From positions 370-64,369 of the forward strand of contig CALITO010000023.1 in assembly GCA_938041455.1 (NCBI GenBank): a stretch of 64,000 bases of DNA, written 5' to 3'. The DNA comes from an uncultured bacterium (GTDB taxonomy: Bacteria > Armatimonadota > JACIXR01). The position numbers were made by a program, and so were the translations under genes. Positions 1 through 64,000 of this stretch are shown one piece after another (position 1 is the first letter of the stretch; each line of letters starts with the position of its first letter). A model generated the notes under the pieces. The model worked only from the letters and a program-made list of their open reading frames with translations. It had not been told where the DNA came from and searched no databases.

Positions 1-571
1 CAAGGGATTTCCCCAGACGAACCTGCTGAGGTAAATCTGGCAAGTGAGGGTAGGTTGGAACCGTCAAAATCCTACCATCATAATCAATTACCCGAGGAAA
101 GAAGAGAACACATCCCCTGGTTGGACAATCATTGGCATCTTCCACTGTATGAAGGGTGGTGTTTGAACTATGCGATACCCCCAGCAACAATATCTTTCCA
201 TTGACCTGACAGAGTTTATGAAATGGGGTGTTCCTCCCACAGGGGGAAGTGGCACCTTTCGTGCCCCTCTAAAAGCCAATCCCTTTCCTTTCCCCACCCC
301 GCAACGGAGTGGGTGGGATGTAGCGACCTTTTCACCCCTTCCATCCTCCAAAATGTATCGGGGATTCTCCCCATAGCGGTGGGAGAAACCCTCACATCAA
401 ATATTATCCCTTCCCTCGCTATGCCATATTCGCCACCCACAAAGGGAGGAAAACTGGGCATAGCCAAGATTCCCTCGCTCGTTATCGCCTCCATCAATGC
501 TTCTATTACCGTCTCTGCTCTACCCTCTACAAAGCCGAAACTGGAAAGAGAAGAGAGGTTTCTTGATTCAT
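1..571 (-). pseudogene. AAC(3)/YokD-family N-acetyltransferase, disrupted (runs off left edge)
   Basis: One frame reads SSLSSFGFVEGRAETVIEALMEAITSEGILAMPSF...MGRIPDTFW...RSLHPTHSVAGWG and stops at 216. A second frame from about 255 continues SPCGRNTPFHKLCQVNGKILLLGVSHSSNTTLHTVED, both AAC(3)-type motifs. The SD-preceded ATG near 571 is out of frame with the body. Confidence 0.75.
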
Positions 572-628
572 CAGAAATTTGACCCCCTTTCTCCTTGCTA
601 ATATTTCCACAAAGATTATACTTTTTAA

Positions 629-1941
<1,313 letters not shown>

Positions 1942-1942
<1 letters not shown>

Positions 1943-3678
1943 TGAGAAAAACCAAGATAGTAGCTACTATAGGCCCAGCGAGCGAGAAGCCAGAGATACT
2001 GCGAGAACTCATCCTAGCAGGTATGGATGTAGCGCGGCTCAACTTCGCCCATGGCTCCTATGAGGAACAAGGAGCAAGGATTAAAAACATAAGGAAACTG
2101 TCCCAGGAATTGGGGAAACAAGTAGCCATCCTACAGGATCTTCCCGGCCCTAAGCTAAGGATAGGGGAGATCCTTAACACCCAGGGGCTACACTTAGAGG
2201 AGGGACAATCTATTTCCCTCCTTTTAAGCGAAAGAGCAGAGAGGGAGATACCCATTCCTCTACCTGCGGTTTTTAAGGCATTGAAGAAGGGGGATAGAAT
2301 CCTACTCGCAGATGGTAATATCCAATTAGAGGTAACGAAGCCGGGGAAGGAAAGGGTGGAATGCGAGGTGATAAGTGGAGGAAATCTGCTTTCCCATCAG
2401 GGTGTTAACCTCCCTGGCGTAAGCCTGCCCATACCCTCCCTCACCGAAGAGGACATCAAACATCTTAACTTTGGTATGGATATGGAGGTGGATTGGGTTG
2501 CGCTGTCATTTGTGCGGAGTGCAAATGATATAAGACATTTAAGAGGGATAATGCTTCAGCGAGGCGCTCCCATACCAGTGATAGCAAAAATAGAGAAACA
2601 GGAAGCGGTAGAAAATATAGAAGAGATCTGTGAGGAAGCAGACGGGGTGATGGTAGCAAGAGGAGACCTGGGTTTAGAAATACCCCTCGAAGAAGTACCT
2701 ACCCAGCAGAAGAACATCTTAAGATTGGCTAATAAATTAGGCAAACCTTCCATAGTAGCCACCCAAATGTTAGAATCTATGGTCCATAATCCCCGTCCCA
2801 CCAGAGCCGAAGTGGCTGATGTGGCAAACGCGATATTGGATGGAGCAGATGCAGTGATGCTCTCGGAAGAGACGACCATAGGGAGGTATCCCGTTGAAGC
2901 GGTTAGCATTATGCACCGAATAGCGGAGAGAACGGAAAAATTCATAGATACACGGCGTTTCTTCGCCTATCGCCTCAACGAGGGGGTAGAAACCACTACA
3001 GACGCCATAGCTATCAGCGCCTGCCAAATAGCCATCAGCCTATCCGCGAAGGCGATAATAACGGTAACATCTTCCGGTTATACCGCCAGGATGGTCTCTC
3101 GCTATAGACCTTCTACTCCTGTAATCGCAACCACACCCGAGGTCAAAACGCTCCGCCGCCTCTCCCTTGTCTGGGGAGTTTATCCCTGCTTTATCCCCTA
3201 TTATGATAGCACAGATGAAATGCTATCCAAAAGCATAGATATCGCTAAAGAAGCGGGCTTCGTCAAAGACGGAGATGTAGTAGTGCTCACCGGCGGCGTC
3301 CCCATAAAGATACCAGGAACAACTAACCTCCTCAAAGTTCATATGGTAGCAAGGACACTCGCTACGGGTAGGAGTTTCGGAAAAGGGATAGTAAGCGGTA
3401 AATTGAAATGGTTAAAAGAGAAAGAAGAGATAGCAAGCGGATATATAGTAGCGGTTGAGAAAATAGAAGAGTGGATGTTACCTTATATCAAAGAAGCAAA
3501 AGCTATATTGACCAAAGAAGAAGGAGTGCGTAATTACCGGCTTCTTACCAATTCCGAAATAGAGGCACCCTTACTGGTCGGTATAGGCGTTGGTGAGGAA
3601 ATCCTGAGAGACGGTATGATATTGACGGTGGATTTTGACAAAGGTGTGATCTCTGAGGGGGAAACAAAGGTGATATGA
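1942..3678 (+). CDS. pyk: pyruvate kinase with C-terminal swivel (PEP-utiliser mobile-like) extension
   Basis: RKTKIVATIGPAS, IAKIEK, GVMVARGDLG, ATQMLESM, PTRAEVADVANA; start overlaps the eno stop (TGATG). Confidence 0.98.
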
Positions 3679-4055
3679 AAAGAAGAAGGCAAAAAACTAC
3701 AAAAAACTATAGCATTTGGTTATTTCTACTTTTCCTATTCTTTAGTTTTATGCTCGTGCGGGTGTTGATTTCTCTGGGGAAAGCGACCCTTTGTTGGAAA
3801 AGGGAAAGGAAAGAGGTTAAAAGAATAGAAAAGGAAAACGAAAAATTGGAGAAACAAATTGAGGAAATATGGAAATTTGTTGATGATCTCCGACAAGGAA
3901 AGGGATGGGAGGAAAAGTTGAGGGAACGAGGCTTTGTTAAGAAAGGAGAGATTTTAATTCAGATAGAGGGTAAGTTACCCGAACCCTCAGAGAAGAAGGA
4001 GTTCCTACTCCAAAAGCTTCTCCAATGGTTGAAAAGAAGAGAAGAACAGGAGTAA
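3675..4055 (+). CDS. FtsB/DivIC-like septum formation initiator
   Basis: One N-terminal TM helix, a coiled coil, then EEKLRERGFVKKGEI, resembling the DivIC/FtsB C-terminal motif; eno-linked position is typical of ftsB. Confidence 0.7.
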   Translation: MKRRRQKTTKNYSIWLFLLFLFFSFMLVRVLISLGKATLCWKRERKEVKRIEKENEKLEKQIEEIWKFVDDLRQGKGWEEKLRERGFVKKGEILIQIEGKLPEPSEKKEFLLQKLLQWLKRREEQE

Positions 4056-4135
4056 GGGAACTTATCTCCTCACTAAAACTCTTTTTTGTTTGTGCTTGAC
4101 AGGAGCGCCTTCGGGGGGTTACACTTTTATATCCA

Positions 4136-5164
4136 ATGGCAAAAGTAGGAATCGTTGGTGCAACTGGATTAGTAGGAGAAACCCTTTTAGGACTCCTCCT
4201 AAATCATAGTGGGGCTGAAGTTATTCTGCTTACCTCAGACCACGCCGCAGGTAAGAAGGTAAAGGATGTGCTCCCCCGCTTTAGGAACCTTGATCTCGTT
4301 CTTGAACCTGTGAATTTAGATGAACTACAAAAATGCGATGTCGTGTTTATCTGTAAGCCTCACGGTGCCTCAATGGAATTGGTCAAGGAACTCATTCCCA
4401 AAGGGGTTAAAGTAGTGGATTCGGGAGCGGACTTTCGCCTTAAAGACCCTGAACTTTTCTCCAAGTGGTATTCTAAACCCCACATCGCCCCTCATCTCCT
4501 TCCCCTAAGTGTTTATGGTCTGCCCGAGCTCCATAAAGAGGAACTTAAAAGCGCATCCCTCGTAGCAGTGCCAGGTTGTTATCCCACCGGGGTCATCCTC
4601 TCGGTTGCTCCTCTGGCAAAAGCAAAACTTATAGAAGACGAAGTTCTCGCAAATTGCTATTCTGGAGTTTCCGGAGCGGGAAGGAACTATAATCCTTCTA
4701 TAGGAAACCTTTTTATAGATTGCTATGATAATCTCAGACCCTACAATGTCTTGGTGCACCGCCACACTCCAGAGATGGAACAGGAACTCTCCCTCCTTGG
4801 GGAAAGACCAATCTCTGTCCTCTTTGTTCCCCATCTTGCCCCAATAGAAAAAGGCATACTTTCCACCACTTATGTTAAGCTGAGGGAAAATCTTACCGAA
4901 GATTCCCTCTACCAACTTTACTCTCAGTTCTACGAGGGGATGCCCTTTGTCAGATTATCCTCCGACCTTCCCTCCACCAAGCGGGTGAAGGACACGAATT
5001 ACTGCGATATAACTATTAGAACCGACGGTAGATGGGTGATTGCAATATCCGCCATAGATAATCTACTGAAAGGGGCCGCCGGTCAGGCAGTGGAATGCTT
5101 CAACATTATGAACTCCTACCCTCAGGATGAGGGTTTAAAATACGATAAATGGACGGGAGAGTGA
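4136..5164 (+). CDS. argC: N-acetyl-gamma-glutamyl-phosphate reductase
   Basis: GIVGATG, DSGADFRL, VYGLPEL, PGCYPT, SGVSGAGR, HRHTPE, DNLLKGAAGQA. Confidence 0.97.
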   Translation: MAKVGIVGATGLVGETLLGLLLNHSGAEVILLTSDHAAGKKVKDVLPRFRNLDLVLEPVNLDELQKCDVVFICKPHGASMELVKELIPKGVKVVDSGADFRLKDPELFSKWYSKPHIAPHLLPLSVYGLPELHKEELKSASLVAVPGCYPTGVILSVAPLAKAKLIEDEVLANCYSGVSGAGRNYNPSIGNLFIDCYDNLRPYNVLVHRHTPEMEQELSLLGERPISVLFVPHLAPIEKGILSTTYVKLRENLTEDSLYQLYSQFYEGMPFVRLSSDLPSTKRVKDTNYCDITIRTDGRWVIAISAIDNLLKGAAGQAVECFNIMNSYPQDEGLKYDKWTGE

Positions 5165-5169
5165 ATTAA

Positions 5170-5515
5170 ATGAAAAGAGCGATTTTCTTTTCCTTGTTCC
5201 TTGTTATATTGGCTCTCCTTCCCCTTGGCTGCGGAGAGGACCACAGAAATGACCTAAGCTGGGTATTATCCCGCTATGGGAAACCTGAGGAAACGGATGT
5301 TGAATATTCGCCTGATGGCATCGCTTATATGATTCTCTGGTATTGGTCTCAGGGAAAGGGGTTCAAATTTAAGGAAGAAACCTATCTTTCTGTAAGGGGG
5401 TTGGAGTGTAAGGAAAGATATTATTGGAGACTAATAGACGAATACAATTTCCAACCTACACCTTCAAAGGAAGAGCGAGAGAAAATCAAAAGAAGATTCC
5501 TAGGGAGCGAGCAAG

Positions 5516-5526
<11 letters not shown>
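5170..5526 (+). CDS. hypothetical lipoprotein
   Basis: Signal peptide ending in lipobox LPLGC; overlaps the next gene. Confidence 0.65.
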
Positions 5527-8025
<2,499 letters not shown>

Positions 8026-8029
<4 letters not shown>

Positions 8030-9303
8030 AGCTCCTTATAAAAGGCGGAAGAGTGATAGACCCTTCTCAGAGATTGGACGAACTCGCCGATGTTCTTATA
8101 GAAGAAGGAATTATAAAAGCCATAGAAAAGGACATACAAGTAGATGCACCTATATATGAGGCCAAGGGCAAATTGGTGTTGCCTGCCTTCGTGGACCTCC
8201 ATTGCCACCTACGGGAGCCGGGGCAGGAACATAAGGAGGATTTGGCAAGCGGCTCTCTGGCTGGCGTTGCAGGAGGCTTCTGCGCCCTCTTCGCTATGCC
8301 CAATACCTCTCCCCCCCTTGATAGCAAATCACAAATAGGTTATATCCTGGCGAAAGCTGCCCACCTGCCACTCTATATCTTTCCCGTAGGGGCTTTATCA
8401 TTGGGGATGAGAGGAGAGGAACTTGCACCCATAGGAGAATTAGCAGAGGCGGGCGTGAAAGCCATCTCAGACGATGGGATGCCCGTTCAAAACAGCGGAT
8501 TATTGAGAAATGCCCTTCTCTATGCGAGGATGTTCAATCTAACAGTGATACTACATTGCGAGGACACCTCGCTCTCCCAAGGGGGTGTAGCAAACGAGGG
8601 TTTCACCGCCACCCGCCTTGGGCTCCGGGGTATCCCCACTTCAGCAGAAGAGATAGCAGTAGTGAGAGCTGTGCTCCTTGCCTTGGAAACCGGCTGTAAA
8701 GTTCACATATGCCATATATCCACGAAAAACTCATTGGAATTAGTGAGATGGGGTAAAACCAAAGGCGCACCTATAACTTGCGATGTCACTCCCCACCATC
8801 TCGTCCTCACCGAGGAAGCAATAGAGAATTATGACACAAGGGCTAAGTGTAATCCTCCCCTGCGAAGCGAGGAAGACAGAAAGGCACTTATAGAGGGACT
8901 CCTTGATGGAACGATAGATTGCATAGCAACCGACCACGCCCCCCATTCTAAGGACGAATGGGATGTGGAATTCGACCTCGCCCCATTCGGTATAGCGGGC
9001 TTAGAAACAGCCTTCCCCCTCCTTTATACCACATTGGTGGAGAATGGATTGATACCACTGGAACTGTTGGTGGAAAAGATGTCTACTACACCTGCTCAGC
9101 TTATGGATTTAGAACTGGGTAGTTTAAAAGTGGGGAGGGAGGCAAATCTCGTAGTGATTGACACCAAACCTATAAGGGTAAATGTGGAAAGTCTTTTTTC
9201 TCGGGGCAAGAATAACCCCTTCCAGGGATGGACATTAAAGGGGTTCCCTTGTTTAACAATTTGTAAAGGAGAAATAGTTTTTGAAAGGAGGGCTGAACTA
9301 TGA
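8026..9303 (+). CDS. pyrC: dihydroorotase
   Basis: DLHCHLREPG, MPNT, KCNPPLR, IATDHAPH. Confidence 0.97.
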
Positions 9304-11738
9304 AATCCTTACTTTTAGTTGTTGCCATCCTACCCCTTGCTTTGGGAGCAGAGGTTAATTCTCCCTTCGGAATGGGCATATATTTCGGCAACCGTTATAC
9401 CCCCGAGGAGATGAAAAAAGCTGCCCAGATGGCGCAGGCTATCGGTATAAAATGGTCGAGAGAAGAATTATCCTGGGGCGCCATCCAACCCGAAGAGGAT
9501 AAATGGGACTACAGCCGATATGATGTGGCGGTTGAAACAGCCTATGCGCAGGGTATATCCCTCTTCGGACTCCTTGACTACTGCGCTCCCTGGGCGAGCA
9601 CCGCTCCCGAAGGAGCGGAGAAACCCTGGTTTTGGCTACCACGCCTTGAAGCCTGGCAAAATTATGTCCGCACCACTGTGAACCGCTACAAGGACAAAAT
9701 AAAGTATTGGGAAATATGGAATGAGCCGAATATACCCACCTTCTGGCAACCCCAACCCAATCCCGATGATTACTTTTCTCTTCTCCAAACCTCCTATGTA
9801 ACTATAAAACAAGTAGACCCCTCCGCTAAAGTAATCGGTATATGTTCAGCCGGCACAGATATAGATTTTATAGAGAGAGTCCTTAACAAAGGAGGGGGTA
9901 AGTATATGGATATACTCTCCGTCCATCCTTATAGATGGCCCTCCTCCCCCGAGGAAACTGGCTTCCTTGAAGAGATGCAGAAACTTCGCTCTCTCCTCCA
10001 GCGTTACGGACTCGACATCCCCATCTGGATAACGGAGATAGGTTGGCCAACCCACGATAAAGGGGTATCCGAGCTTGACCAGGCGAAAATGTTAGTGCGA
10101 ACCTATATCATCGCCATCGGGAGCAAAGTAATAGATAAGATCTTCTGGTATGACTTCAGAGACGATGGAACAGATCCCACTGACCCCGAACAGAATTTCG
10201 GTATTATAAAGAGAGATTTCCTCCCCAAAAAAGCTTATAACGCCTACAAAGTGATGACCCAACTTCTGGAAGGGAAAACGCCCCAAGGCAGAGTAGATCT
10301 TTGGGATGACAATCTTTGGGGCTTCTCCTTTGCAAAAGGCAAGAACTTGACCCTCGTTCTCTGGTCCCATAGGGGAGAGGGGACAGTTAACCTCTTGACT
10401 AAGGTAAGGAAGGTAACTGTCCACGATATGTATGGCAAAAAGAGAGAGCTTACTCCGAGGGAGGGGAAACTTTTGCTCGATCTTTCTGAAGAACCTGTAT
10501 ATGTTGAGGGATTAGAGACAGTTGAGGTAGGTAGCCCACCAGTTCAGTTCCTCATCTCCCGCATCCGTGCCACCGGGGGCACGGAAAACGAGGTCTCGGT
10601 CCTTGTGGAAAATCTCTTTAATAAACCTGTCCAAGGGAAGGTTTACCTCCTCGCTCCAGATGGCTGGAAGGTTTCTCCCACGGAAAAAGAATACCAACTT
10701 CCTGCGGGAGATTATCAATACATAAGTTTTAAGATAACACCCCCTATAAACGCCCAAGGTGATTATCCTCTCAGAGCCCGACTTATCACAAAAGACGGCG
10801 TCCAGGCGTCCGCCTTCTCCACCGTCCAGGTTACCCAACCTATAGCGATAGCTCTTAAACCTTCCCTTTCCTCCACCCTTTCTCCCAGTTTGGATGTCAT
10901 TATTAAAAATAGAACCTCCCAAAATTTGAAGGGAACGCTCTCCATCCTATCCGAGGAGCTCCAGTTGAAAGAAGATAGAGAAATTTCCTTTTCCCCGGGC
11001 GATAATCGTCTTTCCTGGCCTATAGGGGTAAGCCTGGATTTAGATAAACCATATGAGGTAAAGGCTTCCCTCCATTTAGAGGGCATAACATCTAGCGTGG
11101 AGAGAATGGTAACCTTCTATCCGTGTATGAAAACTTCTCGTCCACCGGTCATAGATGGGGAGATTTCCCCTGAGGAATGGGCGGAGGCTGTGCCTATAAG
11201 AGTAGATAAATACGGTATCAAAGAAGGAGAGTGGAGGGGTTCTGAGGACCTATCCGCAACCGCTTATTTCCTTTGGGATGACGAGCAAGCCTACTTTGCG
11301 ATGAGGGTAGTTGATGATGTTTTCAATCAGCCATATTTAGGAGGCGATATCTGGCAAGGGGATAGTGTGCAAATAGGTTTAGCTTTCTCTCCCTTAGAGG
11401 ATGTATTGGGTGTTTACTATGCGGAAGCAGGGCTCGCCTTAACTCAGAGAGGGAAGCTCCTTTGGGTGTGGCATGCCCCGGGCATACCCTTTGTGGGAGA
11501 GTTTCAAGAGCTCAACTTTATTATAAAGCGCAAAGAGAAGGAGGTAATTTACGAAGTAGCCATTCCCTACCGCGCCTTGAACTTCGGTCTCTCCTCCGGC
11601 GCTTGGATAGGACTTGATATAATGGTGAACGATAACGACGGAAAGGGGAGAAAGGGCTGGATAGAATGGGGAAGAGGATTAAGCAGGGAGAAGAATCCCC
11701 GCCTCTTTTGGGATATGATCTTCATAGATAAAGAATAA
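9300..11738 (+). CDS. secreted clan GH-A glycoside hydrolase (GH39/GH5-like) with Ig-like and C-terminal CBM9-like domain
   Basis: Signal peptide; WEIWNEP acid/base and WITEIGW nucleophile motifs; C-terminal PPVIDG...WDD...GDSVQ...VNDNDG typical of CBM9/DOMON-like domains. Confidence 0.8.
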   Translation: MKSLLLVVAILPLALGAEVNSPFGMGIYFGNRYTPEEMKKAAQMAQAIGIKWSREELSWGAIQPEEDKWDYSRYDVAVETAYAQGISLFGLLDYCAPWASTAPEGAEKPWFWLPRLEAWQNYVRTTVNRYKDKIKYWEIWNEPNIPTFWQPQPNPDDYFSLLQTSYVTIKQVDPSAKVIGICSAGTDIDFIERVLNKGGGKYMDILSVHPYRWPSSPEETGFLEEMQKLRSLLQRYGLDIPIWITEIGWPTHDKGVSELDQAKMLVRTYIIAIGSKVIDKIFWYDFRDDGTDPTDPEQNFGIIKRDFLPKKAYNAYKVMTQLLEGKTPQGRVDLWDDNLWGFSFAKGKNLTLVLWSHRGEGTVNLLTKVRKVTVHDMYGKKRELTPREGKLLLDLSEEPVYVEGLETVEVGSPPVQFLISRIRATGGTENEVSVLVENLFNKPVQGKVYLLAPDGWKVSPTEKEYQLPAGDYQYISFKITPPINAQGDYPLRARLITKDGVQASAFSTVQVTQPIAIALKPSLSSTLSPSLDVIIKNRTSQNLKGTLSILSEELQLKEDREISFSPGDNRLSWPIGVSLDLDKPYEVKASLHLEGITSSVERMVTFYPCMKTSRPPVIDGEISPEEWAEAVPIRVDKYGIKEGEWRGSEDLSATAYFLWDDEQAYFAMRVVDDVFNQPYLGGDIWQGDSVQIGLAFSPLEDVLGVYYAEAGLALTQRGKLLWVWHAPGIPFVGEFQELNFIIKRKEKEVIYEVAIPYRALNFGLSSGAWIGLDIMVNDNDGKGRKGWIEWGRGLSREKNPRLFWDMIFIDKE

Positions 11739-11748
11739 GAAGAGGGAA

Positions 11749-12651
11749 ATGGCCCAGCTGAGAAAGCTCACTACCATCGGCTGGCGAGGTATAACGGTAG
11801 AGGTTCCCGAGGATTGGAGCGTAGCAGCAATTGGGGGCGAAGAACATCCGGAGTATATTCGCATAGACGACCCCTACGGAAACTCTTATGTGGAGATTAA
11901 GTGGTGGAGTAATCCAAGACCCACGCTAATCCTTGAGGACGCCCTTGACAACTTCCTCACCCGCATCCAGAAGGAAGCGAGGAAGAAGAAAATCCCCTTA
12001 AATCTCAAGAAAAGAAAAGCTCCCCCCTATTTAGAAAGGGGTGACAGGGAGACCTTGGTATTCTCCTGGCGGAGCGACAGGAAAGGGATAGGAAGAGTTT
12101 GGCACTGTAAAACCTGTGGGAAGATAGTGATGGCCCAGGTAGCTGGGGTGAATATCCCTCCTCTTGCCGGGCATATCCTCTCCACCATAGAGGACCATTC
12201 ATCAACAGGGAAAAATGTATGGGCACTTTTCCAATTCTATATGGAGTTGCCCGAGGATTTCAAACTTGTAGAGCAAAAACTCATGTCTGGTTTCCTCCAG
12301 TTATCCTTTAGAGGTCAGCGCAAGTTCAGGCTAAAAGTGGAAAGATATAGCATAGCGGAGAGGTTCCTCGCTGGAGGTAATTTTAAAGACTGGGCAAGGG
12401 CTGAGTTTTCCAAAAGGGCAAGGGGATTTTCCCTCTCCTTTTATGAGGAGGCATTCCGAGAGCACCCTGCGTTAGGAGCTAAGGGAAAGAGGAGAGTGGT
12501 GGGCGCGCTCCCTTTGTTAGGGGAATTCGCCCATCTCTTCGCCTGGCATTGTAGGGAAGAAGACAAAATTTTCCTCTTGGAAATGAAGGGGAAAAAAGAT
12601 ATAATTTCTATTGAAGAGGTGCGAGAGAACATCCGATGCCATTCCACCTGA
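11749..12651 (+). CDS. hypothetical protein with internal two-fold repeat and putative metal ligands
   Basis: 300 aa, overlaps the next gene; halves share VEVPEDW/MELPEDF, WHCKTC/WHCREE and IEDH/IRCH. Confidence 0.7.
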   Translation: MAQLRKLTTIGWRGITVEVPEDWSVAAIGGEEHPEYIRIDDPYGNSYVEIKWWSNPRPTLILEDALDNFLTRIQKEARKKKIPLNLKKRKAPPYLERGDRETLVFSWRSDRKGIGRVWHCKTCGKIVMAQVAGVNIPPLAGHILSTIEDHSSTGKNVWALFQFYMELPEDFKLVEQKLMSGFLQLSFRGQRKFRLKVERYSIAERFLAGGNFKDWARAEFSKRARGFSLSFYEEAFREHPALGAKGKRRVVGALPLLGEFAHLFAWHCREEDKIFLLEMKGKKDIISIEEVRENIRCHST

Positions 12652-13040
12652 AAAAGAGAACACCAACCCTTAGTAAAAAGGAGGCGCTCGATACCCTCCC
12701 CATCCGCAATCCTTATGTTGAATGGCACAAAACGGAGGAGGGGGAGGTTATCATAAAGGTGCCAAGACGCGGGGATTGGGTAGGGAAACTGCTCACCTTT
12801 ATCTTCGCACCCCCTGAGATCAGACAAGTAGCTCTTGACAAAATAGGATCTCTGGTGTGGGATTTATCTGATGGCCAGCACAGCTTTGAGGAAATCGTGC
12901 GGGTGGTGAGCAGGAATTACAAGCTGACGAGGCGGGAAGCAGAGGTGGGGGTAGCTGCTTTCCTCAGGGAATTAGGTAAGAGAAAATTGATAGTCTTAGC
13001 AGTAAGAAAGGAGGAAGGCAAGGATGAGACGAAGCAGTAA
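12636..13040 (+). CDS. stand-alone PqqD-family (RiPP recognition element) protein
   Basis: VALDKIGSLVWDLSDGQHSFEEIVRVVSRNY...VAAFLRELGKRKLI fits the PqqD/RRE pattern. Confidence 0.85.
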   Translation: MPFHLKKRTPTLSKKEALDTLPIRNPYVEWHKTEEGEVIIKVPRRGDWVGKLLTFIFAPPEIRQVALDKIGSLVWDLSDGQHSFEEIVRVVSRNYKLTRREAEVGVAAFLRELGKRKLIVLAVRKEEGKDETKQ

Positions 13041-13665
13041 AAACATATCCGCTGCGGAAAAAGAAGGCAAAATTGGGAGGATAAGCCAATTACCTCTTAG
13101 GGTAGCTCTCAAGTTCACTTTCCAGAATATGCGGATACGCTTTGGTAGAGAAGTGCTCGCTGCGGGTGGCACCTTTTTAGGAACCGCCTTTTTGATGGCA
13201 ACTTTTATGCTGAACACGGTTCGCCACGCCATAGAGAAAGAGATTCCTCCCGATATCCAGGCGAGGGCGATTTGGATTGCCTCCGTGGCGCTCGTCGTTT
13301 GCACAATCGGCATCACCAACTCCATGCTTATTGCTGTATCGGAAAGGTTCCGCGAGATAGGGACAATGAAATGTCTCGGCGCATTGGATTCCCTTATCGT
13401 GAGATTGTTCCTCCTTGAAGCATTGTTCCTGGGTATAAGTGCTTCCTTAGGAGGTGCAATCCTCGGTTTCGTTTCCTCCTTTTTGGTTCACTGGGGAAGA
13501 TACGGCTGGGGTGAGTTGATTGCTCATCTCCCGGTGGGAGGAATACTCCAGAATTTCCTGCTGGTATTCATAATAGGAGTAGCCCTTACCGTTATAGCAA
13601 CTATCTGGCCAGCCTATAGGGCCTCGAGGCTCCCTGCTGCAGCAGCATTGAGGATAGAGGTTTAA
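13024..13665 (+). CDS. FtsX/MacB-like ABC permease lacking a large periplasmic domain
   Basis: GITNSMLIAVSERFREIGTMKCLGA, FLLEA, WPAYRASRLPAAAALR; four TM helices in 213 aa. Confidence 0.9.
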   Translation: MRRSSKNISAAEKEGKIGRISQLPLRVALKFTFQNMRIRFGREVLAAGGTFLGTAFLMATFMLNTVRHAIEKEIPPDIQARAIWIASVALVVCTIGITNSMLIAVSERFREIGTMKCLGALDSLIVRLFLLEALFLGISASLGGAILGFVSSFLVHWGRYGWGELIAHLPVGGILQNFLLVFIIGVALTVIATIWPAYRASRLPAAAALRIEV

Positions 13666-13666
13666 T

Positions 13667-13694
13667 TTGACAAGGAAAATGCTTTTATTAAAAT
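13667..13694 (+). promoter_or_regulatory. sigma70-type promoter for the ABC ATPase
   Basis: TTGACA-N16-TAAAAT followed by SD AAGGAGG. Confidence 0.55.
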
Positions 13695-13718
13695 GTTTAT
13701 CAAGGAGGCGAGAAAAGA

Positions 13719-14459
13719 ATGGCTATTGCCGAATACATCGTGCGAACAAAGGATCTTGTTAAGGAGTATATTATGGGCGATACCGTCCTAAGGGCTCTGG
13801 ACGGTGTCTCTCTTGACATCAAGAGGGGAGAATATATCTCCATTATGGGCCCCTCTGGCTCGGGAAAGACAACCCTTTTCAATATGATAGGGGGGCTGGA
13901 TAGACCCACCGCGGGCTCCGTTTTCATAGACGAGGTGGATATTGCTCAACTGGACGCTTACGAACTCGCTTGGCTCCGCTGCCGACGCATCGGCTACATC
14001 TTTCAAACCTTTAACCTTATCCCCGTTATGACCGCTTTGGAGAACGTTACCCTACCGATGATTTTCGCTGGGCTCACCACCGATGAAGCAATAGAGAAAG
14101 GAGTCGAACTCCTCAAACTTGTAGGGTTAGGGGATAGGCTTCACCATAAACCAAATGAGCTCTCTGGTGGTCAACAGCAGAGGGTAGCCATCGCTAGGGC
14201 CCTCGCTAATGACCCAGGCATTGTCCTCGCCGATGAGCCCACGGGAAACCTCGACCTCCGCACAGGTAAGGAGATCATAACCCTCCTCAAAAAGCTTAAC
14301 CAGGAGAGAGGGGTAACCATTATCTCCGCTACCCATGACCTGAAAATGATAGATGTCTCCGATAGGGTGGTCTGGATAAGAGATGGAAAGATAGAACGCA
14401 TAGAAGAGAGAGCACAACTGGAAATTAGCGTGGGCGAGATAGGGGGAGAAGAAATCTAA
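13719..14459 (+). CDS. ABC ATP-binding protein (LolD/MacB type)
   Basis: GPSGSGKT, IFQTFNL, LSGGQQQRVAIARAL, LADEPTGNLD, ATHD. Confidence 0.96.
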   Translation: MAIAEYIVRTKDLVKEYIMGDTVLRALDGVSLDIKRGEYISIMGPSGSGKTTLFNMIGGLDRPTAGSVFIDEVDIAQLDAYELAWLRCRRIGYIFQTFNLIPVMTALENVTLPMIFAGLTTDEAIEKGVELLKLVGLGDRLHHKPNELSGGQQQRVAIARALANDPGIVLADEPTGNLDLRTGKEIITLLKKLNQERGVTIISATHDLKMIDVSDRVVWIRDGKIERIEERAQLEISVGEIGGEEI

Positions 14460-14479
14460 TAAAATATACTACTGATAAT

Positions 14480-16276
14480 ATGCATCTTCTTCCATTGGAG
14501 GAGGAAGATCTTCTCTCCGTCCAAAAACCTGCCCGTTATATAGACGGGGAATGGGGAATAATTAATAAAAACTGGGAGGATAACCCCCTACGCTTTTGCC
14601 TCGTCTATCCCGATATATATGAGATAGGAATGTCCAATGCTGCTATCCATATCCTCTACTACCTCCTGAACGATATTAAAGGTGTTCTCTGCGATAGAGC
14701 TTTCTCCCCTTGGGAGGATATGGATTCGCTCCTCCAAGCCCGGTCCTTCCCAATCTTTGCCCTTCAAACGGGAAAGCCCCTATCCCAATTCACTGTTCTG
14801 GGTTTTTCTCTCCAACACGAGCTCAACTATACTAATTTCCTCCAAATTCTTCATCTCGCCCACATACCTTTCCTCTCCTCCCAAAGAACCGAGGAACATC
14901 CCCTGATAATAGCGGGAGGTCCAGCTTGCTTTAATCCAGAGCCTTTAGCCCCCTTCATAGATGCTTTCGTCATAGGAGAAGGAGAAGAAGTCATAAAAGA
15001 AATAATAGAGGTGATTCGCCAGGGGGAGACACGAGAAGCTATTTTGGAAACCCTTACCCATATAGAGGGGTTGTATGTTCCCAAGTTTTATAACCCACTT
15101 TACAACGAGAAGGGCGAATTGCTCGGTTTTGAAATTTCCGCTAACGCTCCCAAAAAGGTCCGGAAACGCATAGTGAAAGACTTGGAGAACAGTTTCTATC
15201 CCCATACCTGGATAACACCCTACATCCAAATAGTCCACGACCGTCCCGCTGTGGAAATCTTCAGGGGTTGCACAAGGGGCTGTAGATTCTGTCAAGCTGG
15301 TATGGTTACACGCCCCGTGAGGGAACTCTCGGCAGATAAAATTGTAAACCTTGCCTGCGCTCTCGCCTCTTATACTGGTAGCGAAGAGGTCTCCCTAATA
15401 GCCCTTAATCCCACAGATCATTCCCAAATTAAAGAAATAACCTCCCGCCTTTCCCTACTTCTTTCTCCTCTCAGAATAGGATTAACCCTGTCCTCTCTCA
15501 GAATAGACACTTTCTCAGTTGAAATAGCAGAGGCGATACAAAGGGTGAGGAAAAGCACTTTGACCTTTGCACCTGAAACCAACCAGCGTCTCCGTAGGGT
15601 TATAAACAAAAATATATCGGATGAGGAGATCTTTATGGCAATAGATTCCGCACTTTCACTGGGCTGGAGCTCCTTTAAATTCTACTTTATGATAGGTCTC
15701 CCTGAAGAGAAGGAGGATGATATAACCGAAATAGCTCAGCTGGTTAGAGATATACTCCGAATGGGGAGGGGAAAAATCAAGAGGATTCATATAAGTGTCT
15801 CTCCCTTTATGCCCAAACCCCATACCCCTTTCCAATGGCGCCCTCAAATGTCCATCCCTATATTACAAAAAAGAATGCAACTTTTGAGAAAACTTCTTAA
15901 AGATGGTCGAATAGATGTAGATTTTCATTCTCCTTATATGAGCTTCATAGAGACCGCCCTGGCAAGGGGGGATAGAAGAATTAGCAGCGTCATCTTTAAA
16001 GCTTGGTGTAAAGGATGTAGAATGGATAGTTGGGAAGGGCATTTTGACTTCTCCCGTTGGCTGTCCGCTTTTGCGGATGTAAATATAGACCCCTACCGCT
16101 ATGTGGAAAGGGAAATCCCTTATGAAGAACCGCTTCCCTGGGATGTAATAGATGTGGGAGTATCAAAGGAATTCCTAATGAATGAAAATGAGAAGGCAAG
16201 AAGGGGTGAGACGACGCCCGATTGCCGATTCGACACCTGTGCTAAGTGCGGCGTATGTCCTTCCTTAAGAGAATGA
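14480..16276 (+). CDS. TIGR03960-type B12-binding radical SAM protein
   Basis: VQKPARY, YPDIYEIGMSN, EIFRGCTRGCRFCQAG (CxxxCxxC), PKPHTPFQW, C-terminal CRFDTCAKCGVC. Confidence 0.9.
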   Translation: MHLLPLEEEDLLSVQKPARYIDGEWGIINKNWEDNPLRFCLVYPDIYEIGMSNAAIHILYYLLNDIKGVLCDRAFSPWEDMDSLLQARSFPIFALQTGKPLSQFTVLGFSLQHELNYTNFLQILHLAHIPFLSSQRTEEHPLIIAGGPACFNPEPLAPFIDAFVIGEGEEVIKEIIEVIRQGETREAILETLTHIEGLYVPKFYNPLYNEKGELLGFEISANAPKKVRKRIVKDLENSFYPHTWITPYIQIVHDRPAVEIFRGCTRGCRFCQAGMVTRPVRELSADKIVNLACALASYTGSEEVSLIALNPTDHSQIKEITSRLSLLLSPLRIGLTLSSLRIDTFSVEIAEAIQRVRKSTLTFAPETNQRLRRVINKNISDEEIFMAIDSALSLGWSSFKFYFMIGLPEEKEDDITEIAQLVRDILRMGRGKIKRIHISVSPFMPKPHTPFQWRPQMSIPILQKRMQLLRKLLKDGRIDVDFHSPYMSFIETALARGDRRISSVIFKAWCKGCRMDSWEGHFDFSRWLSAFADVNIDPYRYVEREIPYEEPLPWDVIDVGVSKEFLMNENEKARRGETTPDCRFDTCAKCGVCPSLRE

Positions 16277-16929
16277 GAAAAGTCTGCCTTACCATATCTA
16301 AAAAGGGGAAAGCAAGGTTTATCTCCCACTTAGACCTTTACCGCGCCATAGAGAGAAGCCTTCGCCGTGCCCTTTTACCAATAGTTTTCACAGAGGGCTA
16401 TAATCCCCATCCCAAGATTTCTTTTCTCTCTGCTTTGGAATTGGGCGCTACCAGCGACTGTGAGAAAGCACTCCTTTACCTCACAGAACCCATCCCCCCC
16501 TCCGAACTCAAGGAACGGCTTAACCGCTTTCTTCCCGAGGATATACGGGTTGAGGATGTCCACTTTGTCAATAGTGGCAAAATAATGGCCGATAGTAGTC
16601 TTTTTCTTATAAAAATTAAAACACCTCCCACGAAGAGTAGAGAAGAGTTAGAACAAGCTCTCACCGAACTTAAAAAAACACCCTCCTTTGTGATAAAAAG
16701 AGAAAGCAAAGGCAAAGTCAAGGAGATAAACATTAAAGAATTTATAAAAGAGTTGAAGGTTGAGGAATTTAGCCCTGGGGAAACCATCCTTCAGGCTTTG
16801 ATTCTCATCACCCCACACGGCTCGGTCAAACCTATAGAGGTAGTGGAGGCTTTAGAGTCCTTCCTACCCGAGATAAAGATGGTAAGTGTGCATAGAAAAC
16901 AACTTTTTCTTAGGGAGGTAGAAAAATGA
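16273..16929 (+). CDS. TIGR03936/DUF2344-type radical SAM-linked protein
   Basis: KKGKARFISHLD...RRALLP...TEGYNPHPKISF; ATGA overlap with its usual partner gene. Confidence 0.9.
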   Translation: MRKVCLTISKKGKARFISHLDLYRAIERSLRRALLPIVFTEGYNPHPKISFLSALELGATSDCEKALLYLTEPIPPSELKERLNRFLPEDIRVEDVHFVNSGKIMADSSLFLIKIKTPPTKSREELEQALTELKKTPSFVIKRESKGKVKEINIKEFIKELKVEEFSPGETILQALILITPHGSVKPIEVVEALESFLPEIKMVSVHRKQLFLREVEK

Positions 16930-17936
16930 AGGAAGAGAAATTCGTGCTTCTCGCCCATGGAGGAGGGGGAAAGCTCACAAGAGAGTTAATAGAGGGGTTA
17001 TTTCTCCCTTACTTTGGGAACCCTTTCCTCTCTCCCCTTGAGGACAGTGCTGTATTGAATTTTGACAATCTGAAAATCGCTTTTACAACCGATTCCTATA
17101 CTGTTGACCCCATCTTCTTCCCGGGAGGTGATATAGGAAGCCTTTCAGTTTTCGGAACAGTTAACGACCTCTCTATGATGGGTGCCACTCCCCTTTTCCT
17201 TTCTGCCTCTTTAATCATTGAGGAAGGTTTCCCGATGAAGCAGTTGGAGAGAATAACCCATTCTATGGCAGAAGCTTGCAAGATAGCGGGTGTGGAGATA
17301 GTGGCAGGAGATACAAAGGTGGTGGGCAAAGGAATGGCAGATAAGATGTTCATAACTACAACCGGTGTAGGCGTCATCCCTCCCAATGTATCCCTTTCGG
17401 TTTTCAATATCAGGGAAGGGGACCTACTTATCTTAAATGGTCCTATAGCAGAACATGGCATTGCAATAATGATACAAAGAGAAGGCATCTCTTTAAGTGG
17501 AGACATAAAAAGTGATACTTTCCCTTTGAACCATATGGTTAAGGACATTTTAAAAGTAGAGGGAATAAAGGCGATGCGAGATTTGACGAGAGGCGGTTTG
17601 GGAGGGATCCTTTGCGAGATAGCAGAAGCAACGGGGCTTTCCATCCACATAGAGGAGGAGTCCATCTCTATAAAGCAAGAGGTTCTCTCCGCCTGCGAGA
17701 TACTGGGCTTAGACCCCCTCTATGTAGCCAATGAAGGAAAATTTATATCTATCGTCTCCCCCCAATCGGCAGAAGAAGTCCTTAGAATTATGCGAGGGAG
17801 AGAGGAGGGAAAGTTCGCTCAAATAATAGGACGTATAGAGAAGACCCCCCCAGGCAAAGTAGTCCTTCACACCACCATAGGGGGCTCCAGAATAGTGGAA
17901 ATGCCCATAGGTGAGGAGCTTCCCAGAATTTGCTAG
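16926..17936 (+). CDS. hypE: hydrogenase maturation carbamoyl dehydratase HypE
   Basis: LAHGGGG, FTTDSY, FFPGGDIG, MRDLTRGG, ANEGK, C-terminal PRIC. Confidence 0.97.
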   Translation: MKEEKFVLLAHGGGGKLTRELIEGLFLPYFGNPFLSPLEDSAVLNFDNLKIAFTTDSYTVDPIFFPGGDIGSLSVFGTVNDLSMMGATPLFLSASLIIEEGFPMKQLERITHSMAEACKIAGVEIVAGDTKVVGKGMADKMFITTTGVGVIPPNVSLSVFNIREGDLLILNGPIAEHGIAIMIQREGISLSGDIKSDTFPLNHMVKDILKVEGIKAMRDLTRGGLGGILCEIAEATGLSIHIEEESISIKQEVLSACEILGLDPLYVANEGKFISIVSPQSAEEVLRIMRGREEGKFAQIIGRIEKTPPGKVVLHTTIGGSRIVEMPIGEELPRIC

Positions 17937-18613
17937 ATTTGCTTTACGGCAGATAGAACCCTCTCAACGAATATTGGTTCAGGTAAAGCTCCCTCTATTT
18001 CTACTTTCTCGTTAACTATCGTTTTAGGAACCCCCCTTACCCCATATCTATTGGCGATATGGGGGAACTCTATCGCCTCTATCATATCCGCCCTTATGTG
18101 TTTAGACTCTATAGCCATCATATGAGCGGTCCTTACCGCTGAGGGACAGTAGGGGCAAGTGGGCGTGACGAATACCTGAATATGAATATCACTGGTAAGT
18201 TGGGCTAATTTCTCCTTCGACTGGGGAGATAGGGAGGTGGTTTTCCGTGACACATCTATTATATCCTCAACTAGTGAGCCGAACTCGTAACCGCTGGGGA
18301 TACCGAAGAACCTAACCCTTGCAATTTCTTCCCCCTCGGGAATGAGGAGGGTAGCGGGAATCTTGTCCACGCCGTGCTTCTCCGCCAGTTCTCTCTCCTT
18401 ATAAAAGTCGTAAACCTCCAACTTTAACTTAGGAGATAGAGATGATAGTTCCTCCAATATTTGGCGAGTTTCCTTACAGTAAGGACACTCCATACCCGGA
18501 ACTACCAAAGGGCTCTCCCCTTGGGTAAACATAACTATCCTCACATCTTTGGAAAGCTCCTTCCCAAATAAGCCCTTTATATACTCTCGCTCCTTGTCAC
18601 TTATCAACGCCAT
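17933..18613 (-). CDS. protein disulfide oxidoreductase (two thioredoxin folds, AhpF N-terminal-like)
   Basis: Two CPYC motifs, GIPSGYEF, EAIEFP, GVP. Confidence 0.92.
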   Translation of the reverse strand: MALISDKEREYIKGLFGKELSKDVRIVMFTQGESPLVVPGMECPYCKETRQILEELSSLSPKLKLEVYDFYKERELAEKHGVDKIPATLLIPEGEEIARVRFFGIPSGYEFGSLVEDIIDVSRKTTSLSPQSKEKLAQLTSDIHIQVFVTPTCPYCPSAVRTAHMMAIESKHIRADMIEAIEFPHIANRYGVRGVPKTIVNEKVEIEGALPEPIFVERVLSAVKQI

Positions 18614-18637
18614 CTTCAAAAGCCTCCTTCCTAAACT

Positions 18638-19138
18638 TTAAAGAAATTGCTCTAAAGCGCTCTTTAGTTCATCTTTACTCTTATAACCAATTAGCCGCCC
18701 CAATTCTTTACCTCTTTTAAAAACTATTAAAGTAGGGGTAAACTTGATGGAAAATTTCTCAGCTATTGCCCAATTTCCCTCTGCATCGACCAGGAACTTC
18801 GCAAATTTCATCTTCCCTCCCATTTCTCCTGCTACCTCCTGGAAAACCGGGAGAAGCATCCTGCAAGCGCTACAATTTGAAGCCCAGAAATCCACAACTA
18901 CGGGTATATCAGAGTTTATGAATTGGGCAAAACTCTCCTTATCTAAATCCACCACATCCCCTGCCTCAACCAAGGGTTTCTTCTCCTCTTTAACCAAGGG
19001 CTCCTCCTTCACAGGGGGTATATTTATCCCCTCCCCAGGCACATTAATAGCCGTTTCCTCCCTGCCCTTGTATAATAATAAAACCAGGCAAAGCACTACT
19101 ATTAATGATAGAATTATCACCGCCAGTCTATTTCTCAT
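18638..19138 (-). CDS. membrane-anchored thioredoxin
   Basis: N-terminal TM helix; VVVDFWASNCSAC; TPTL cis-Pro loop. Confidence 0.85.
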   Translation of the reverse strand: MRNRLAVIILSLIVVLCLVLLLYKGREETAINVPGEGINIPPVKEEPLVKEEKKPLVEAGDVVDLDKESFAQFINSDIPVVVDFWASNCSACRMLLPVFQEVAGEMGGKMKFAKFLVDAEGNWAIAEKFSIKFTPTLIVFKRGKELGRLIGYKSKDELKSALEQFL

Positions 19139-19153
19139 CTTTTGCCCTCCTTT

Positions 19154-19717
19154 TTACTTGAACTTATCTTTTTCTTTAACAAAGGATTTGTAAAAAGCAA
19201 GCAAAAAACCAGCAGACAACAATTTCCTCTCCCTCAATTTTTCCTTAAGCCAGTTTTCCTCGCCTCCCCTCTCCTCAGTTATCCCCTTTATACTTCTATA
19301 ATGGGAGATCTCCTCTTCTATAATAAGGCAAAGAGGCTTGACGACCTTTATATTCCCCTGCGTATACACTGGAGCTAAATCCTCGCTTATCTCCCAATTT
19401 AATATACGCCAAATAGCATCAGTTACCTCGTCCTCTAAAAGCTTTCCAAGCACCAATATCCCTCCCTCGGGAACACTCTCTACCCTCTCCACTATATTAA
19501 ACTCATAGTTCATATCACCCAAAATACCTGCCAACACCTGAGCGTTTTTCCCTTCCCTCAATATATAGACCCCCTCTTTTCGCCCAAACATAGAATATCT
19601 TCTAATAGTCTCTCCTACCCTTCCCCATAATCTTTTCAAGAAACAGTTCTCACAAATCGCCAGATTATAACTTTTTATCTTAATAGTGGTCTCCTTACCG
19701 CAAACACGACACTTCAT
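19154..19717 (-). CDS. TtuA/TtcA-like protein with degenerate PP-loop
   Basis: N-terminal CRVC...CENC zinc finger, TIRRYSMF, LGKLLEDE (cf. GHNLDD), VKPL; SGGKDS replaced by REGKNA; only 187 aa. Confidence 0.65.
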   Translation of the reverse strand: MKCRVCGKETTIKIKSYNLAICENCFLKRLWGRVGETIRRYSMFGRKEGVYILREGKNAQVLAGILGDMNYEFNIVERVESVPEGGILVLGKLLEDEVTDAIWRILNWEISEDLAPVYTQGNIKVVKPLCLIIEEEISHYRSIKGITEERGGEENWLKEKLRERKLLSAGFLLAFYKSFVKEKDKFK

Positions 19718-19727
19718 CAGGGAACTT

Positions 19728-20630
19728 TTACTCTTCCTTTATCCCCAGCTTCTCAAAAAGCCGGCGGAGGAATTCCAGAGAGTTCTTTATCTCTTTTTCC
19801 AAATAAGGAATTCGCCCTATATCCAGTCCTATCACTCCCTTAAAGTCGTGTTTAATCAACCCTTTAAGAATTTCTTCAAAGTCTATGTTTCCCCTGCCTA
19901 AACCTAAGTGCTCATTCGTTCTCCCATCGTTATCGGAGAGATGGACATAGAAAATTCTCTTTCCTAACTTTTCAACGGACAAGGGAAGTATTTCCTTCTG
20001 TGCATTAAGATGCCCCGTATCCAAAACAACACCTAAATTATCGTCCCCAACCCAATCCATAAGTCGTAAGATGCCATCCGTAGAGCATATCATTTCGCCT
20101 ACCCTGGGCTCGAGACAGAATTTCAAGCCCGCTTTCTTTGCCTCCCTGGCACAGAACCCAAAGGTGTCCACTAAAACCCCCCACTGCTCCTCCCATTGGA
20201 AATCCGGTGAAATCTCCACTCGGAATTGTAAACCGAAATCGACCATCTCTTTATAAGGTCTTTCCCCAACGAATTTAAGTGGCGGGGTGAAGCTATCGGT
20301 CTGGATTGTCTCACAGTTGAAGAAATTGGCTATCTCTATTCCCATTTTGAACAAATCCATTGCTTTCTCTCTTCTGACCCTCTCGAGACTCACGATTTCG
20401 GGAAGGACGGGACAAAAATTATGCACCACCAAACCCAAATCGTCACACAGCCTCTTCAGTTCCCTGCGATTTTCCATAATTTCTCGTAAATTCCCCTCCC
20501 CTACTCCCTCAAGCTCTATATATTTGAATCCCAAATCAGCCATCTCCCTGATGACCTTAAAGATGTCCCTCAAAGAAGGGGGATACCCATACTTGCTTAT
20601 AGCATAAAGCCAACAAATTCCTATTCTCAT
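19728..20630 (-). CDS. sugar phosphate isomerase/epimerase (xylose isomerase-like TIM barrel)
   Basis: CLEP, DTGH, VHLSDNDG, HLGLGRGNIDF. Confidence 0.88.
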   Translation of the reverse strand: MRIGICWLYAISKYGYPPSLRDIFKVIREMADLGFKYIELEGVGEGNLREIMENRRELKRLCDDLGLVVHNFCPVLPEIVSLERVRREKAMDLFKMGIEIANFFNCETIQTDSFTPPLKFVGERPYKEMVDFGLQFRVEISPDFQWEEQWGVLVDTFGFCAREAKKAGLKFCLEPRVGEMICSTDGILRLMDWVGDDNLGVVLDTGHLNAQKEILPLSVEKLGKRIFYVHLSDNDGRTNEHLGLGRGNIDFEEILKGLIKHDFKGVIGLDIGRIPYLEKEIKNSLEFLRRLFEKLGIKEE

Positions 20631-20649
20631 TCCAGGGTTAATTTCAACC

Positions 20650-21726
20650 TCACTCCATATTATTTATAACGATGTTCTTCTCTTTATCTACTTCTACATT
20701 ACCTTTCTGATTCCCTAAAACGATATTGTTTGCCACCAGGACATTCTCGCTCTCGGGGAGGCATATCCCATAGCCTTTATTATCCACGCTCATATTATTT
20801 GCTATCAAACCTTCCCTCACCTTAAATCCCCAGATTCCGTGGGCTTCGTTATCTTTGCAGATGTTGGCATTAACAAGAAACCTCCTCGTATCTGAGTATG
20901 TGCCGTTTATGAAGATGCCACCTTGAGAGCCATTCCGCAGGCAGATGTTGTTGGCAATCAGGGTATCCTTAGCGGGATACTTTATACCTCTTACCTCGTC
21001 AATTCCACCCATCCACACAATTCCCGCCCAGGCATTATCCTGGCACACATTCCCTATTATGCTGACATTCTCCACGCCCTCAACAAAAATTCCTATTCCC
21101 CCGTATTGGGGTTTGTGGACGCCGTTTCGCTTGCAAATATTGCCCCTTACCAGGACCGAACCCTGGATATGATGAATATTTATGCCACAGTTATTCTCCT
21201 CCACTATACAACTTTCCACTATTGTGTTGCCCTTGCCATAGGCAACGAGGATTCCCTCCCCGCTGCATCTTCTAACTATTACATTTCTTATTATACAATT
21301 ATCGCAATTATCGAGACTTATCCCATAGATTCCCGTTTTGTGATACTCACCGAGCAAATCACCGTCAACAACCAGGTTCTCTATTGTAATCCCGCTATTG
21401 CCTCCCGCTTCGTCAGCATTTTGGATAACCCTGTTATCCGGAAACTGTCGTTCCCCGATAGAGAGCGTGGGTTTAATGATTGTTCCCGCCCCTGCTCCAC
21501 GAAGCGTAACATTTGAAGGTATCTTCAAAGTTTTCTCCACTGTATAAATTCCCGCTGGTAAAAAGAGGATTCCCCCACCCTTTCTGCCCAACTCATCCAG
21601 AGCCTTTTGAATCTCCTCCACCTTGCTTCCCGGGGGCACTTCTATGAGAGCCTCACCCTTTAGGGGTATGAATCCAAAGAAGCACAAGAGCAGGAGAGGG
21701 ACCTTACTATAAGAAGGGAACTTCAT
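20650..21726 (-). CDS. secreted right-handed beta-helix (pectate lyase-like) protein
   Basis: Signal peptide; IQKALD...GGGILFLPAGIY, SNVTLRGAG; repeated GN/NN-IC-xxN Asn ladder. Confidence 0.85.
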   Translation of the reverse strand: MKFPSYSKVPLLLLCFFGFIPLKGEALIEVPPGSKVEEIQKALDELGRKGGGILFLPAGIYTVEKTLKIPSNVTLRGAGAGTIIKPTLSIGERQFPDNRVIQNADEAGGNSGITIENLVVDGDLLGEYHKTGIYGISLDNCDNCIIRNVIVRRCSGEGILVAYGKGNTIVESCIVEENNCGINIHHIQGSVLVRGNICKRNGVHKPQYGGIGIFVEGVENVSIIGNVCQDNAWAGIVWMGGIDEVRGIKYPAKDTLIANNICLRNGSQGGIFINGTYSDTRRFLVNANICKDNEAHGIWGFKVREGLIANNMSVDNKGYGICLPESENVLVANNIVLGNQKGNVEVDKEKNIVINNME

Positions 21727-21823
21727 TTCCTTTTCCTTCCATAAATTTGGTTAATATTATAATTTTAAAGGATTTCCTTGTAAAGGGGAGGGCATTTCCT
21801 TTCCCCATTATTCAAGGGAATCC

Positions 21824-23611
21824 TTATTTTATCCTGAAAAGATACACCCGAGCCTTGCTGTAGACGAGCTCTATGTAAGGGCAGGCGGAAGGGTTTACCA
21901 AAAGCTTGTCAAGGGGATTATCGCTCAAGGGATTTCCTGGAGCAAATTCCTGATTGATGATTATATGGGTGAATCCCATTCGCTTATAACTCTCCACAAG
22001 TTCTTTAACCGTCCTGAAGCGCTTGTAAGGTATCAAAGTGTGATGACCTGGGTCAGCCCACATATATTCCCTACCCAAATAGAAACCTCTGGGTTCACCT
22101 AAAAGAGCGATTTTACTATCCAAGGGAAGATATTGGTTAACGAATTGAAAAACCTTATAGGATGGGAAAAACTTCCCTATGAATTCTTCCCTATCCTCCC
22201 TCCCCAAGGCTACTCCAAAAGTAGGATACATTATCAATCCAAATATAAGGAGATGGAGGAGATAGGAAATGCTCAAAATCAAGCCGAAAAGGATGTTGAA
22301 GGGCTTCTTCCATAACCTGTTCAATCCCTTTGCCAAAGGCAAGGGTAAAACAACAAGGATTGGGAGAAGATAACGGATATTCTGGCTTAAAAAGAACCAT
22401 TGTATCCCACTTAGGGCGATAAAAAGTAGGGAAATGGGCTCTTTCAAAAGCAAAGGACAAAAAGCGAGGAAAACCGGACCAATCATCGCGAAGAAGCGAT
22501 TAGCCCCAGGGTCGAAGAATTTCTCCGGATGGAAAGTAAGGTTCCAGGGTAGAAGGAGAAAAGAAAGGATATCCCTTCCTGTCCCAATTGAGAGTTGGGC
22601 TTCTCTGTAAGCGGTGGCTGCCTCGCTGCTCCAAAGCCTTCCCCCGAAGATATTGTAGAGAAAAGGGTAGACGGGATTGCCGGTGTATATATAGCTCTTC
22701 AAATACCAAGGAAGAGCAAGTAAAAAGGCTGGAAAAAGAAGAGTGCCCACCCTTCGCCAAATCGTCCTCCCATCCCATCGCCAGACCAGTTTGCCTTCTC
22801 GGTAAAAGGGAAAAAGGATCAAAAGGGAGAGGAGAAAAGAAAGTGCGAGGTGTTTCGTCCCCAGAGCAAAGCCTATAGCTAACCCCGTGAGGAGGGTTTC
22901 CTCTTTCAAAAAAGCAAGGAAGGCGAGTAAAACATAGAACGAGAAGGCAAGGTCATTGTAGGCAATCGTGCTTTCCCAGGAAAAAAGCACCATTTGGGTA
23001 AGGAAAAGCAAAGCCAACACCCCCCCTACCCTGCTGTTTTTCCTGAGTTGGTTATAAAGAAGAGCCATTATTAGGAGAGCAAAGAGGAGGTGGAAAAGTT
23101 TGCAGGCGTCCACCATACCGATTATCAAGGGAATGGTGTAAAGCATCTCCATAAGGAAGGGAAAGTTAGAGTGATGGATGAATTGCACCCAATAGATTCT
23201 ATGGGCGGAGATGTAGAGTTTGGGGACCGCAAGATGATAAGCAAGTCCATCCCAATCTATGGGGGGCGAAAGAGCGGCAAGGAAGACGAGGGAAAACCAA
23301 GGGAGGAAAAGAAGCAGTTCCCAAGGGAAACTTTTCAAATTTATCTTTTGCATTCTGGGAAACCGCGCCCTCCAAGGAAAGAAAGAGGTCAAAACGAGGA
23401 GGAGAGAAATAATCGCCGATTTGTATAGTAGCCCCAATATACCAAGAAAGAAGACGAGATAGGCGAGAACTCCTAAGCCTATCCCTATAGCGAATACAGT
23501 TTTCTCTACCTTGTCCAAGGTGGGGAGACGCATCCTCCTAAGGATGCGTCTCCCCACACCATAAGAGATCCCCACTCCATAAGCTACAAATAATGTATCA
23601 ATTAGGTGCAT
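21824..23611 (-). CDS. polytopic GT-C (ArnT/PMT-like) membrane glycosyltransferase
   Basis: Many TM helices; DWDGLAYHL, SNFP, PWY...TGNPVYPF, RYLLP. Confidence 0.75.
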   Translation of the reverse strand: MHLIDTLFVAYGVGISYGVGRRILRRMRLPTLDKVEKTVFAIGIGLGVLAYLVFFLGILGLLYKSAIISLLLVLTSFFPWRARFPRMQKINLKSFPWELLLFLPWFSLVFLAALSPPIDWDGLAYHLAVPKLYISAHRIYWVQFIHHSNFPFLMEMLYTIPLIIGMVDACKLFHLLFALLIMALLYNQLRKNSRVGGVLALLFLTQMVLFSWESTIAYNDLAFSFYVLLAFLAFLKEETLLTGLAIGFALGTKHLALSFLLSLLILFPFYREGKLVWRWDGRTIWRRVGTLLFPAFLLALPWYLKSYIYTGNPVYPFLYNIFGGRLWSSEAATAYREAQLSIGTGRDILSFLLLPWNLTFHPEKFFDPGANRFFAMIGPVFLAFCPLLLKEPISLLFIALSGIQWFFLSQNIRYLLPILVVLPLPLAKGLNRLWKKPFNILFGLILSISYLLHLLIFGLIMYPTFGVALGREDREEFIGKFFPSYKVFQFVNQYLPLDSKIALLGEPRGFYLGREYMWADPGHHTLIPYKRFRTVKELVESYKRMGFTHIIINQEFAPGNPLSDNPLDKLLVNPSACPYIELVYSKARVYLFRIK

Positions 23612-23625
23612 TACTTAACTGAATC

Positions 23626-24594
23626 TTAAACTTCCACCTTTACTGCTCTCCCCTCCCTCCAAGACTTGTTAGCAGCGAGGCTAACAGCCAAACTCTTCAC
23701 CGCATCCTCATAAGTGGATTTTATCTTGCTCGGGTCGCCACTCTTTATCGCGTCTATGAAAATTCTGTCCTCTTCCCAATAGGCGTCAACGGTGCAATTT
23801 CTCTCTATCGTTCTATTTGGCTCTATTATCCTCAGCCGCCATCCCACTTCTACTACGAGGTCCTTGAGGAAGAGATGTAGCCCAACGGTATACCCCTGCG
23901 ATATCATACAAGAATTGGAGATATTACCCACCGTTCCATCCTTAAATTTAAGCGTTACTGTTCCCACATCGGGCACATCAGATTCGGGTATATCGGTGAG
24001 GATTTTTCGCCCATAAGCGGCGTATACTTCCTCCACATCACCGCAGAAGTAGCGGGCGAGGTCGAAGATGTGCGTCGTCTGCTCCACGATCTGCCCTCCC
24101 GACATATCCATCTTTCGCCACCAATAAACACCGGGGAATCCCCCTATCCAATAACCGAGCACCATCCCGATCGTCTTACCCTCTACAAATCCCTTTGCCT
24201 CATTAACCGTATCCATATAACGGAAGTGATAGCCCACGGAGGCGATGACATCGTTCTTCTTTATCGCGGAGTCTATCTCCTTAGCCTTTTCCAAAGTGAG
24301 GGCGATTGGCTTCTCCACAAAGAGATGAATTCCCTTCTCCGCCGCTATTATTTCCCCGTCGCTATGGGCGAAGGGAGGTAGGGCTACAAATAACGCCTGC
24401 ATCTCTTCGTAATCCAGCATCTCTCGGTGCTCCGTATAGGCTCTCCCACCGTATTTCTGCGCCGCTCCCTCCGCTCTCTCCTTCACAACATCGCAGAAAG
24501 CGACCATTTCCACATCTTTCATCCGTGCCAAGCGCTCCATATGAGCATTCGCTATCCCGCCACAGCCTAAGAATCCTACTTTAACCTTCGTCAT
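23626..24594 (-). CDS. Gfo/Idh/MocA-family oxidoreductase
   Basis: GFLGCGGIA, FVEKPIA, SGGQIVEQTTHIFD. Confidence 0.93.
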   Translation of the reverse strand: MTKVKVGFLGCGGIANAHMERLARMKDVEMVAFCDVVKERAEGAAQKYGGRAYTEHREMLDYEEMQALFVALPPFAHSDGEIIAAEKGIHLFVEKPIALTLEKAKEIDSAIKKNDVIASVGYHFRYMDTVNEAKGFVEGKTIGMVLGYWIGGFPGVYWWRKMDMSGGQIVEQTTHIFDLARYFCGDVEEVYAAYGRKILTDIPESDVPDVGTVTLKFKDGTVGNISNSCMISQGYTVGLHLFLKDLVVEVGWRLRIIEPNRTIERNCTVDAYWEEDRIFIDAIKSGDPSKIKSTYEDAVKSLAVSLAANKSWREGRAVKVEV

Positions 24595-24610
24595 TTTGAC
24601 CTCCTTGACA

Positions 24611-25402
24611 TTAAATGAACTGCCTCAGATAATTCACACTTCTGGGAAGGCTCTCCTCGGGTTCCCCTGGCACACCACACTCCATAGCCATAAAGTTTTC
24701 AAAACCTATTTCCTTAAGGGCGGAAAATCCACTCTTGAAATCCGTATGTCCCCAACCCGGAAGGAGGCGGTTGGAATCAGCAAGGTGTATATGCTTAAGA
24801 TACTTTCCCGCCGACCTAATCGCTTGGGCAATATCAGCTTCTTCTATAGACATATGGAAGAAATCTCCCATTATCTTTACTCCCTCCCTGCCAACCTTCT
24901 CACAGAACCAAACAGCCTGCTCAAGGCGGTTGATGAAGTGCGTCTCGTAGCGATTGAGGGGTTCCAGAAGGAGGTAAGTTCCTACCTTTTCAGCGTGGGC
25001 ACCCAGCTCCTCCAACAACTTAAGGAGCAAGTCCCTCTCCAACTCATAGGGAGTATAGAGGGGACTTAGGTCGGGAACACGGGGATGTCCGAAGATGGGA
25101 ACGAATATCACTCCCACAGCGCCCAAATCGGCAGCCGCTGAGAGTATCTCCTTGCAATCGGAGGTGGCAAGTTCCCTTTGGGAGCGGTCCGCATCCAGTG
25201 GCGTTCCCCTATAGCCAGCACAGATTGTGGAAATGGGAATTCCTACTTTCTCCACCACCTTCTTTATATGCTGGACTCTTTCCCTATCCCTTAACTCGCT
25301 CCCCCAGAGTTCTATTCCCTCAAAGCCGAATCTCTTGGCGTTCTCCGCCCTCTCCAAAAGGTCCCTCCCAGGAAGCATACCATCTTGGCAAGCTATTTTC
25401 AC
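24611..25402 (-). CDS. sugar phosphate isomerase/epimerase
   Basis: LEPLNRYE, DFFHM, HLADSNR, PGWGHTDF. Confidence 0.92.
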   Translation of the reverse strand: MKIACQDGMLPGRDLLERAENAKRFGFEGIELWGSELRDRERVQHIKKVVEKVGIPISTICAGYRGTPLDADRSQRELATSDCKEILSAAADLGAVGVIFVPIFGHPRVPDLSPLYTPYELERDLLLKLLEELGAHAEKVGTYLLLEPLNRYETHFINRLEQAVWFCEKVGREGVKIMGDFFHMSIEEADIAQAIRSAGKYLKHIHLADSNRLLPGWGHTDFKSGFSALKEIGFENFMAMECGVPGEPEESLPRSVNYLRQFI

Positions 25403-25516
25403 AATAAATCACCTCCAGAAATTTCTTTCAAAACAAAAGAATATACATTCAAAGCAATCCGTCAATTAAAAATTTAGCGGGATATGCCCTCCCTTCCCCA
25501 ATTATTCGGATTTTGT

Positions 25517-25544
25517 TTGACTTAAATCTTCTAAGAAATATAAT
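25517..25544 (+). promoter_or_regulatory. sigma70-type promoter of the hdr operon
   Basis: TTGACT-N16-TATAAT upstream of SD GAGGTGA. Confidence 0.65.
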
Positions 25545-25562
25545 TTATCAGAGGTGATTCTG

Positions 25563-26102
25563 ATGCTTGATCTTGTTGCGGATGATACTTTGGCAAACCA
25601 GATAAAGGAAATCTGTGGAGAGGATGTCAGGAAATGCTATCAGTGTGGGAAATGCACTGCCAGTTGCCCCCTCTCCTTCGCTATGGACATCAAACCTAAT
25701 CAGGTTATGCGGATGGCTCAACTCGGCTTGAGAGATGTCCTCTCCTCTTCTACCATTTGGATATGCGCCTCCTGTGCTTCCTGCACTGCCCGTTGCCCTC
25801 TCGATATTCGCATATCTTATGTTATGGATGCGCTGCGAGAAATCGCCCTAAAAGAGGATGTTTCTCCTAAGGAACCAAATATTCCCCTCTTCCACAAAAT
25901 TTTCTGCCGATGGGTGGGGTGGCTGGGAAAACTCTATGAACTCGGTTTTATTATGGAATATAAACTGCGAAGCAGGCAATTGTTCAATGACATAGCTATG
26001 GGCATAAAGATGTTCCTTCGGGGAAAATTGAACCCTTTCCCTTCCACCTCGCCCAATAGTGAGGTTGTGAGACAACTTATGGAGAAAACTGGTCAGAAAT
26101 GA
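25563..26102 (+). CDS. hdrC: heterodisulfide reductase subunit C
   Basis: CYQCGKCTASCP and WICASCASCTARCP 4Fe-4S motifs; first gene before hdrB and hdrA. Confidence 0.93.
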   Translation: MLDLVADDTLANQIKEICGEDVRKCYQCGKCTASCPLSFAMDIKPNQVMRMAQLGLRDVLSSSTIWICASCASCTARCPLDIRISYVMDALREIALKEDVSPKEPNIPLFHKIFCRWVGWLGKLYELGFIMEYKLRSRQLFNDIAMGIKMFLRGKLNPFPSTSPNSEVVRQLMEKTGQK

Positions 26103-26962
26103 AGGTTGCCTACTTCCCCGGCTGCAGCCTGCATTCCACAGGGATAGAATTTGATATATCGGTAAGGGAAGTCTGTAAGGCTTTGGAGATAGATTTGGAG
26201 GAAATAGAGGGATGGGTATGCTGTGGGGCGACTTCCGCTCACGCTACGAATCATCTCCTTTCACTCGCAATGCCGGCCTATTCCCTTGCTCTTGCCGAAC
26301 GAATGGATGTCCAGGATGTTGTTGCCCCTTGTGCTGCCTGCTTCAATCGCTTAAAACACGCCGTTGTCCTCTCTCAACAAAACGAGGAGACATATAACAA
26401 AATAAAGGAACTTCTTCCCATTCCCTGGGAAAATAAACTGCGGGTTCGCAACCTTTTGGACATCTTCAGCAATATGTTAGAGGAGATAAGCTCAAAGGTC
26501 ACAAAACCACTCTCCGATATCAAACTCGCCTGCTACTACGGTTGCCTTCTCCTCCGCCCACCTCATATCTGTCAGTTCGACAACCCAGAGAATCCCCAAA
26601 CTATGGACGAATTGATGAAAGCCTGCGGAGCCCAGGTTGTGGATTGGGCTTTCAAAACGGAATGCTGTGGTGCCAATCTGACCATCCCTCGTCCAGATCT
26701 CGTTGTAGAATTGACCTATAGGATTCTCAAATCCGCCAAGACCGCGGGAGCAGATGCTATAGTAACTGCCTGCCCTTTCTGCCATCTCAACCTTGATGCC
26801 CGCCAAGCCGATATCCATAAAACAAAAGGGGAGCTATTCAACATTCCCATTCTTTATTTCACTCAAATCCTTGGAATCGCTCTTGGCGTTCCCCCGAAAA
26901 AGTTGGGCTTGACTCGCCACCTTGTAGACCCCTTTCTCCTACCCGCCCTCAGGAGGAGATAA
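26099..26962 (+). CDS. hdrB: heterodisulfide reductase subunit B
   Basis: Two CCG domains: YFPGC...CCGA...CAAC and YYGC...CCGA...CPFC. Confidence 0.95.
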   Translation: MKVAYFPGCSLHSTGIEFDISVREVCKALEIDLEEIEGWVCCGATSAHATNHLLSLAMPAYSLALAERMDVQDVVAPCAACFNRLKHAVVLSQQNEETYNKIKELLPIPWENKLRVRNLLDIFSNMLEEISSKVTKPLSDIKLACYYGCLLLRPPHICQFDNPENPQTMDELMKACGAQVVDWAFKTECCGANLTIPRPDLVVELTYRILKSAKTAGADAIVTACPFCHLNLDARQADIHKTKGELFNIPILYFTQILGIALGVPPKKLGLTRHLVDPFLLPALRRR

Positions 26963-26967
26963 TATAT

Positions 26968-28953
26968 ATGACCCGTATTGGCGTCTTCGTATGCTGGTGT
27001 GGAGCTAATATAGCGAGGACAGTGGATGTGGAACTCGTTGCCCAAAAAGCTTCCACTCTACCAGGTGTCGTCTATTCTACCTCCTATCTCTATATGTGCT
27101 CTGACCCGGGTCAGGCACTCATAAAGGATGCCATAAGAGATTATAACCTGGATAGAGTTGTTGTAGCTTCCTGCTCCCCTGCAATGCATGAACCCACTTT
27201 TCGGAAAGCAGTTGAGGAAGGGGGACTTAATCCCTATTTTATGGAGATGGCAAATATCAGGGAGCAGAATTCCTGGGTCCACGATGATAGAGTAGCGGCG
27301 ACGGAGAAAGCGTTTGAATTAATAGCGGCCACCGTGGAGAGGGTTAAGAGAGCCCAGCCTTTGGAGCCCTTGGGGTTCAGCGTGGAGAAGAAAGCCTTGG
27401 TAATAGGGGGAGGGATAGCGGGAATCCAAGCTGCACTGGATATAGCGGAGGCAGGTTTTAAGGTTTACCTCGTGGAGAAGACCCCAAGTATAGGAGGAAG
27501 GATGGCGCAATTTGATAAAACCTTTCCCACCCTTGACTGCGCTATGTGCATTCTCTCCCCCAAAATGGTTGACTGCTATCGCCATCCCAATATTACCATC
27601 CTTTCTTATAGTGAGATTGAAGAGGTCAAGGGCTTTGTAGGGAATTTTGAAGTTACCATAAGGAAGAAAGCTCGCTCGGTGGACGAGAAACTATGCACCG
27701 GTTGTGGACTGTGCATTGAGAAGTGTCCAAGTAAAGCCAAGAGCGAATTTGATGAAGGGGTGGGAGAAAGGAAAGCCATTTATATTCCTTTTCCCCAAGC
27801 GGTTCCTCTCGTTCCTGTCATAGATAGGGAAGCTTGCCTTTGGTTTAGCAAAGGTAGATGTGGGCTTTGCCAAAGGGTTTGTCCCACCAAGGCCATAGAT
27901 TATTCCCAACAAGATACATTTATAAAGGAGAGATTCGGGACAATAATTGTAGCGACCGGCGCCGATGTGTTTGACCCTGTGGTTTACGAAGAATATGGTT
28001 ATGGGCGATATCCCGATGTCATTACGTCCGCTCAGTTGGAAAGGATAATAGACCCTTCTGGGCCCACAAAAGGTGAAATATTAAGACCCTCGGATGGGAA
28101 ACATCCCCAAAGCGTGGTCTTTATCCAGTGTGTGGGCTCCAGGGACGAGCAGAAAGGCTATCCCTACTGTTCTCGTGTTTGTTGTATGTATACAGCAAAG
28201 CACGCCTTCCTTCTAAGGGAGCATTTGCCTAATGTCAAACTCTACATCTTTTACATAGATATTAGGGCATTTGGCAAAGGATATGAGGAGTTTGTGAGAA
28301 GGGTGCAGGATGAGTTGGGCGCCAATTATATAAGGGGACGAGTGGGTAGGATATATCCAGAAAAAGGGAAGTTAATCGTTCAGGGAGCGGACACCCTTTT
28401 AGGACAACAGGTCAGGATTGAGGCTGACCTGGTAGTTTTAGCAACGGCGCTTGTTCCCCAAAAGGATGTAGAGGAACTTGCTCGCAAACTAAGCATCTCA
28501 ACTGACCAGTATGGATGGCTGATGGAAGCTCACCCCAAGCTCCGTCCCGCTGAAACGATGACCAAGGGGATATTCATCGCAGGCACCTGCCAGTTTCCCA
28601 AGGATATATCAGATAGTGTTGCCCAGGCCTCGGCAGCCGCTTCCAAGGCCATAGCCATCCTACAACAGGAATGGCTATATTCCGAACCAGTGGTGGCAAG
28701 AGTTAACAAGAACAAATGTGTGGGCTGTTTCGCCTGTAAGGAGGTCTGTCCATATTCTGCCATAGAGGAGGAGGCATTGGTTGAACAAACCTCTGGTTTG
28801 GAGAAGCGGGTAGCAAAGGTGAACGAGGGACTATGTCAGGGTTGTGGGAACTGTGCATCAGCCTGCAGATCGCAAGCGATTGACCTCCTCGGCTTCACCT
28901 CTGAGGAATTAATAGCCCAATTGGAGGGATTGGCAAAAGTTGAAAGAGAATAA
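26968..28953 (+). CDS. hdrA: heterodisulfide reductase subunit A
   Basis: RIGVFVCWCG, ANIREQ, VIGGGIAG, DKTFPTLDCAMC, QCVGSRD, YCSRVCC, HPKLRP, inserted and C-terminal ferredoxin domains. Confidence 0.97.
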   Translation: MTRIGVFVCWCGANIARTVDVELVAQKASTLPGVVYSTSYLYMCSDPGQALIKDAIRDYNLDRVVVASCSPAMHEPTFRKAVEEGGLNPYFMEMANIREQNSWVHDDRVAATEKAFELIAATVERVKRAQPLEPLGFSVEKKALVIGGGIAGIQAALDIAEAGFKVYLVEKTPSIGGRMAQFDKTFPTLDCAMCILSPKMVDCYRHPNITILSYSEIEEVKGFVGNFEVTIRKKARSVDEKLCTGCGLCIEKCPSKAKSEFDEGVGERKAIYIPFPQAVPLVPVIDREACLWFSKGRCGLCQRVCPTKAIDYSQQDTFIKERFGTIIVATGADVFDPVVYEEYGYGRYPDVITSAQLERIIDPSGPTKGEILRPSDGKHPQSVVFIQCVGSRDEQKGYPYCSRVCCMYTAKHAFLLREHLPNVKLYIFYIDIRAFGKGYEEFVRRVQDELGANYIRGRVGRIYPEKGKLIVQGADTLLGQQVRIEADLVVLATALVPQKDVEELARKLSISTDQYGWLMEAHPKLRPAETMTKGIFIAGTCQFPKDISDSVAQASAAASKAIAILQQEWLYSEPVVARVNKNKCVGCFACKEVCPYSAIEEEALVEQTSGLEKRVAKVNEGLCQGCGNCASACRSQAIDLLGFTSEELIAQLEGLAKVERE

Positions 28954-29419
28954 GGAGTGGATACCCAAAATCCTCGCTTTGCTGTGTCGCTGGTGTGCCT
29001 ATGCTGGCGCTGATTTAGCAGGGACCTCCCGCATCCCCTACCCTCCCTCTCCCAGGATAATCCGCTTCCCCTGTTCCGCCCGAATGGACCCCTATTTCGT
29101 CATAAAGGGGTTTAGAGAGGGATTTGACGGTGTTTTAGTAGCTGGTTGTCATCCTGGTGATTGCCATTATTCCGTGGGTAATTATTACGCACGGCGCAGA
29201 TTTATGCTACTTAAGGAGCTCCTGCTCTTCGCCGGGATAGAGCCTGAGCGTATCCAAATGAGATGGATTTCCGCTGCGGAGGGGAAAAAGTTCGCCCAAG
29301 TGGTAAACGAGATGACAGAGGATATCCGCCGTGTGGGCCCCTTAAAATTGAAAGAGGAGGCATTGGAAATCATCTTGAAAAAGGAAGAAGTATGGCAACC
29401 TTTACCTGGCTCGGAGTAA
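28940..29419 (+). CDS. mvhD: MvhD/FlxD-type [2Fe-2S] subunit
   Basis: CRWCAYAGADLAG, PCSARMD, GCHPGDCHY, WISAAEG. Confidence 0.95.
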   Translation: MKENKEWIPKILALLCRWCAYAGADLAGTSRIPYPPSPRIIRFPCSARMDPYFVIKGFREGFDGVLVAGCHPGDCHYSVGNYYARRRFMLLKELLLFAGIEPERIQMRWISAAEGKKFAQVVNEMTEDIRRVGPLKLKEEALEIILKKEEVWQPLPGSE

Positions 29420-29769
29420 TTGGGCTCGTCTTCACCGGCCTCCTAGTAGGGGTGTTCAGCGGGTTCTTCGGCTTAGGAGGTGGGGTAATCATCATCCCCG
29501 TTCTCACCGAGGTATTCAAGATGGCGCCCCATAAGGCGCTCGGCACCAGCCTCGCCATTATGTTCCCCACCGCTTTTATGGGAGCTTTTCGCCACGCCCA
29601 CTATGGAAATACAGACCTAAAAGTAGCAATTATTATGTGGTGCGGTTCCCTTTTGGGTGCATTCCTAGGCGCCACCTGGGTCTCCCAAATACCTGGCAAC
29701 CTCGTCAAGAAACTCCTCGCAATCGTCATTATCCTGATCGCCCTGCGTATGTTCTTCTCAAAATCCTAA
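29392..29769 (+). CDS. half-size TauE/SafE (TSUP) family transporter
   Basis: GVFSGFFGLGGGVIIIP, ALGTSLA, GAFLGA; 125 aa from ATG 29392 (one 4-TM unit). Confidence 0.85.
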   Translation: MATFTWLGVIGLVFTGLLVGVFSGFFGLGGGVIIIPVLTEVFKMAPHKALGTSLAIMFPTAFMGAFRHAHYGNTDLKVAIIMWCGSLLGAFLGATWVSQIPGNLVKKLLAIVIILIALRMFFSKS

Positions 29770-30830
29770 CTACCCAGAGGACGGAAGATGTCCCCCAATA
29801 ACCACCCTATTAAAAAAAGAGGAAATACGAAATTCCCTCCCCAAATGAGAACACTCTCCCAAATAAGGGGGAGGGAAATCCCCATCACCAATACCCCAAG
29901 AAAAGAGAACCCATAGGCTTTCCACACCGAGGGGGAGGTATGCTCCTGTATGGCTGATAATATGACATATAAGCCGAGAGAACCCCAAAAAGAGCCGAAG
30001 GCGAAGAAGCAGAGTACCAATCCTAAGGGTAAGTAACCCCTCCTTATCCAGCTGAGAGCGAAGATTAACTCCTCGTCGTGGGGACGGAGAAAGCCAGAAC
30101 AGCCTGAGAAAAAACCAAGTGCCAAGCCGGAAAGGCAGAGAGCTGTAATAAGGTTCGGGCTAAAATTAGCAAAGGGAAAATGCCTTATAGCCTCCCCAGG
30201 ATTATTTTTTACCCACCAAGCGATGGGGATGAGAGATAGTAAACCGAGAGCAAAGAGGAAAGGAGAAAAAACTCTCGCCCTCTTAATCTCCCCCTTTTCC
30301 CTGCCTACGACTCTTCTTTCCCCCTTCAGGAGTCTATCCAGCTTCTCCGCATATATAGGCTTATATGGATCGAATTGCACAGCATAGGAATACATCTCTA
30401 TTGCTTCTTTTGTTCTTCCCTGGAGTCTAAATATATCCCCTAATAGATTATAAGCGAAGGCGTTTTTGGGATCCTTCTTCAAAACCTCATTGCATAATTC
30501 CACCGCGTCTTTCAAGTTTCCCCTGATGAGTGCTATCTCCGCGCGTAGTAGCAACCCTTCCATATCCACTGGAGGACGAGGAGGAATCTCCACCTCCGTG
30601 GTGGCAAAGGGTTTCCTCGTCCTCCTCGAGGCATCGTATAATCGGCGTTTCTCAGGATCACTTAAAACCTTATACGCTTCCAATATTTGGCGGAATAACT
30701 CGTGGCTAAATAGTTTATCCGGATGGACATCGGGATGATACCTCCGCACAAGCTCTCTAAAGCGTCTTTTTATCTCCTCGCCCGAGGCAGAAGGTTCAAT
30801 GCCCAGTATTTGGTAGTAGTCCTTTACCAT
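29766..30830 (-). CDS. J-domain + TPR + membrane-domain co-chaperone
   Basis: DYYQILG...RYHPD...AYKVLSDPEKRRLYD; TPR helices; hydrophobic C-terminus. Confidence 0.88.
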   Translation of the reverse strand: MVKDYYQILGIEPSASGEEIKRRFRELVRRYHPDVHPDKLFSHELFRQILEAYKVLSDPEKRRLYDASRRTRKPFATTEVEIPPRPPVDMEGLLLRAEIALIRGNLKDAVELCNEVLKKDPKNAFAYNLLGDIFRLQGRTKEAIEMYSYAVQFDPYKPIYAEKLDRLLKGERRVVGREKGEIKRARVFSPFLFALGLLSLIPIAWWVKNNPGEAIRHFPFANFSPNLITALCLSGLALGFFSGCSGFLRPHDEELIFALSWIRRGYLPLGLVLCFFAFGSFWGSLGLYVILSAIQEHTSPSVWKAYGFSFLGVLVMGISLPLIWESVLIWGGNFVFPLFLIGWLLGDIFRPLGS

Positions 30831-30956
30831 CAGCAATTATATTTTACCCTTTTCCTTACTTTTCTTCCAATACCCTTGCACTGTGGTAAAAAACCACATA
30901 TTTTGATTTACAAATTTATTCTTCTCAATAAAATTGACGAAAATTTCCCTAAAGGA

Positions 30957-32024
30957 ATGGGAGCTGATGAACCTATGCCCCGACGCTTCGTTGTAGATTG
31001 GAATAGAATCAAAGAACGCCATCGCGCCTGGTGGCGAGGTGAAGGGTTCCTCTTCCAGATAGTAGCGCCAAAGAAACCGATGGAGTATCCTCCCCCAAAG
31101 GATCTCTATCAATATTGGGCTGACCCTCAGTACGTGGTTGGACGTTGGGAGGAGTATCTCTCCTCTGCTTACTTCCTCGGCGATGCATTCCCCTACATCT
31201 TCGTCAATCTCGGCCCCAGCATAGCCAGCGCTTATCTTGGCTGCCCCCTCGTCCTCAAAAACGATACCACCTGGCAGGAACCAATCATAGATGATGTAGA
31301 AGAACTTTTGAACTTGCATTTCTCTCCTGAAAACGAGTGGTGGCAGAGGACATTGGAGATAATATCCCTCGCTTGTCAGCGCGCGGGGGGCGAATTTATT
31401 GTGTCATTCACCGACCTTGGAGGGATAAGCGATATACTATCCCATCTACGGGGCCCCGCTCAGCTATGCCTTGATATGATAGAACATCCCGAGATTATAA
31501 GAAAGGCGGGAGAGTGGATTACGGATCTCTGGTTTAACCTCTATGAGGAACAATACGAGATATTGAAAAAATATCAGGAAGGAACCTGCGGGTGGCTTGC
31601 TATTTGGGCACCGGGCAAATCCTACCCCTTACAGGAGGACTTCTCCTGTATGATAAGCCCCCAGATGTTCAGGGAATTCCTCCTTCCCCATTTAGAGAGA
31701 CAAACAAGCTTCCTTGACTATTCCATTTATCACCTTGATGGACCAGGAGCGATAAAACACCTCGACACCATTTTGGAACTTCCCCATTTGCATGCCATTC
31801 AATGGGTACCGGGAGCAGGAGCTCCCCCAATGCGGGATTGGATTCCCCTCTTGCAGAGGATTCAAAAAGCAGGAAAAAGGCTTGTCCTGGATATAACCCC
31901 CGAGGATGTTGAACCTCTCCTTTCCGCTTTGGATAAAAGAGGCTTGTGCTTACGCACTTTGTGTGCTTCCAAAGAGGAAGGAGAACGGCTCCTAGAGATG
32001 GCAGAACAGTGGAACCTTCGTTAA
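30957..32024 (+). CDS. uroporphyrinogen decarboxylase-like / MtaA-CmuA-superfamily protein
   Basis: NLGP, LRGPAQLCLD, QEDFSCMISPQMFREF, YHLDGPGA, IQWVPG; start 30957 or 30975. Confidence 0.75.
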   Translation: MGADEPMPRRFVVDWNRIKERHRAWWRGEGFLFQIVAPKKPMEYPPPKDLYQYWADPQYVVGRWEEYLSSAYFLGDAFPYIFVNLGPSIASAYLGCPLVLKNDTTWQEPIIDDVEELLNLHFSPENEWWQRTLEIISLACQRAGGEFIVSFTDLGGISDILSHLRGPAQLCLDMIEHPEIIRKAGEWITDLWFNLYEEQYEILKKYQEGTCGWLAIWAPGKSYPLQEDFSCMISPQMFREFLLPHLERQTSFLDYSIYHLDGPGAIKHLDTILELPHLHAIQWVPGAGAPPMRDWIPLLQRIQKAGKRLVLDITPEDVEPLLSALDKRGLCLRTLCASKEEGERLLEMAEQWNLR

Positions 32025-32539
32025 GAAGAAAACTCCTCTATTTGCTTTTGAAAAGCGTCTAACATCTCGCCGCATTCCCTACTTTGCAAGTTGTCCAACC
32101 TCATAACAAAGGCATCCTCTTTGTTATCGCTGTAGTATTCTCTCCTTGTGTGGACTATTTTGAAGTTATACTTGTGGTAGAGATTTTGAGCAATTATGTT
32201 ACTAACTCTCACTTCTAAAATAGCGTATTCGGCGCCCCTTTTCCGTGCTTCTTTTAGAAGATGGAGGAAAAGTCTCTCCCCTATTTTTCTCCCCCGCCAA
32301 TCGGGGTCCACTGCTATAGTCGTTATATGTGCTTCCTCATTGACCACCCACATACCGGCGAAACCAACTACTTTATCTCCCACCGCTGCCACTATATAGT
32401 AGGCTCTTCTATTGAAGAGCTCACTAAAGAAAGCCCCGAAGGGCCAGACATTGCTAAAGGAACGCCTTTCTATCTCCGATACCTGCCTAAGATGGGTAAA
32501 CCTCATCCTTTCTATGCTTACATCAACTGCTTTCGCCAT
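32021..32539 (-). CDS. rimI: ribosomal-protein-alanine N-acetyltransferase
   Basis: EAHITTIAVDP, LEVRVSN, YYSDNKEDA; follows tsaB. Confidence 0.93.
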   Translation of the reverse strand: MAKAVDVSIERMRFTHLRQVSEIERRSFSNVWPFGAFFSELFNRRAYYIVAAVGDKVVGFAGMWVVNEEAHITTIAVDPDWRGRKIGERLFLHLLKEARKRGAEYAILEVRVSNIIAQNLYHKYNFKIVHTRREYYSDNKEDAFVMRLDNLQSRECGEMLDAFQKQIEEFSS

Positions 32540-33191
32540 ATAGTCTCCTTTCCGCTTGTGAAGCTCTTAGGTAATTGGGCAACAATTTCAGGGGATCATC
32601 CCGCTCACCAACAATAATACTTTCCCTCCCCAATTGAGCAAGGATTCCCCCACGAGGAGGAAAGGAAAGCTCGGTTAAAGTTATATTAGCCGGAATGGAA
32701 GAGGGATGTAAAGAGGGATGGAGAGCCAAATAAACGGGTTCCTTTATCCTCTCTAAGAGAGAAAGAAATTGGGGTAAAGTGCAGATTGTATCTGGAACGA
32801 GGGGAGATTTTCCCTTATAAGCTCCCCCATAGACCTCCCCTCCGTAGGCAGGTATAGCTACAGCCCGTGCGCCTTCGTGGGGAAGGGAGAAAGAAAGAAC
32901 GAGAAGGGTAGATATGCCCTTTAGTGGCTTATTTGTGAAATAAGAGAAAGTTTTACAAGCCGCTAAGGCGATACGCAAGCCTGTAAAGGAGCCCGGTCCT
33001 ATTCCTACTGCATAACCTTCTATATCCTCAAGTCTTAGTCTCTCAGCAAGGAGGAAATGGGAAAGGCTGGGAAACAACTCGTAAGCGGAACCTATTTCCC
33101 CTCTAACTAACATCTCCCCCCTCACTCCCTCCTCATCGGCAAGCCCTAAACTCACATAGGAAAAGGAGGTATCAATTCCTAACACTAACAA
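32523..33191 (-). CDS. tsaB: t6A biosynthesis protein TsaB
   Basis: LGIDTS, GPGSFTGLRI, PNYLR. Confidence 0.95.
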   Translation of the reverse strand: MLVLGIDTSFSYVSLGLADEEGVRGEMLVRGEIGSAYELFPSLSHFLLAERLRLEDIEGYAVGIGPGSFTGLRIALAACKTFSYFTNKPLKGISTLLVLSFSLPHEGARAVAIPAYGGEVYGGAYKGKSPLVPDTICTLPQFLSLLERIKEPVYLALHPSLHPSSIPANITLTELSFPPRGGILAQLGRESIIVGERDDPLKLLPNYLRASQAERRLYGESS

Positions 33192-33672
33192 TCTTCTTCA
33201 TCTCCTCAAGGATTTCCTGGTATCTCTGCCCCTTAGGGTAAAATGTCAGAAGGCGTCCGCTGTGTTCATAAGAAATATTTATCCAGAGGCAAGAGAAAGG
33301 GAGTATAGATTTGGCTTTTTCAGCCCACTCTATGGCGCATACCCCCTCGCCGTAGAGATATTCCTCTAATCCTAACTCTCTTATCTCCTCCTCCTCTACC
33401 CGATAGAGGTCTATATGAAAAAGGGGAATTCTTCCCTTGTGGAGGGCAATGATTATGAAGGAAGGGCTGAACACTCCCTCTTTAATCCCCAATCCCTCAG
33501 CAATGCCCCCTATCAAGCAGGTTTTACCGCTACCTAATTCCCCCTCGAGACAGAATATATCCCCCCTCTCCGCCTGAGCGCCTAAGATTCTCCCTATAAA
33601 ATGGGTGTATTGGGGAGAGACACTTTCTATTCGGAGGATTTTTCCCTCGCTAAACGAATCAATCTTCGCCAC
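33172..33672 (-). CDS. tsaE: t6A biosynthesis ATPase TsaE
   Basis: GELGSGKT, SPSF, HIDLYR, IEWAE; start uncertain. Confidence 0.93.
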   Translation of the reverse strand: MAKIDSFSEGKILRIESVSPQYTHFIGRILGAQAERGDIFCLEGELGSGKTCLIGGIAEGLGIKEGVFSPSFIIIALHKGRIPLFHIDLYRVEEEEIRELGLEEYLYGEGVCAIEWAEKAKSILPFSCLWINISYEHSGRLLTFYPKGQRYQEILEEMKKIVSVRN

Positions 33673-34961
33673 TTCTCCAATCTCTCCTTAATTTGCTTCT
33701 CTTGACCTTCCTCCGTGGGCTCATAGAAAATCTTCCCCAAAAGTTCCTTGGGAAGGTAATCTTGAACTACGAAATGCCCTTCATAGGAATGAGGATACTT
33801 ATAATCTTTACCATAGCCCATTTTCTTTGCTCCCCAATAGGAAGGGTTCCTCAGATGGAGGGGAACTGGTGGATTCTTACCCTCTGCTACTTCGTTAATT
33901 GCCTTGCTTATTGCTAAGTAGGCGGAGTTACTCTTGGGAGCAGTGGCAAGGTAGATGGTTGCTTGGGCAAGGGGAATTTGTGCCTCTGGCAATCCCACAT
34001 ATTCCACCGCTTGAGCCGCTGCGGTAGCGACGAGTAGGGCAATGGGGTCGGCGTTACCTATGTCCTCGGCTGCTGCGATAATAAGCCTCCGAGCAATGAA
34101 GCGAGGGTCTTCTCCCGCGTAAAGCATCCTCGCAAGCCAGTAAACTGCTGCATCGGGGTCTGAACCCCTTATGCTCTTTATATAGGCAGAGATAACTTGA
34201 TAATGCTCGTCTCCTTCCCTATCGTAAAGGAGAGCTCTCTTTTGAGAAGCTTCTTCCGCTTCCCTTATCCCTATATATCTGGTTCCTTTATCATCAGGAG
34301 AGGTGAGAAGCGCTGCCAATTCAAGGGAGTTCAATAGAGTCCTTGCATCTCCTTCCGCAAAGCGAATAAGGTGTTCCTCCGCTGCTTTATCTATAACTAT
34401 GTTATAATTTTTTAAACCCCTTTCCTCTTCCAAAGCTCTTTTGAGAATCTCTTTGAGTTCTTCCTCAGAAAGAGGCTGGAAGGAAAGGATCTTCATTCTT
34501 GAGAGAAGGGGCGAGTTGATGGTGAAATAGGGATTTTCCGTTGTTGAGCCAATTAGAATAAGGCTCCCCTCCTCCACATAGGGAAGGAAAGCGTCCTGTT
34601 GAGCTTTGTTGAAGCGGTGAATTTCGTCAACGAAGAGAATGGTCTTTTGCCCCATACCCCTTCTTCTCCTCGCCAACTCCCCAATTCTTCTGATATCTGC
34701 TACAGTGGATGCGGTAGCGCTGAAAGTTTCAAAATGTGCCTTGGTTAACTTGGCAATGATAAAAGCGAGGGATGACTTGCCGCTCCCGGGGGGACCATAA
34801 AAAATCATAGAACCTATCCTATCCTCCTCTATCGCTTTCCTCAGAAGTCTTCCCTCTCCCAATAAGTGTTCTTGCCCCACAAATTCCTCAAGAGAGCGGG
34901 GACGCATCCGAGCCGCCAGAGGCTCCTCTATATGTTGCTTTACTTCCTTAAAAAGGCTCAC
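33627..34961 (-). CDS. rarA: replication-associated recombination protein A
   Basis: PLAARMRP, GPPGSGKS, DEIHRFNKAQQD, KSIRGSDPDAA, YKYPH; GTG 34961 follows SD AAGGTGA. Confidence 0.96.
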   Translation of the reverse strand: MSLFKEVKQHIEEPLAARMRPRSLEEFVGQEHLLGEGRLLRKAIEEDRIGSMIFYGPPGSGKSSLAFIIAKLTKAHFETFSATASTVADIRRIGELARRRRGMGQKTILFVDEIHRFNKAQQDAFLPYVEEGSLILIGSTTENPYFTINSPLLSRMKILSFQPLSEEELKEILKRALEEERGLKNYNIVIDKAAEEHLIRFAEGDARTLLNSLELAALLTSPDDKGTRYIGIREAEEASQKRALLYDREGDEHYQVISAYIKSIRGSDPDAAVYWLARMLYAGEDPRFIARRLIIAAAEDIGNADPIALLVATAAAQAVEYVGLPEAQIPLAQATIYLATAPKSNSAYLAISKAINEVAEGKNPPVPLHLRNPSYWGAKKMGYGKDYKYPHSYEGHFVVQDYLPKELLGKIFYEPTEEGQEKQIKERLEKWRRLIRLAREKSSE

Positions 34962-35101
34962 CTTTTTATCACCTTTCGCTTGCATAGTTTTATCTGTTTT
35001 GCTATATTTTAAATAGTAATTGGTGGGAGAGGTATTGACAAGAGGGATGGGAAGAATGAAACTATTTACACAGTTTCTCTGTCTATATAATAGAAGAAAA
35101 C

Positions 35102-35130
35102 TTGGCATGATTTGGTTGTTTTTATATAAT
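35102..35130 (+). promoter_or_regulatory. sigma70-type promoter of the pil locus
   Basis: TTGGCA-N17-TATAAT then SD AAGGAGGT. Confidence 0.6.
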
Positions 35131-35150
35131 TTAAAAAGGAGGTATTCAAA

Positions 35151-36377
35151 ATGCCCAGAAATGGGGGCCCGGTCAGTGGTATAATGCTTGGTATTGACTT
35201 CGGCTCCAAATTTATAAAGGTAGCGGAAGTAAGCGCCAGAGGTGGAGAGTTGGAGTTACTTTCCGCGGGTATCTTACCTACACCCAGTGGCTTGTTATCA
35301 GGGGATGCCATAGTAGATCCACAAGGGGCGGCCGAGACTATCAAAACTTTACTTCAACAGGTTGGTGTCCATACTAATAAGGTTGTTATAACAGTAAAGG
35401 GGCAAACCTCCGTTGTTATAAGGATAATAGAGGTGCCAAAGATGAGGGAGGACGAGCTCGCCGATGCAATGAGATGGGAAATAGAAAGGCATGTTCCTTT
35501 TGCCAGCACGGGAGCGGTAGCGATGGACTATGCCCCACTTCAACCAATGTCTACAATCCCTGAAGAGGAGACAGGTGAAGTTCTATTAGCTGTGGCGGAG
35601 GAAGGATTGATAAAGGCGGTAGTGGATTCCTTGGAGTTAGCGGGCTTGGAAGCCGTTGTCATTGACATAGAACCCCTTGCTTTGGGACGTTGTTTTGTGG
35701 GTAAGGATCCCGAATTAAAAGGGAGAACTGTCGCTATTCTCCAAATGGGGGCAAGGTCTTCCGAGCTCACGGTAATAGGATATGATAATCCCCGTTTGAC
35801 CCGAACCCTGAATATAGGAGGTAATAACCTAACATCCGCTATCGGGAACGCTCTAAGCGTTTCAGATGAGGAGGCGGAGAAAATCAAGAAACGATATGCT
35901 GCCATACTCGTGGAAAAGCTCGGCGTTCCTACCCCCACCCTTCCCCCCGCCGAGGAAGAGGCTCCCTTCTTTCCCTTCAGCCCTACCTATGAGCTACCTC
36001 CTGAGGAAACGCCCCCTTCCAGGGTAGAAACCCCTCCGGAAAGAGAGCTTCCAGCCGATGAGAAGGAAATAAGGGAAGAAGTCTTTGAGGCTATGTTGCC
36101 GATCTTAGGAGATATAGTCAATGAACTAAGGCGTTCTTTTGAGTATGTTCGGAGCAGAGCAGAGGAGTTGCAGATAGAGAGACTTATAGTGAGTGGAGGA
36201 GGAGCCCTTATAAGGGACATAGATAAGTTCTTCTCTCGGGAGTTAGGTGTCCCCACAGAGGTGGGCGACCCCCTCAAGGGTATGAAGTTGAACCCCCGCC
36301 TTTCCCCCGCTTACTTAAGGGAGATTTCGCCCCTTCTCTCCGTCGCCATTGGCTCAGCCATTCGGGATTTTGTATAA
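35151..36377 (+). CDS. pilM: type IV pilus assembly protein PilM
   Basis: LGIDFGS..IKVAEV, WEIERHVPF, DIEPLAL, NIGG, SGGGA, LSVAIGSAIR; Pro/Glu-rich insertion. Confidence 0.92.
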   Translation: MPRNGGPVSGIMLGIDFGSKFIKVAEVSARGGELELLSAGILPTPSGLLSGDAIVDPQGAAETIKTLLQQVGVHTNKVVITVKGQTSVVIRIIEVPKMREDELADAMRWEIERHVPFASTGAVAMDYAPLQPMSTIPEEETGEVLLAVAEEGLIKAVVDSLELAGLEAVVIDIEPLALGRCFVGKDPELKGRTVAILQMGARSSELTVIGYDNPRLTRTLNIGGNNLTSAIGNALSVSDEEAEKIKKRYAAILVEKLGVPTPTLPPAEEEAPFFPFSPTYELPPEETPPSRVETPPERELPADEKEIREEVFEAMLPILGDIVNELRRSFEYVRSRAEELQIERLIVSGGGALIRDIDKFFSRELGVPTEVGDPLKGMKLNPRLSPAYLREISPLLSVAIGSAIRDFV

Positions 36378-36398
36378 TGGAGAGGAGATGATAAGAGA

Positions 36399-37400
36399 AT
36401 GATAAAAATAAATTTACTGCCGGCGTTTGTCAGGGAAAGAAAGGTTGTTAGGAAGTTATTGATGTTTATTTTGATCCTCTTGGGTTTGGAACTCTTAGGT
36501 TTTGCCTACTGGTATAACAGAGTTTCCACCCAAGGCTACGATATAGGGCAACAACTTGATGTTGCTAAAGCTCAAGCCCAGGAAGTGCAAAGGCTTCAAA
36601 GCGAGGCAGATAGCATCAGAGCAGAAATAGAGCCCATAAAGGCTAAAACGAAATTCATAGAGGATACGAAGAATTTCCCTGTTAAGCTCGCAGACCTCTT
36701 GGATTCCATCCGCCGCTATACCTACGGGAAGGTCATTTATACCTCTCTCCAGTTAGGCGGTGGTGCTGGAGGGATGATGGGACCCATGATGGGGGGGATG
36801 CCTGGACCTATGATGGGGACTGGTATGCCCGGGATGGGAGCAATGGGAGGTGGGGGAACCCAGCAAATAACTACGGTAAGCATCCAAGGGTATACCGACT
36901 CCGTGGAGAACGTCGCCCGTTACCTCCAAAATCTTCTTCGCTGTCCCCAAATAGCGGATGTGCAAATCAGCGGTATACCAGGTTATGGGACCTCCGCTGG
37001 CGCTACCCCCGGGATGGGAGGAATGCCGGGTATGATGGGTAAAGCCCCGATGATGGGAAGCGGAATGCCAGGTATGATGGGAGGAATGCCAGGAATGATG
37101 CCGGGTGCAGGAATGGGAACTACCCAAACCCCGGGACAAGTCAGTATAAGTGTGATTTGCTATTTAATGGAGCCACTTACTCCCCCCTCTCCACCCACAG
37201 CTGCTCCGCCCACAGCTGCAGGTATGCCTGGTATGGGCATGCCTGGTATGGGTATGCCTGGTATGGGCATGCCTGGAGCAGTAGGTCCCCTTCCTCAGGC
37301 TGCCGCCCCCACAACCGGAGCGCCTCCCGAAGGAAGAGGACGCTTACCAGGTCTTGAAGAGAGAAGACGAATGGAACAAGAGGTAATGGAGGGATTATGA
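36399..37400 (+). CDS. pilN: PilN-like protein with Gly/Met/Pro-rich insertions
   Basis: MIKINLLP (PilM-binding INLLP motif), TM helix, coiled coil, SIQGY..S...VARYLQNL core; follows pilM. Confidence 0.85.
   Translation: MIKINLLPAFVRERKVVRKLLMFILILLGLELLGFAYWYNRVSTQGYDIGQQLDVAKAQAQEVQRLQSEADSIRAEIEPIKAKTKFIEDTKNFPVKLADLLDSIRRYTYGKVIYTSLQLGGGAGGMMGPMMGGMPGPMMGTGMPGMGAMGGGGTQQITTVSIQGYTDSVENVARYLQNLLRCPQIADVQISGIPGYGTSAGATPGMGGMPGMMGKAPMMGSGMPGMMGGMPGMMPGAGMGTTQTPGQVSISVICYLMEPLTPPSPPTAAPPTAAGMPGMGMPGMGMPGMGMPGAVGPLPQAAAPTTGAPPEGRGRLPGLEERRRMEQEVMEGL
37221..37277 (+). repeat. 15-bp tandem repeat encoding (GMPGM) about four times
   Basis: ggtatgcctggtatg / ggcatgcctggtatg alternating. Confidence 0.9.
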
Positions 37401-38212
37401 TGATAACGAGACTGGAACGCTTAACTAAGCAACAGGCTTTATTAGTTGGTTTAGTAGCGATTATCATAATTGCGGTAGCCATGTTTTTCCTCCTTGTCCG
37501 ACCCCGGCAGAAAACCCTCTCCGCCCTCCAGAAAGAGCTACAACAGACCCAGCAAATTGTCGACCAAAGGGCACAAGCCGAAGAAAACTTAAAAAGGGCT
37601 AAGGAGGAGAAAGTCAAGGAAGAAGCAAAGCTAGCATATTACGAGAAAACCAAGATGATACCCATAGACTTAAAGGACAGAATGAAGGCTATGTTTGCCC
37701 TGTGGACCGAGCACAATAAAGTGTTGGGTAAGAAAGTAGAGGATTTCTTCAAAAATTCCGGGGTCATTTTGCTAAACCCAGTTCAAGTATCTCCTCCTCC
37801 CACTGACCCCTCCGCTATCCCCTCAGACATCTACACAATAAGCCTTGGCAATTATCAAGTAATGGCTCCTTTCCCCGCTTTGCTCGATTTCCTTAGGAAA
37901 AAGATGCCCAATTTCCCCCGTGTTGCTCTTCTACCTAGCATAAGCATAAATGGTCCTAGCCCTGTGACCGCTTCCTTTAACCTTACTCTCTACTATTTCC
38001 CAAAAGGAGGGGAAGCGGCCGCTCCCCCCGCGGGAGCACCTGCCGCAGCCGGAATGCCGGGGATGGGTGGGATGCCGGGAATGCCTATGGGAAGTATGCC
38101 CGGGATGATGAAGGGACCGATGGGTGGAGGAATGCCTATGGTAGGTAATATGCCTGCAGGAACTCCTACTCCTATGGGAGCCAATATGCCTATGGGTGGT
38201 GGGGCAAGATAA
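37397..38212 (+). CDS. PilO-like protein with Gly/Met/Pro tail
   Basis: TM helix, coiled coil, FPALLDFL...FPRV PilO/GspM-like core; follows pilN. Confidence 0.7.
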   Translation: MMITRLERLTKQQALLVGLVAIIIIAVAMFFLLVRPRQKTLSALQKELQQTQQIVDQRAQAEENLKRAKEEKVKEEAKLAYYEKTKMIPIDLKDRMKAMFALWTEHNKVLGKKVEDFFKNSGVILLNPVQVSPPPTDPSAIPSDIYTISLGNYQVMAPFPALLDFLRKKMPNFPRVALLPSISINGPSPVTASFNLTLYYFPKGGEAAAPPAGAPAAAGMPGMGGMPGMPMGSMPGMMKGPMGGGMPMVGNMPAGTPTPMGANMPMGGGAR

Positions 38213-38229
38213 AAAGGAGGTGATTTAGA

Positions 38230-39027
38230 TTGGCGATGCAAAGGTTAAGGATAGACCTAAGTGAGCGGCGAACTCAACTGGTTATTGGGGGCGCTATAGC
38301 GGTTGTAATAATAGTTATCGTCCTTTTCCTCGTTATAGGGAGAAGAGGACAACCCCCCTCCGCTCCTATGATGGGTAATATGCCAGCGGGCGCTAATATA
38401 CCAGCAGGGATGCCAGGTATGGGTATGATGGGTATGGGAATGATGGGTAATATGCCAGCGGGCGCTAATATGCCAGCAGGGATGCCAGGTATGGGTATGA
38501 TGGGTATGGGTATGATGGGTATGATGGGAGGTGCTACAGCTGGCACCCCGACTGGGGAAACGCAACCTACTATTACTCGAAAGGTCCCAGCCGGTCCCCC
38601 AAAGGAACCATCCCGGGCTGACCCCTTCCTCGTGCCCGTTCCCCAAGAGATGAGAGAAGCCCTTATGAGAGTAGACATTGTACCCCCACCTCGTATGACT
38701 CCTCTCAAAGCGCCTATGCCTACAATGGTTTATACGCAGGTGCCCTTCACAAGGGTAGCGGGAGTAGCCATATCCCGGGGAGCGTATGCTCTCTTAGAAG
38801 GAGCTAATGGTAGAACCTATATTGTGAGCCCAGGCGATGTGTTGGAAGGCTTTACCGTGGAGAGGATAGAGCCAACAGGAGTCGTTCTGAGAAGTGAGGA
38901 GGGCGAGGAGAGCACGGTGGAATTGAAAGGCGCCGAACGAGCTGGAGTGACGCCCGGGATGGGCGGTATGCCTGCACCGAGTATGCCCGGGATGGGCGGT
39001 ATGCCGGTAAGCGGAGCCCCGCGGTAG
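38230..39027 (+). CDS. PilP/GspC-like protein with Gly/Met/Pro repeats
   Basis: TM anchor; RADPF motif; YALLE...YIVSPGDVLEGFTVERIEPTGVVL beta domain typical of PilP/GspC HR. Confidence 0.7.
   Translation: MAMQRLRIDLSERRTQLVIGGAIAVVIIVIVLFLVIGRRGQPPSAPMMGNMPAGANIPAGMPGMGMMGMGMMGNMPAGANMPAGMPGMGMMGMGMMGMMGGATAGTPTGETQPTITRKVPAGPPKEPSRADPFLVPVPQEMREALMRVDIVPPPRMTPLKAPMPTMVYTQVPFTRVAGVAISRGAYALLEGANGRTYIVSPGDVLEGFTVERIEPTGVVLRSEEGEESTVELKGAERAGVTPGMGGMPAPSMPGMGGMPVSGAPR
38368..38511 (+). repeat. 72-bp tandem duplication encoding MMGNMPAGAN(I/M)PAGMPGMGMMGMG twice
   Basis: Units 38368-38439 and 38440-38511 are near-identical. Confidence 0.92.
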
Positions 39028-39072
39028 AAACAAATTCTTTGAAAAAATAGTCTAAATAAATGGAGAAATCGC

Positions 39073-39100
39073 TTGCCCCAAAAATCTAAAAATATAAAAT
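39073..39100 (+). promoter_or_regulatory. possible internal promoter for the secretin-like pair
   Basis: TTGCCC-N16-TAAAAT then SD AAGGAGGTGA. Confidence 0.45.
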
Positions 39101-39122
39101 TTAAAAGGAGGTGATATAAAAG

Positions 39123-39926
39123 ATGCGCCTTGTTAAGTTAGCGATGGTTATGGTTTTGTTCCTGTATGTTCTTCCTTACCTACTTGCTCAACAGGAAATA
39201 TCAGTAACACCGGACAATAGAGTCACTCTACAACTTAGGGATGTTCCCCGCCTTACTGCTTTGGAAACTCTTTTGAGAGCGGCAGGCAGAAACTTCACCT
39301 TTGACCCCTCAGCTCGTCGAGCTAACGACTTCGTATCCATTAGTCTCCAAAATGTAGATTTTGACCAGGCCCTCAAAGCTCTTTTAGGTGATTATCTCAC
39401 CGCGGAACCCATAGAAGGTGGCTATACGATAAAGATGCAGACCGTTACACCAGGCTTTACACAATGGGGAACCCAGCAATTTCCCTGGGGAGGCGTCCCC
39501 ACTACCCCAACAACTACTACCACCACTACCGGTCTTCCCACCAACATCATCTACGACAAAATAAACCTCCAATATGCTTCTATCTATGATATCCTTATGG
39601 TCATAGGCGGCGGCTATGGTGGCTATGGCGGATACGGCGGCTATGGTGGCTATGGCGGATACGGCGGATACGGTGGTTATGGCGGATACGGTGGCTATGG
39701 CGGTTACGGCGGATACGGTGGCTATGGCGGATACGGTGGCTATGGCGGTTACGGCGGTAGAGGCGGCGGCTACACTGGCGGTAGAGGCGGCGGCTACACT
39801 GGCGGTAGAGGCGGCGGCTACACTGGCGGTAGAGGCGGCGGCTACACCGGCGGTAGAGGCGGCGGCTACACCGGCGGTAGAGGCGGCGGCTACACCGGCG
39901 GTAGAGGCGGCTACACCGGATACTGA
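39123..39926 (+). CDS. exported secretin-N0/STN-like protein with (GGY)16-(GGRGGGYT)6 tail and no secretin barrel
   Basis: Signal peptide; VTLQLRDV...VSISLQNVDFDQALKALL (N0/STN-like); Thr-rich linker; KINLQYASIYDIL (start of an N-domain); about 105-aa G/Y/R tail. Confidence 0.8.
   Translation: MRLVKLAMVMVLFLYVLPYLLAQQEISVTPDNRVTLQLRDVPRLTALETLLRAAGRNFTFDPSARRANDFVSISLQNVDFDQALKALLGDYLTAEPIEGGYTIKMQTVTPGFTQWGTQQFPWGGVPTTPTTTTTTTGLPTNIIYDKINLQYASIYDILMVIGGGYGGYGGYGGYGGYGGYGGYGGYGGYGGYGGYGGYGGYGGYGGYGGYGGRGGGYTGGRGGGYTGGRGGGYTGGRGGGYTGGRGGGYTGGRGGGYTGGRGGYTGY
39609..39752 (+). repeat. 16 x GGY coding repeat (9-bp unit, synonymous variation)
   Basis: Counted by codon; Gly codons ggc/ggt/gga and Tyr codons tat/tac are mixed. 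Confidence 0.95.
39753..39923 (+). repeat. 6 x 24-bp repeat encoding GGRGGGYT plus a partial seventh copy
   Basis: ggcggtagaggcggcggctacac(t/c): three act copies then three acc copies. Confidence 0.95.
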
Positions 39927-40012
39927 TTTTTCTCCTTGTCTAAATTTTGAGATACGGTATCATCAAAAAGAGAGCGGTAATTCCTCTTAAGTTGAAGGGA
40001 GGTTGGTTTATT

Positions 40013-41770
40013 ATGTATTCCCTTATGAAGAGGGGCGTCTTTGCAGTAGTTGTAGCGCTCCCGTTGTTTGTTTTTTGGGCATCGGGGTCGTGGGTGAAAG
40101 CAGAGGCAGCATCAGACGATGTAGAACAGAATCTGGTAACCTTGCAGGTGCAGGATGCTGACCTATGCGAGGTAGTTAGCATGCTGATGAAGGAGAGCAG
40201 AGCGAACATCATCATCGCCGATAGAGACAAGATAAAAAAGACCATCACCGCTAATCTCTACGATGTCCCTTTGGAAGAAGCGCTGGAGAAAATCGTGAAA
40301 GCAAATGGGCTCTATTGGTATAAAGAGGGCGATGTCTATGTAATAAGCGCCGAGCCACGAGCAGAGCCAACGGAAAAATTATCCTCTCCCCCTCTTGAGA
40401 AGACTACCCCTACAACTGAGGGTGTTTCTTCCACCTCCTCTGAAACTCTAATCGCATCTCCTCAACCCACCCGCTTAGAGACAGAGAAATTTGTCCTGAA
40501 GTATGCTCATCCTCGAGATATTGCAGCTTTGTTTGGAGCTTCTATCCCCCGCCGCCCCTTCTCCTATTACCAAGGAGCGGAAAGACAAGGTAGGGGACCT
40601 TTAGCACCTTCTTTCGGACGCTCCAGGGAAGAAAGTGCTAATTCCCCCATTCAGGGAGGATTTGGTCAGTTCAGGGGAGGTGTGGGTGGCTTCAGAGGGG
40701 GTGTTGGTGGGATGGGCTTCCCCGGAGGTGTAGGTGGCTTTGCCGGGGGCATGGGTGGTTTTCCTGGAGGTGTGGGTGGCTTTCCCGGAGGGATGGGAGC
40801 GTATCCCGGCGGGGTAGGGGCCTTCCCGGGCGGAGTTACTGGCTATGCGGGGGTGGGAGGTGTTGGAGCAGGTTACTATGGCTATGGCCTAATGGCGTTT
40901 GTTCCCGGCGTCTACAACATAATCCCTTATGAGCCTGATAACGCCCTCATAGTTATAGGAACTCAGGAGGGGATAGAACAGTTTAGAAAACTTCTCCAAC
41001 TGTTGGATGTCCCTGTTCGCCAGGTGGAGATATCCGCGGAGTTCGTGGAGATAAGCACGGATGTAACGAAGAGCTTGGGAATAGATTGGATGCTGACTAA
41101 TAACGAGACTACGATAGTGGGACAAGGGATGTCCCCGGGAACTGGTGCTACTTTAGTTATAGGTTATACCACGCCCCGGATAAGGGTTCAACTGGGCGCT
41201 CTAATGAGAGAGGGTAAAGCGAGATTGGTTAACGCCCCTCGGGTGAGTACCTATAACAATTATCCAGCTTATATCTCCGTCACGCAGGACATCCCCTACT
41301 GGTATCCAGAGACAACCCTCACACAATTTGGGGGAACCCAGACTACCTGGGTGCCTGATATGATAAGTGTTGGAACATATCTCACAGTTACTCCCACAAT
41401 AAACGGGGATGGTTCCATTACCTGTTATATCACCCCCAGTGTATCAGAAGTTGTTGGTTTTGTGACTGGTCCTACCGGGTCGCTGCCCCAGACGAGCACG
41501 AGGGATATGGACACAATAGCGAGGGTTATGAACGGAGAGACACTGGTGATAGGCGGTTTGATACGCAAAAACATCAGCACCCAGAAGGTCAAAGTCCCCT
41601 TCCTCTCCGAATTACCGATCATTGGGGGACTCTTCAAAGGAACAACTCAAACGACTACGGAGAGCGAACTGCTGATATTTCTTACCCCCCGTATAATAGA
41701 GGAGCCCGGTAGGGTCACGGGAACGGTTGTTGTGCCCCCTACAACTGGAGGGGGAACTGGGGGTCCATAA
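40013..41770 (+). CDS. outer-membrane secretin (PilQ/GspD family) with Gly-rich insertion
   Basis: Signal peptide, N0 domain, LDVPVRQVEISAEFVE, LGIDW, PRVSTYNN, GETLVIGGL, KVPFLSELPIIGGLFK, ELLIFLTPRII. Confidence 0.93.
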   Translation: MYSLMKRGVFAVVVALPLFVFWASGSWVKAEAASDDVEQNLVTLQVQDADLCEVVSMLMKESRANIIIADRDKIKKTITANLYDVPLEEALEKIVKANGLYWYKEGDVYVISAEPRAEPTEKLSSPPLEKTTPTTEGVSSTSSETLIASPQPTRLETEKFVLKYAHPRDIAALFGASIPRRPFSYYQGAERQGRGPLAPSFGRSREESANSPIQGGFGQFRGGVGGFRGGVGGMGFPGGVGGFAGGMGGFPGGVGGFPGGMGAYPGGVGAFPGGVTGYAGVGGVGAGYYGYGLMAFVPGVYNIIPYEPDNALIVIGTQEGIEQFRKLLQLLDVPVRQVEISAEFVEISTDVTKSLGIDWMLTNNETTIVGQGMSPGTGATLVIGYTTPRIRVQLGALMREGKARLVNAPRVSTYNNYPAYISVTQDIPYWYPETTLTQFGGTQTTWVPDMISVGTYLTVTPTINGDGSITCYITPSVSEVVGFVTGPTGSLPQTSTRDMDTIARVMNGETLVIGGLIRKNISTQKVKVPFLSELPIIGGLFKGTTQTTTESELLIFLTPRIIEEPGRVTGTVVVPPTTGGGTGGP

Positions 41771-41800
41771 AAAGGAGATAGGCTAATGCGAATTTAAAAA

Positions 41801-41828
41801 GGGGGATGCCCTACAGGCGGCATCCCCC
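41801..41828. terminator. GC-rich hairpin between convergent secretin and ispG
   Basis: GGGGGATGCC-ctacaggc-GGCATCCCCC, preceded by an A-run (U-tract on the minus strand). Confidence 0.8.
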
Positions 41829-41861
41829 CTTACTATAAACTTCGACCTGTTCTGAATCTTT

Positions 41862-42923
41862 TCACATTTTTTCTATCTCCCCCAGAAGTTTCTCTACTGC
41901 TTCCGAGAAGGAGACGGTCTTAATGGGTTTCCCCCGAAGGAATAAAACAGCCGAGCTCTTCCCAAAAGCAAGACCTATATCGGCGTCCTTCGCTTCTCCC
42001 GGACCATTGACCTCACATCCCATCACGGCTACCTTTAGGGGACGAGGGGGGAGCTTTTCCAATTCGCTCTTAACTTCCCTCACTAACTCTATCAGGGGAA
42101 CAGCGCAGCGAGCGCACATAGGGCAGGATACTATAATGAACCCCCGCTCCCTTATATTGAGGCTCTGCAATATCTCCCAAGCTACCTCCACTTCTTTCAC
42201 TCCCTCGGCGGTCAGAGATACCCTAATAGTATCACCCAATCCCTTACCCAAAAGAATTCCCAATCCTACCGCTGACCTTATCGCCCCCTCGGGCATAGGT
42301 CCCGCTTCAGTTATACCAATATGAAGGGGGTAATCCCTCATTTGGGAAAAATACTCGTAGGCTTCCACGGTGGTTTGTATGTCAAAAGCCTTTAGGGAAA
42401 CAACGATGTCCTCAAATTCAAGCTCCTCAAGTAGAGAGATTTCCCTCATAGCTACTTCCACCATCGCCTCAGCTGGAGAGCGAGGATATTTCTCCAACAC
42501 ATCCTTGGGGAAAGAGCCGGCGTTAACACCGATGCGAATTGGGATCCCTTTCCCTTTTGCCATCTTCACTATTTCCTTTACACCTTCTCTACTCCCGATT
42601 GTGCCTGGGTTAATTCTTATCTTATCCACGCCCTTCTCCATAGCCTTTATCGCAAGGCGCCAATGAAAATGGATATCTGCAACGAGAGGAATAGAGATCC
42701 TCTCCTTAATATAGGGGATAGCCTCTATAGATGGCTCATCGGGGACCGCTATTCTCACTATCTCGCAACCCGCCCCTTCCAATCGCTTTATCTCCTCTAC
42801 AACTTTCTGCCCATCCCTGGTAGGGGAACGAGTCATAGACTGGACCCTAATGGGATTCTCCCCACCTATCTTTATATTGCCTATCTTCACCTCCTTCGTC
42901 CGTCTCTTTCTTAGAGAGTTCAT
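41862..42923 (-). CDS. ispG: HMBPP synthase
   Basis: VQSMT, PLVADIHF, IRINPG, IRIGVNAGS, YPLHIGITEAG, GDTIRVSL, SCPMCARC, MGCEVNGPGE. Confidence 0.98.
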   Translation of the reverse strand: MNSLRKRRTKEVKIGNIKIGGENPIRVQSMTRSPTRDGQKVVEEIKRLEGAGCEIVRIAVPDEPSIEAIPYIKERISIPLVADIHFHWRLAIKAMEKGVDKIRINPGTIGSREGVKEIVKMAKGKGIPIRIGVNAGSFPKDVLEKYPRSPAEAMVEVAMREISLLEELEFEDIVVSLKAFDIQTTVEAYEYFSQMRDYPLHIGITEAGPMPEGAIRSAVGLGILLGKGLGDTIRVSLTAEGVKEVEVAWEILQSLNIRERGFIIVSCPMCARCAVPLIELVREVKSELEKLPPRPLKVAVMGCEVNGPGEAKDADIGLAFGKSSAVLFLRGKPIKTVSFSEAVEKLLGEIEKM

Positions 42924-43849
42924 TTTAACGATAACCCTATCTTCTCTAAAACCTCCCTAGCCACATTGCCCATAAGGGCGACGCTATACTCTTTTATTCG
43001 GAGCAAAACCACTTCTTGCTCATAATGGCCAAATAAAGGAGGATGCCTCCAGGGATGGATTGTTTCCATTATTGTTATAGGGTTTAAGCCATCGGTTAGG
43101 TGAATTATCGCTGCCCTCTGTCTTCCTGCGAATAGGGGGCGGATGTGGAGAAGGGTGTAGCCCGGGGGAAGATAAGAAGGAAGGAGGGGAAGGAAGCCGA
43201 GGAGACGCTTGAGCTCCTCAGGAGTGTAATCCCTGGGTTTAACGAGTGGTCTGGGAACCTCAAATTCCTTTTCCTCAAAGGTGGGGTTGAGCTGGAGAGA
43301 TAGGAGGGCGACGGAAGAAATTAATTTTCCTTGAGGGGAATAGCGCTCCGTCTTAAGACGGATGCCTGTTTCCTTATCCACCCAAACCTTGAGGTAACCT
43401 CCCTTCACATAAGTTGGTTCTATCAGGAAGATTTTCGCCGTTCGCCCTATGATTTGCTCCTCTCCTCTCAAGTTCACCTTGGCGCTTTTGAAAAGGAGCT
43501 CCTTATGAATATCCTCCATACTCTCCCCTGGAGCAAAGTAAAGGAAATGTGTCTTCTTACCCTTTGGGGGTATGATAGCAACACTTTCCCTCTCCCATAC
43601 CATAACATAGCCTGTGAAAGTTGGAGGGGAAAGGAATTCAAGACGCGTTTTATCCGGTTGAGCTTTCTTTAACACCACTTCGAAGCGGAGAACCCCAACT
43701 TTTGTGTAGAGCGAATAAACCTGCTTCCCCTGCCATTCCATTTTCTTCTCTTTTTCTAACGCTTGACGGAGTTGGGATAAAGGGTTCTGGGATAGCGCTA
43801 AAGTAGTAAAGAGTAAAAGAACGAATAGCCAAAATTTACCTTGTCTCAT
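42920..43849 (-). CDS. RseB/MucB-like (LolA-fold) sigma-E regulatory protein
   Basis: Signal peptide; PDKTRLEFLSP, WVDKETGIRLKTE, PSYLPPGY, TDGL; follows the anti-sigma gene. Confidence 0.8.
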   Translation of the reverse strand: MRQGKFWLFVLLLFTTLALSQNPLSQLRQALEKEKKMEWQGKQVYSLYTKVGVLRFEVVLKKAQPDKTRLEFLSPPTFTGYVMVWERESVAIIPPKGKKTHFLYFAPGESMEDIHKELLFKSAKVNLRGEEQIIGRTAKIFLIEPTYVKGGYLKVWVDKETGIRLKTERYSPQGKLISSVALLSLQLNPTFEEKEFEVPRPLVKPRDYTPEELKRLLGFLPLLPSYLPPGYTLLHIRPLFAGRQRAAIIHLTDGLNPITIMETIHPWRHPPLFGHYEQEVVLLRIKEYSVALMGNVAREVLEKIGLSLK

Positions 43850-44298
43850 TCTTCACCGGAAATCAAGAGGATTTTAACCACTGAATCGCCTGAAATCAGA
43901 GGGTTCTGCAATGTATAGATGAGATGTTCCCTCCTATAGGTATCAAAGAGTGCTTCCTCACTTATCCTACCTGCATGGATGTAGAGGAATATAAAAATAA
44001 GCAAGGCAAGGGGTAAAAGAAAGAGCAGGGCTCTTTTAGCGAGACGGAGTGGAAGAAAGGGGCGGAGAGTTTTCCTTTCTCTCTGGTGTATTTTTCTCAA
44101 GACTAGCGAATTAAAGGACGGGCTTAATTGAGGCGTTGGGAGGGAAGCGATTAGTTTTTTCAGCTTTTGGTTTTCCCTATAAAACCGCATACAAGAGGGA
44201 CAGCAAGCCAGGTGAGCGAGCAAGGCTTCCCTCGCCTCTTCTGTTATCTCCTCATCTAATAGTTCCTGGGAGAGAATCCTCGCCTTTTTACAATTCAT
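43846..44298 (-). CDS. zinc-binding (zf-HC2) anti-sigma factor
   Basis: MNC...HLACCPSC (HxxxCxxC); one TM helix. Confidence 0.9.
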   Translation of the reverse strand: MNCKKARILSQELLDEEITEEAREALLAHLACCPSCMRFYRENQKLKKLIASLPTPQLSPSFNSLVLRKIHQRERKTLRPFLPLRLAKRALLFLLPLALLIFIFLYIHAGRISEEALFDTYRREHLIYTLQNPLISGDSVVKILLISGEE

Positions 44299-44866
44299 CT
44301 TTCTCATCCTCCAGAATATCGCGGAGTTTTTCCCGCAACATCTTGCGAGCATTAAACAGACGAGATTTAACCGTCCCCAAAGAACAGCGAAGCAGGCGGG
44401 CTATCTCTTCGTAGCTAAAGCCTTGTAGATCCCGTAGGGTTATCGCCTCCCTTAGTTCAATAGGTAAAGAGGTAATCTCCTTCTCTAACCGTTTCCGCAA
44501 CTCCTCTCGCTCCAAATTACCTTCCACTTCGGCATCCCCTGCGTCCGCGAAGAATTCTCGGTCACCTTCCAAAGAATCCAAAGAAATTGTATGTTTTCTT
44601 TTAGCTAACCGTTCGTTATCTCTTATCAAATTAAGAGCTATCTTGAAAAGCCAACTTTTGAATAAGCGGTTATCCTTGAGTTGGTATAGTGAGAGGTAAG
44701 CTCGCACAAAACTCTCCTGTGTTATATCCTCCGCATCCTCTTTTTGACGAAGGTTATGATAAACGAACCTAAACAAAGAATCTCTGTAGCGTTGGACCAG
44801 GATATCAAACGCCTCCTTCGCACCATTCTTACTGCGCAGAACTAAAACATCATCCGGCTCTTCCAC
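44288..44866 (-). CDS. ECF RNA polymerase sigma factor (RpoE/SigW type)
   Basis: DAEDITQESF, FKSWLFKIALN, GFSYEEIA...GTVKSRLFNAR; GTG start 44866. Confidence 0.95.
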   Translation of the reverse strand: MEEPDDVLVLRSKNGAKEAFDILVQRYRDSLFRFVYHNLRQKEDAEDITQESFVRAYLSLYQLKDNRLFKSWLFKIALNLIRDNERLAKRKHTISLDSLEGDREFFADAGDAEVEGNLEREELRKRLEKEITSLPIELREAITLRDLQGFSYEEIARLLRCSLGTVKSRLFNARKMLREKLRDILEDEKDEL

Positions 44867-44885
44867 GCAGGAACCTTCATTATTA

Positions 44886-44913
44886 TTGACGATAAAATCT
44901 GAAGATTTGTTCA
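44886..44913 (-). promoter_or_regulatory. ECF-type autoregulatory promoter
   Basis: Minus strand TGAAC-N17-CGTCAA immediately upstream of the sigma gene. Confidence 0.6.
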
Positions 44914-45021
44914 ATGTGTATTTAATTTTACAACAAATTGCCATTTGAAGCAAAAAGTTCTCGTTGTGGAATGATGTCGGAAGTTTGCTCGGGAAGGTTA
45001 TTTTGTATTAAAATAAATAAA

Positions 45022-45561
45022 ATGCAGGAGAAAATAGAGCATTCTCTTGCTTATAAAATCGTCAAGGATTTTGGGAGCTACATCGTTTGGGAAGCGAAGC
45101 TGAGCCCCTACTGGCGTTTTATGCTTGGCTTACCCTTCATACTTTTAGGCACCTTATTCTTATCTCCTATCTACTTCATCTATAAAAAGGGCTATCTGCC
45201 CTCGCTGACTGTTCTCTTCGTCCTCTCCTTGGGTATATTATTTATCTTAGCGGGGCTGGCAATTGTTGGCTCTTGGAAATCCCTTGTTTTAGATGGAGCC
45301 TTGGGAACGCTCACTCTTTATAAATACTTCCTATGGCGCCCCTTTACCCGCACCTGTTACTTCTCGGGAATAGAAGGAGTGGAAGTGATGAAAACCACAA
45401 GAGAATTTGTAGAAGAATCACTCCCCCAGGAGTATTACGAGATTAGACTCCTTTACGAGGGAACAAAGATTTCCCTAGACGGAAGCACCAACAAGGAGGA
45501 GGCTGGGGAGTTCGCGAAGAAGATAGCCCAGATGGTGGGTAGAGAGGTAAAATGGAATTGA
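45022..45561 (+). CDS. membrane protein (2 TM + soluble C-terminal domain)
   Basis: Two hydrophobic segments; overlaps the next gene. Confidence 0.6.
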   Translation: MQEKIEHSLAYKIVKDFGSYIVWEAKLSPYWRFMLGLPFILLGTLFLSPIYFIYKKGYLPSLTVLFVLSLGILFILAGLAIVGSWKSLVLDGALGTLTLYKYFLWRPFTRTCYFSGIEGVEVMKTTREFVEESLPQEYYEIRLLYEGTKISLDGSTNKEEAGEFAKKIAQMVGREVKWN

Positions 45562-46334
45562 GAGTTGGAGCATGTTTATCCTGGGAGCATGCTTATTTGC
45601 TCAAGGAAGCAGGTGGGGACTTCATAGAACTACCCCTTGCCAAAGTAGCACAGTTAGAAGAAAGCCATTTCGAGGAAGTATCCCAGAGTTTGTTTCTCCC
45701 CGCCGAGGTCTTTAACATCTTCCTCCCTCCTTCCCTTAGGATAGTAGGTGAGTATGTTGACTGGAAAATGGTAGAGAAGTATCTACAAATAGCATTTACA
45801 AGGGCTCAACAGTTGGGAGGTAAAGTCATAGTCTTTGGCTCGGGAGGAGCAAGAAGGGTACCTGAGAATTTCCCTAAGCGGAAGGCAGAGGAACAGATAC
45901 TGCTTTTCCTGTCATTGGCAAGCGATATAGCGGTAGATAAATCTTTTACCATTGCTGTAGAGCATCTAAATAGCTCTGAAACGAACACCATAAACAGCTT
46001 TGAAGAAGCCCTTCAACTGGTGGAAAAATTGGGGAGGGATAATGTGGGTGTATTAGCGGATATATACCATCTATTGAAGGAAGGTGAGGATTTAGAAGTG
46101 ATAAGGAAAGCAGGAGAGAAACTCCTTCATATTCACTTATCCGACCCGGAAAGGAATCCCCCACTTAAAGGGGAGAAGGTGGTCAAGGATTTTCTTCTCC
46201 TCTTGAAGGAAATGGGTTATAAAAATAGAATTTCTGTAGAATGCAGATGGAGCGACTTGGGGAAAGAACTTCCCAAGGTTATCCAGACATTAAAAAACCA
46301 ATGGAGGTGTGCCTATGAGCACTCTTTCCCTTGA
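45552..46334 (+). CDS. sugar phosphate isomerase/epimerase (ketose 3-epimerase-like)
   Basis: VFGSGGAR, VEHLNSSETN, DIYH, HIHLSD, SVEC. Confidence 0.88.
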   Translation: MELRVGACLSWEHAYLLKEAGGDFIELPLAKVAQLEESHFEEVSQSLFLPAEVFNIFLPPSLRIVGEYVDWKMVEKYLQIAFTRAQQLGGKVIVFGSGGARRVPENFPKRKAEEQILLFLSLASDIAVDKSFTIAVEHLNSSETNTINSFEEALQLVEKLGRDNVGVLADIYHLLKEGEDLEVIRKAGEKLLHIHLSDPERNPPLKGEKVVKDFLLLLKEMGYKNRISVECRWSDLGKELPKVIQTLKNQWRCAYEHSFP

Positions 46335-46941
46335 AGAGGTTTGGAACAAGACGGTTAAAGAAGTGAAGGAAAGGAATTTCTTTCCCCCCTTCTGGCAAGC
46401 TCTGGACTCTGTAGTTCCACTTTCCTTGGAGGAAGATCATATTGTTCTTGGCTTTAAACCCGGCACATTTCACCTGAGAACCCACATTGAAACAGGGAGC
46501 AACCGGCTTCTCATAGAGGAAGTGCTTTCCCGTTTGATGGGAAAACCCTACACCCTTAAGGTAGTGGAAGCTACTTCTGTTGAAGAATGGCAGGCGATAA
46601 GGGCAAAAGAGCAGAGAATAGAGGAAGTAGAGGTGGAGGAGTTTGCCAGACGAAAGGGGACGATGAACATTCTGAGGGAATGGGAAAGGTTTGTCCTCGA
46701 GTTGCATAGAATGTACTCCTCCCTTCCCCAAAGGAGTTTACCTCAAGTTAGGGCATATTTCCTTTATCAGGTTATGCCGCGCATTTTAGCCAAGAAGAAA
46801 GAACTTTACGCAGAGGATGAAGCTTCCAAAGAAACGAACGAGAAAGCCTTCGCCCGCCTTTTGGATAGGCTATCCTCATGGACAGGCGTTCCTAGTCCCC
46901 TAATCGCTTTAGAACTTTTGAAGAGGGAGAAGGAAGGATAG
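46315..46941 (+). CDS. hypothetical protein with DnaA domain I-like N-terminus
   Basis: LEEVWNKTVKEVKE...LDSVVPLSLEEDHIVLG...IEEVLSRLMGKPYTLKVV resembles DnaA_N; no AAA+ motifs. Confidence 0.55.
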   Translation: MSTLSLEEVWNKTVKEVKERNFFPPFWQALDSVVPLSLEEDHIVLGFKPGTFHLRTHIETGSNRLLIEEVLSRLMGKPYTLKVVEATSVEEWQAIRAKEQRIEEVEVEEFARRKGTMNILREWERFVLELHRMYSSLPQRSLPQVRAYFLYQVMPRILAKKKELYAEDEASKETNEKAFARLLDRLSSWTGVPSPLIALELLKREKEG

Positions 46942-46963
46942 ACAAAATTGCAAGTGCTGAGGA

Positions 46964-48982
46964 ATGTTTCTTTTCCCCCTTCTGCTATTCGCAATTTCTA
47001 ACGGCAATAGCATAAGCTGGTTAAAAGCCCACTTCATCGAGGGAACCTTGCCACCTTTCTCCTTTGTCTACAATGGACAACCCTCTCCTCAATTTATCAG
47101 GGAATGGGATTTCCAGCAAGAGAAAGTAAGGGAAAATTCAAGCAAAGGGGAGTGGCGTTTCACATATACCGACCCTAAAACGGGCTTACAAGTGCGTTGC
47201 GAGGTAACCATATTCAAGGATTTTCCCGTCCTGGAATGGGTGCTTAAATTCAAAAATACGGGGAAGGAAGATACACCAATCATAGCCAATATCCAGGCTT
47301 TGGATTGCCTCTTTAAGGGGAAAGGGGAAGCCATCTTACATTATGCAAAGGGAAGCAATGCCCAACGGGATGACTTCGCCCCCCTTCAAGAACCACTTAA
47401 ACCCAACACTTCCCTTAAGATAAGCCCCCTCGGTGGACGCTCCTCCAATACTACCGCTCTCCCTTTCTTCAATCTCCAAGTGGAGGAAATGGGAGGGGTA
47501 ATTATTGGGATAGGTTGGTCGGGGCAGTGGGCGTTATCGCTCGAAAGAAAAGAGGAAGGGGTAATTATAAAAGCAGGAATGGAACTCACTCATTTTAAAC
47601 TTCACCCAGGGGAGGAGATAAGAACTCCCCGCATAATGCTCCTCTTTTGGCAAGGTGAAGATTTTGTGGGGTCTCAAAATCTCCTCCGCAGGTTCCTAAT
47701 AGCTCATCATATTCCCAAAATAAATAACGAACCTGTTACATTGCCTTTCTCTTGTAGTTCCTCGGGCCCACCCGAGGAAGCTAACAAGGCAAGCGTAGAA
47801 AACCAGTTGGAGTTCGTTAAACCCTTTATCCAACACTACGGCGTGGAGTTCCTCTGGATAGATGCGGGGTGGTTTGAGGGGGGTTGGCCGAATGGGGTGG
47901 GGAACTGGTTTCCCCGTAAGGATGGGTTCCCTCAGGGATTTCGCCCTTTGACCGAAGCTATAAAGAAGATGGGAATGAAAGGGCTCATCCTGTGGTTTGA
48001 ACCGGAGAGAGTCTTTCAAGATAGCTGGTTAGACAAGGAGCACCCCAATTGGGTCCTCCGATTACCCGGCAATCCCAATGGGCTCCTGGACTTGGGGAAC
48101 GAGGAAGCATTGAAATGGCTTACCGAGCATATATCAAATATGATAGAAAGGGAAGGGATAAGCATATATAGACAGGATTTCAATATGGACCCGCTACCCT
48201 ATTGGCGTTTAGCTGACCCACCTGATAGGCAGGGAATAAGCGAGATTCGGCATATAGAGGGTTTGTATAGGCTTTGGGATGAGCTACTCAAGCGCCATCC
48301 TGGTTTGATAATAGATAACTGTGCTTCCGGGGGAAGGCGTATAGACCTTGAGACGCTTTCCCGAAGTGTTATGCTCTGGCGCACAGATTACCACTACTTC
48401 GAACCTAACGGTCAGCAGTGTCATCTATACGGGATAAGCTTCTACCTTCCCACAACTGCGACAAGCTGCGGCTACCCCAGCGCCTACCTCTTCCGAAGCG
48501 CTATGGGTAATGGAATGGGCATCTGGGTCCCCTGGAACCCCTCTGCTCCCTATGAAATATATCGCCAGTTTCTCCCCTCAATGGTAGATTGGGAACCTTC
48601 TCAACCTTTCCCTTTAGAATTAGCCAAGGGACTTATTGAAGAGTTTAAAAGGGCGCGGGATTTCTTCTACGGCGATTACTACCCGTTATCGCCCTATAAC
48701 ACATCTGACAATGCCTGGCTTGCTTACCAGTTTCACAGAGACGATTTGGGCGGAGGAATAATGCTCCTCTTCCGTAGGCAGAACTGCCCTCAGGAAGATT
48801 TTCTCCTCCAATTCAGGGGACTTGAAACAGATTCTCGTTATGAACTACTCATCAGCGACGATAGATTGTATAAAAAGAAGAGAATAATCAGGGGTAAACA
48901 ATTGATGGAAGGGATCACCTTGTCAGTCAAAGAATCCCCCGGTTCACTGCTCATCTTTTATAAAAGAGTTCCTGGAAAATGA
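46964..48982 (+). CDS. GH36 alpha-galactosidase
   Basis: WIDAGWF, GNW, LWFEPERV, RQDFN, IDNCASGGRRID. Confidence 0.9.
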   Translation: MFLFPLLLFAISNGNSISWLKAHFIEGTLPPFSFVYNGQPSPQFIREWDFQQEKVRENSSKGEWRFTYTDPKTGLQVRCEVTIFKDFPVLEWVLKFKNTGKEDTPIIANIQALDCLFKGKGEAILHYAKGSNAQRDDFAPLQEPLKPNTSLKISPLGGRSSNTTALPFFNLQVEEMGGVIIGIGWSGQWALSLERKEEGVIIKAGMELTHFKLHPGEEIRTPRIMLLFWQGEDFVGSQNLLRRFLIAHHIPKINNEPVTLPFSCSSSGPPEEANKASVENQLEFVKPFIQHYGVEFLWIDAGWFEGGWPNGVGNWFPRKDGFPQGFRPLTEAIKKMGMKGLILWFEPERVFQDSWLDKEHPNWVLRLPGNPNGLLDLGNEEALKWLTEHISNMIEREGISIYRQDFNMDPLPYWRLADPPDRQGISEIRHIEGLYRLWDELLKRHPGLIIDNCASGGRRIDLETLSRSVMLWRTDYHYFEPNGQQCHLYGISFYLPTTATSCGYPSAYLFRSAMGNGMGIWVPWNPSAPYEIYRQFLPSMVDWEPSQPFPLELAKGLIEEFKRARDFFYGDYYPLSPYNTSDNAWLAYQFHRDDLGGGIMLLFRRQNCPQEDFLLQFRGLETDSRYELLISDDRLYKKKRIIRGKQLMEGITLSVKESPGSLLIFYKRVPGK

Positions 48983-49097
48983 GCATTTTAGAGAGGAAAA
49001 CTCAAAATGTTTTGACTATCTGGCATAAATTTTTCTGGACGGTTTTATCATTTATAGGTAATATTCTTCAAAACTTTCATAAGGAGGTTATGTGGAG

Positions 49098-49283
49098 ATG
49101 AAAGTGAAAATCGACAGAGAGATGTGCATAGGCTGCGGACTTTGTGAGGAGAGCTGTCCGGAGGTATTCGCACTTGACGACGAGGGGAAAGCTTATGTTC
49201 TACCTGACGCCGACCTCTCGGATTGCGACTTGGAAGAGGTGGCTAACTCCTGCCCGGCAGATGCCATCACGGTTGAGGATTAA
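49098..49283 (+). CDS. monocluster ferredoxin
   Basis: CIGCGLC..CPEVF...CPADAI; SD AAGGAGG. Confidence 0.95.
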   Translation: MKVKIDREMCIGCGLCEESCPEVFALDDEGKAYVLPDADLSDCDLEEVANSCPADAITVED

Positions 49284-49316
49284 CCCTTCCTCCTTTTCGT
49301 TGAGAATGCCACAGAC

Positions 49317-49357
49317 CAACGAGCTGGACATCCAGCTCGTTGATCTTATGAGATCAA
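49317..49357. repeat. two overlapping inverted repeats
   Basis: CAACGAGCTGGA-CA-TCCAGCTCGTTG and TTGATCT-TATG-AGATCAA. Confidence 0.75.
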
Positions 49358-49375
49358 GCTTTATCATGTGAGAGA

Positions 49376-50971
49376 ATGCTTTATGGAAGGCAAAATTGCC
49401 CTGTTGAGATAGTTCTTGAGACTGCGAAGGCTTACGCTGACCCCTTCAACGACATAGAACTGGACCTATTATTCACAGATCCCGAGGGAAAGGAGCAGAA
49501 GGTTCCAGCCTTTTGGGCAGGGGGTGGATGCTGGAAGGTCCGTTACTCTTCCCCTAAGTTGGGACGCCACGAGTGGCGCTCCATCGCATCTGATCCTACT
49601 AACTCCGATCTCCACGACCGGAGGGGTTCTCTGGAAATTTTGCCTTACGAAGGGACTAACCCCCTCCTTCGCCACGGGCGTCTATGTGTGAGCGCTAATC
49701 GCAAGTTCCTCCAACACATAGATGGCACCCCTTTCTTTTGGCTAGCCGATACCTGGTGGATGGGCTTATGTAAAAGATGGAGCTTCCCGGGTGATTTTTC
49801 CACCCTCGTTGCGGATAGAGTCGGTAAAGGCTTTACCGTTATCCAGATTGTCGCTGGACTTTATCCCGATATGCCCCCGTTCGACGAAAGAGGTGCCAAC
49901 GAAGCGGGCTTCCCTTGGGAGGAAGGGTTCTCCCGTATCAACCCCTCCTATTTTGATATGGTTGACCTGCGCATCCATCATCTTGTCAAATCTGGACTTC
50001 TTCCTTGTGTTGTTGGTTGCTGGGGTTTTTATCTTCCTTGGTTGGGTATAGAGAAAATGAAAAAGCATTGGCGATACATCGTCGCCCGTTATGGTGCCTA
50101 TCCTGTGGTTTGGTGTCTGGCTGGAGAAGGGGTAATGCCTTATTATCTTTCCAAAGAACCCCAAAAGGAGAGTGAATTTCAGAAGAAAGGTTGGACAGAG
50201 GTCGCTCGCTATGTGAGGGAAATAGACCCCTATCATCATCCCATCACAATTCATCCCACAGACAGTGCTCGTAATCAACTGGAAGATCCCTCGCTACTTG
50301 ACATAGATATGCTTCAAACTGGACATAACGATAGGTGGAGCATTCCCAATACCATTCGGCTTCTCAACTCCTCTTATTCAGCCCAGCCGAAACTCCCCCT
50401 TATAAATGGGGAAGTCTGCTACGAGGGAATTGGTGAAGCTTGTAGGCAGGAAATACAAAGATTTATGTTTTGGGTTTCCTTTTTAGCCGGCGCTTGTGGG
50501 CATACTTATGGCGCGAATGGTATCTGGCAAGTTAACACAAAGGAGAAGCCATTCGGTCCCTCTCCCCATGGTATGTGTTGGGGTAACACCCCCTGGGAAG
50601 AAGCTTACCAACTCCCTGGTTCCTACCAATTAGGGTTAGCTAAGCGGTTACTTATGAGATATGAATGGTGGCGGTTTGAACCTCACCAGGATTGGGTCGA
50701 GCCCGCAGGCACGATGGAAAATTATAACGGGGGCTATGCAGGAGGAATTGAGAAGGAAGTGAGGGTTATATTCCTTCCCAGCGGCGTCTGGGGAGTAAAG
50801 GTAAAGGGATTGGAAAAGAATATTAAATATCGCGCCTTCCTCTTCAATCCAACCAATGGTGAAGAGTTGGAGATGGGCGAGGTAAGAGGGGATGGAGAAG
50901 GAAACTGGAAGCTTCCCGGGGTTCCCCCCATCTTTCAAGATTGGGTAGTTGTTTTAGAGGCTCAGCGGTAG
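49376..50971 (+). CDS. DUF5060/DUF4038 apiosidase-like glycoside hydrolase
   Basis: DGTPFFWLADTWW, YIVARYGAYPVVWCLAGE, TIHP, MLQTGH, GEVCYE, GHTYGANGIW. Confidence 0.85.
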   Translation: MLYGRQNCPVEIVLETAKAYADPFNDIELDLLFTDPEGKEQKVPAFWAGGGCWKVRYSSPKLGRHEWRSIASDPTNSDLHDRRGSLEILPYEGTNPLLRHGRLCVSANRKFLQHIDGTPFFWLADTWWMGLCKRWSFPGDFSTLVADRVGKGFTVIQIVAGLYPDMPPFDERGANEAGFPWEEGFSRINPSYFDMVDLRIHHLVKSGLLPCVVGCWGFYLPWLGIEKMKKHWRYIVARYGAYPVVWCLAGEGVMPYYLSKEPQKESEFQKKGWTEVARYVREIDPYHHPITIHPTDSARNQLEDPSLLDIDMLQTGHNDRWSIPNTIRLLNSSYSAQPKLPLINGEVCYEGIGEACRQEIQRFMFWVSFLAGACGHTYGANGIWQVNTKEKPFGPSPHGMCWGNTPWEEAYQLPGSYQLGLAKRLLMRYEWWRFEPHQDWVEPAGTMENYNGGYAGGIEKEVRVIFLPSGVWGVKVKGLEKNIKYRAFLFNPTNGEELEMGEVRGDGEGNWKLPGVPPIFQDWVVVLEAQR

Positions 50972-51402
50972 GGGTATATTTGCCTGAGAATTTTGCAAAG
51001 GTAATAGGCAGCGGGGAGACGAGGGAGAGTTAAGAGCGTTTGAAGGGCTATATTAGAATGATGTGCCCAAGATAGCCGAAGGTAAATAGCGAGCATAAGG
51101 GAACCGAAGCCGAGAATATATAAAGAGAGAGTGAGGAAGAAAGCCCCCCAATGTCTTGCCTTGCGGTAGAAGTCCAGCATCTCATAGAATACAAGAGCAG
51201 AACCCAGGAGGAAAATAATGGCAAGCCACTCAACGCCTGCTCGCTGAAAGACATCAGCGAAGGGGAAAAGCGCCAAGGAGAGGAGGCGCAAGCCGAGCCT
51301 CAATCCGCCAGCAAAGCTTCTTATCCCCTCCCCCTTGGGGGCCTCTTTTTTCCCCGGAATTCTCTCTAATCTTTCCTTTTTACGCTTTTTCTTCTTACTC
51401 AT
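50962..51402 (-). CDS. small membrane protein (about 4 TM)
   Basis: Basic N-terminus followed by four hydrophobic segments; upstream TTGACA-N17-AAGAAT. Confidence 0.6.
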   Translation of the reverse strand: MSKKKKRKKERLERIPGKKEAPKGEGIRSFAGGLRLGLRLLSLALFPFADVFQRAGVEWLAIIFLLGSALVFYEMLDFYRKARHWGAFFLTLSLYILGFGSLMLAIYLRLSWAHHSNIALQTLLTLPRLPAAYYLCKILRQIYPYR

Positions 51403-51491
51403 TTTGAATAATTCTTCCTCTCAAAGAAGCGGATGTCAAAGACTTTTAGGAGAAAAATGTTTATAATAAGGAGAAAAAGGAGGCGTTAAAG

Positions 51492-52271
51492 ATGAAATGG
51501 CGCTGGGAGTTCCTGACGGTCTCCGAATTTGAGGTAGCCCTTGAGAGAAGTGGGCGGGTGGCGATGATACCGATAGGCAGTTTGGAGACCCATGGCCCCC
51601 ACCTACCTTTAGGAAATGATGGGCTGACAATCGGCAAAATCGCCGATATGGTCGCACAAATAGAGCCAGTTGTCGTCCTCCCTACCCTCTTCTATACCCA
51701 ATCCTATCAAGCCAAACTCCACCCAGGAGCACTCTGCATCCACGCCGAGCTCCTTACAGCGCTTTTAGAGAACATCTGCGAGGAAGCTTACCGCAATGGC
51801 TTTGAGAAAATTGTCCTCCTCCACGGACACGGAGGAAATACCCCTGCTATGGAAGGATTCTTGAGAATCCTCGCCGATAAAGGGAAACCTTACTCCCTAT
51901 ATAGCATCCCGCCCTGGGCAGGGATGGGGGAATTTATAGACCAGATCAAGGAAACGGAGAATGTAGGACACGCCTGCGAAATAGAAACAAGTATTTCCCT
52001 CTACCTTTTCCCTGAGGGAGTGAATATGGAGGCTGTTAGGGGAAAGGTTTTCCCAAAGCAAGAGGAATTGGATGTTTCTCCTGCATCTACCCCTGTTGAC
52101 TGGATGGCTACCTGGCCTGAGGGTCCTATGGGAGACCCCTCTAAGGCGACGATTGAGAAGGGGGAGAAACTGGTTCAAAAATGGGTTGAGGTCATCGTTG
52201 ACATCTTAAGAAGGATAAAGAATGACACCGTTGTGCCCAAACTTATGAGACAGCTCCGAGAGGCGAAATAA
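51492..52271 (+). CDS. creatininase-family amidohydrolase
   Basis: PIGSLETHGPHLPLGND, HGHGGN, HACEIETS. Confidence 0.92.
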   Translation: MKWRWEFLTVSEFEVALERSGRVAMIPIGSLETHGPHLPLGNDGLTIGKIADMVAQIEPVVVLPTLFYTQSYQAKLHPGALCIHAELLTALLENICEEAYRNGFEKIVLLHGHGGNTPAMEGFLRILADKGKPYSLYSIPPWAGMGEFIDQIKETENVGHACEIETSISLYLFPEGVNMEAVRGKVFPKQEELDVSPASTPVDWMATWPEGPMGDPSKATIEKGEKLVQKWVEVIVDILRRIKNDTVVPKLMRQLREAK

Positions 52272-52290
52272 GGATAAAGGAGGCGAGAAA

Positions 52291-53406
52291 ATGGAGGGCC
52301 CGAGAGGAACGAGAAAAGAAGAATTTGAGGATTTGATAAAACTTGTCAACCTCGTCTTCAGACCAGAAAGCCAATCTATGCAAAGGGAATACGAGAGCAT
52401 CTTTAATGAGGAGAACTTGGAGAATCTAAGAGTTATCGTGGAGGATGGAAAACCGGTCTCCCATATAGGGACACTGGAGAAGGAGGTGCTCATTTACAAT
52501 TGCAAATCCAGAGTGGGTTTGGTCGGAGGTGTCTGCACCCATCCAGATTACCGAGGAAGAGGCTATGCGACACTGCTCCTCAACGATTGTATAAGGCGGT
52601 TCGATGAACGGGGCTGCGATTTTATGCTTGTCTCGGGCGCCCGAAGGCTATACGATTCCGCTGATTGCCTCTTCGTGGGAAATATTATCCGCTTGGAGAT
52701 AATGAGAAGGGATTTGTGGAGGTTTGAGAGAAATAAAGACACCTCCATAGAGGATTTTAGCGAGGAGCATCTTGAAGATATGATGAAGGCTTACGAAAAG
52801 AAGAAGGTGAGGTTCGTCAGAGAAAGGAGGGACTGGGAAATCGCCCTGCGCTGCGGTCAGGTTATGAATGCCCCTTCAGATTTCCTCATAGTAAAAAAGA
52901 GCAACCAATTCCGAAGTTATCTGATCGTCCACTTCTCGGAGGGAAGAGGCGATGTCAGGGAATATGGTGGGGATAGGCAAGCTTTAATAGATGCTATTCC
53001 CATCCTTTTTGAGAAATACCATCTCGATGCCTTGATTTTTCCTGTTCCCTTTGAAGATAGCGAACTCGCAAGACCAATTCAGGACAGGGGCATCTACAGC
53101 TCTATAATGCCAGTTGCTGGCACCGTAAGGCTTCTGAACTTCGCTCGCTTTATGGAGAGAATCAGACCATACCTCAGGGAAAAATTGGGAGATATAGCAG
53201 AGGATTTGAGATTTGAGGAAAAGGAAGAGGAGTACAAAATCTCCCTGGGAAACGAGAATTTCATTATAAAAGGAAGAAGGGCAATGACCTGGACGATTCT
53301 ATCTCGTCCGGGTGGATACGAAATCCCTGGTGAGGGGAGGCTTATCGAAGCCCTCAGGAATGCTTTACCCATTCCCTTCGTTTGGTATGGGATAAATTAC
53401 ATATGA
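52291..53406 (+). CDS. Eis-like GNAT acetyltransferase
   Basis: VGGVCTHPDYRGRGYA; 371 aa. Confidence 0.82.
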   Translation: MEGPRGTRKEEFEDLIKLVNLVFRPESQSMQREYESIFNEENLENLRVIVEDGKPVSHIGTLEKEVLIYNCKSRVGLVGGVCTHPDYRGRGYATLLLNDCIRRFDERGCDFMLVSGARRLYDSADCLFVGNIIRLEIMRRDLWRFERNKDTSIEDFSEEHLEDMMKAYEKKKVRFVRERRDWEIALRCGQVMNAPSDFLIVKKSNQFRSYLIVHFSEGRGDVREYGGDRQALIDAIPILFEKYHLDALIFPVPFEDSELARPIQDRGIYSSIMPVAGTVRLLNFARFMERIRPYLREKLGDIAEDLRFEEKEEEYKISLGNENFIIKGRRAMTWTILSRPGGYEIPGEGRLIEALRNALPIPFVWYGINYI

Positions 53407-53418
53407 AGGAGTGAAAGA

Positions 53419-55479
53419 ATGAGTTTCTCTCGCAAATGGTTTGAAAAGGATTTCCGCCGAAACCTCGTGGATATGCATATTGAGGATTGGGATGAGCGTT
53501 TCCTCTCCCAACTCGAACCGCAAAGATATGTGGAGTTACTGAAGGTCGCTAGGGTCACCACAGCGATGATATACGCCAACTCCACTGTGGGCTATTGCTA
53601 TTGGCCCACGAAAACGGGAAAGATGCACAGGGGGATAAAGGGAAGGGATGTTTTGGGCGAGTTGATAGATCTCTGTCATAAGGAAGGGATGAATGTCATC
53701 ATCTATTATAGTCTCATCTATAATAACTGGGCTTACGATAAGGAACCCGATTGGCGAATGAGGCTCGCCGATGGGAGGGAAGCCAGGGCTTGGACGGGGC
53801 GTTATGGGGTTTGTTGCCCTAACTCAGGCTATAGGGATTTCGCCCTGAGCCAAATAGAGGAACTCTGCCGGGACTATGAATTTGAAGGCTTCTTCTTTGA
53901 TATGACCTTCTGGCCAATCGTCTGCTACTGCCAATCCTGCAGGGAACGTTTTCTTAAAGAGGTTGGTAAAGAACTACCCAAAGTAATAGATTGGGAGAAT
54001 GCGGATTGGGTTGAGTTTCAAAGGAAGAGGGAGGAATGGCTATCCGAGTTCGCCCAACTCGTCACCAAGCAGGCGAAAAATCTTAAACCGGGCGTTTCTA
54101 TTGAGCATCAGTTCTCCACCTGCGTTGCGAATTGGGTGTTTGGGGTAACCCAAGCCATCTCGGAAGCGAGCGATTACTGCGGAGGAGATTTCTACGGGGG
54201 CGCCCTTCAGGAATCCTTTGTCTGCAAGCTCTACTACAACCTAACCAGAAACCAGCCATTTGAATTTATGACCAGTAGATGCATAAATATTAGCGACCAT
54301 ACGACTACTAAACCCAAGGAACTGCTGGAAGCGCAGGCATTCTCCGCCCTGGCTAACGGAGGAGCATTCCTCTTCATTGACGCAATTGACCCTACCGGAA
54401 CTATGAACCAGAGGATATATAAGACGATGGGAGAAATATTTGAGAAACTCAGGGATTACGAAGAGTATATCGGCGGAGAACTCTGCCAGGATTTGGGGAT
54501 TTATTTCAGTTTCGAGTCCAAGTTCGACCTAAATGACAACGGTAAGAGTGTTATGGAGACATCAGGCAGAGAACCCCACTTGGATTCAGCACTTAATGTG
54601 ACGAAAAGTCTTATATATGCTCATATTCCCTTTGGGATAATAACGAAGAAAAACTTGGAAAACTTGAGAAAATACAAAGCCATAGTCTTGCCCAACCTCC
54701 TGATGATGGACGGGGAAGAAGCAGAGGCATTGAGGGATTATGTGTCCTCGGGCGGAAGGCTCTACGCAAGTTATTATGCATCCCTTTTGGATAAAAATGG
54801 CAATAAACGAGACTTTCTTCTCTCAGATGTTTTGGGAATTTCCTATATAGGTGAAACCAAGGAAGGTGTTACCTACATAAGTCCATCCAAAGAGCTCCCC
54901 GAACTCTTCGGCGATATAACTCCTCAAGCACCCCTAATTCTCTTCCATCCCCAAGTAATAGCTGAAGCGTCCGACGGTGCGGAGACCATAGCAAGGATTT
55001 GCCTACCTTACACAGACCCCGTGGATAGAACAAGGTTTGTCTCCATACATTCCAATCCTCCAGGGGTTATCGTAGATTATCCCGCGATTGTGAAGAATAA
55101 ATTCGGAAAGGGAGAGGCAATATGGTGCGCTGGACCTTTGGAGATGGTAGACCAAGAAAGGCATAGGGAATTTTTCCTCAGATTGCTCAAATCACTGGTT
55201 AAAGAGGGCTTCTCCTTTGAAGCGAAGGCCCCGAAGTCTGTGGAGATAACCATGTTTAAAAGGGATGAAGGATACATCGTCAATCTCCTCAACTTCCAAC
55301 CAGAACTCCCCAACATCCCCATAACGGGGATTAAATTGAGAATTAAAATCGGAAATAAACCCATCTCCAAGGTGTTCATACTGCCTTCCGGAACTCCCCT
55401 CCCCTTTGAAATAGAAAACAACTACATAAAAGTTGAAATTCCCAGGGTAGATACATTTTTAATGTTAGGTATCCAATAA
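53419..55479 (+). CDS. glycoside hydrolase-like protein (GHL6/GH42-like) with trimerisation domain
   Basis: DMHI, CYWPTK.G.MH, CPNSGY, FFFDM, CYCQSC; C-terminal GATase-like IVLPN...YVSSGG. Confidence 0.75.
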   Translation: MSFSRKWFEKDFRRNLVDMHIEDWDERFLSQLEPQRYVELLKVARVTTAMIYANSTVGYCYWPTKTGKMHRGIKGRDVLGELIDLCHKEGMNVIIYYSLIYNNWAYDKEPDWRMRLADGREARAWTGRYGVCCPNSGYRDFALSQIEELCRDYEFEGFFFDMTFWPIVCYCQSCRERFLKEVGKELPKVIDWENADWVEFQRKREEWLSEFAQLVTKQAKNLKPGVSIEHQFSTCVANWVFGVTQAISEASDYCGGDFYGGALQESFVCKLYYNLTRNQPFEFMTSRCINISDHTTTKPKELLEAQAFSALANGGAFLFIDAIDPTGTMNQRIYKTMGEIFEKLRDYEEYIGGELCQDLGIYFSFESKFDLNDNGKSVMETSGREPHLDSALNVTKSLIYAHIPFGIITKKNLENLRKYKAIVLPNLLMMDGEEAEALRDYVSSGGRLYASYYASLLDKNGNKRDFLLSDVLGISYIGETKEGVTYISPSKELPELFGDITPQAPLILFHPQVIAEASDGAETIARICLPYTDPVDRTRFVSIHSNPPGVIVDYPAIVKNKFGKGEAIWCAGPLEMVDQERHREFFLRLLKSLVKEGFSFEAKAPKSVEITMFKRDEGYIVNLLNFQPELPNIPITGIKLRIKIGNKPISKVFILPSGTPLPFEIENNYIKVEIPRVDTFLMLGIQ

Positions 55480-55502
55480 ATATTAAGAGAGGAGGCGTGT
55501 AT

Positions 55503-58500
55503 ATGAAAATTCTTTTCAGCGTGGCAACTTGTGTGTTGCTTTTGGTTGTAGGAGAGGTTTGGGCAGGGAGGATGACGATTTCCCTGGATGGAAGATGGGA
55601 GTTCGTCAAAGTTCACTCCCTTGATGAACCTATCCCTACTTCGGGCTGGCAACCAATAAACATCCCCGGCACACTCTACGGCTACAACTACGAGAGAGCG
55701 TGGTTCCATAGAAAAATCTTCATCCCTAAGGAATGGAACTATTACCGTGTCATCCTTCGCTTTGGAGGCGTTAAATACAATAGCAGGGTCATCGTCAATG
55801 GCAAAGATGTGGGCGGATGCTTCAATGGCTACGATGCCTTCCAATTGGATATAACATCAGCGGTTCGCTTCGGCGCCGATAACGATATCTTCGTCGGCGT
55901 CCACGACTGGACGGGGGTCTTCGTAGGCGAAAAGGTAGATTTTGAAATGGTTCAAAAAACTTCCAATATTGACTTGCGAGAGGTCCCTCAAGACCGCATA
56001 ATTTCCCCCATTGGCGGACACTATTACCAATACGGTATATGGAACAGCGTTTATCTCCTCGCCGTCCCACCCATTTACATCAAGGAAACCTTGATCCGTC
56101 CTTCCATCCGACAAAACAAACTTGAAGTAGAGGTTAAAGTCGTAAATGCAGGTGATAAAAGCGCCAGCGTAACCTTAAAGGGCGATATCTATCCTTGGGA
56201 TGGAAGAGGAAAGGATAAGAGTGGACAATGGGGAGTAAAGGGAAAAGCGGTGGCAAGCTTTCCCGCAACAAAATTGGAGATCCCCCCTGGTGAAACTCAC
56301 TCCCTAACCCTTAACCTTGCCAAACCTTCCCTTAATACCTGGTCCCCCTATAATCCCCACCTCTATGTTTTGGAGCTTAGAATTGACCGGCCTAACGGCG
56401 ATGTTCTGCGGGAACGTTTTGGCTATAGGGAACTCTGGGCAGAGAATGGAGACTTCTATTTTAATGGTAAGAAGGTGCACCTCCTTGCTTCCTCTTGGTG
56501 GCCTCCCACACAGGGAGTTTCAAGGGAATATGTAGTGGAGCAAATAACCGCCCTTAAGAAGATGAATGCGGTAGCATTCCGCACTCATACCCAGCCCTGG
56601 CAGGATGTATATTACGAGGTTGCGGATGAGCTCGGCCTAATGATGATTCCCGAGGCAGCAATCTGGAACGATGACACCGTCTACCGCGTCTTTGACCCCA
56701 AGTTCTGGGAGAATTACGCCGAGCATCTACGCTCTATGATCCGCCATCTCTACAATCATCCTTCGGTGATTATGTGGAGTTTGGAGAACGAGCTCACAGG
56801 GCCAAGGGTGAACGAGAACTTCCCTGAGACGGAAGAAAACCTGGCGAGAATGGGCAGAATTGTGAAGGCAGAAGACCCCACACGCCTCATAACCTATGAA
56901 TCGGATGGGGACCCCGGTGGAGCTACGGATGTCATCGGCATCCATTATCCCAACGAGTTTCCCCAGAGGCGTCTTTGGCCCAACGATGCCTACTGGATGG
57001 AAGAGCCTCGTTATGCAGGCGGTGGAGGGGGAATATTCTGGAAAGGTCTTTTCCTTTGGGACCGTAAGAAACCCTTATATATAGGAGAATATCTCTGGGT
57101 CCCCTCCCGCGACCCCTCTACCAACACCCTCTTTTACGGCGATGAAGCCTATCGTGACCATCAAACCTACCGCACTTTGGCGAAGGCTTTAGCCTGGCGG
57201 ATGCAAATCCTCGCCTACCGCCACTACGAGGTCAGTGGGCACTCCCCTTGGACGGTCATAGAACAAGGTCCCCTTGATGAGCGCAATCCCTGCTGGGTCG
57301 CCCAAAGGGATATGTATCGCCCCCTCGCTTGCTTTATTGAAGAATACGATTCTCGCTTCTTCTCAGAAGAAACAGTCCAGAGAACAGTGGAGTTCTTCAA
57401 CGATACTATGAAGGACTTACCAAAAGTTACATTCAAATGGGCACTGTTGGAAGGCAAGAGAACCCTCCAAGAGGGAGAAGAAACCTTGAATATGAAAAGC
57501 GGTGACCGCCTGGAGCGAGTTATCAAGGTTACCTTACCCAAGGTATCCGCTCGCAAGCAGTTAACATTAAGCTTAACCCTTAATGCTAATGGCGTTGCGC
57601 CATTCAAGGAAGAATGGAAGATAGAAGTCTTCCCGCCCCTCTCCAAAGATCTCTTCCCCCAAGTTCCCCTCTTTATTTACGACCCTAAAGACAAGCTCTC
57701 ATCCACATTGAGTAATATAGGAGTAAAGTTTAATCAGCTCGACCGATTAAGAGAGTGGAGCGGTGAGGGAATCCTCCTGATAGCTCCCGAAGCGTTGGAG
57801 GCTGAGAAGCCAACTGAACCCCCCATCATAGGGGAACCACGGGGTGCGGAGCAATGGTTAGCCCAACAAATTGAGAATGGAGGAAAGGTGCTCGTTTTGG
57901 AGCAGACCCCCTCGGCAGGGGAGTGGCTTCCCCTTTCCTTGGAGAACCAATCCTCCACTTTCAGCTTCCCCCTTATTTCCAACCACCCCATTCTCCAGGG
58001 CATAACCTCTGAGGATCTTCGCTGGTGGCGCGGAGATAACCTTGTCAGTTTAAACGAGCCAATTCGTCCTATGCAGGCTGGAATGCTCCCTCTCATAGTT
58101 ACAGGCACGGGGAGGGGACTTTCTCACGCCCCCCTTGTAGAGGTAAGACAGGGGAAAGGAGCATTGATAATCTGCCAAATGAGAGTGGCAAGCAAACTGA
58201 CAAGCGAGCCTATGGCAGGTGTGCTTCTTGGAAGAATGCTCAACTATCTGGCAAACTATGAGCCGCCCGAGGGAGAAGCGCTCGTCCTCGCATCTCCTTC
58301 TCTTCAAAGGAAGCTCGAAGCCCTGCGGTTAGATTGGCGCCCCCTTGAGAGTTTCTCCAAGCTCCGCTATCCCGATACCCAACTTCTGATAATAGAGGAT
58401 AGTTCCCTCATAGCCGAAAACTTTGGGCAACTACAAAAATTCATAGAAGCGGGAGGAAATGTCCTCTGGCATCGCCCCAAAGCTGAGGACCTCGCAAAAC

Positions 58501-59636
58501 TATCAGAACTTTCCCTTGTGCTCCAGCCCTATCAAGGACCAATTACCCGAGCGGAAGGAGAGGGTGAACTATTCTCCTATTTGTCAAGAGAAGACCTCTA
58601 CTGGCTTGCTCCTCCCAGCGGTCCCTGGTGGCAGGTCGCTCCCATCGCGGTCAACTCCGTTGACGGTGTATTCATTTCTAAAACAGCCCTTCCGGGTGCC
58701 AAAAGGTTCCCCGCCACGAAGGGAGCGAAAATAGAAGAAGGTGTAAATATAGTGGGAAATGAGCTAGCCTTCTTCACCCGGGGTATGGCTGAATGGGAGA
58801 TAGAGATTCCCCAATCAGGGACATATAATTTCGGCTTGGTAGCCAGGGGAACACCCGTAGGGGGAATCTATCCCATAGTTGATGTCTATCTTGACGGAGA
58901 AAAGGTTGGAATTATTTATGTGGGAAGCGAGAAACAAGCAACTTATGTTTGCTCGTTCTTTGCTAAAAAGGGAAAACATAGGTTAGGCATCGCTTTCACC
59001 AACGATGCCTGGGCACCTCCCGAGGACCGCAACCTCTGGGTTAAAGAGTTCCTTTTGGCAAAGGGCGAGGAAAGAGAAAAAATGGAAGTTTTAACCTCCC
59101 CTCCCGCTCTGATATCGCTTCCCCTGGGTAAAGGCAAATTGGTCCTGAGTTCCATTCGTTGGGATGAGCCGCCGGCGGGCAACGGACTTAAAGCGAGAAG
59201 GTTTATCTCCCACCTGCTCACAGCCTTAGGTGCGAGGTTTCTTCCTGCGAATAAGGTAAGCGTAATAAAGGCGGAGAGATTCAATCCGGCAGGAGAGTAT
59301 CCTTTATTGAACTGGGAGGAAGGTTTCATCGCCATGGCGACCAACGCCACTGTGAAGACGGAGATAGATGTCGCTCAGAAGGGGAATTATAGAATAACGA
59401 TTTGGGCAAGAGGGACGCAAGCTGAGGGTGTTTACCCTATAGTCGTCCTGGATTTGGACGGAGAGGAGATAGGAAGGATTGAATGCAAGGGGGAAGAGTG
59501 GAACCCCCACTCCATAGAGGCAGAACTCCCTGCGGGGAAACATACATTCTCCCTGAGCTTCATAAATGATCTCTGGCGCCCTCCGGAGGATAGGAATCTC
59601 TGGGTTTCCCAGGTAGAATTTGAGCTATTGAGATGA
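55503..59636 (+). CDS. large secreted GH2 glycosidase with two C-terminal CBM60-like modules
   Basis: Signal peptide; ISLDGRWEF, LRFGGV, GIW, NHPSVIMWSLENE, DPTR; two F(T/I)ND..PPEDRNLWV modules. Confidence 0.85.
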   Translation: MKILFSVATCVLLLVVGEVWAGRMTISLDGRWEFVKVHSLDEPIPTSGWQPINIPGTLYGYNYERAWFHRKIFIPKEWNYYRVILRFGGVKYNSRVIVNGKDVGGCFNGYDAFQLDITSAVRFGADNDIFVGVHDWTGVFVGEKVDFEMVQKTSNIDLREVPQDRIISPIGGHYYQYGIWNSVYLLAVPPIYIKETLIRPSIRQNKLEVEVKVVNAGDKSASVTLKGDIYPWDGRGKDKSGQWGVKGKAVASFPATKLEIPPGETHSLTLNLAKPSLNTWSPYNPHLYVLELRIDRPNGDVLRERFGYRELWAENGDFYFNGKKVHLLASSWWPPTQGVSREYVVEQITALKKMNAVAFRTHTQPWQDVYYEVADELGLMMIPEAAIWNDDTVYRVFDPKFWENYAEHLRSMIRHLYNHPSVIMWSLENELTGPRVNENFPETEENLARMGRIVKAEDPTRLITYESDGDPGGATDVIGIHYPNEFPQRRLWPNDAYWMEEPRYAGGGGGIFWKGLFLWDRKKPLYIGEYLWVPSRDPSTNTLFYGDEAYRDHQTYRTLAKALAWRMQILAYRHYEVSGHSPWTVIEQGPLDERNPCWVAQRDMYRPLACFIEEYDSRFFSEETVQRTVEFFNDTMKDLPKVTFKWALLEGKRTLQEGEETLNMKSGDRLERVIKVTLPKVSARKQLTLSLTLNANGVAPFKEEWKIEVFPPLSKDLFPQVPLFIYDPKDKLSSTLSNIGVKFNQLDRLREWSGEGILLIAPEALEAEKPTEPPIIGEPRGAEQWLAQQIENGGKVLVLEQTPSAGEWLPLSLENQSSTFSFPLISNHPILQGITSEDLRWWRGDNLVSLNEPIRPMQAGMLPLIVTGTGRGLSHAPLVEVRQGKGALIICQMRVASKLTSEPMAGVLLGRMLNYLANYEPPEGEALVLASPSLQRKLEALRLDWRPLESFSKLRYPDTQLLIIEDSSLIAENFGQLQKFIEAGGNVLWHRPKAEDLAKLSELSLVLQPYQGPITRAEGEGELFSYLSREDLYWLAPPSGPWWQVAPIAVNSVDGVFISKTALPGAKRFPATKGAKIEEGVNIVGNELAFFTRGMAEWEIEIPQSGTYNFGLVARGTPVGGIYPIVDVYLDGEKVGIIYVGSEKQATYVCSFFAKKGKHRLGIAFTNDAWAPPEDRNLWVKEFLLAKGEEREKMEVLTSPPALISLPLGKGKLVLSSIRWDEPPAGNGLKARRFISHLLTALGARFLPANKVSVIKAERFNPAGEYPLLNWEEGFIAMATNATVKTEIDVAQKGNYRITIWARGTQAEGVYPIVVLDLDGEEIGRIECKGEEWNPHSIEAELPAGKHTFSLSFINDLWRPPEDRNLWVSQVEFELLR

Positions 59637-59651
59637 GCGTTTAAAAATTCC

Positions 59652-59680
59652 AGGGGGCGGGGCGAAACACCCCGCCCCCT
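59652..59680. terminator. GC-rich hairpin between convergent genes
   Basis: AGGGGGCGGGG-cgaaaca-CCCCGCCCCCT; no clear U-tract. Confidence 0.7.
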
Positions 59681-59686
59681 AAGCAC

Positions 59687-59986
59687 TTACTCTTCCTCCT
59701 TCTCCAACTCCTGTAGGCGTTTCTCTATCTCCGCTAATATCTTCCTTAACTCCTCTGCTTGCGCCTTCAGGAACTCTGCCTCTTCCTTGGGGGTAGGAAC
59801 ACCACCCCAGGGGGGAGGAAACCCACCCCCAAAGGGATGCCACCACCAACAGGCTCCCCAAGCGGGTAAACCCATCGCCGCTCGCACCCAGCCGGGATAT
59901 CCTGTCATTGGCCACCAGAATCGCCATCCCTTTCCAGGACCACTATGCCCTGGGGAATCGCATCCTCTTCCAGGACCACTATGCAT
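59687..59986 (-). CDS. DUF5320-like small Gly/Pro/Trp-rich protein with C-terminal coiled coil
   Basis: SD AAGGAGGTGA; TGYPGW..., EAEFLKAQAEELRKILAEIEKRLQELE. Confidence 0.8.
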   Translation of the reverse strand: MHSGPGRGCDSPGHSGPGKGWRFWWPMTGYPGWVRAAMGLPAWGACWWWHPFGGGFPPPWGGVPTPKEEAEFLKAQAEELRKILAEIEKRLQELEKEEE

Positions 59987-60006
59987 TGAGGGATCACCTC
60001 CTTTAT

Positions 60007-60021
60007 TGATAATTATTTTCA
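60007..60021. promoter_or_regulatory. Fur-family operator (7-1-7 box)
   Basis: TGATAAT-T-ATTTTCA, one mismatch from TGATAATnATTATCA, between the -10 box and the SD of the DUF5320-like gene. Confidence 0.7.
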
Positions 60022-60024
60022 ATA

Positions 60025-60053
60025 ATTATACAACGAGCCTTTAGAAAAGTCAA
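60025..60053 (-). promoter_or_regulatory. sigma70-type promoter of the DUF5320-like gene
   Basis: TTGACT-N17-TATAAT on the minus strand. Confidence 0.7.
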
Positions 60054-60123
60054 ATAATGGAGGAGAGTCCTTTCCCTACTTTTCCCCTTGACGAGGAAAG
60101 AGAATGCTCCTAAATTTGATTAG

Positions 60124-60513
60124 ATGCGTTTGAAAATTCTTATTTCCTGCCTCATAGTTCTATCGCTTCTGCCCGGTTGTGGAGGTGGAGGAGGTATCCC
60201 ACCCTCGCAAGATAATAATCCACCTACACCACCGTTCAATATCTATGGAGTGGTCACAGATTCCCTGGGGAGAGTTCTTGGGGGTGCAAGTGTCTCCGCT
60301 TATTACAAGGACGCTCCTCAGACCATCTTGGACCAAGATGAAACGGATGCCAAGGGAAGATACTACCTTTGGGTGCCTGTTGCGGAGGATAAGAAATATG
60401 TGGTAACCGCTTCAAAAACAGGCTATCAATCCGCTTCCAAAGAGGTGGAGTTATCCCCTCCCGATTATCAACAGGAAGTGAATTTCTCCCTTGAGCCAAA
60501 GGCTAAGAGATGA
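60124..60513 (+). CDS. lipoprotein with carboxypeptidase-regulatory-like beta-sandwich
   Basis: Lipobox LLPGC followed by GGGGG; IYGVVTD...GASV...TDAKGRY...ASKTGY. Confidence 0.8.
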   Translation: MRLKILISCLIVLSLLPGCGGGGGIPPSQDNNPPTPPFNIYGVVTDSLGRVLGGASVSAYYKDAPQTILDQDETDAKGRYYLWVPVAEDKKYVVTASKTGYQSASKEVELSPPDYQQEVNFSLEPKAKR

Positions 60514-61550
60514 GATATTGGCGCTATATTTTCGTCCTCCTGCTTATGGGAATAGCGGTTAAGTTTCTCGCTCCCAAGGTAGGGGAAACATACCAGGAGA
60601 TACCCCTCGTCTTTAAAAGAGCGAGCAAGGATCTCATTCCCCTCCTCTTGCTTGCCCAAGCTCTATATTATTTCGGGGATGGCTGGCTTTCCAAGGTGGT
60701 GCTGGATATGGGGGGATATAATCTCCGCCTTAAGGACACTGTGAGGATAGCTATCTTGGGAATAGTGGGAAACCAGGCAATCCCCGTTTTTGGGGGGGTA
60801 GCAATAAGCTATTATTTTTATCGGAAGATGCGCCTGCCCCATGAGGCGGTCATCTTCCTGGTCATCAGCTGGACGCTCATTGTTTATATTATGTATGCTA
60901 TCTTCTTTTTCCTAAGCCTTCTCTTCGCCCCCCTTTCTCCCCTCTATTTTCTCCCCCCGCCTGTCTTGATAACCTCTATAATAGTTGTTGTCTTAGTTGT
61001 TATTTCTCTCTATTTCCTCTTCAAAGAGGAAGGTGAGAAACTCGCCTCTCTATGTGAAAAGGTTGCGAGAGGTTTGAATAGAGTAGGACAAGTTTTTCAC
61101 AAAAGGGAGTTGCTCGACCCCGAACGCCCCAAACGGTTCATCCCCCGCCTTTACGAGACCTTCAGGATGTTGGGAACCAACTACTACAAACTCCCCTCCG
61201 CCTTATTTGCCTCCCTTCTTTTCTATCTCGGCAATATATTCACCCTATATTTCGCCTTTTTGATATTTGGATACAAACTGAGCTTCTTCCATATAGTTTT
61301 CTGCTATTCCCTTTCCCTCCTCCTCAGCGCCCTCACTTTGGTTCCCCAAGCCCCAGGGGTCCTGCTCGCTTCCCTGAGCGTAATCTTCACAGCGTTGGGT
61401 GTTCCCGCTCACATCGTCATACTCTCAGGGACGCTCTATCGTGCCTTCTCCTATTGGCTTCCCCTTTTAGTAGGCGTGGTCTCCCTAATCCATATGAGGA
61501 GGGAACTGCAGAGGTTGGAGGAAAAATCTTTAAAAGAATCGGAGATATAG
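60510..61550 (+). CDS. lysylphosphatidylglycerol synthase TM / flippase-like membrane protein
   Basis: Polytopic; NQAIP..GG, LVPQAPGV, LYRAFSYWLPLLVG. Confidence 0.8.
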   Translation: MRYWRYIFVLLLMGIAVKFLAPKVGETYQEIPLVFKRASKDLIPLLLLAQALYYFGDGWLSKVVLDMGGYNLRLKDTVRIAILGIVGNQAIPVFGGVAISYYFYRKMRLPHEAVIFLVISWTLIVYIMYAIFFFLSLLFAPLSPLYFLPPPVLITSIIVVVLVVISLYFLFKEEGEKLASLCEKVARGLNRVGQVFHKRELLDPERPKRFIPRLYETFRMLGTNYYKLPSALFASLLFYLGNIFTLYFAFLIFGYKLSFFHIVFCYSLSLLLSALTLVPQAPGVLLASLSVIFTALGVPAHIVILSGTLYRAFSYWLPLLVGVVSLIHMRRELQRLEEKSLKESEI

Positions 61551-61557
61551 AACCTGC

Positions 61558-64000
61558 TCAGTGATGTCCAATTATAACTTCTATTAAGTCCCCATTTTTT
61601 AAGATGGAGCGGGGGATAGGATGAGTGATTGCCTTCCCATTCAGCCTCACCTCTTTGACCTTGTTCCCAAATCCTCTATATTGGATATGGAGAATCACAT
61701 CTCCGCACCTGATGTTCTCAAAGGAGATGTCGGCAGCCTCTCTGGGAATAGCGGGTTGAAAGTAAAGCTTTTCTTCGTCCATCCTCAAACCTCCAATCCC
61801 CTCTATTATTCCCACTGTTATGAGGATGCCATCCTCCATTAAGCCCTGGTCGCTCCCCACCGGTTTGTCATCGGCGCTGAAAGCATTACTCCCTTCATAC
61901 ATCGGTAAGGGACGTGTATAGGGAAGACCGTGCCCACTTGCTAAATTCCCTCGCAAAACCCTTTTGGCGAAAGCTTCTACCTTTTTCCAAGCATCTTCCG
62001 GCGATAATCTTGCTCTTATGAACCAGTCAAACCCACCTTGCCAGAACTGGGTCTGACCATTCTGTGTTCCGGGTGCTCTTTGAAAATTGTTCCAAATCCC
62101 CGCATAGAAGGCTTCCTTGTTCCCGTCCATTGTGTTTATTGCAGGTATGCCAGAGGGCTTTCCCGTTCTTCCATCCTTCCATGAGTAAGCATTGGGGTCG
62201 GAATCCAACCAGGAAATAACTTTTTCAACTTTCTCCTTGGGCAAAAGTCCGAGGTAATTTGCCAAAAGGGGAATATCGGTGAAGCCGAAGTCGATCTCCT
62301 TACCATTGACATCTATCCAACTGAGAAACCTTCCACCTCTCAATTTCCTTCCCTGGTTATCCCTTAGATCTTCCTCTCGCCAATAAAGGGAAAATAGGGA
62401 TTCCTTTGCCCTTTCCCCTACCCTTTTGTATTCATCTGCTTTTTCCTGCTCATCTAAGAAATAGGCAAGGCGTGCCAGAGCGAAAGCGGATGCTGAGTAA
62501 TAGACTTGAAGTAGGGCATAACGATGCCCAATGCACCAAGCATCCCAGTATGTGGATGGGCGTCCTTGCTGGGGAAGCCCTGTATATGGTTGGGGTAATA
62601 CCAAGATCTCCCTTTCATCAGCCAGGGAACGATAGAAATAAAAAGCCTCCTCCAACTTGGGAAATATCTTCCCGATGAACTTCATATCTTTTGAAAGAAT
62701 CGCGTATTCCAGGACGGATAAGATGAATTGGGCGTTTGTTTCAAAGATATAACCTGTTTGATTCCAACGCCACATCCATCCGCCATCACCAAGCCTCGCT
62801 ATAGGCATTATACCTCTGGGGAGAATGTCTCCCATCTCGTCCCTCGTAGTTTCCCCATCTGCGACGGCTAAGAGATAAATCTCCAAATTATTCCGCATCG
62901 TCTCCAAGTTGAAGCGGGGATTGTATTTACCCGCTAATGTCCAGAAGAAGGGGATCATCCCCTCGGGAGCCAGCGGACCCCCGAAGCAGTGTTCAAGGTA
63001 AAACATCTCAAGGGCTCTCTCAACCTCAGGGGCATTGGGCAAGTAGATTCGGAATGTTCCCTGGGAAGGAGGTCTTATATAAGGAAGCAGGCGGATGACA
63101 GCTGATAACCTGTATTTCCTCTCCCTTTCAAGTGATATTGGTCTGCAGTTATGTATGCGCCAGTCAAAGGTGCAAGAAGAAACGATTATTTTTGTTATGC
63201 CCATAGTTCTATCAAAGAGGGGATTTGGTAGATGGACGAAGAAAGGGGTATCGCTTCCTGCGTCTCTTATTTCCAAAGTAAGGAAACGGAAGAGGGGTTG
63301 AGAGCCCTCATCCGCACAGGCTATCAAGTCGTTCCCGATGGGACGATAGCAAGGCTGAAGGGCGTAGATGCTCATCTTGTAATTCTCAAGCATCCTTCTG
63401 TGGAAATATCCTCCCCCAGAGTTGTAAAATCTCTCCCAAGAACCCGCAGGGAAGTCAAGATGCCACCCTATATAAGGGAGGTATATATCCCTGAAACTTT
63501 GGAACTCCGCCCTCAGAATAATTGCATCCTTATCAAGGCGAAAATCCAAGGATGCCTTTACAAGGGCTTCTCCCTCGGGAGACACCAAATGGAGATTCGG
63601 AAAACGAAGAGAATAGTGAAATACCTTAACGGGTTCTACATTCCTGGGTTCAAGGACAAGGTTAGAGGGCTCATCTGGATACACGCTTCTCTGCCAATTG
63701 GAAGGACCCCCAAAATATATCCTGCTGTTCTTCCCAAAAATAAGACTCCCACTCCATTTTCCTTTTCCCCTTGTATCTACTTGAAGTGACACAATTTCCC
63801 CCTTCCTGAGGTCTATTCCCAATCTATAATATCCATTTGAGATGTGTTTTATCTCCCTACTCTCCTCCCTCTTTACCTTGGGAATTTTGAGCCTATCCCA
63901 GTTTCCCCTGAGCAATTCCCTTGCTTTTCTCACCGCTTCCTCCTCGCTTCCTCTTCCTATGAGGAAGCGAGCCCTGAACTTACCGTAGCTAAAGAAACCG
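61558..64000 (-). CDS. six-hairpin (alpha/alpha)6 glycoside hydrolase-like protein, 5' end outside window
   Basis: Frame stays open to the window edge; ETNAQFIL..EY, STYWD, RFLSWID, C-terminal YRGFG..V..VRLNG domain. Confidence 0.65.
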   Translation of the reverse strand, partial: GFFSYGKFRARFLIGRGSEEEAVRKARELLRGNWDRLKIPKVKREESREIKHISNGYYRLGIDLRKGEIVSLQVDTRGKGKWSGSLIFGKNSRIYFGGPSNWQRSVYPDEPSNLVLEPRNVEPVKVFHYSLRFPNLHLVSPEGEALVKASLDFRLDKDAIILRAEFQSFRDIYLPYIGWHLDFPAGSWERFYNSGGGYFHRRMLENYKMSIYALQPCYRPIGNDLIACADEGSQPLFRFLTLEIRDAGSDTPFFVHLPNPLFDRTMGITKIIVSSCTFDWRIHNCRPISLERERKYRLSAVIRLLPYIRPPSQGTFRIYLPNAPEVERALEMFYLEHCFGGPLAPEGMIPFFWTLAGKYNPRFNLETMRNNLEIYLLAVADGETTRDEMGDILPRGIMPIARLGDGGWMWRWNQTGYIFETNAQFILSVLEYAILSKDMKFIGKIFPKLEEAFYFYRSLADEREILVLPQPYTGLPQQGRPSTYWDAWCIGHRYALLQVYYSASAFALARLAYFLDEQEKADEYKRVGERAKESLFSLYWREEDLRDNQGRKLRGGRFLSWIDVNGKEIDFGFTDIPLLANYLGLLPKEKVEKVISWLDSDPNAYSWKDGRTGKPSGIPAINTMDGNKEAFYAGIWNNFQRAPGTQNGQTQFWQGGFDWFIRARLSPEDAWKKVEAFAKRVLRGNLASGHGLPYTRPLPMYEGSNAFSADDKPVGSDQGLMEDGILITVGIIEGIGGLRMDEEKLYFQPAIPREAADISFENIRCGDVILHIQYRGFGNKVKEVRLNGKAITHPIPRSILKNGDLIEVIIGHH

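Follow-up and report, generated by a model that had tools for sequence, protein, structure and literature searches.

The window, a 64,000-nucleotide stretch of a contig from an uncultured Armatimonadota bacterium, carries one operon at 35151–41770 that encodes PilM, PilN-like, PilO-like and PilP-like proteins, an extra N0/STN protein and a secretin. All six ORFs lie on the + strand, at the positions first assigned to them in a sequence-only reading of the region. A promoter-like site (TTGGCA-17-TATAAT; 35102–35130, +) stands just 5' of pilM; it is a consensus match only, and such sites occur in the region at the frequency expected from shuffled sequence. We found no pilin or ATPase genes in the operon, and its N, O and P proteins and secretin all score under the curated family cut-offs. 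Gly-rich low complexity amounts to ~509 residues in eight blocks, summed over one set of the operon's subunits, with 50–150 residues of Gly-rich disorder per periplasmic subunit.

PilM (408 aa; 35151–36377, +) is a cytoplasmic protein of actin-like ATPase fold that exceeds the cut-off of TIGR01175 (218 bits; cut-off 133) and matches PF11104 at 4.9×10−48. The Pro/Glu insertion noticed in the sequence-only reading is present at aa 256–303 (35916–36059, +); it is cytoplasmic and by composition not Gly-rich, Pro accounting for 14 and Glu for 9 of its 48 residues. Its site is expanded phylum-wide, where ORFs reach 829 aa and their matches split at about aa 255, and F276, Y280, P283, E285, E286 and P289 of the insert are invariant in five sequences from two families. 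The PilN-like protein (333 aa; 36399–37400, +) consists, according to profile matches and an AlphaFold2 model, of an N-terminal INLLP motif that is at least 90% conserved, a long helix and a ferredoxin-like core. Its PF05137 score of 21.6 bits is slightly below the cut-off of 22.8, its profile matches Myxococcus xanthus PilN (3jc8) at 1.6×10−16, and its comparison with the phylum's canonical PilN gave 99.1% in hhalign.

Three G/M/P blocks had been claimed for PilN, two of them inside the folded core, and the AlphaFold2 model bears this out: block 1 (aa 117–156; 36747–36866, +) occupies the β1–β2 loop and block 2 (aa 193–247; 36975–37139, +) the β3–β4 loop of the core, both with pLDDT <50. Block 3 is a P/G/A/M tail (aa 262–312; 37182–37334, +). 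Beyond this disordered tail the protein ends in a helix predicted with confidence (aa 319–332; 37353–37394, +; pLDDT ~90), of which similar sequence recurs in the family's four other genomes; it is absent from genomes G031 and G018. Among 72 orthologues, block 1 is found in only 8%, which are those of the window's own family, the site of block 2 holds Gly-rich low complexity in 35–56% and that of block 3 is filled in 75–86%.

The next gene (37397–38212, +) encodes a PilO/GspM-like protein of 271 aa, assigned by hhalign (98.4% with canonical PilO, over 52 columns only) and weak profile matches: no Pfam family matched above its cut-off, and the NCBIfam GspM match (3×10−4) is under its own. Its free C-terminal G/M/P/A tail (aa 200–271; 37994–38209, +) contains 20 Gly, 15 Met and 14 Pro in 72 residues, and the site is filled in 81–90% of 67 orthologues. 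The PilP/GspC-like protein (265 aa; 38230–39027, +) has an N-terminal membrane helix; it lacks Cys and is therefore no lipoprotein. It matches TIGR03021 at 2.4×10−4, under the cut-off, canonical PilP at 98.5% in hhalign and, by profile, the PDB PilP chain 4av2_M at 3.5×10−4. An M/G-rich block (aa 44–111; 38359–38562, +; 21 Met and 19 Gly of 68), encoded by a 72-bp repeat (×2.1, 97% identity), follows the membrane helix and separates it from the HR domain, and a free G/M/P tail closes the protein (aa 238–265; 38941–39024, +). These sites are filled in 41–49% of 63 orthologues and in 54–71% of orthologues, respectively. The G/M/P blocks that the earlier reading had ascribed to both proteins are thus in place.

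The extra N0/STN protein (267 aa; 39123–39926, +) is a paralogue of the secretin's N-terminal half and collinear with it, aligning with secretin aa 1–338 in BLASTP (E=3×10−4). Its PF07660 match (7×10−4) is under the cut-off; its N0 domain (aa 25–105) is modelled by AlphaFold2 at pLDDT >90, and Neisseria meningitidis PilQ provides the top fold match with its own N0 domain (4ar0; rmsd 1.8 Å over 73 columns). The protein ends, in line with the GGY/RGG end noted before, in a GGY and RGGGYTG tail (aa 154–267; 39582–39923, +; 60% Gly, 22% Tyr, 6% Arg, 6% Thr; pLDDT <50), encoded by a 24-bp repeat (×6.7, 98% identity). This site is filled in 76–93% of 45 orthologues.

The secretin (39947–41770, +) is 607 aa long from the first TTG and comprises, by Pfam, NCBIfam and PDB profile matches, an N0 domain, a split last N domain and the secretin domain. 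Judged by the starts of its orthologues, translation probably begins at an ATG ~22 codons 3' of TTG 39947, near 40013. PF00263 scored 148 bits and STN 31.6 bits, and the secretin domain, with outer-membrane barrel and gate, falls at aa 418–585 (41198–41701, +; PF00263 2.5×10−43). TIGR02515 (PilQ) reached 201.6 bits, below its cut-off of 284; the top PDB match was N. meningitidis PilQ (7×10−34). Domain profiles revealed no AMIN domain in this protein, whose secretin domain is one of only two in the genome. The ~80-aa Gly-rich loop of the sequence-only reading measures 81 residues (aa 235–315; 40649–40891, +; 49% Gly, 10% Phe, 10% Val), is encoded by 21-bp repeats and has its site filled in 73–86% of 44 orthologues. 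It appears to be inserted past helix 1 and ahead of strand 2 in the last N domain, the position of the "variable loop" in the type III secretin InvG; this placement, like the orientation of the loop, is based on a partial Pfam match and the InvG analogy. Only the second half of Secretin_N (profile positions 32–69) is matched, immediately past the loop, and the order of strand, helix and Gly-rich stretch is common to the N0 protein and the genome's second secretin.

The blocks share a composition almost without charge. Asp and Glu account for 4 and Lys and Arg for 14 of the 509 residues, His and Cys are absent from the operon's blocks, and pLDDT is <50 for every block in the PilN and N0-protein models. 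Of the 314 residues in the N, O and P blocks, 71 are Met, a residue that makes up 2.1% of the proteome; in this genus it is often spaced as MxM or MxxM. Across loci, the chains of the inner-membrane subunits combine ~40% Gly and ~15% Pro with Ala or Met, and those of the N0 tail and the loop in the secretin contain 53–59% Gly, almost no Pro, and Phe, Tyr, Trp, Leu, Gln or Met. Pro was higher in the inner blocks in 56/56 loci and Ala in 53/56, Gly was higher in the outer blocks in 52/56 and aromatic residues in 48/56, and the Asp/Glu median was 0–1% in all block sets. The shift in hydrophobic residue along the envelope that had been seen at this one locus therefore generalises as a Pro-containing inner and an aromatic-richer outer set. 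Depending on the clade, Met accounts for 0 to 26% of the inner blocks (median 7–10%; 0–2% in many clades), being replaced by Ala, Pro or Ser, and outer-block Met has a median of 0%. Near-identical tandem DNA repeats encode the blocks, including 15-bp units (94–100% identity) besides the 72-bp and 24-bp repeats given above, and block lengths vary widely even within the genus (PilN: 0–218 residues).

Of 160 confirmed relatives, the survey covered the best 80, all of them Armatimonadota loci; these are kin, so that the counts overstate independent observations. The gene order MNOPSQ was present in 35 of the 80, prefixes of it in 33 (MNOPS in 16) and other orders, mostly contig-end truncations or ORF-calling variants, in 12. 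Gly-rich segments were found in PilN (69/72), PilO (61/67), PilP (54/63), the N0 protein (43/45) and the secretin (40/44), and in 3/80 PilM proteins, at sites matching those in the window's proteins. Conserved insert position with diverging sequence had been named as a test of the idea, and position and Gly-richness are indeed kept phylum-wide as the sequences diverge. As controls, ORFs flanking the same loci had such segments in 32/473 cases, and in the genome's own proteome Gly-rich low complexity of at least 20 aa occurred in 17 of 1794 pseudo-genes, 5 of the 17 being in the operon, which is beyond chance. The specificity assumed by the sequence-only reading held for the most part: about six other secreted proteins of the genome carry G/M/P blocks, and in unrelated secreted proteins such blocks are plain interdomain linkers, but the paralogous PilM, PilN, PilO and PilP carry none. 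In other Armatimonadota, DUF5666 and TolC-like proteins contain Gly-rich blocks as well, so the pattern is partly a habit of the phylum for extracytoplasmic proteins.

The paralogous machine provided a comparison within the same genome. Its canonical cluster (locus L132 on contig C17 of G000) encodes PilM, N, O, P and Q homologous to those of the operon (hhalign 98–99%) and likewise has a secretin whose last N domain contains a Gly-rich loop, with GM repeats. It differs in having an AMIN domain (PF11741, 27.8 bits), adjacent pilins and every part above Pfam cut-offs, and its PilM, N, O and P are compact (318, 194, 219 and 180 aa) and free of Gly-rich blocks. In the canonical PilMNOPQ clusters of 20 Armatimonadota genomes, Gly-rich segments were present in 0/20 PilN, 0/20 PilO and 1/20 PilP (borderline); among the AMIN-bearing secretins, 9 of 19 complete ones and this genome's own contain a Gly-rich loop. 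Relative to the PilMNOPQ systems of M. xanthus (3jc8) and N. meningitidis (4av2), the operon retains the order M-N-O-P-Q, a PilM above its family cut-off, the conserved INLLP motif of PilN and the PilN, PilP and PilQ profile matches reported above. In contrast to them, it has Gly-rich disorder in each periplasmic subunit, an extra free N0 protein, a PilP that has a membrane helix where those systems use a lipid anchor, a secretin without AMIN, a cytoplasmic Pro/Glu insert in PilM and no pilin or ATPase genes. Our literature search found no paper describing a Gly-rich-decorated pilus machine in Armatimonadota.

We propose that the scaffold encoded by the operon spans the envelope as part of a second type IVa pilus-like machine, common across Armatimonadota, whose Gly-rich disordered chains are kept by selection; taken as a whole, with the two functional zones described below, this reading falls a little short of an even chance. 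The blocks might instead be purely mechanical spacers or tethers, flexible chains without interactions of their own, with which the inner-membrane complex reaches the secretin across peptidoglycan and a periplasm of large or varying width, with neither sealing nor cohesion. This is unlikely, though a serious contender: the PilN tail terminates in a confident, family-conserved helix, the PilP block separates membrane helix and HR domain, the same G/M/P composition joins folded domains of unrelated secreted proteins, and the blocks are nearly uncharged and predicted to be disordered. However, the PilO, PilP and N0 tails are free ends and two PilN blocks are β-hairpin loops, which therefore tether nothing; the consistently Pro-free, aromatic-richer outer chains are left unexplained, and the paralogous machine works in the same envelope without the blocks. 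It is improbable that the blocks are neutral by-products, that is, slippage-prone repeats tolerated in permissive loops and tails with a composition that is merely a lineage dialect. Their presence in ~92% of N/O/P/S/Q orthologues versus ~7% of flanking ORFs argues against this, as do the block-free homologous loops and tails of paralogous PilN, PilO and PilP in the same genomes and the inner/outer composition rule, which spans 56/56 loci of many families and which drift should not keep phylum-wide. Neutrality would nevertheless account for the near-identical DNA repeat units, the spread of block lengths, the confinement of PilN block 1 to one family (8%), the recurrence of the dialect elsewhere in the genome and the weak correlation of Met content with GC (rho −0.25, p=0.03, uncorrected for phylogeny).

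Anchoring to or clearing of peptidoglycan by the chains, which would become entangled in the sacculus or keep it open and so stand in for the missing AMIN domain, would fit the contrast between the operon's secretin and its AMIN-bearing paralogue in the same genome. We consider this quite improbable; known peptidoglycan-binding motifs are absent from the blocks, and the Gly-rich loop is also frequent in AMIN-bearing paralogues and is therefore no simple AMIN substitute. The sequence-only reading offered Cu(I) binding or an oxidant sink as an alternative role for the Met blocks. Such Met-specific chemistry, the sink being a sacrificial one for the envelope, draws on the Met content and MxM/MxxM spacing in this genus, and excerpts of the literature describe Met-rich periplasmic proteins and MsrP-based repair as already known. 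With inner-block Met varying from 0 to 26% between clades, such chemistry finds no support as the conserved function. Met-free orthologues refute it as a general one, the outer blocks have a median Met content of 0%, the blocks lack His and Cys, and a search of the genome, which is 97% complete, found no PF00174 (MsrP-type) domain; we regard it as extremely improbable.

Gel, sleeve or condensate behaviour of the blocks is physically plausible, and under the scaffold reading we envisage two zones. In the inner ring, the PilN loops and tail, the PilO tail and the PilP linker and tail would be non-sticky: entropic bristles, spacers or tethers by which the periplasmic cage is filled and cushioned. 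In the window's family one inner chain would tether the conserved C-terminal PilN helix. On the outer side, the N0 tail and the secretin N-domain loop, in the 12–15 copies per ring indicated by chain counts of solved secretins, would crowd into a constriction within the secretin vestibule or beneath it. This constriction would be dense, deformable and probably self-cohesive, and it may seal the wide empty channel and give way as the fibre passes. We estimate that 14 loops of 81 aa in a lumen of ~7.5 nm, over a length of 10 nm, would reach ~300 mg/ml and would fill the lumen.

Several known systems offer partial parallels. In eukaryotic nuclear pores, FG-repeat domains have been shown to be cohesive and selective; like the present chains they are uncharged and disordered, with sparse aromatic residues and many copies round a wide channel, although their spacers are of other composition. 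In this genus, the N/O/P blocks, with their Gly/Met/Pro repeats, are similar in composition to the Sis1 G/M region. They also resemble the GGMP repeats of cytosolic Hsp70, which excerpts of PMC7926355 describe as short, placed between lid and EEVD motif and tied to co-chaperone binding, as opposed to an envelope machine. The N0 tail is of a Gly/Tyr/Arg type that resembles, by composition, a phase-separating glycine-rich protein of tick cement, an animal secreted adhesive (PMC11794139, in excerpt). In InvG, excerpts of PMC6155069 describe the N3 variable loop as disordered in most structures and as a proposed periplasmic constriction, but in needle-bound InvG it runs outward between N3 and N1, which speaks against a lumen constriction by the secretin loop. 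The InvG insert is ~50 residues and not Gly-rich; here, at our proposed position, it is ~115, and 81 of these are 49% Gly and include Phe, Val and Tyr. In the type IV pilus of Pseudomonas aeruginosa, secretin-interacting plug proteins deal with the problem of leakage through the wide channel (PMC13392014, in excerpt), a role that the loops may share; they are separate folded proteins as opposed to the built-in disordered loops here. The long, uncharged, Gly-rich segments at fixed sites of each periplasmic subunit suggest that these Armatimonadota have a polymer brush or seal built in round the channel rather than chance repeats.

Six co-directional, tightly spaced ORFs on the plus strand (35151-41770) encode, in order, PilM, PilN-, PilO- and PilP-like proteins, an extra N0/STN protein and a secretin (MNOPSQ). 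PilM exceeded both curated cut-offs (TIGR01175, 218.1 bits against 133; PF11104, 164 bits against 27), and the three ORFs between it and the fifth ORF scored under theirs. For PilN, the PF05137 score of 21.6 bits was slightly below the cut-off of 22.8; a 61-sequence profile matched M. xanthus PilN in the PDB at 1.6e-16, and comparison with the canonical PilN of the phylum by hhalign gave 99.1%. The INLLP motif at the N-terminus of PilN binds PilM, and its residues N5, L6, L7 and P8 are conserved at 90% or more among the 61 sequences. The AlphaFold2 model shows a helix (aa 9-106) followed by a beta-beta-alpha-beta-beta core. Judged by motif, helix and predicted ferredoxin-like core, the second ORF appears to encode a PilN of the type IVa pilus kind. 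The PilO-like protein gave no Pfam match (PF04350) over the cut-off and only a weak GspM match (3e-4), and hhalign to the canonical PilO of the phylum reached 98.4% over a mere 52 columns. The HR domain of the PilP-like protein aligned with the phylum's canonical PilP at 98.5% over 66 columns, and its profile matched N. meningitidis PilP in the PDB at 3.5e-4. No cysteine for a lipid anchor was found in its N-terminal region, which holds a membrane helix instead; in this it resembles GspC, unlike PilP of type IVa pili.

The secretin matched the general family (PF00263, 148 bits), an STN/N0 domain and the second half of Secretin_N, and scored 201.6 bits against the PilQ model TIGR02515, below its cut-off of 284.35, which leaves it outside that subfamily. 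Pfam matched no AMIN domain in it. The folded part of the fifth ORF product is an N0 domain (pLDDT >90 for aa 25-105, AlphaFold2) with the N0 domain of N. meningitidis PilQ as top fold match (rmsd 1.8 Å, 73 columns). This extra protein aligned collinearly with the N-terminal half of the adjoining secretin (E 3e-4), and the two share the order signal sequence, N0, Thr-rich linker, strand-helix element and Gly-rich stretch. A predicted complex between the HR region of PilP and the N0 protein scored 0.19 against a mark of 0.32, a value that speaks neither for nor against binding. When the N0 protein was compared with the ESM Atlas, rank 4 (score 0.90) was an Armatimonadota STN cluster; ranks 1-3 were viral hypothetical clusters, leads only, which probably matched on Gly-rich composition. 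Pilin and ATPase genes are absent from the operon. Among listed sequencing runs, there was one DNA data set, which may derive from the source sample, and no RNA data set. The genome has two PilB-PilT-PilC modules (contig C35, locus L153, and contig C8, locus L154), neither of which adjoins it, and the C35 module is accompanied by a prepilin peptidase gene and a 242-aa pilin-like gene.

The sequence-only reading had reported low-complexity segments in every subunit, and each block that it listed was recovered. The Pro/Glu insert of PilM (aa 256-303; 35916-36059) is cytoplasmic; its motif residues F276, Y280, P283, E285, E286 and P289 are invariant in five sequences from two families, and the site is expanded across the phylum, with ORFs of up to 829 aa and a match split near aa 255. 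PilN carries three G/M/P blocks, in the beta1-beta2 loop (aa 117-156) and the beta3-beta4 loop (aa 193-247) of the core and in the tail (aa 262-312), all with pLDDT <50 in the AlphaFold2 model. The disordered tail is closed by an amphipathic C-terminal helix (aa 319-332; 37353-37394) that is confidently predicted and conserved in the family, and that could serve as a docking element. PilO ends in a 72-residue G/M/P/A tail, and PilP has an M/G block following its membrane helix as well as a G/M/P tail. GGY and RGGGYTG repeats make up the last 114 residues of the N0 protein, and the secretin contains an 81-residue Gly/Phe/Val loop. In total, the blocks amount to ~509 residues per protomer set, of which Asp/Glu contribute just 4 and Lys/Arg 14. 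At the DNA level, the blocks are built from tandem repeats that are nearly identical. Long ORFs in alternative frames lie over repeat-coding stretches (36753-37139, minus strand; 38257-38708, minus strand; 39616-39990, plus strand); rich in His/Ser, Ile/Pro or Ala/Val/Thr, they look like repeat shadows rather than genes.

The secretin loop probably lies inside the last N domain, as suggested by the domain match and by analogy. Secretin_N was matched at profile positions 32-69 alone, immediately after the loop, and a strand-helix element precedes the loop, an order shared with the N0 protein and the genome's second secretin. According to a study of InvG, its N3 domain has a variable insertion at exactly the corresponding place, which in the needle-bound state threads outward between N3 and N1 (PMC6155069). 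The rings of solved secretins comprise 12-15 chains. For fourteen loops of 81 residues within a lumen ~7.5 nm wide, the estimated concentration over 10 nm would be roughly 300 mg/ml.

The same genome encodes exactly two secretins, the second of them in a canonical PilMNOPQ cluster (contig C17, locus L132, 5368-12903, minus strand). The PilM (318 aa), PilN (194 aa), PilO (219 aa) and PilP (180 aa) of this cluster all score above the Pfam cut-offs, and none of the four has a Gly-rich block. Its secretin has an AMIN domain and is the only Pil protein of the cluster with a Gly-rich loop; this loop includes a GMGMGMGMGMG run and lies at the same topological position, in the last N domain. The cluster also contains three pilin-like genes and encodes a 480-aa protein with DUF7305.

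The sequence-only reading had raised the matter of similar G/M tails on many unrelated proteins. Some other secreted proteins do carry them, but a Gly-rich low-complexity segment of at least 20 aa was present in only 17 of the 1794 pseudo-genes of the genome, 5 of them in the operon. Almost all of the remaining ones encode proteins with a hydrophobic N-terminus, among them secreted proteins of 539 and 328 aa, a PKD-domain protein, an M48 peptidase and the second secretin, and in several of these non-operon proteins a G/M/P block joins two folded parts. Such blocks are thus a local dialect for extracytoplasmic linkers, in which the operon is still strongly enriched. Individual loci of this genome with G/M/P or G/P/A blocks and hydrophobic N-termini are L125, L126, L128, L130 and L131 (contigs C3, C4, C8, C32 and C44); their products include the 539-aa and 328-aa proteins, which have no Pfam family, the PKD-domain protein, a 126-aa membrane protein consisting almost wholly of such repeats and a 280-aa protein with a G/M tail. 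The M48-family peptidase (L129, contig C14, 18804-19748) has a short Gly/Arg/Tyr low-complexity segment at aa 187-207.

PilM of the operon type was found in all 41 related genomes, which represent 22 families, and the operon with all its blocks is kept at genus and family level as well as in a further family whose PilM is ~40% identical. A search of genome contigs with the N0 protein gave 600 pattern matches and no confirmed relatives. Searching with a PilM alignment yielded 160 confirmed relatives, of which the best 80 loci were kept, with gene classes assigned by iterated HMM search. Among these 80, 35 have the order MNOPSQ and 33 a prefix of it (MNOPS 16, MNO 5, MN 5, MNOP 4, M 3); MNOPQ occurs five times and single variants seven times. 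We called a segment Gly-rich at an entropy of at most 2.3 bits in 20 aa, a length of at least 15 aa and at least 28% Gly, excluding ORFs cut by the locus end or holding X. At the best 80 loci, this applied to PilN in 69/72, PilO in 61/67, PilP in 54/63, the N0 protein in 43/45, the secretin in 40/44 and PilM in 3/80 cases. Flanking ORFs at the same loci served as control (32/473). A further control comprised the paralogous canonical clusters of 20 genomes, 20 clusters that were assigned by gene order; here Gly-rich segments were found in PilN 0/20, PilO 0/20 and PilP 1/20 (borderline), and a Gly-rich loop in 9 of the 19 complete secretins. The loci are kin and the counts therefore overstate independence; they nonetheless cover many families.

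Conservation of insert position across related operons, which the earlier reading had proposed as a check, was evident from site occupancy at the best 80 Armatimonadota loci: 75-86% for the PilN tail, 35-56% for its beta3-beta4 loop, 81-90% for the PilO tail, 41-49% and 54-71% for the PilP linker and tail, 76-93% for the tail of the N0 protein and 73-86% for the loop of the secretin. The first-loop block of PilN was present in just 8%, corresponding to the window's own family. At Capsulimonadaceae-like loci, Gly-rich blocks also occur in genes directly upstream of pilM (L092, 6392-7279 and 9002-9838; L087, 3926-5485; L099, 5895-6866), whose products are DUF5666 proteins, each with three such blocks, and a TolC-like efflux protein of the outer membrane that has a Gly-rich insert. 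These genes may be extra operon members there, or a sign of a broader habit of the phylum.

Two compositions were distinguished. Blocks of the inner-membrane subunits PilN, PilO and PilP have medians of 39-42% Gly, 14-16% Pro, 10-13% Ala, 7-10% Met and 2-3% aromatics, and the outer blocks, i.e. N0 tails and secretin loops, of 53-59% Gly, 0-4% Pro and 7-10% aromatics, with Leu/Ile/Val and Gln/Asn in addition. Asp/Glu account for 0-1% in all classes. Within loci, inner blocks exceeded outer ones in Pro (56/56) and Ala (53/56) and outer blocks exceeded inner ones in Gly (52/56) and aromatics (48/56). A change of residues along the envelope, proposed from the sequence alone, is thus upheld for the inner and outer grammars by Pro and aromatics, but Met fails as the mark of the inner blocks (merely 34/56). 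Met makes up 26% of the inner blocks in the window's genus and 0-2% in several clades, with a median of 0% in outer blocks. GC content was rejected as the main driver of the choice between Met and Ala, as the correlation was weak (rho -0.25 for Met, 0.13 for Ala). Since Met is variable and the Pro/aromatic split is kept, we conclude that the conserved trait is not Met but disorder that is Gly-rich and uncharged, its grammar containing Pro in the inner blocks and being aromatic and Pro-free in the outer ones.

We tentatively favour, at slightly less than an even chance, a mechanism in which the blocks are disordered chains that would be kept by selection and be specific to this system. The PilN, PilO and PilP chains may act as non-sticky bristles, spacers or tethers, one of which would end, in the window's family, in the conserved helix. 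The N0 and secretin chains may together form a dense, deformable, probably cohesive constriction that would seal the empty channel and give way to the fibre. What is known of these outer chains is their composition (uncharged, Gly and aromatic) and their predicted disorder. A more specific version, which we consider quite unlikely, has the N0 tail and secretin loop forming a self-healing, FG-nucleoporin-like gel plug in the outer-membrane channel, surrounded by a non-cohesive brush of PilN/O/P bristles; such cohesive disordered chains would be a permeability barrier replacing a folded gate or plug protein.

That the blocks are pure spacers seems somewhat unlikely to us; G/M/P stretches do join folded parts in other secreted proteins, and in nearly every locus the inner blocks differ from the outer ones in composition. 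The tandem repeats in the coding DNA are what tolerated slippage products might look like, and the same sites are occupied in many families; we judge this explanation improbable. It is distinctly improbable that the blocks have a peptidoglycan-related role and replace AMIN, which is missing from the Pfam matches of the operon secretin and present in the canonical one, itself the bearer of a Gly-rich loop. Met chemistry, put forward earlier as Cu(I) binding or an oxidant sink, is barely credible and was not borne out: Met ranges from 0 to 26% between clades, and the idea fails because Met-free orthologues exist. Moreover, no PF00174 domain was found in the 97%-complete genome.

The operon system is homologous to the type IVa pilus scaffold and would work like it. 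Unlike that scaffold, it has disordered blocks, a free N0 protein, a PilM insert, a membrane-anchored PilP, a secretin without AMIN and an operon without pilin and ATPase genes. A literature search, mainly at abstract level, found no paper that describes Gly-rich inserts in the pilus or secretin proteins of Armatimonadota; where one paper names Armatimonadetes, it is solely for their reassigned T2SS-like systems (PMC6668835). The six genes, with the additional free N0 protein among their products, define an operon type that existing family models mostly overlook.

Among the pores of bacterial outer membranes, secretin channels are some of the widest, and it is an open question how they are kept from leaking. 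An entire phylum seems to have equipped one pilus-like machine with ~500 residues of uncharged disordered chain per protomer set, at fixed sites and with inner and outer compositions that differ in a conserved way, and retains a compact paralogous machine alongside. The blocks offer simple peptides for testing, and the two machines together provide a natural, internally controlled system for asking if bacteria exploit the physics of polymer brushes or gels in their periplasm.

Follow-up and report, generated by a model that had tools for sequence, protein, structure and literature searches.

Secretin-associated proteins of described systems

Secretin channels put the outer membrane at constant risk of leakage, and the means by which they are sealed and aligned are under active study. 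Rings known from other secretins consist of roughly a dozen subunits or more. Judging from the available sections of two reports, proteins that plug the secretin lumen and N0-like proteins that form a hoop around the ring were described only in 2025-2026 (PMC13392014, PMC12531336). BfpG, which has an N0-like domain, is described there as binding the BfpB secretin in a 17:17 stoichiometry around the N3 ring and as needed for pilus biogenesis (PMC12531336). The periplasmic proteins SlkA and SlkB are described as plugging the lumen of PilQ in P. aeruginosa until the inner-membrane complex docks, and their genes, PA5122 and PA5123, are placed outside the pilMNOPQ operon (PMC13392014). For the T3SS secretin InvG, the available part of the source attributes the periplasmic constriction seen in the closed state to the disordered loop between helix 1 and strand 2 of the N3 domain (PMC6155069).

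Here we analyze a short gene between pilP and pilQ in a 64,000-nucleotide stretch of DNA from a member of the Armatimonadota (the whole stretch is referred to as the window). We conclude that it is a real gene, kept phylum-wide, whose product is probably an undescribed extra part of the pilus machine. Like BfpG, TcpQ, CofC and LngC, the product is a small, apparently exported protein with an N0-type fold that is encoded together with a secretin. It differs from BfpG and TcpQ, which are encoded in T4b operons, in its location within a pilMNOPQ operon and in being a recognizable T4aP-type PilQ paralogue (E 1e-17 to solved PilQ chains); compared with BfpG as described in the accessible text, half an N3 domain and a Gly-rich tail of 36-121 residues occur in the short protein only. 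No BfpG-type chain was among the 25 matches at E ≤ 1 of the family profile to a PDB copy that may lack BfpB-BfpG, and the parallel is therefore one of analogy, not homology. SlkA and SlkB, likened to the short protein by their description only, provide a functional precedent for a plug; their genes, unlike the short gene, lie outside a pilMNOPQ operon. The loop of InvG finds its counterpart in an insertion of the adjacent PilQ at the same N3 site, between helix 1 and strand 2; the InvG loop, however, has about 50 residues, is not Gly-rich according to the part of the source available, and belongs to the secretin itself, whereas the short protein is separate. A full-text literature search found no description of the short-gene family or of the Gly-rich decoration reported below.

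Organization of the locus

The short gene and its neighbors are arranged as follows.

35151..36377, + strand: pilM, first gene of the operon (Pfam PilM_2, E 4.9e-48)
36399..37400, + strand: pilN-like gene with Gly/Met/Pro low-complexity segments (Pfam PilN, E 2.2e-4, below the cut-off)
37397..38212, + strand: pilO-like gene with a Gly/Met/Pro C-terminal tail (weak T2SSM/GspM matches only; conserved position)
38230..39027, + strand: pilP/GspC-like gene encoding a TM helix, a Gly/Met segment, an HR-type domain and a Gly/Met tail (NCBIfam and position)
39105..39114, + strand: Shine-Dalgarno sequence of the short gene, AAGGAGGTGA, with 8 nt between its end and the ATG at 39123 (read directly)
39123..39926, + strand: ORF of the short PilQ-N paralogue, 267 aa, ATG start, stop codon included
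39123..39188, + strand: signal-peptide-like N-terminus, residues 1-22 (...LLA/QQ), no lipobox Cys (read from the sequence)
39210..39437, + strand: N0/STN domain, residues about 30-105 (AF2, Foldseek, profile against PDB, Pfam STN)
39438..39551, + strand: Thr/Pro-rich linker, residues 106-143 (pLDDT 56-60, no secondary structure in the AF2 model)
39552..39608, + strand: N3 remnant, first strand and helix (YDKINLQYASIYDILMVIG, residues 144-162; family alignment, profile against PDB)
40013..41770, + strand: pilQ secretin, 585 aa from the ATG at 40013, without AMIN (Pfam Secretin, E 2.3e-43; STN; C-terminal half of Secretin_N)

Homologues of pilN occupy the same place in 21 loci, pilO was recovered by jackhmmer within the set of loci (E 2e-88), and the place of pilP directly 5' of the short gene is conserved, its NCBIfam matches being under the cut-off (pilP_fam, E 2.4e-4; GspC_delta, E 4e-3). 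The secretin matched NCBIfam IV_pilus_PilQ with 201.8 bits and has a Shine-Dalgarno sequence of its own, GGGAGG, which was read directly before its ATG, so that both genes carry their own start signals as the first-pass annotation had stated. All parts which that annotation had assigned to the short protein were also recovered in the ORF, from the N- to the C-terminus a signal-peptide-like start, the N0/STN domain, a Thr-rich linker, strand-helix 1 of N3 and the Gly-rich tail with its (GGY)16-(GGRGGGYT)6 repeats. Residues 2-20 form a helix in the AF2 model and the family alignment has an A-x-A-Q consensus at the putative cleavage point, which suggests that the signal peptide would be cleaved after residue 22. 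The N-terminus, MRLVKLAMVMVLFLYVLPYLLAQQ, contains no Cys and thus no lipobox of the kind found in pilotins of the PilF/Tgl, PulS and MxiM types.

Promoter-like and terminator-like sequences occurred in the region at chance level, and the interval between pilP and the short gene contained no terminator-like site on the + strand. The only + strand terminator-like match, at 39983-40002, covers the ribosome-binding site of pilQ. A promoter-like site with an 11/12 match is located upstream of pilM at 35102-35130, in a region where counts of such sites are at chance level.

An N0 domain protein related to PilQ

Predicted fold and sequence signature assign the short protein to the STN/N0 domain proteins. 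Pfam STN (PF07660) matched the short ORF with an E value of 7e-4 (19.8 bits, under the 28.4-bit cut-off) and 29 of 31 family members at E ≤ 1e-3, and the family profile retrieved the N0 domain of N. meningitidis PilQ (4ar0) from the PDB with an E value of 1.7e-17. The AF2 model reached a pLDDT of 92-96 over residues about 30-105, and Foldseek returned the same structure as the top match to this domain (rmsd 1.7 Å over 74 columns, E 1.4e-3).

The relationship extends beyond N0. By BLASTP, the short protein and the adjacent secretin share 20% identity over 214 columns (E 8e-4), from the signal peptide through KINLQYASIYDIL / KFVLKYAHPRDIA. Positions 32-171 of the family profile align to the T4aP PilQ chains 6ve2 (289-421) and 6w6m (153-280) through the start of N3, and the alignment ends at about position 171. 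The short protein thus has the domain order of the PilQ N-terminal region (N0 - linker - N3) and is alignable with it into strand-helix 1 of N3, while N3 strands 2-3, helix 2 and the entire secretin barrel are absent. Neither Secretin (PF00263) nor Secretin_N (PF03958), which would indicate a complete beta-alpha-beta-beta-alpha domain, matched the short ORF or any of the 31 members. Because it lacks the barrel, the short protein cannot form a channel. The N3 remnant is the second most conserved block of the family, with K146 in at least 90% of the sequences; in the monomer AF2 model only helix 154-162 is formed, with a pLDDT of about 60.

The missing part of N3 begins where the full secretin is interrupted by a low-complexity insertion.

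40553..40885, + strand: Gly-rich disordered PilQ insertion, residues 181-291 (111 residues), between N3 helix 1 and strand 2 (AF2)

In the AF2 model of PilQ, a strand (156-161) and a helix (167-173) with a pLDDT of 82-86 precede residues 181-291 (pLDDT <50), which are followed by strands 300-316 and helix 318-331 (pLDDT 87-91). Secretin_N matched PilQ with profile positions 32-69 only, at residues 300-337. These pLDDT values and the Pfam half-match suggest that strand-helix 156-173 packs against residues 300-331 across the insertion. The tail of the short protein starts, and its alignable part ends, at the same topological point, which bears out the earlier claim that the protein mirrors the N-terminal half of the adjacent secretin and stops at its Gly-rich insertion.

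We also considered a split secretin whose N-terminal half is supplied in trans. This candidate was rejected, as PilQ has an N0 domain (residues 41-112) and a strand-helix (156-173) of its own, each folded with confidence in the AF2 model, and three secretin ORFs downstream of a short-gene copy at another locus (L042) likewise have long N-terminal regions.

Distribution, origin and selection

At E ≤ 1e-5, the family profile A1 matched 199 of 201 Armatimonadota genomes; with a stricter limit of E ≤ 1e-12, it matched 38 of 41 relatives. HMMER over the representatives yielded 93 matches; the failure of a word-index search with residues 1-165 to score any of its 637 candidates therefore reflects a limit of sensitivity. 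No phage relatives were found by tblastn against 50,697 phage records, although the three best rows in Atlas were viral clusters.

Among 40 short members, 27 lie directly downstream of pilM-N-O-P. The full order pilM-N-O-P / short gene / secretin pilQ was present in 22 of the 40, and in five others the contig ends in the short gene after pilMNOP. Nine members are solo copies distant from pil genes, one of them, at L042, about 1 kb upstream of the three secretin ORFs, and three further copies at contig edges also have no pil genes upstream; hence the short protein does not necessarily belong to a single machine. In all 22 complete loci the short gene and the full secretin are separate ORFs, and the family profile also matches an N-terminal region within the secretin itself, in line with the initial view that this is not a simple split gene.

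In the phylogenetic tree, the short proteins (21 operon and nine solo copies) were grouped by a branch with 90/74 support, together with one long-branch PilQ. The PilQ label requires two changes on this tree, of which the starred branches force only one. Each solo copy paired with the operon copy from the genome or family to which it belongs, and the split from PilQ precedes the divergence of the sampled families. This topology fits one old duplication of the 5' half of pilQ, as would be expected of the secretin paralogue proposed at first. The dN/dS of the N-terminal part against a same-genus orthologue was 0.043, a value which indicates that the short gene is under purifying selection. The fixed place of a separate, selected pilQ paralogue between pilP and pilQ makes an accessory role in the secretin machine the natural reading, and the accessory subunit suggested from the sequence alone is now well supported by phylum-wide position, paralogy and selection.

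Glycine-rich segments in the tail and across the machine

The 105-residue tail of the short protein (G67 Y24 R7 T7) consists mainly of two repeat blocks.

39609..39752, + strand: (GGY)16, residues 163-210 (mixed codons, 81-94% DNA repeat identity, pLDDT <50)
39753..39896, + strand: (GGRGGGYT)6, residues 211-258 (24-nt unit, 98% identity)

Tandem Repeats Finder reported periods of 18, 27 and 45 with 81-94% matches at 39608-39758, and a period of 24 with 6.7 copies and 98% matches at 39752-39911. The near identity of its 24-nt units points to a recent expansion of the GGRGGGYT block. All 22 operon copies (22 of 22) have retained a tail, of 36-121 residues. Arg ranks among the top three non-Gly residues only at L040, at L060 and at the four loci belonging to the window's own family; the other tails combine Gly with Phe, Met, Ser or Asn. 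Aromatics are few in many tails, which are of a Gly/Met or Gly/Ser type, and the mean charged content is 4.0%. Among close relatives the tail has a dN of 0.00-0.03 at a dS of 1.2-2.4, values that arise partly by construction because repeats align in any register. Co-variation in non-Gly composition between the tail and the cognate PilQ insertion was not significant (mean r 0.151, reached in 316 of 5000 shuffles; when each genus was represented by one locus, mean r 0.141, reached in 846 of 5000). Composition therefore lends no support to a mesh in which like sticks to like.

Across the loci, Gly-rich segments were present in PilN (21/21), PilO (19/21), PilP (21/22), the short protein (22/22) and PilQ (22/22). 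In the window they span residues 109-164, 189-247 and 271-299 of PilN, 213-255 of PilO, and 54-111 and 238-262 of PilP. When the 1736 non-overlapping ORFs of the window's genome with 100 aa or more were screened for Gly-rich segments of 40 aa or longer, only nine were found to carry one. These nine include the five consecutive genes pilN, pilO, pilP, the short gene (with the longest segment of the nine) and pilQ, as well as a second secretin. Gly-rich disordered segments are thus found on all five periplasmic components and on almost nothing else in the genome. The second secretin belongs to another pilMNOPQ cluster of the same genome, in which PilQ bears an AMIN domain (E 2.7e-6), no short gene adjoins, and PilN, PilO and PilP are compact and not among the nine Gly-rich ORFs.

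Proposed role and alternatives

We propose, at roughly even odds, that the short protein is a periplasmic sixth component of a T4aP-like PilMNOPQ machine, in which N0 docks and a Gly-rich mesh serves as gasket or plug. Its N0 domain would dock on the PilP/PilQ N-ring once the machine is assembled, much as the unrelated N0-like proteins BfpG and TcpQ dock on type IVb secretins. The tail, Gly/Tyr here and Gly with Phe, Met or Ser elsewhere, would join the PilQ loops and the tails of PilN, PilO and PilP in a mesh, flexible and weakly self-adhesive, that lies within the periplasmic vestibule or around it and through which the pilus could push. That the tail faces the secretin lumen is argued by analogy with InvG only. 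The phylum as a whole retains a sixth pilMNOPQ-operon gene, in which a putative secretin docking domain is joined to a long disordered tail, and this offers a compact genetic system for studying the role of disordered low-complexity protein in the periplasm.

A possible, though unlikely, alternative is a purely structural or assembly function, with N0 and the half N3 bound outside the PilQ N-rings to stabilize or template the oligomer and the tail acting as a spacer or entropic bristle. BfpG, with its signal peptide, N0-like domain, 17:17 binding and requirement in biogenesis, offers a precedent in the available parts of its description (PMC12531336). The drift of tail make-up between lineages (Tyr, Phe, Met, Ser, Asn) and the lack of co-variation with the PilQ insertion also agree with a mere spacer. 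Retention of the tail in every operon copy speaks against it, as do the homology of the tail start to the PilQ loop position and the near-zero dN of the tail, the latter being partly a matter of repeat register.

It is quite improbable that the tail replaces AMIN as a cell-wall tether, entangling or binding peptidoglycan and thereby anchoring an AMIN-less secretin machine. None of 20 PilQ proteins encoded beside the short gene matched AMIN, and the second secretin of the same genome, which has this domain, has no short gene next to it; the latter is, however, one within-genome contrast. Moreover, no known peptidoglycan-binding domain was found by Pfam in the short ORF or the 31 members, and the scarcity of aromatics in the many Gly/Met and Gly/Ser tails fits poorly with such binding.

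As a bolder version of the proposed mesh, which we regard as a long shot, a dozen or so PilQ N3 loops or more, the Gly/aromatic tails of the short protein and the Gly/Met/Pro tails of PilN, PilO and PilP might form a cohesive, FG-nucleoporin-like gel, a low-complexity selective phase built into the machine, which fills the vestibule, seals the channel against small molecules and opens for the pilus or for DNA. A single operon would then encode a bacterial counterpart of the permeability barrier of nuclear pores.

The first-pass annotation had called the tail FUS/TAF15-like and suggested nucleic-acid capture. In FET proteins (FUS, EWS, TAF15), SYGQ and RGG regions flank an RRM and a zinc finger. 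The likeness of the short protein to these and to FG-nucleoporins is one of composition alone, Gly/Tyr with RGG in the window and charge-poor Gly/Phe/Ser/Asn in many relatives. Pfam detected STN only in the short ORF and the 31 members, and no RRM or other nucleic-acid-binding domain; the short protein, bacterial and predicted to be periplasmic, likewise has no zinc finger or other FET domain in Pfam. That the tail binds periplasmic DNA or RNA and passes it to an uptake machinery is accordingly very unlikely, despite seven Arg in RGG-type repeats in the window, matches to ComEC (E 1.2e-45) and DprA (E 3.8e-84) in the genome, and solved PilQ/HofQ relatives that, by their PDB names, serve competence. 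ComEC and DprA do not discriminate, since they were also matched in 10 and 11 of 14 control genomes, respectively. As the RGG block does not extend beyond the window's own family, with Arg-rich tails otherwise at two loci only, and is apparently a recent expansion, the FUS-like reading is not supported as a family property.

That the gene is a non-functional leftover of a partial pilQ duplication, as its truncated look and incomplete N3 might suggest, is scarcely credible for an ORF that has its own Shine-Dalgarno sequence, is intact in 31 complete loci, occurs phylum-wide with a dN/dS of 0.04 and split from PilQ before the sampled families diverged.

Annotation and assembly of the short gene

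Public annotation as 'STN domain-containing protein' or 'HofQ' conceals a distinct family. Contig ends hold 10 of the 40 members, and one more genome, G002, has its contig break immediately upstream of the secretin. The short gene is thus often lost from MAGs because its repeat breaks assemblies.

A short gene between pilP and pilQ

The short gene (39123-39926, +) is present as claimed by the first-pass annotation and codes for 267 residues from an ATG, with a Shine-Dalgarno-like AAGGAGGTGA at 39105-39114, 8 nt ahead of this start codon. Its repeats are also exactly as described, with (GGY)16 at residues 163-210 and (GGRGGGYT)6 at residues 211-258, and the final 105 residues consist of G (67), Y (24), R (7), T (7) and nothing else. 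Codon use in the DNA coding for the GGY part is mixed, and the repeat units there are 81-94% alike. The 24-nt unit of GGRGGGYT occurs in 6.7 copies with 98% identity, and this block is therefore a recent expansion. The noted similarity to the N-terminus of the adjacent secretin was recovered by BLASTP (20% identity, 214 columns, E 8e-4) in an alignment spanning the signal peptide through KINLQYASIYDIL / KFVLKYAHPRDIA. The genes surrounding the short gene are as follows.

pilM: first of four tightly spaced same-strand genes upstream of the short gene (PilM_2, 4.9e-48)
pilN-like, pilO-like and pilP/GspC-like genes: same strand (+), tightly spaced, between pilM and the short gene
Secretin gene pilQ: ATG at 40013 (+), own GGGAGG, 585 residues (Pfam Secretin 2.3e-43, STN 1.4e-7)

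The scan found no terminator-like site on the + strand between pilP and the short gene, and the sole + strand terminator-like match (39983-40002) covers the ribosome-binding site of pilQ; promoter- and terminator-like sites were no more numerous than expected by chance. The remaining genes of the window are housekeeping and glycoside-hydrolase genes. Two large ORFs (21827-23611, -, 595 aa; 61561-63933, -, 791 aa) had no Pfam match at E ≤ 1e-5. Approximately 1 kb downstream of pilQ, past ispG, lies a group with an ECF sigma factor gene (44291-44953, -), a small ORF without Pfam match (43849-44352, -), which has a TM helix and resembles a zinc-finger anti-sigma factor, and a gene for a MucB/RseB-like protein (42923-43849, -). 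The region 42923-44953 (-) looks like an envelope-stress module near the pilus operon.

Distribution and gene order among relatives

A word-index search for homologues of the short protein found nothing, and HMMER against 1.84 billion representatives retrieved 93 proteins at E ≤ 1e-3, ~25 of which were 200-270 residues long, aligned across the entire pre-tail portion (N-part) and had the same architecture. The single sequence matched 26 of 41 relative genomes. A profile built from a 31-row alignment of short proteins matched 38 of these 41 at 1e-12 and 199 of 201 genomes of the phylum at 1e-5, the weakest of the 199 matches being secretin N-termini and other STN proteins. The only Pfam domains in the family were STN (29/31 members) and GspD_N0 (8/31). 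Among the relative proteins, P0036 is annotated as 'secretin and TonB N-terminal domain-containing protein [Armatimonadota bacterium]' and P0031 as 'HofQ'; six of ten related contig loci are labelled Armatimonad* and the other four only 'bacterium', and an Atlas cluster with STN is most frequent in Armatimonadota. The names on the relatives thus point to Armatimonadota as the phylum of the family.

A related multi-N0 architecture was observed in the metagenome proteins P0002, P0003, P0005, P0009 and P0015, which have 2-5 tandem STN/N0 domains; P0002 ends in a strand-helix motif as in the short proteins, followed by a Pro/Gly-rich tail. In the Atlas feature space, the three clusters nearest to the N-part were viral (Uroviricota) hypothetical proteins of 214-230 aa (scores 0.91-0.93), and tblastn against a phage collection gave no match. 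Their proximity may be fortuitous or may point to an N0-like protein of phages that is only very distantly related.

Of 102 profile matches, we kept 40 short members (open frame ≤360 aa, reaching model position ~175). The 62 set aside either covered the N-terminus of a secretin within a longer frame or matched STN alone; in the latter group, two or more are located directly in front of secretins and may represent divergent family members. Flanks of up to 5 kb on either side were inspected, with ORFs labelled by profiles grown from the window genes.

pilM-N-O-P homologues, short gene, secretin: 22 of 40 members (one locus, L032, labelled in the order N-P-O)
pilMNOP, short gene, contig end: 5 of 40
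Short gene with three tandem secretin ORFs ~1 kb downstream: 1 of 40
No pil gene inside the fetched stretch: 8 of 40
Contig edge without pil context: 4 of 40

With 22 and 5 members in a pilMNOP context, the operon arrangement occurs in 27 or more of the 41 genomes. In line with the earlier view that this is no simple split gene, one continuous full-length secretin was not seen in any of the complete loci (22/22). In G002 (locus L064), the only same-genus genome without a match, the contig breaks off 214 nt ahead of the start of the secretin gene, and the short gene is thus missing because of an assembly break. For ten of the 40 members, the contig ends inside or beside the short gene (among them L029, L034, L041, L045, L048, L050, L051, L054 and L059). 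As repeat DNA interrupts short-read assemblies, the short gene will be under-counted in metagenome-assembled genomes. The solo copy upstream of tandem secretins (L042:4905-11578, genome G011) has no pilMNOP upstream, and the three consecutive secretin-domain ORFs encode 463, 626 and 549 aa.

Duplication history and selection

A maximum-likelihood tree was calculated from the regions preceding the tail in 21 operon copies, in the 21 matching PilQ proteins and in nine solo copies, omitting L031 as a same-genus duplicate of L030. All 30 short proteins and one long-branch PilQ (L060) fell on one side of a branch with 90/74 support. The PilQ label needed two changes on this tree, only one of which is forced by the starred branches. 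Solo copies grouped with the operon copy of their own genome or family (e.g. L039/L049, L046/L056, L035/L025, L047/L038). This topology, rooted at the midpoint only, fits one old duplication of the 5' half of pilQ followed by local duplications. L060 (genome G032) is the one locus in which PilQ and the adjacent short protein clustered with each other (94/86). Both sit on long branches, and their grouping could be a long-branch artefact or the result of gene conversion between the two neighbouring genes.

The N-part had a dN/dS of 0.043 relative to the same-genus orthologue, with saturated dS. In the tail, dN was 0.00-0.03, a value that is low partly by construction because repeats align in any register, and dS was 1.2-2.4, so that the repeat has not recently been homogenised between species.

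Predicted fold and the PilQ insertion

The AF2 model of the short protein (31-sequence alignment) contains an N0-type domain at ~30-105 (pLDDT 92-96), a low-confidence linker, a lone helix at 154-162 (pLDDT ~60) and a tail below 50. Among PDB structures, Foldseek ranked N0 of N. meningitidis PilQ first (4ar0; rmsd 1.7 A, 74 columns, E 1.4e-3), followed by other secretin N0 domains. Against solved T4aP PilQ chains, the family profile scored ~1e-17 with alignments extending from N0 into the start of N3 (positions 32-171 with P. aeruginosa PilQ 289-421; 29-162 with V. cholerae PilQ 153-280). Model and profile alignments together indicate that the protein consists of N0, a linker and the first strand-helix of N3, with no further part predicted to fold.

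In the AF2 model of PilQ, based on an alignment of 20 sequences, N0 covers residues 41-112. A strand at 156-161 and a helix at 167-173 come next with pLDDT 82-86, and are followed by 111 residues (181-291) with pLDDT below 50. The other strands and helix of N3 occupy 300-331 (pLDDT 87-91) and lead into the barrel. The Secretin_N match of PilQ is limited to profile positions 32-69, and together with the model it places the Gly-rich insertion after helix 1 of N3 and before its strand 2. The equivalent N3 site of InvG is termed a variable insertion in PMC6155069; the tail of the short protein thus starts at a point homologous to a loop that hangs into the vestibule in a well-studied secretin.

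Gly-rich segments across the machine

Gly-rich segments (20-residue windows, ≥35% Gly) were found in PilN (21/21 loci), PilO (19/21), PilP (21/22), the short protein (22/22) and PilQ (22/22). Gly is combined with Met/Pro/Ala in PilN/O/P, with Phe, Tyr, Met or Ser in the short-protein tails (mean aromatic 12.7%, charged 4.0%) and with Gln/Phe/Pro/Leu/Ala in the PilQ insertions. Only nine of 1736 ORFs in the window's genome (G000) contain such a segment of ≥40 residues; the short gene and its neighbours pilN, pilO, pilP and pilQ account for five of them, and the sixth is a second secretin, encoded in a further pil cluster.

C17, L078:6001-12696 (-): second pilM-N-O-P-Q cluster, outside the window
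C8:166893-167876 (-), L075: Gly-rich ORF
C44:36677-37696 (+), L076: Gly-rich ORF
C3:8237-9853 (-), L077: Gly-rich ORF

The second-cluster secretin (668 aa) combines an AMIN domain with a Gly-rich segment of 64 residues at 355-419; its PilN, PilO and PilP are compact (194, 219 and 180 aa), pilin-like genes lie upstream and a short N0 gene is absent. AMIN was found in none of 20 PilQ proteins encoded beside a short gene. The last three ORFs in the list complete the nine; they are of the Gly/Met/Pro or Gly/Pro/Ala type with signal-peptide-like starts, one with a PKD domain and two without Pfam match, and may be further envelope proteins with a similar disordered segment.

Proposed role

The short protein is an exported-looking, selected and ancient paralogue of the PilQ N-terminus whose gene holds a fixed place between pilP and pilQ. 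The tail is disordered and begins at the PilQ loop site, and all periplasmic parts of the machine bear disordered Gly-rich segments. We consider it probable that the protein is a component or partner of the pilus machine. The accessory subunit proposed at first reading holds up, with docking itself argued by analogy: the N0 domain would dock on the PilP/PilQ N-ring, much as the N0-like BfpG, which is required for biogenesis, associates 17:17 with BfpB at the level of the N3 ring (PMC12531336). The tail would add disordered material to a mesh that lies inside or close to the vestibule and could serve as a gasket or plug; SlkA/SlkB are described in PMC13392014 as occupying the lumen of P. aeruginosa PilQ up to the docking of the inner-membrane complex. 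We give this whole proposal, docking and mesh included, about an even chance. Counting against the mesh, the compositions of tail and PilQ insertion did not co-vary beyond shuffles (316/5000; 846/5000 with one locus per genus), and solo copies of the short gene exist.

Both luminal plugs and N0-like partners of secretins are already known. The openly searchable literature yielded no description of a PilQ-derived N0 protein with half an N3 and a long Gly-rich tail, or of disordered Gly-rich decoration on all periplasmic PilNOPQ parts. The suggested capture of DNA by the tail fared less well, as the RGG repeats on which it rests are a recent, lineage-restricted addition. ComEC and DprA are present in the window's genome and also in most control genomes.

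The C-termini of family members, whose tails are otherwise almost uncharged, usually carry Arg and an aromatic residue within the last four positions (e.g. ...RRW, ...RGF, ...FGR, ...RRY). Of 31 complete family ORFs, 10 end in R, 8 in F, 6 in Y, 3 in W and 4 in another residue. This pattern resembles a terminal motif and is perhaps a docking or PDZ-type signal.
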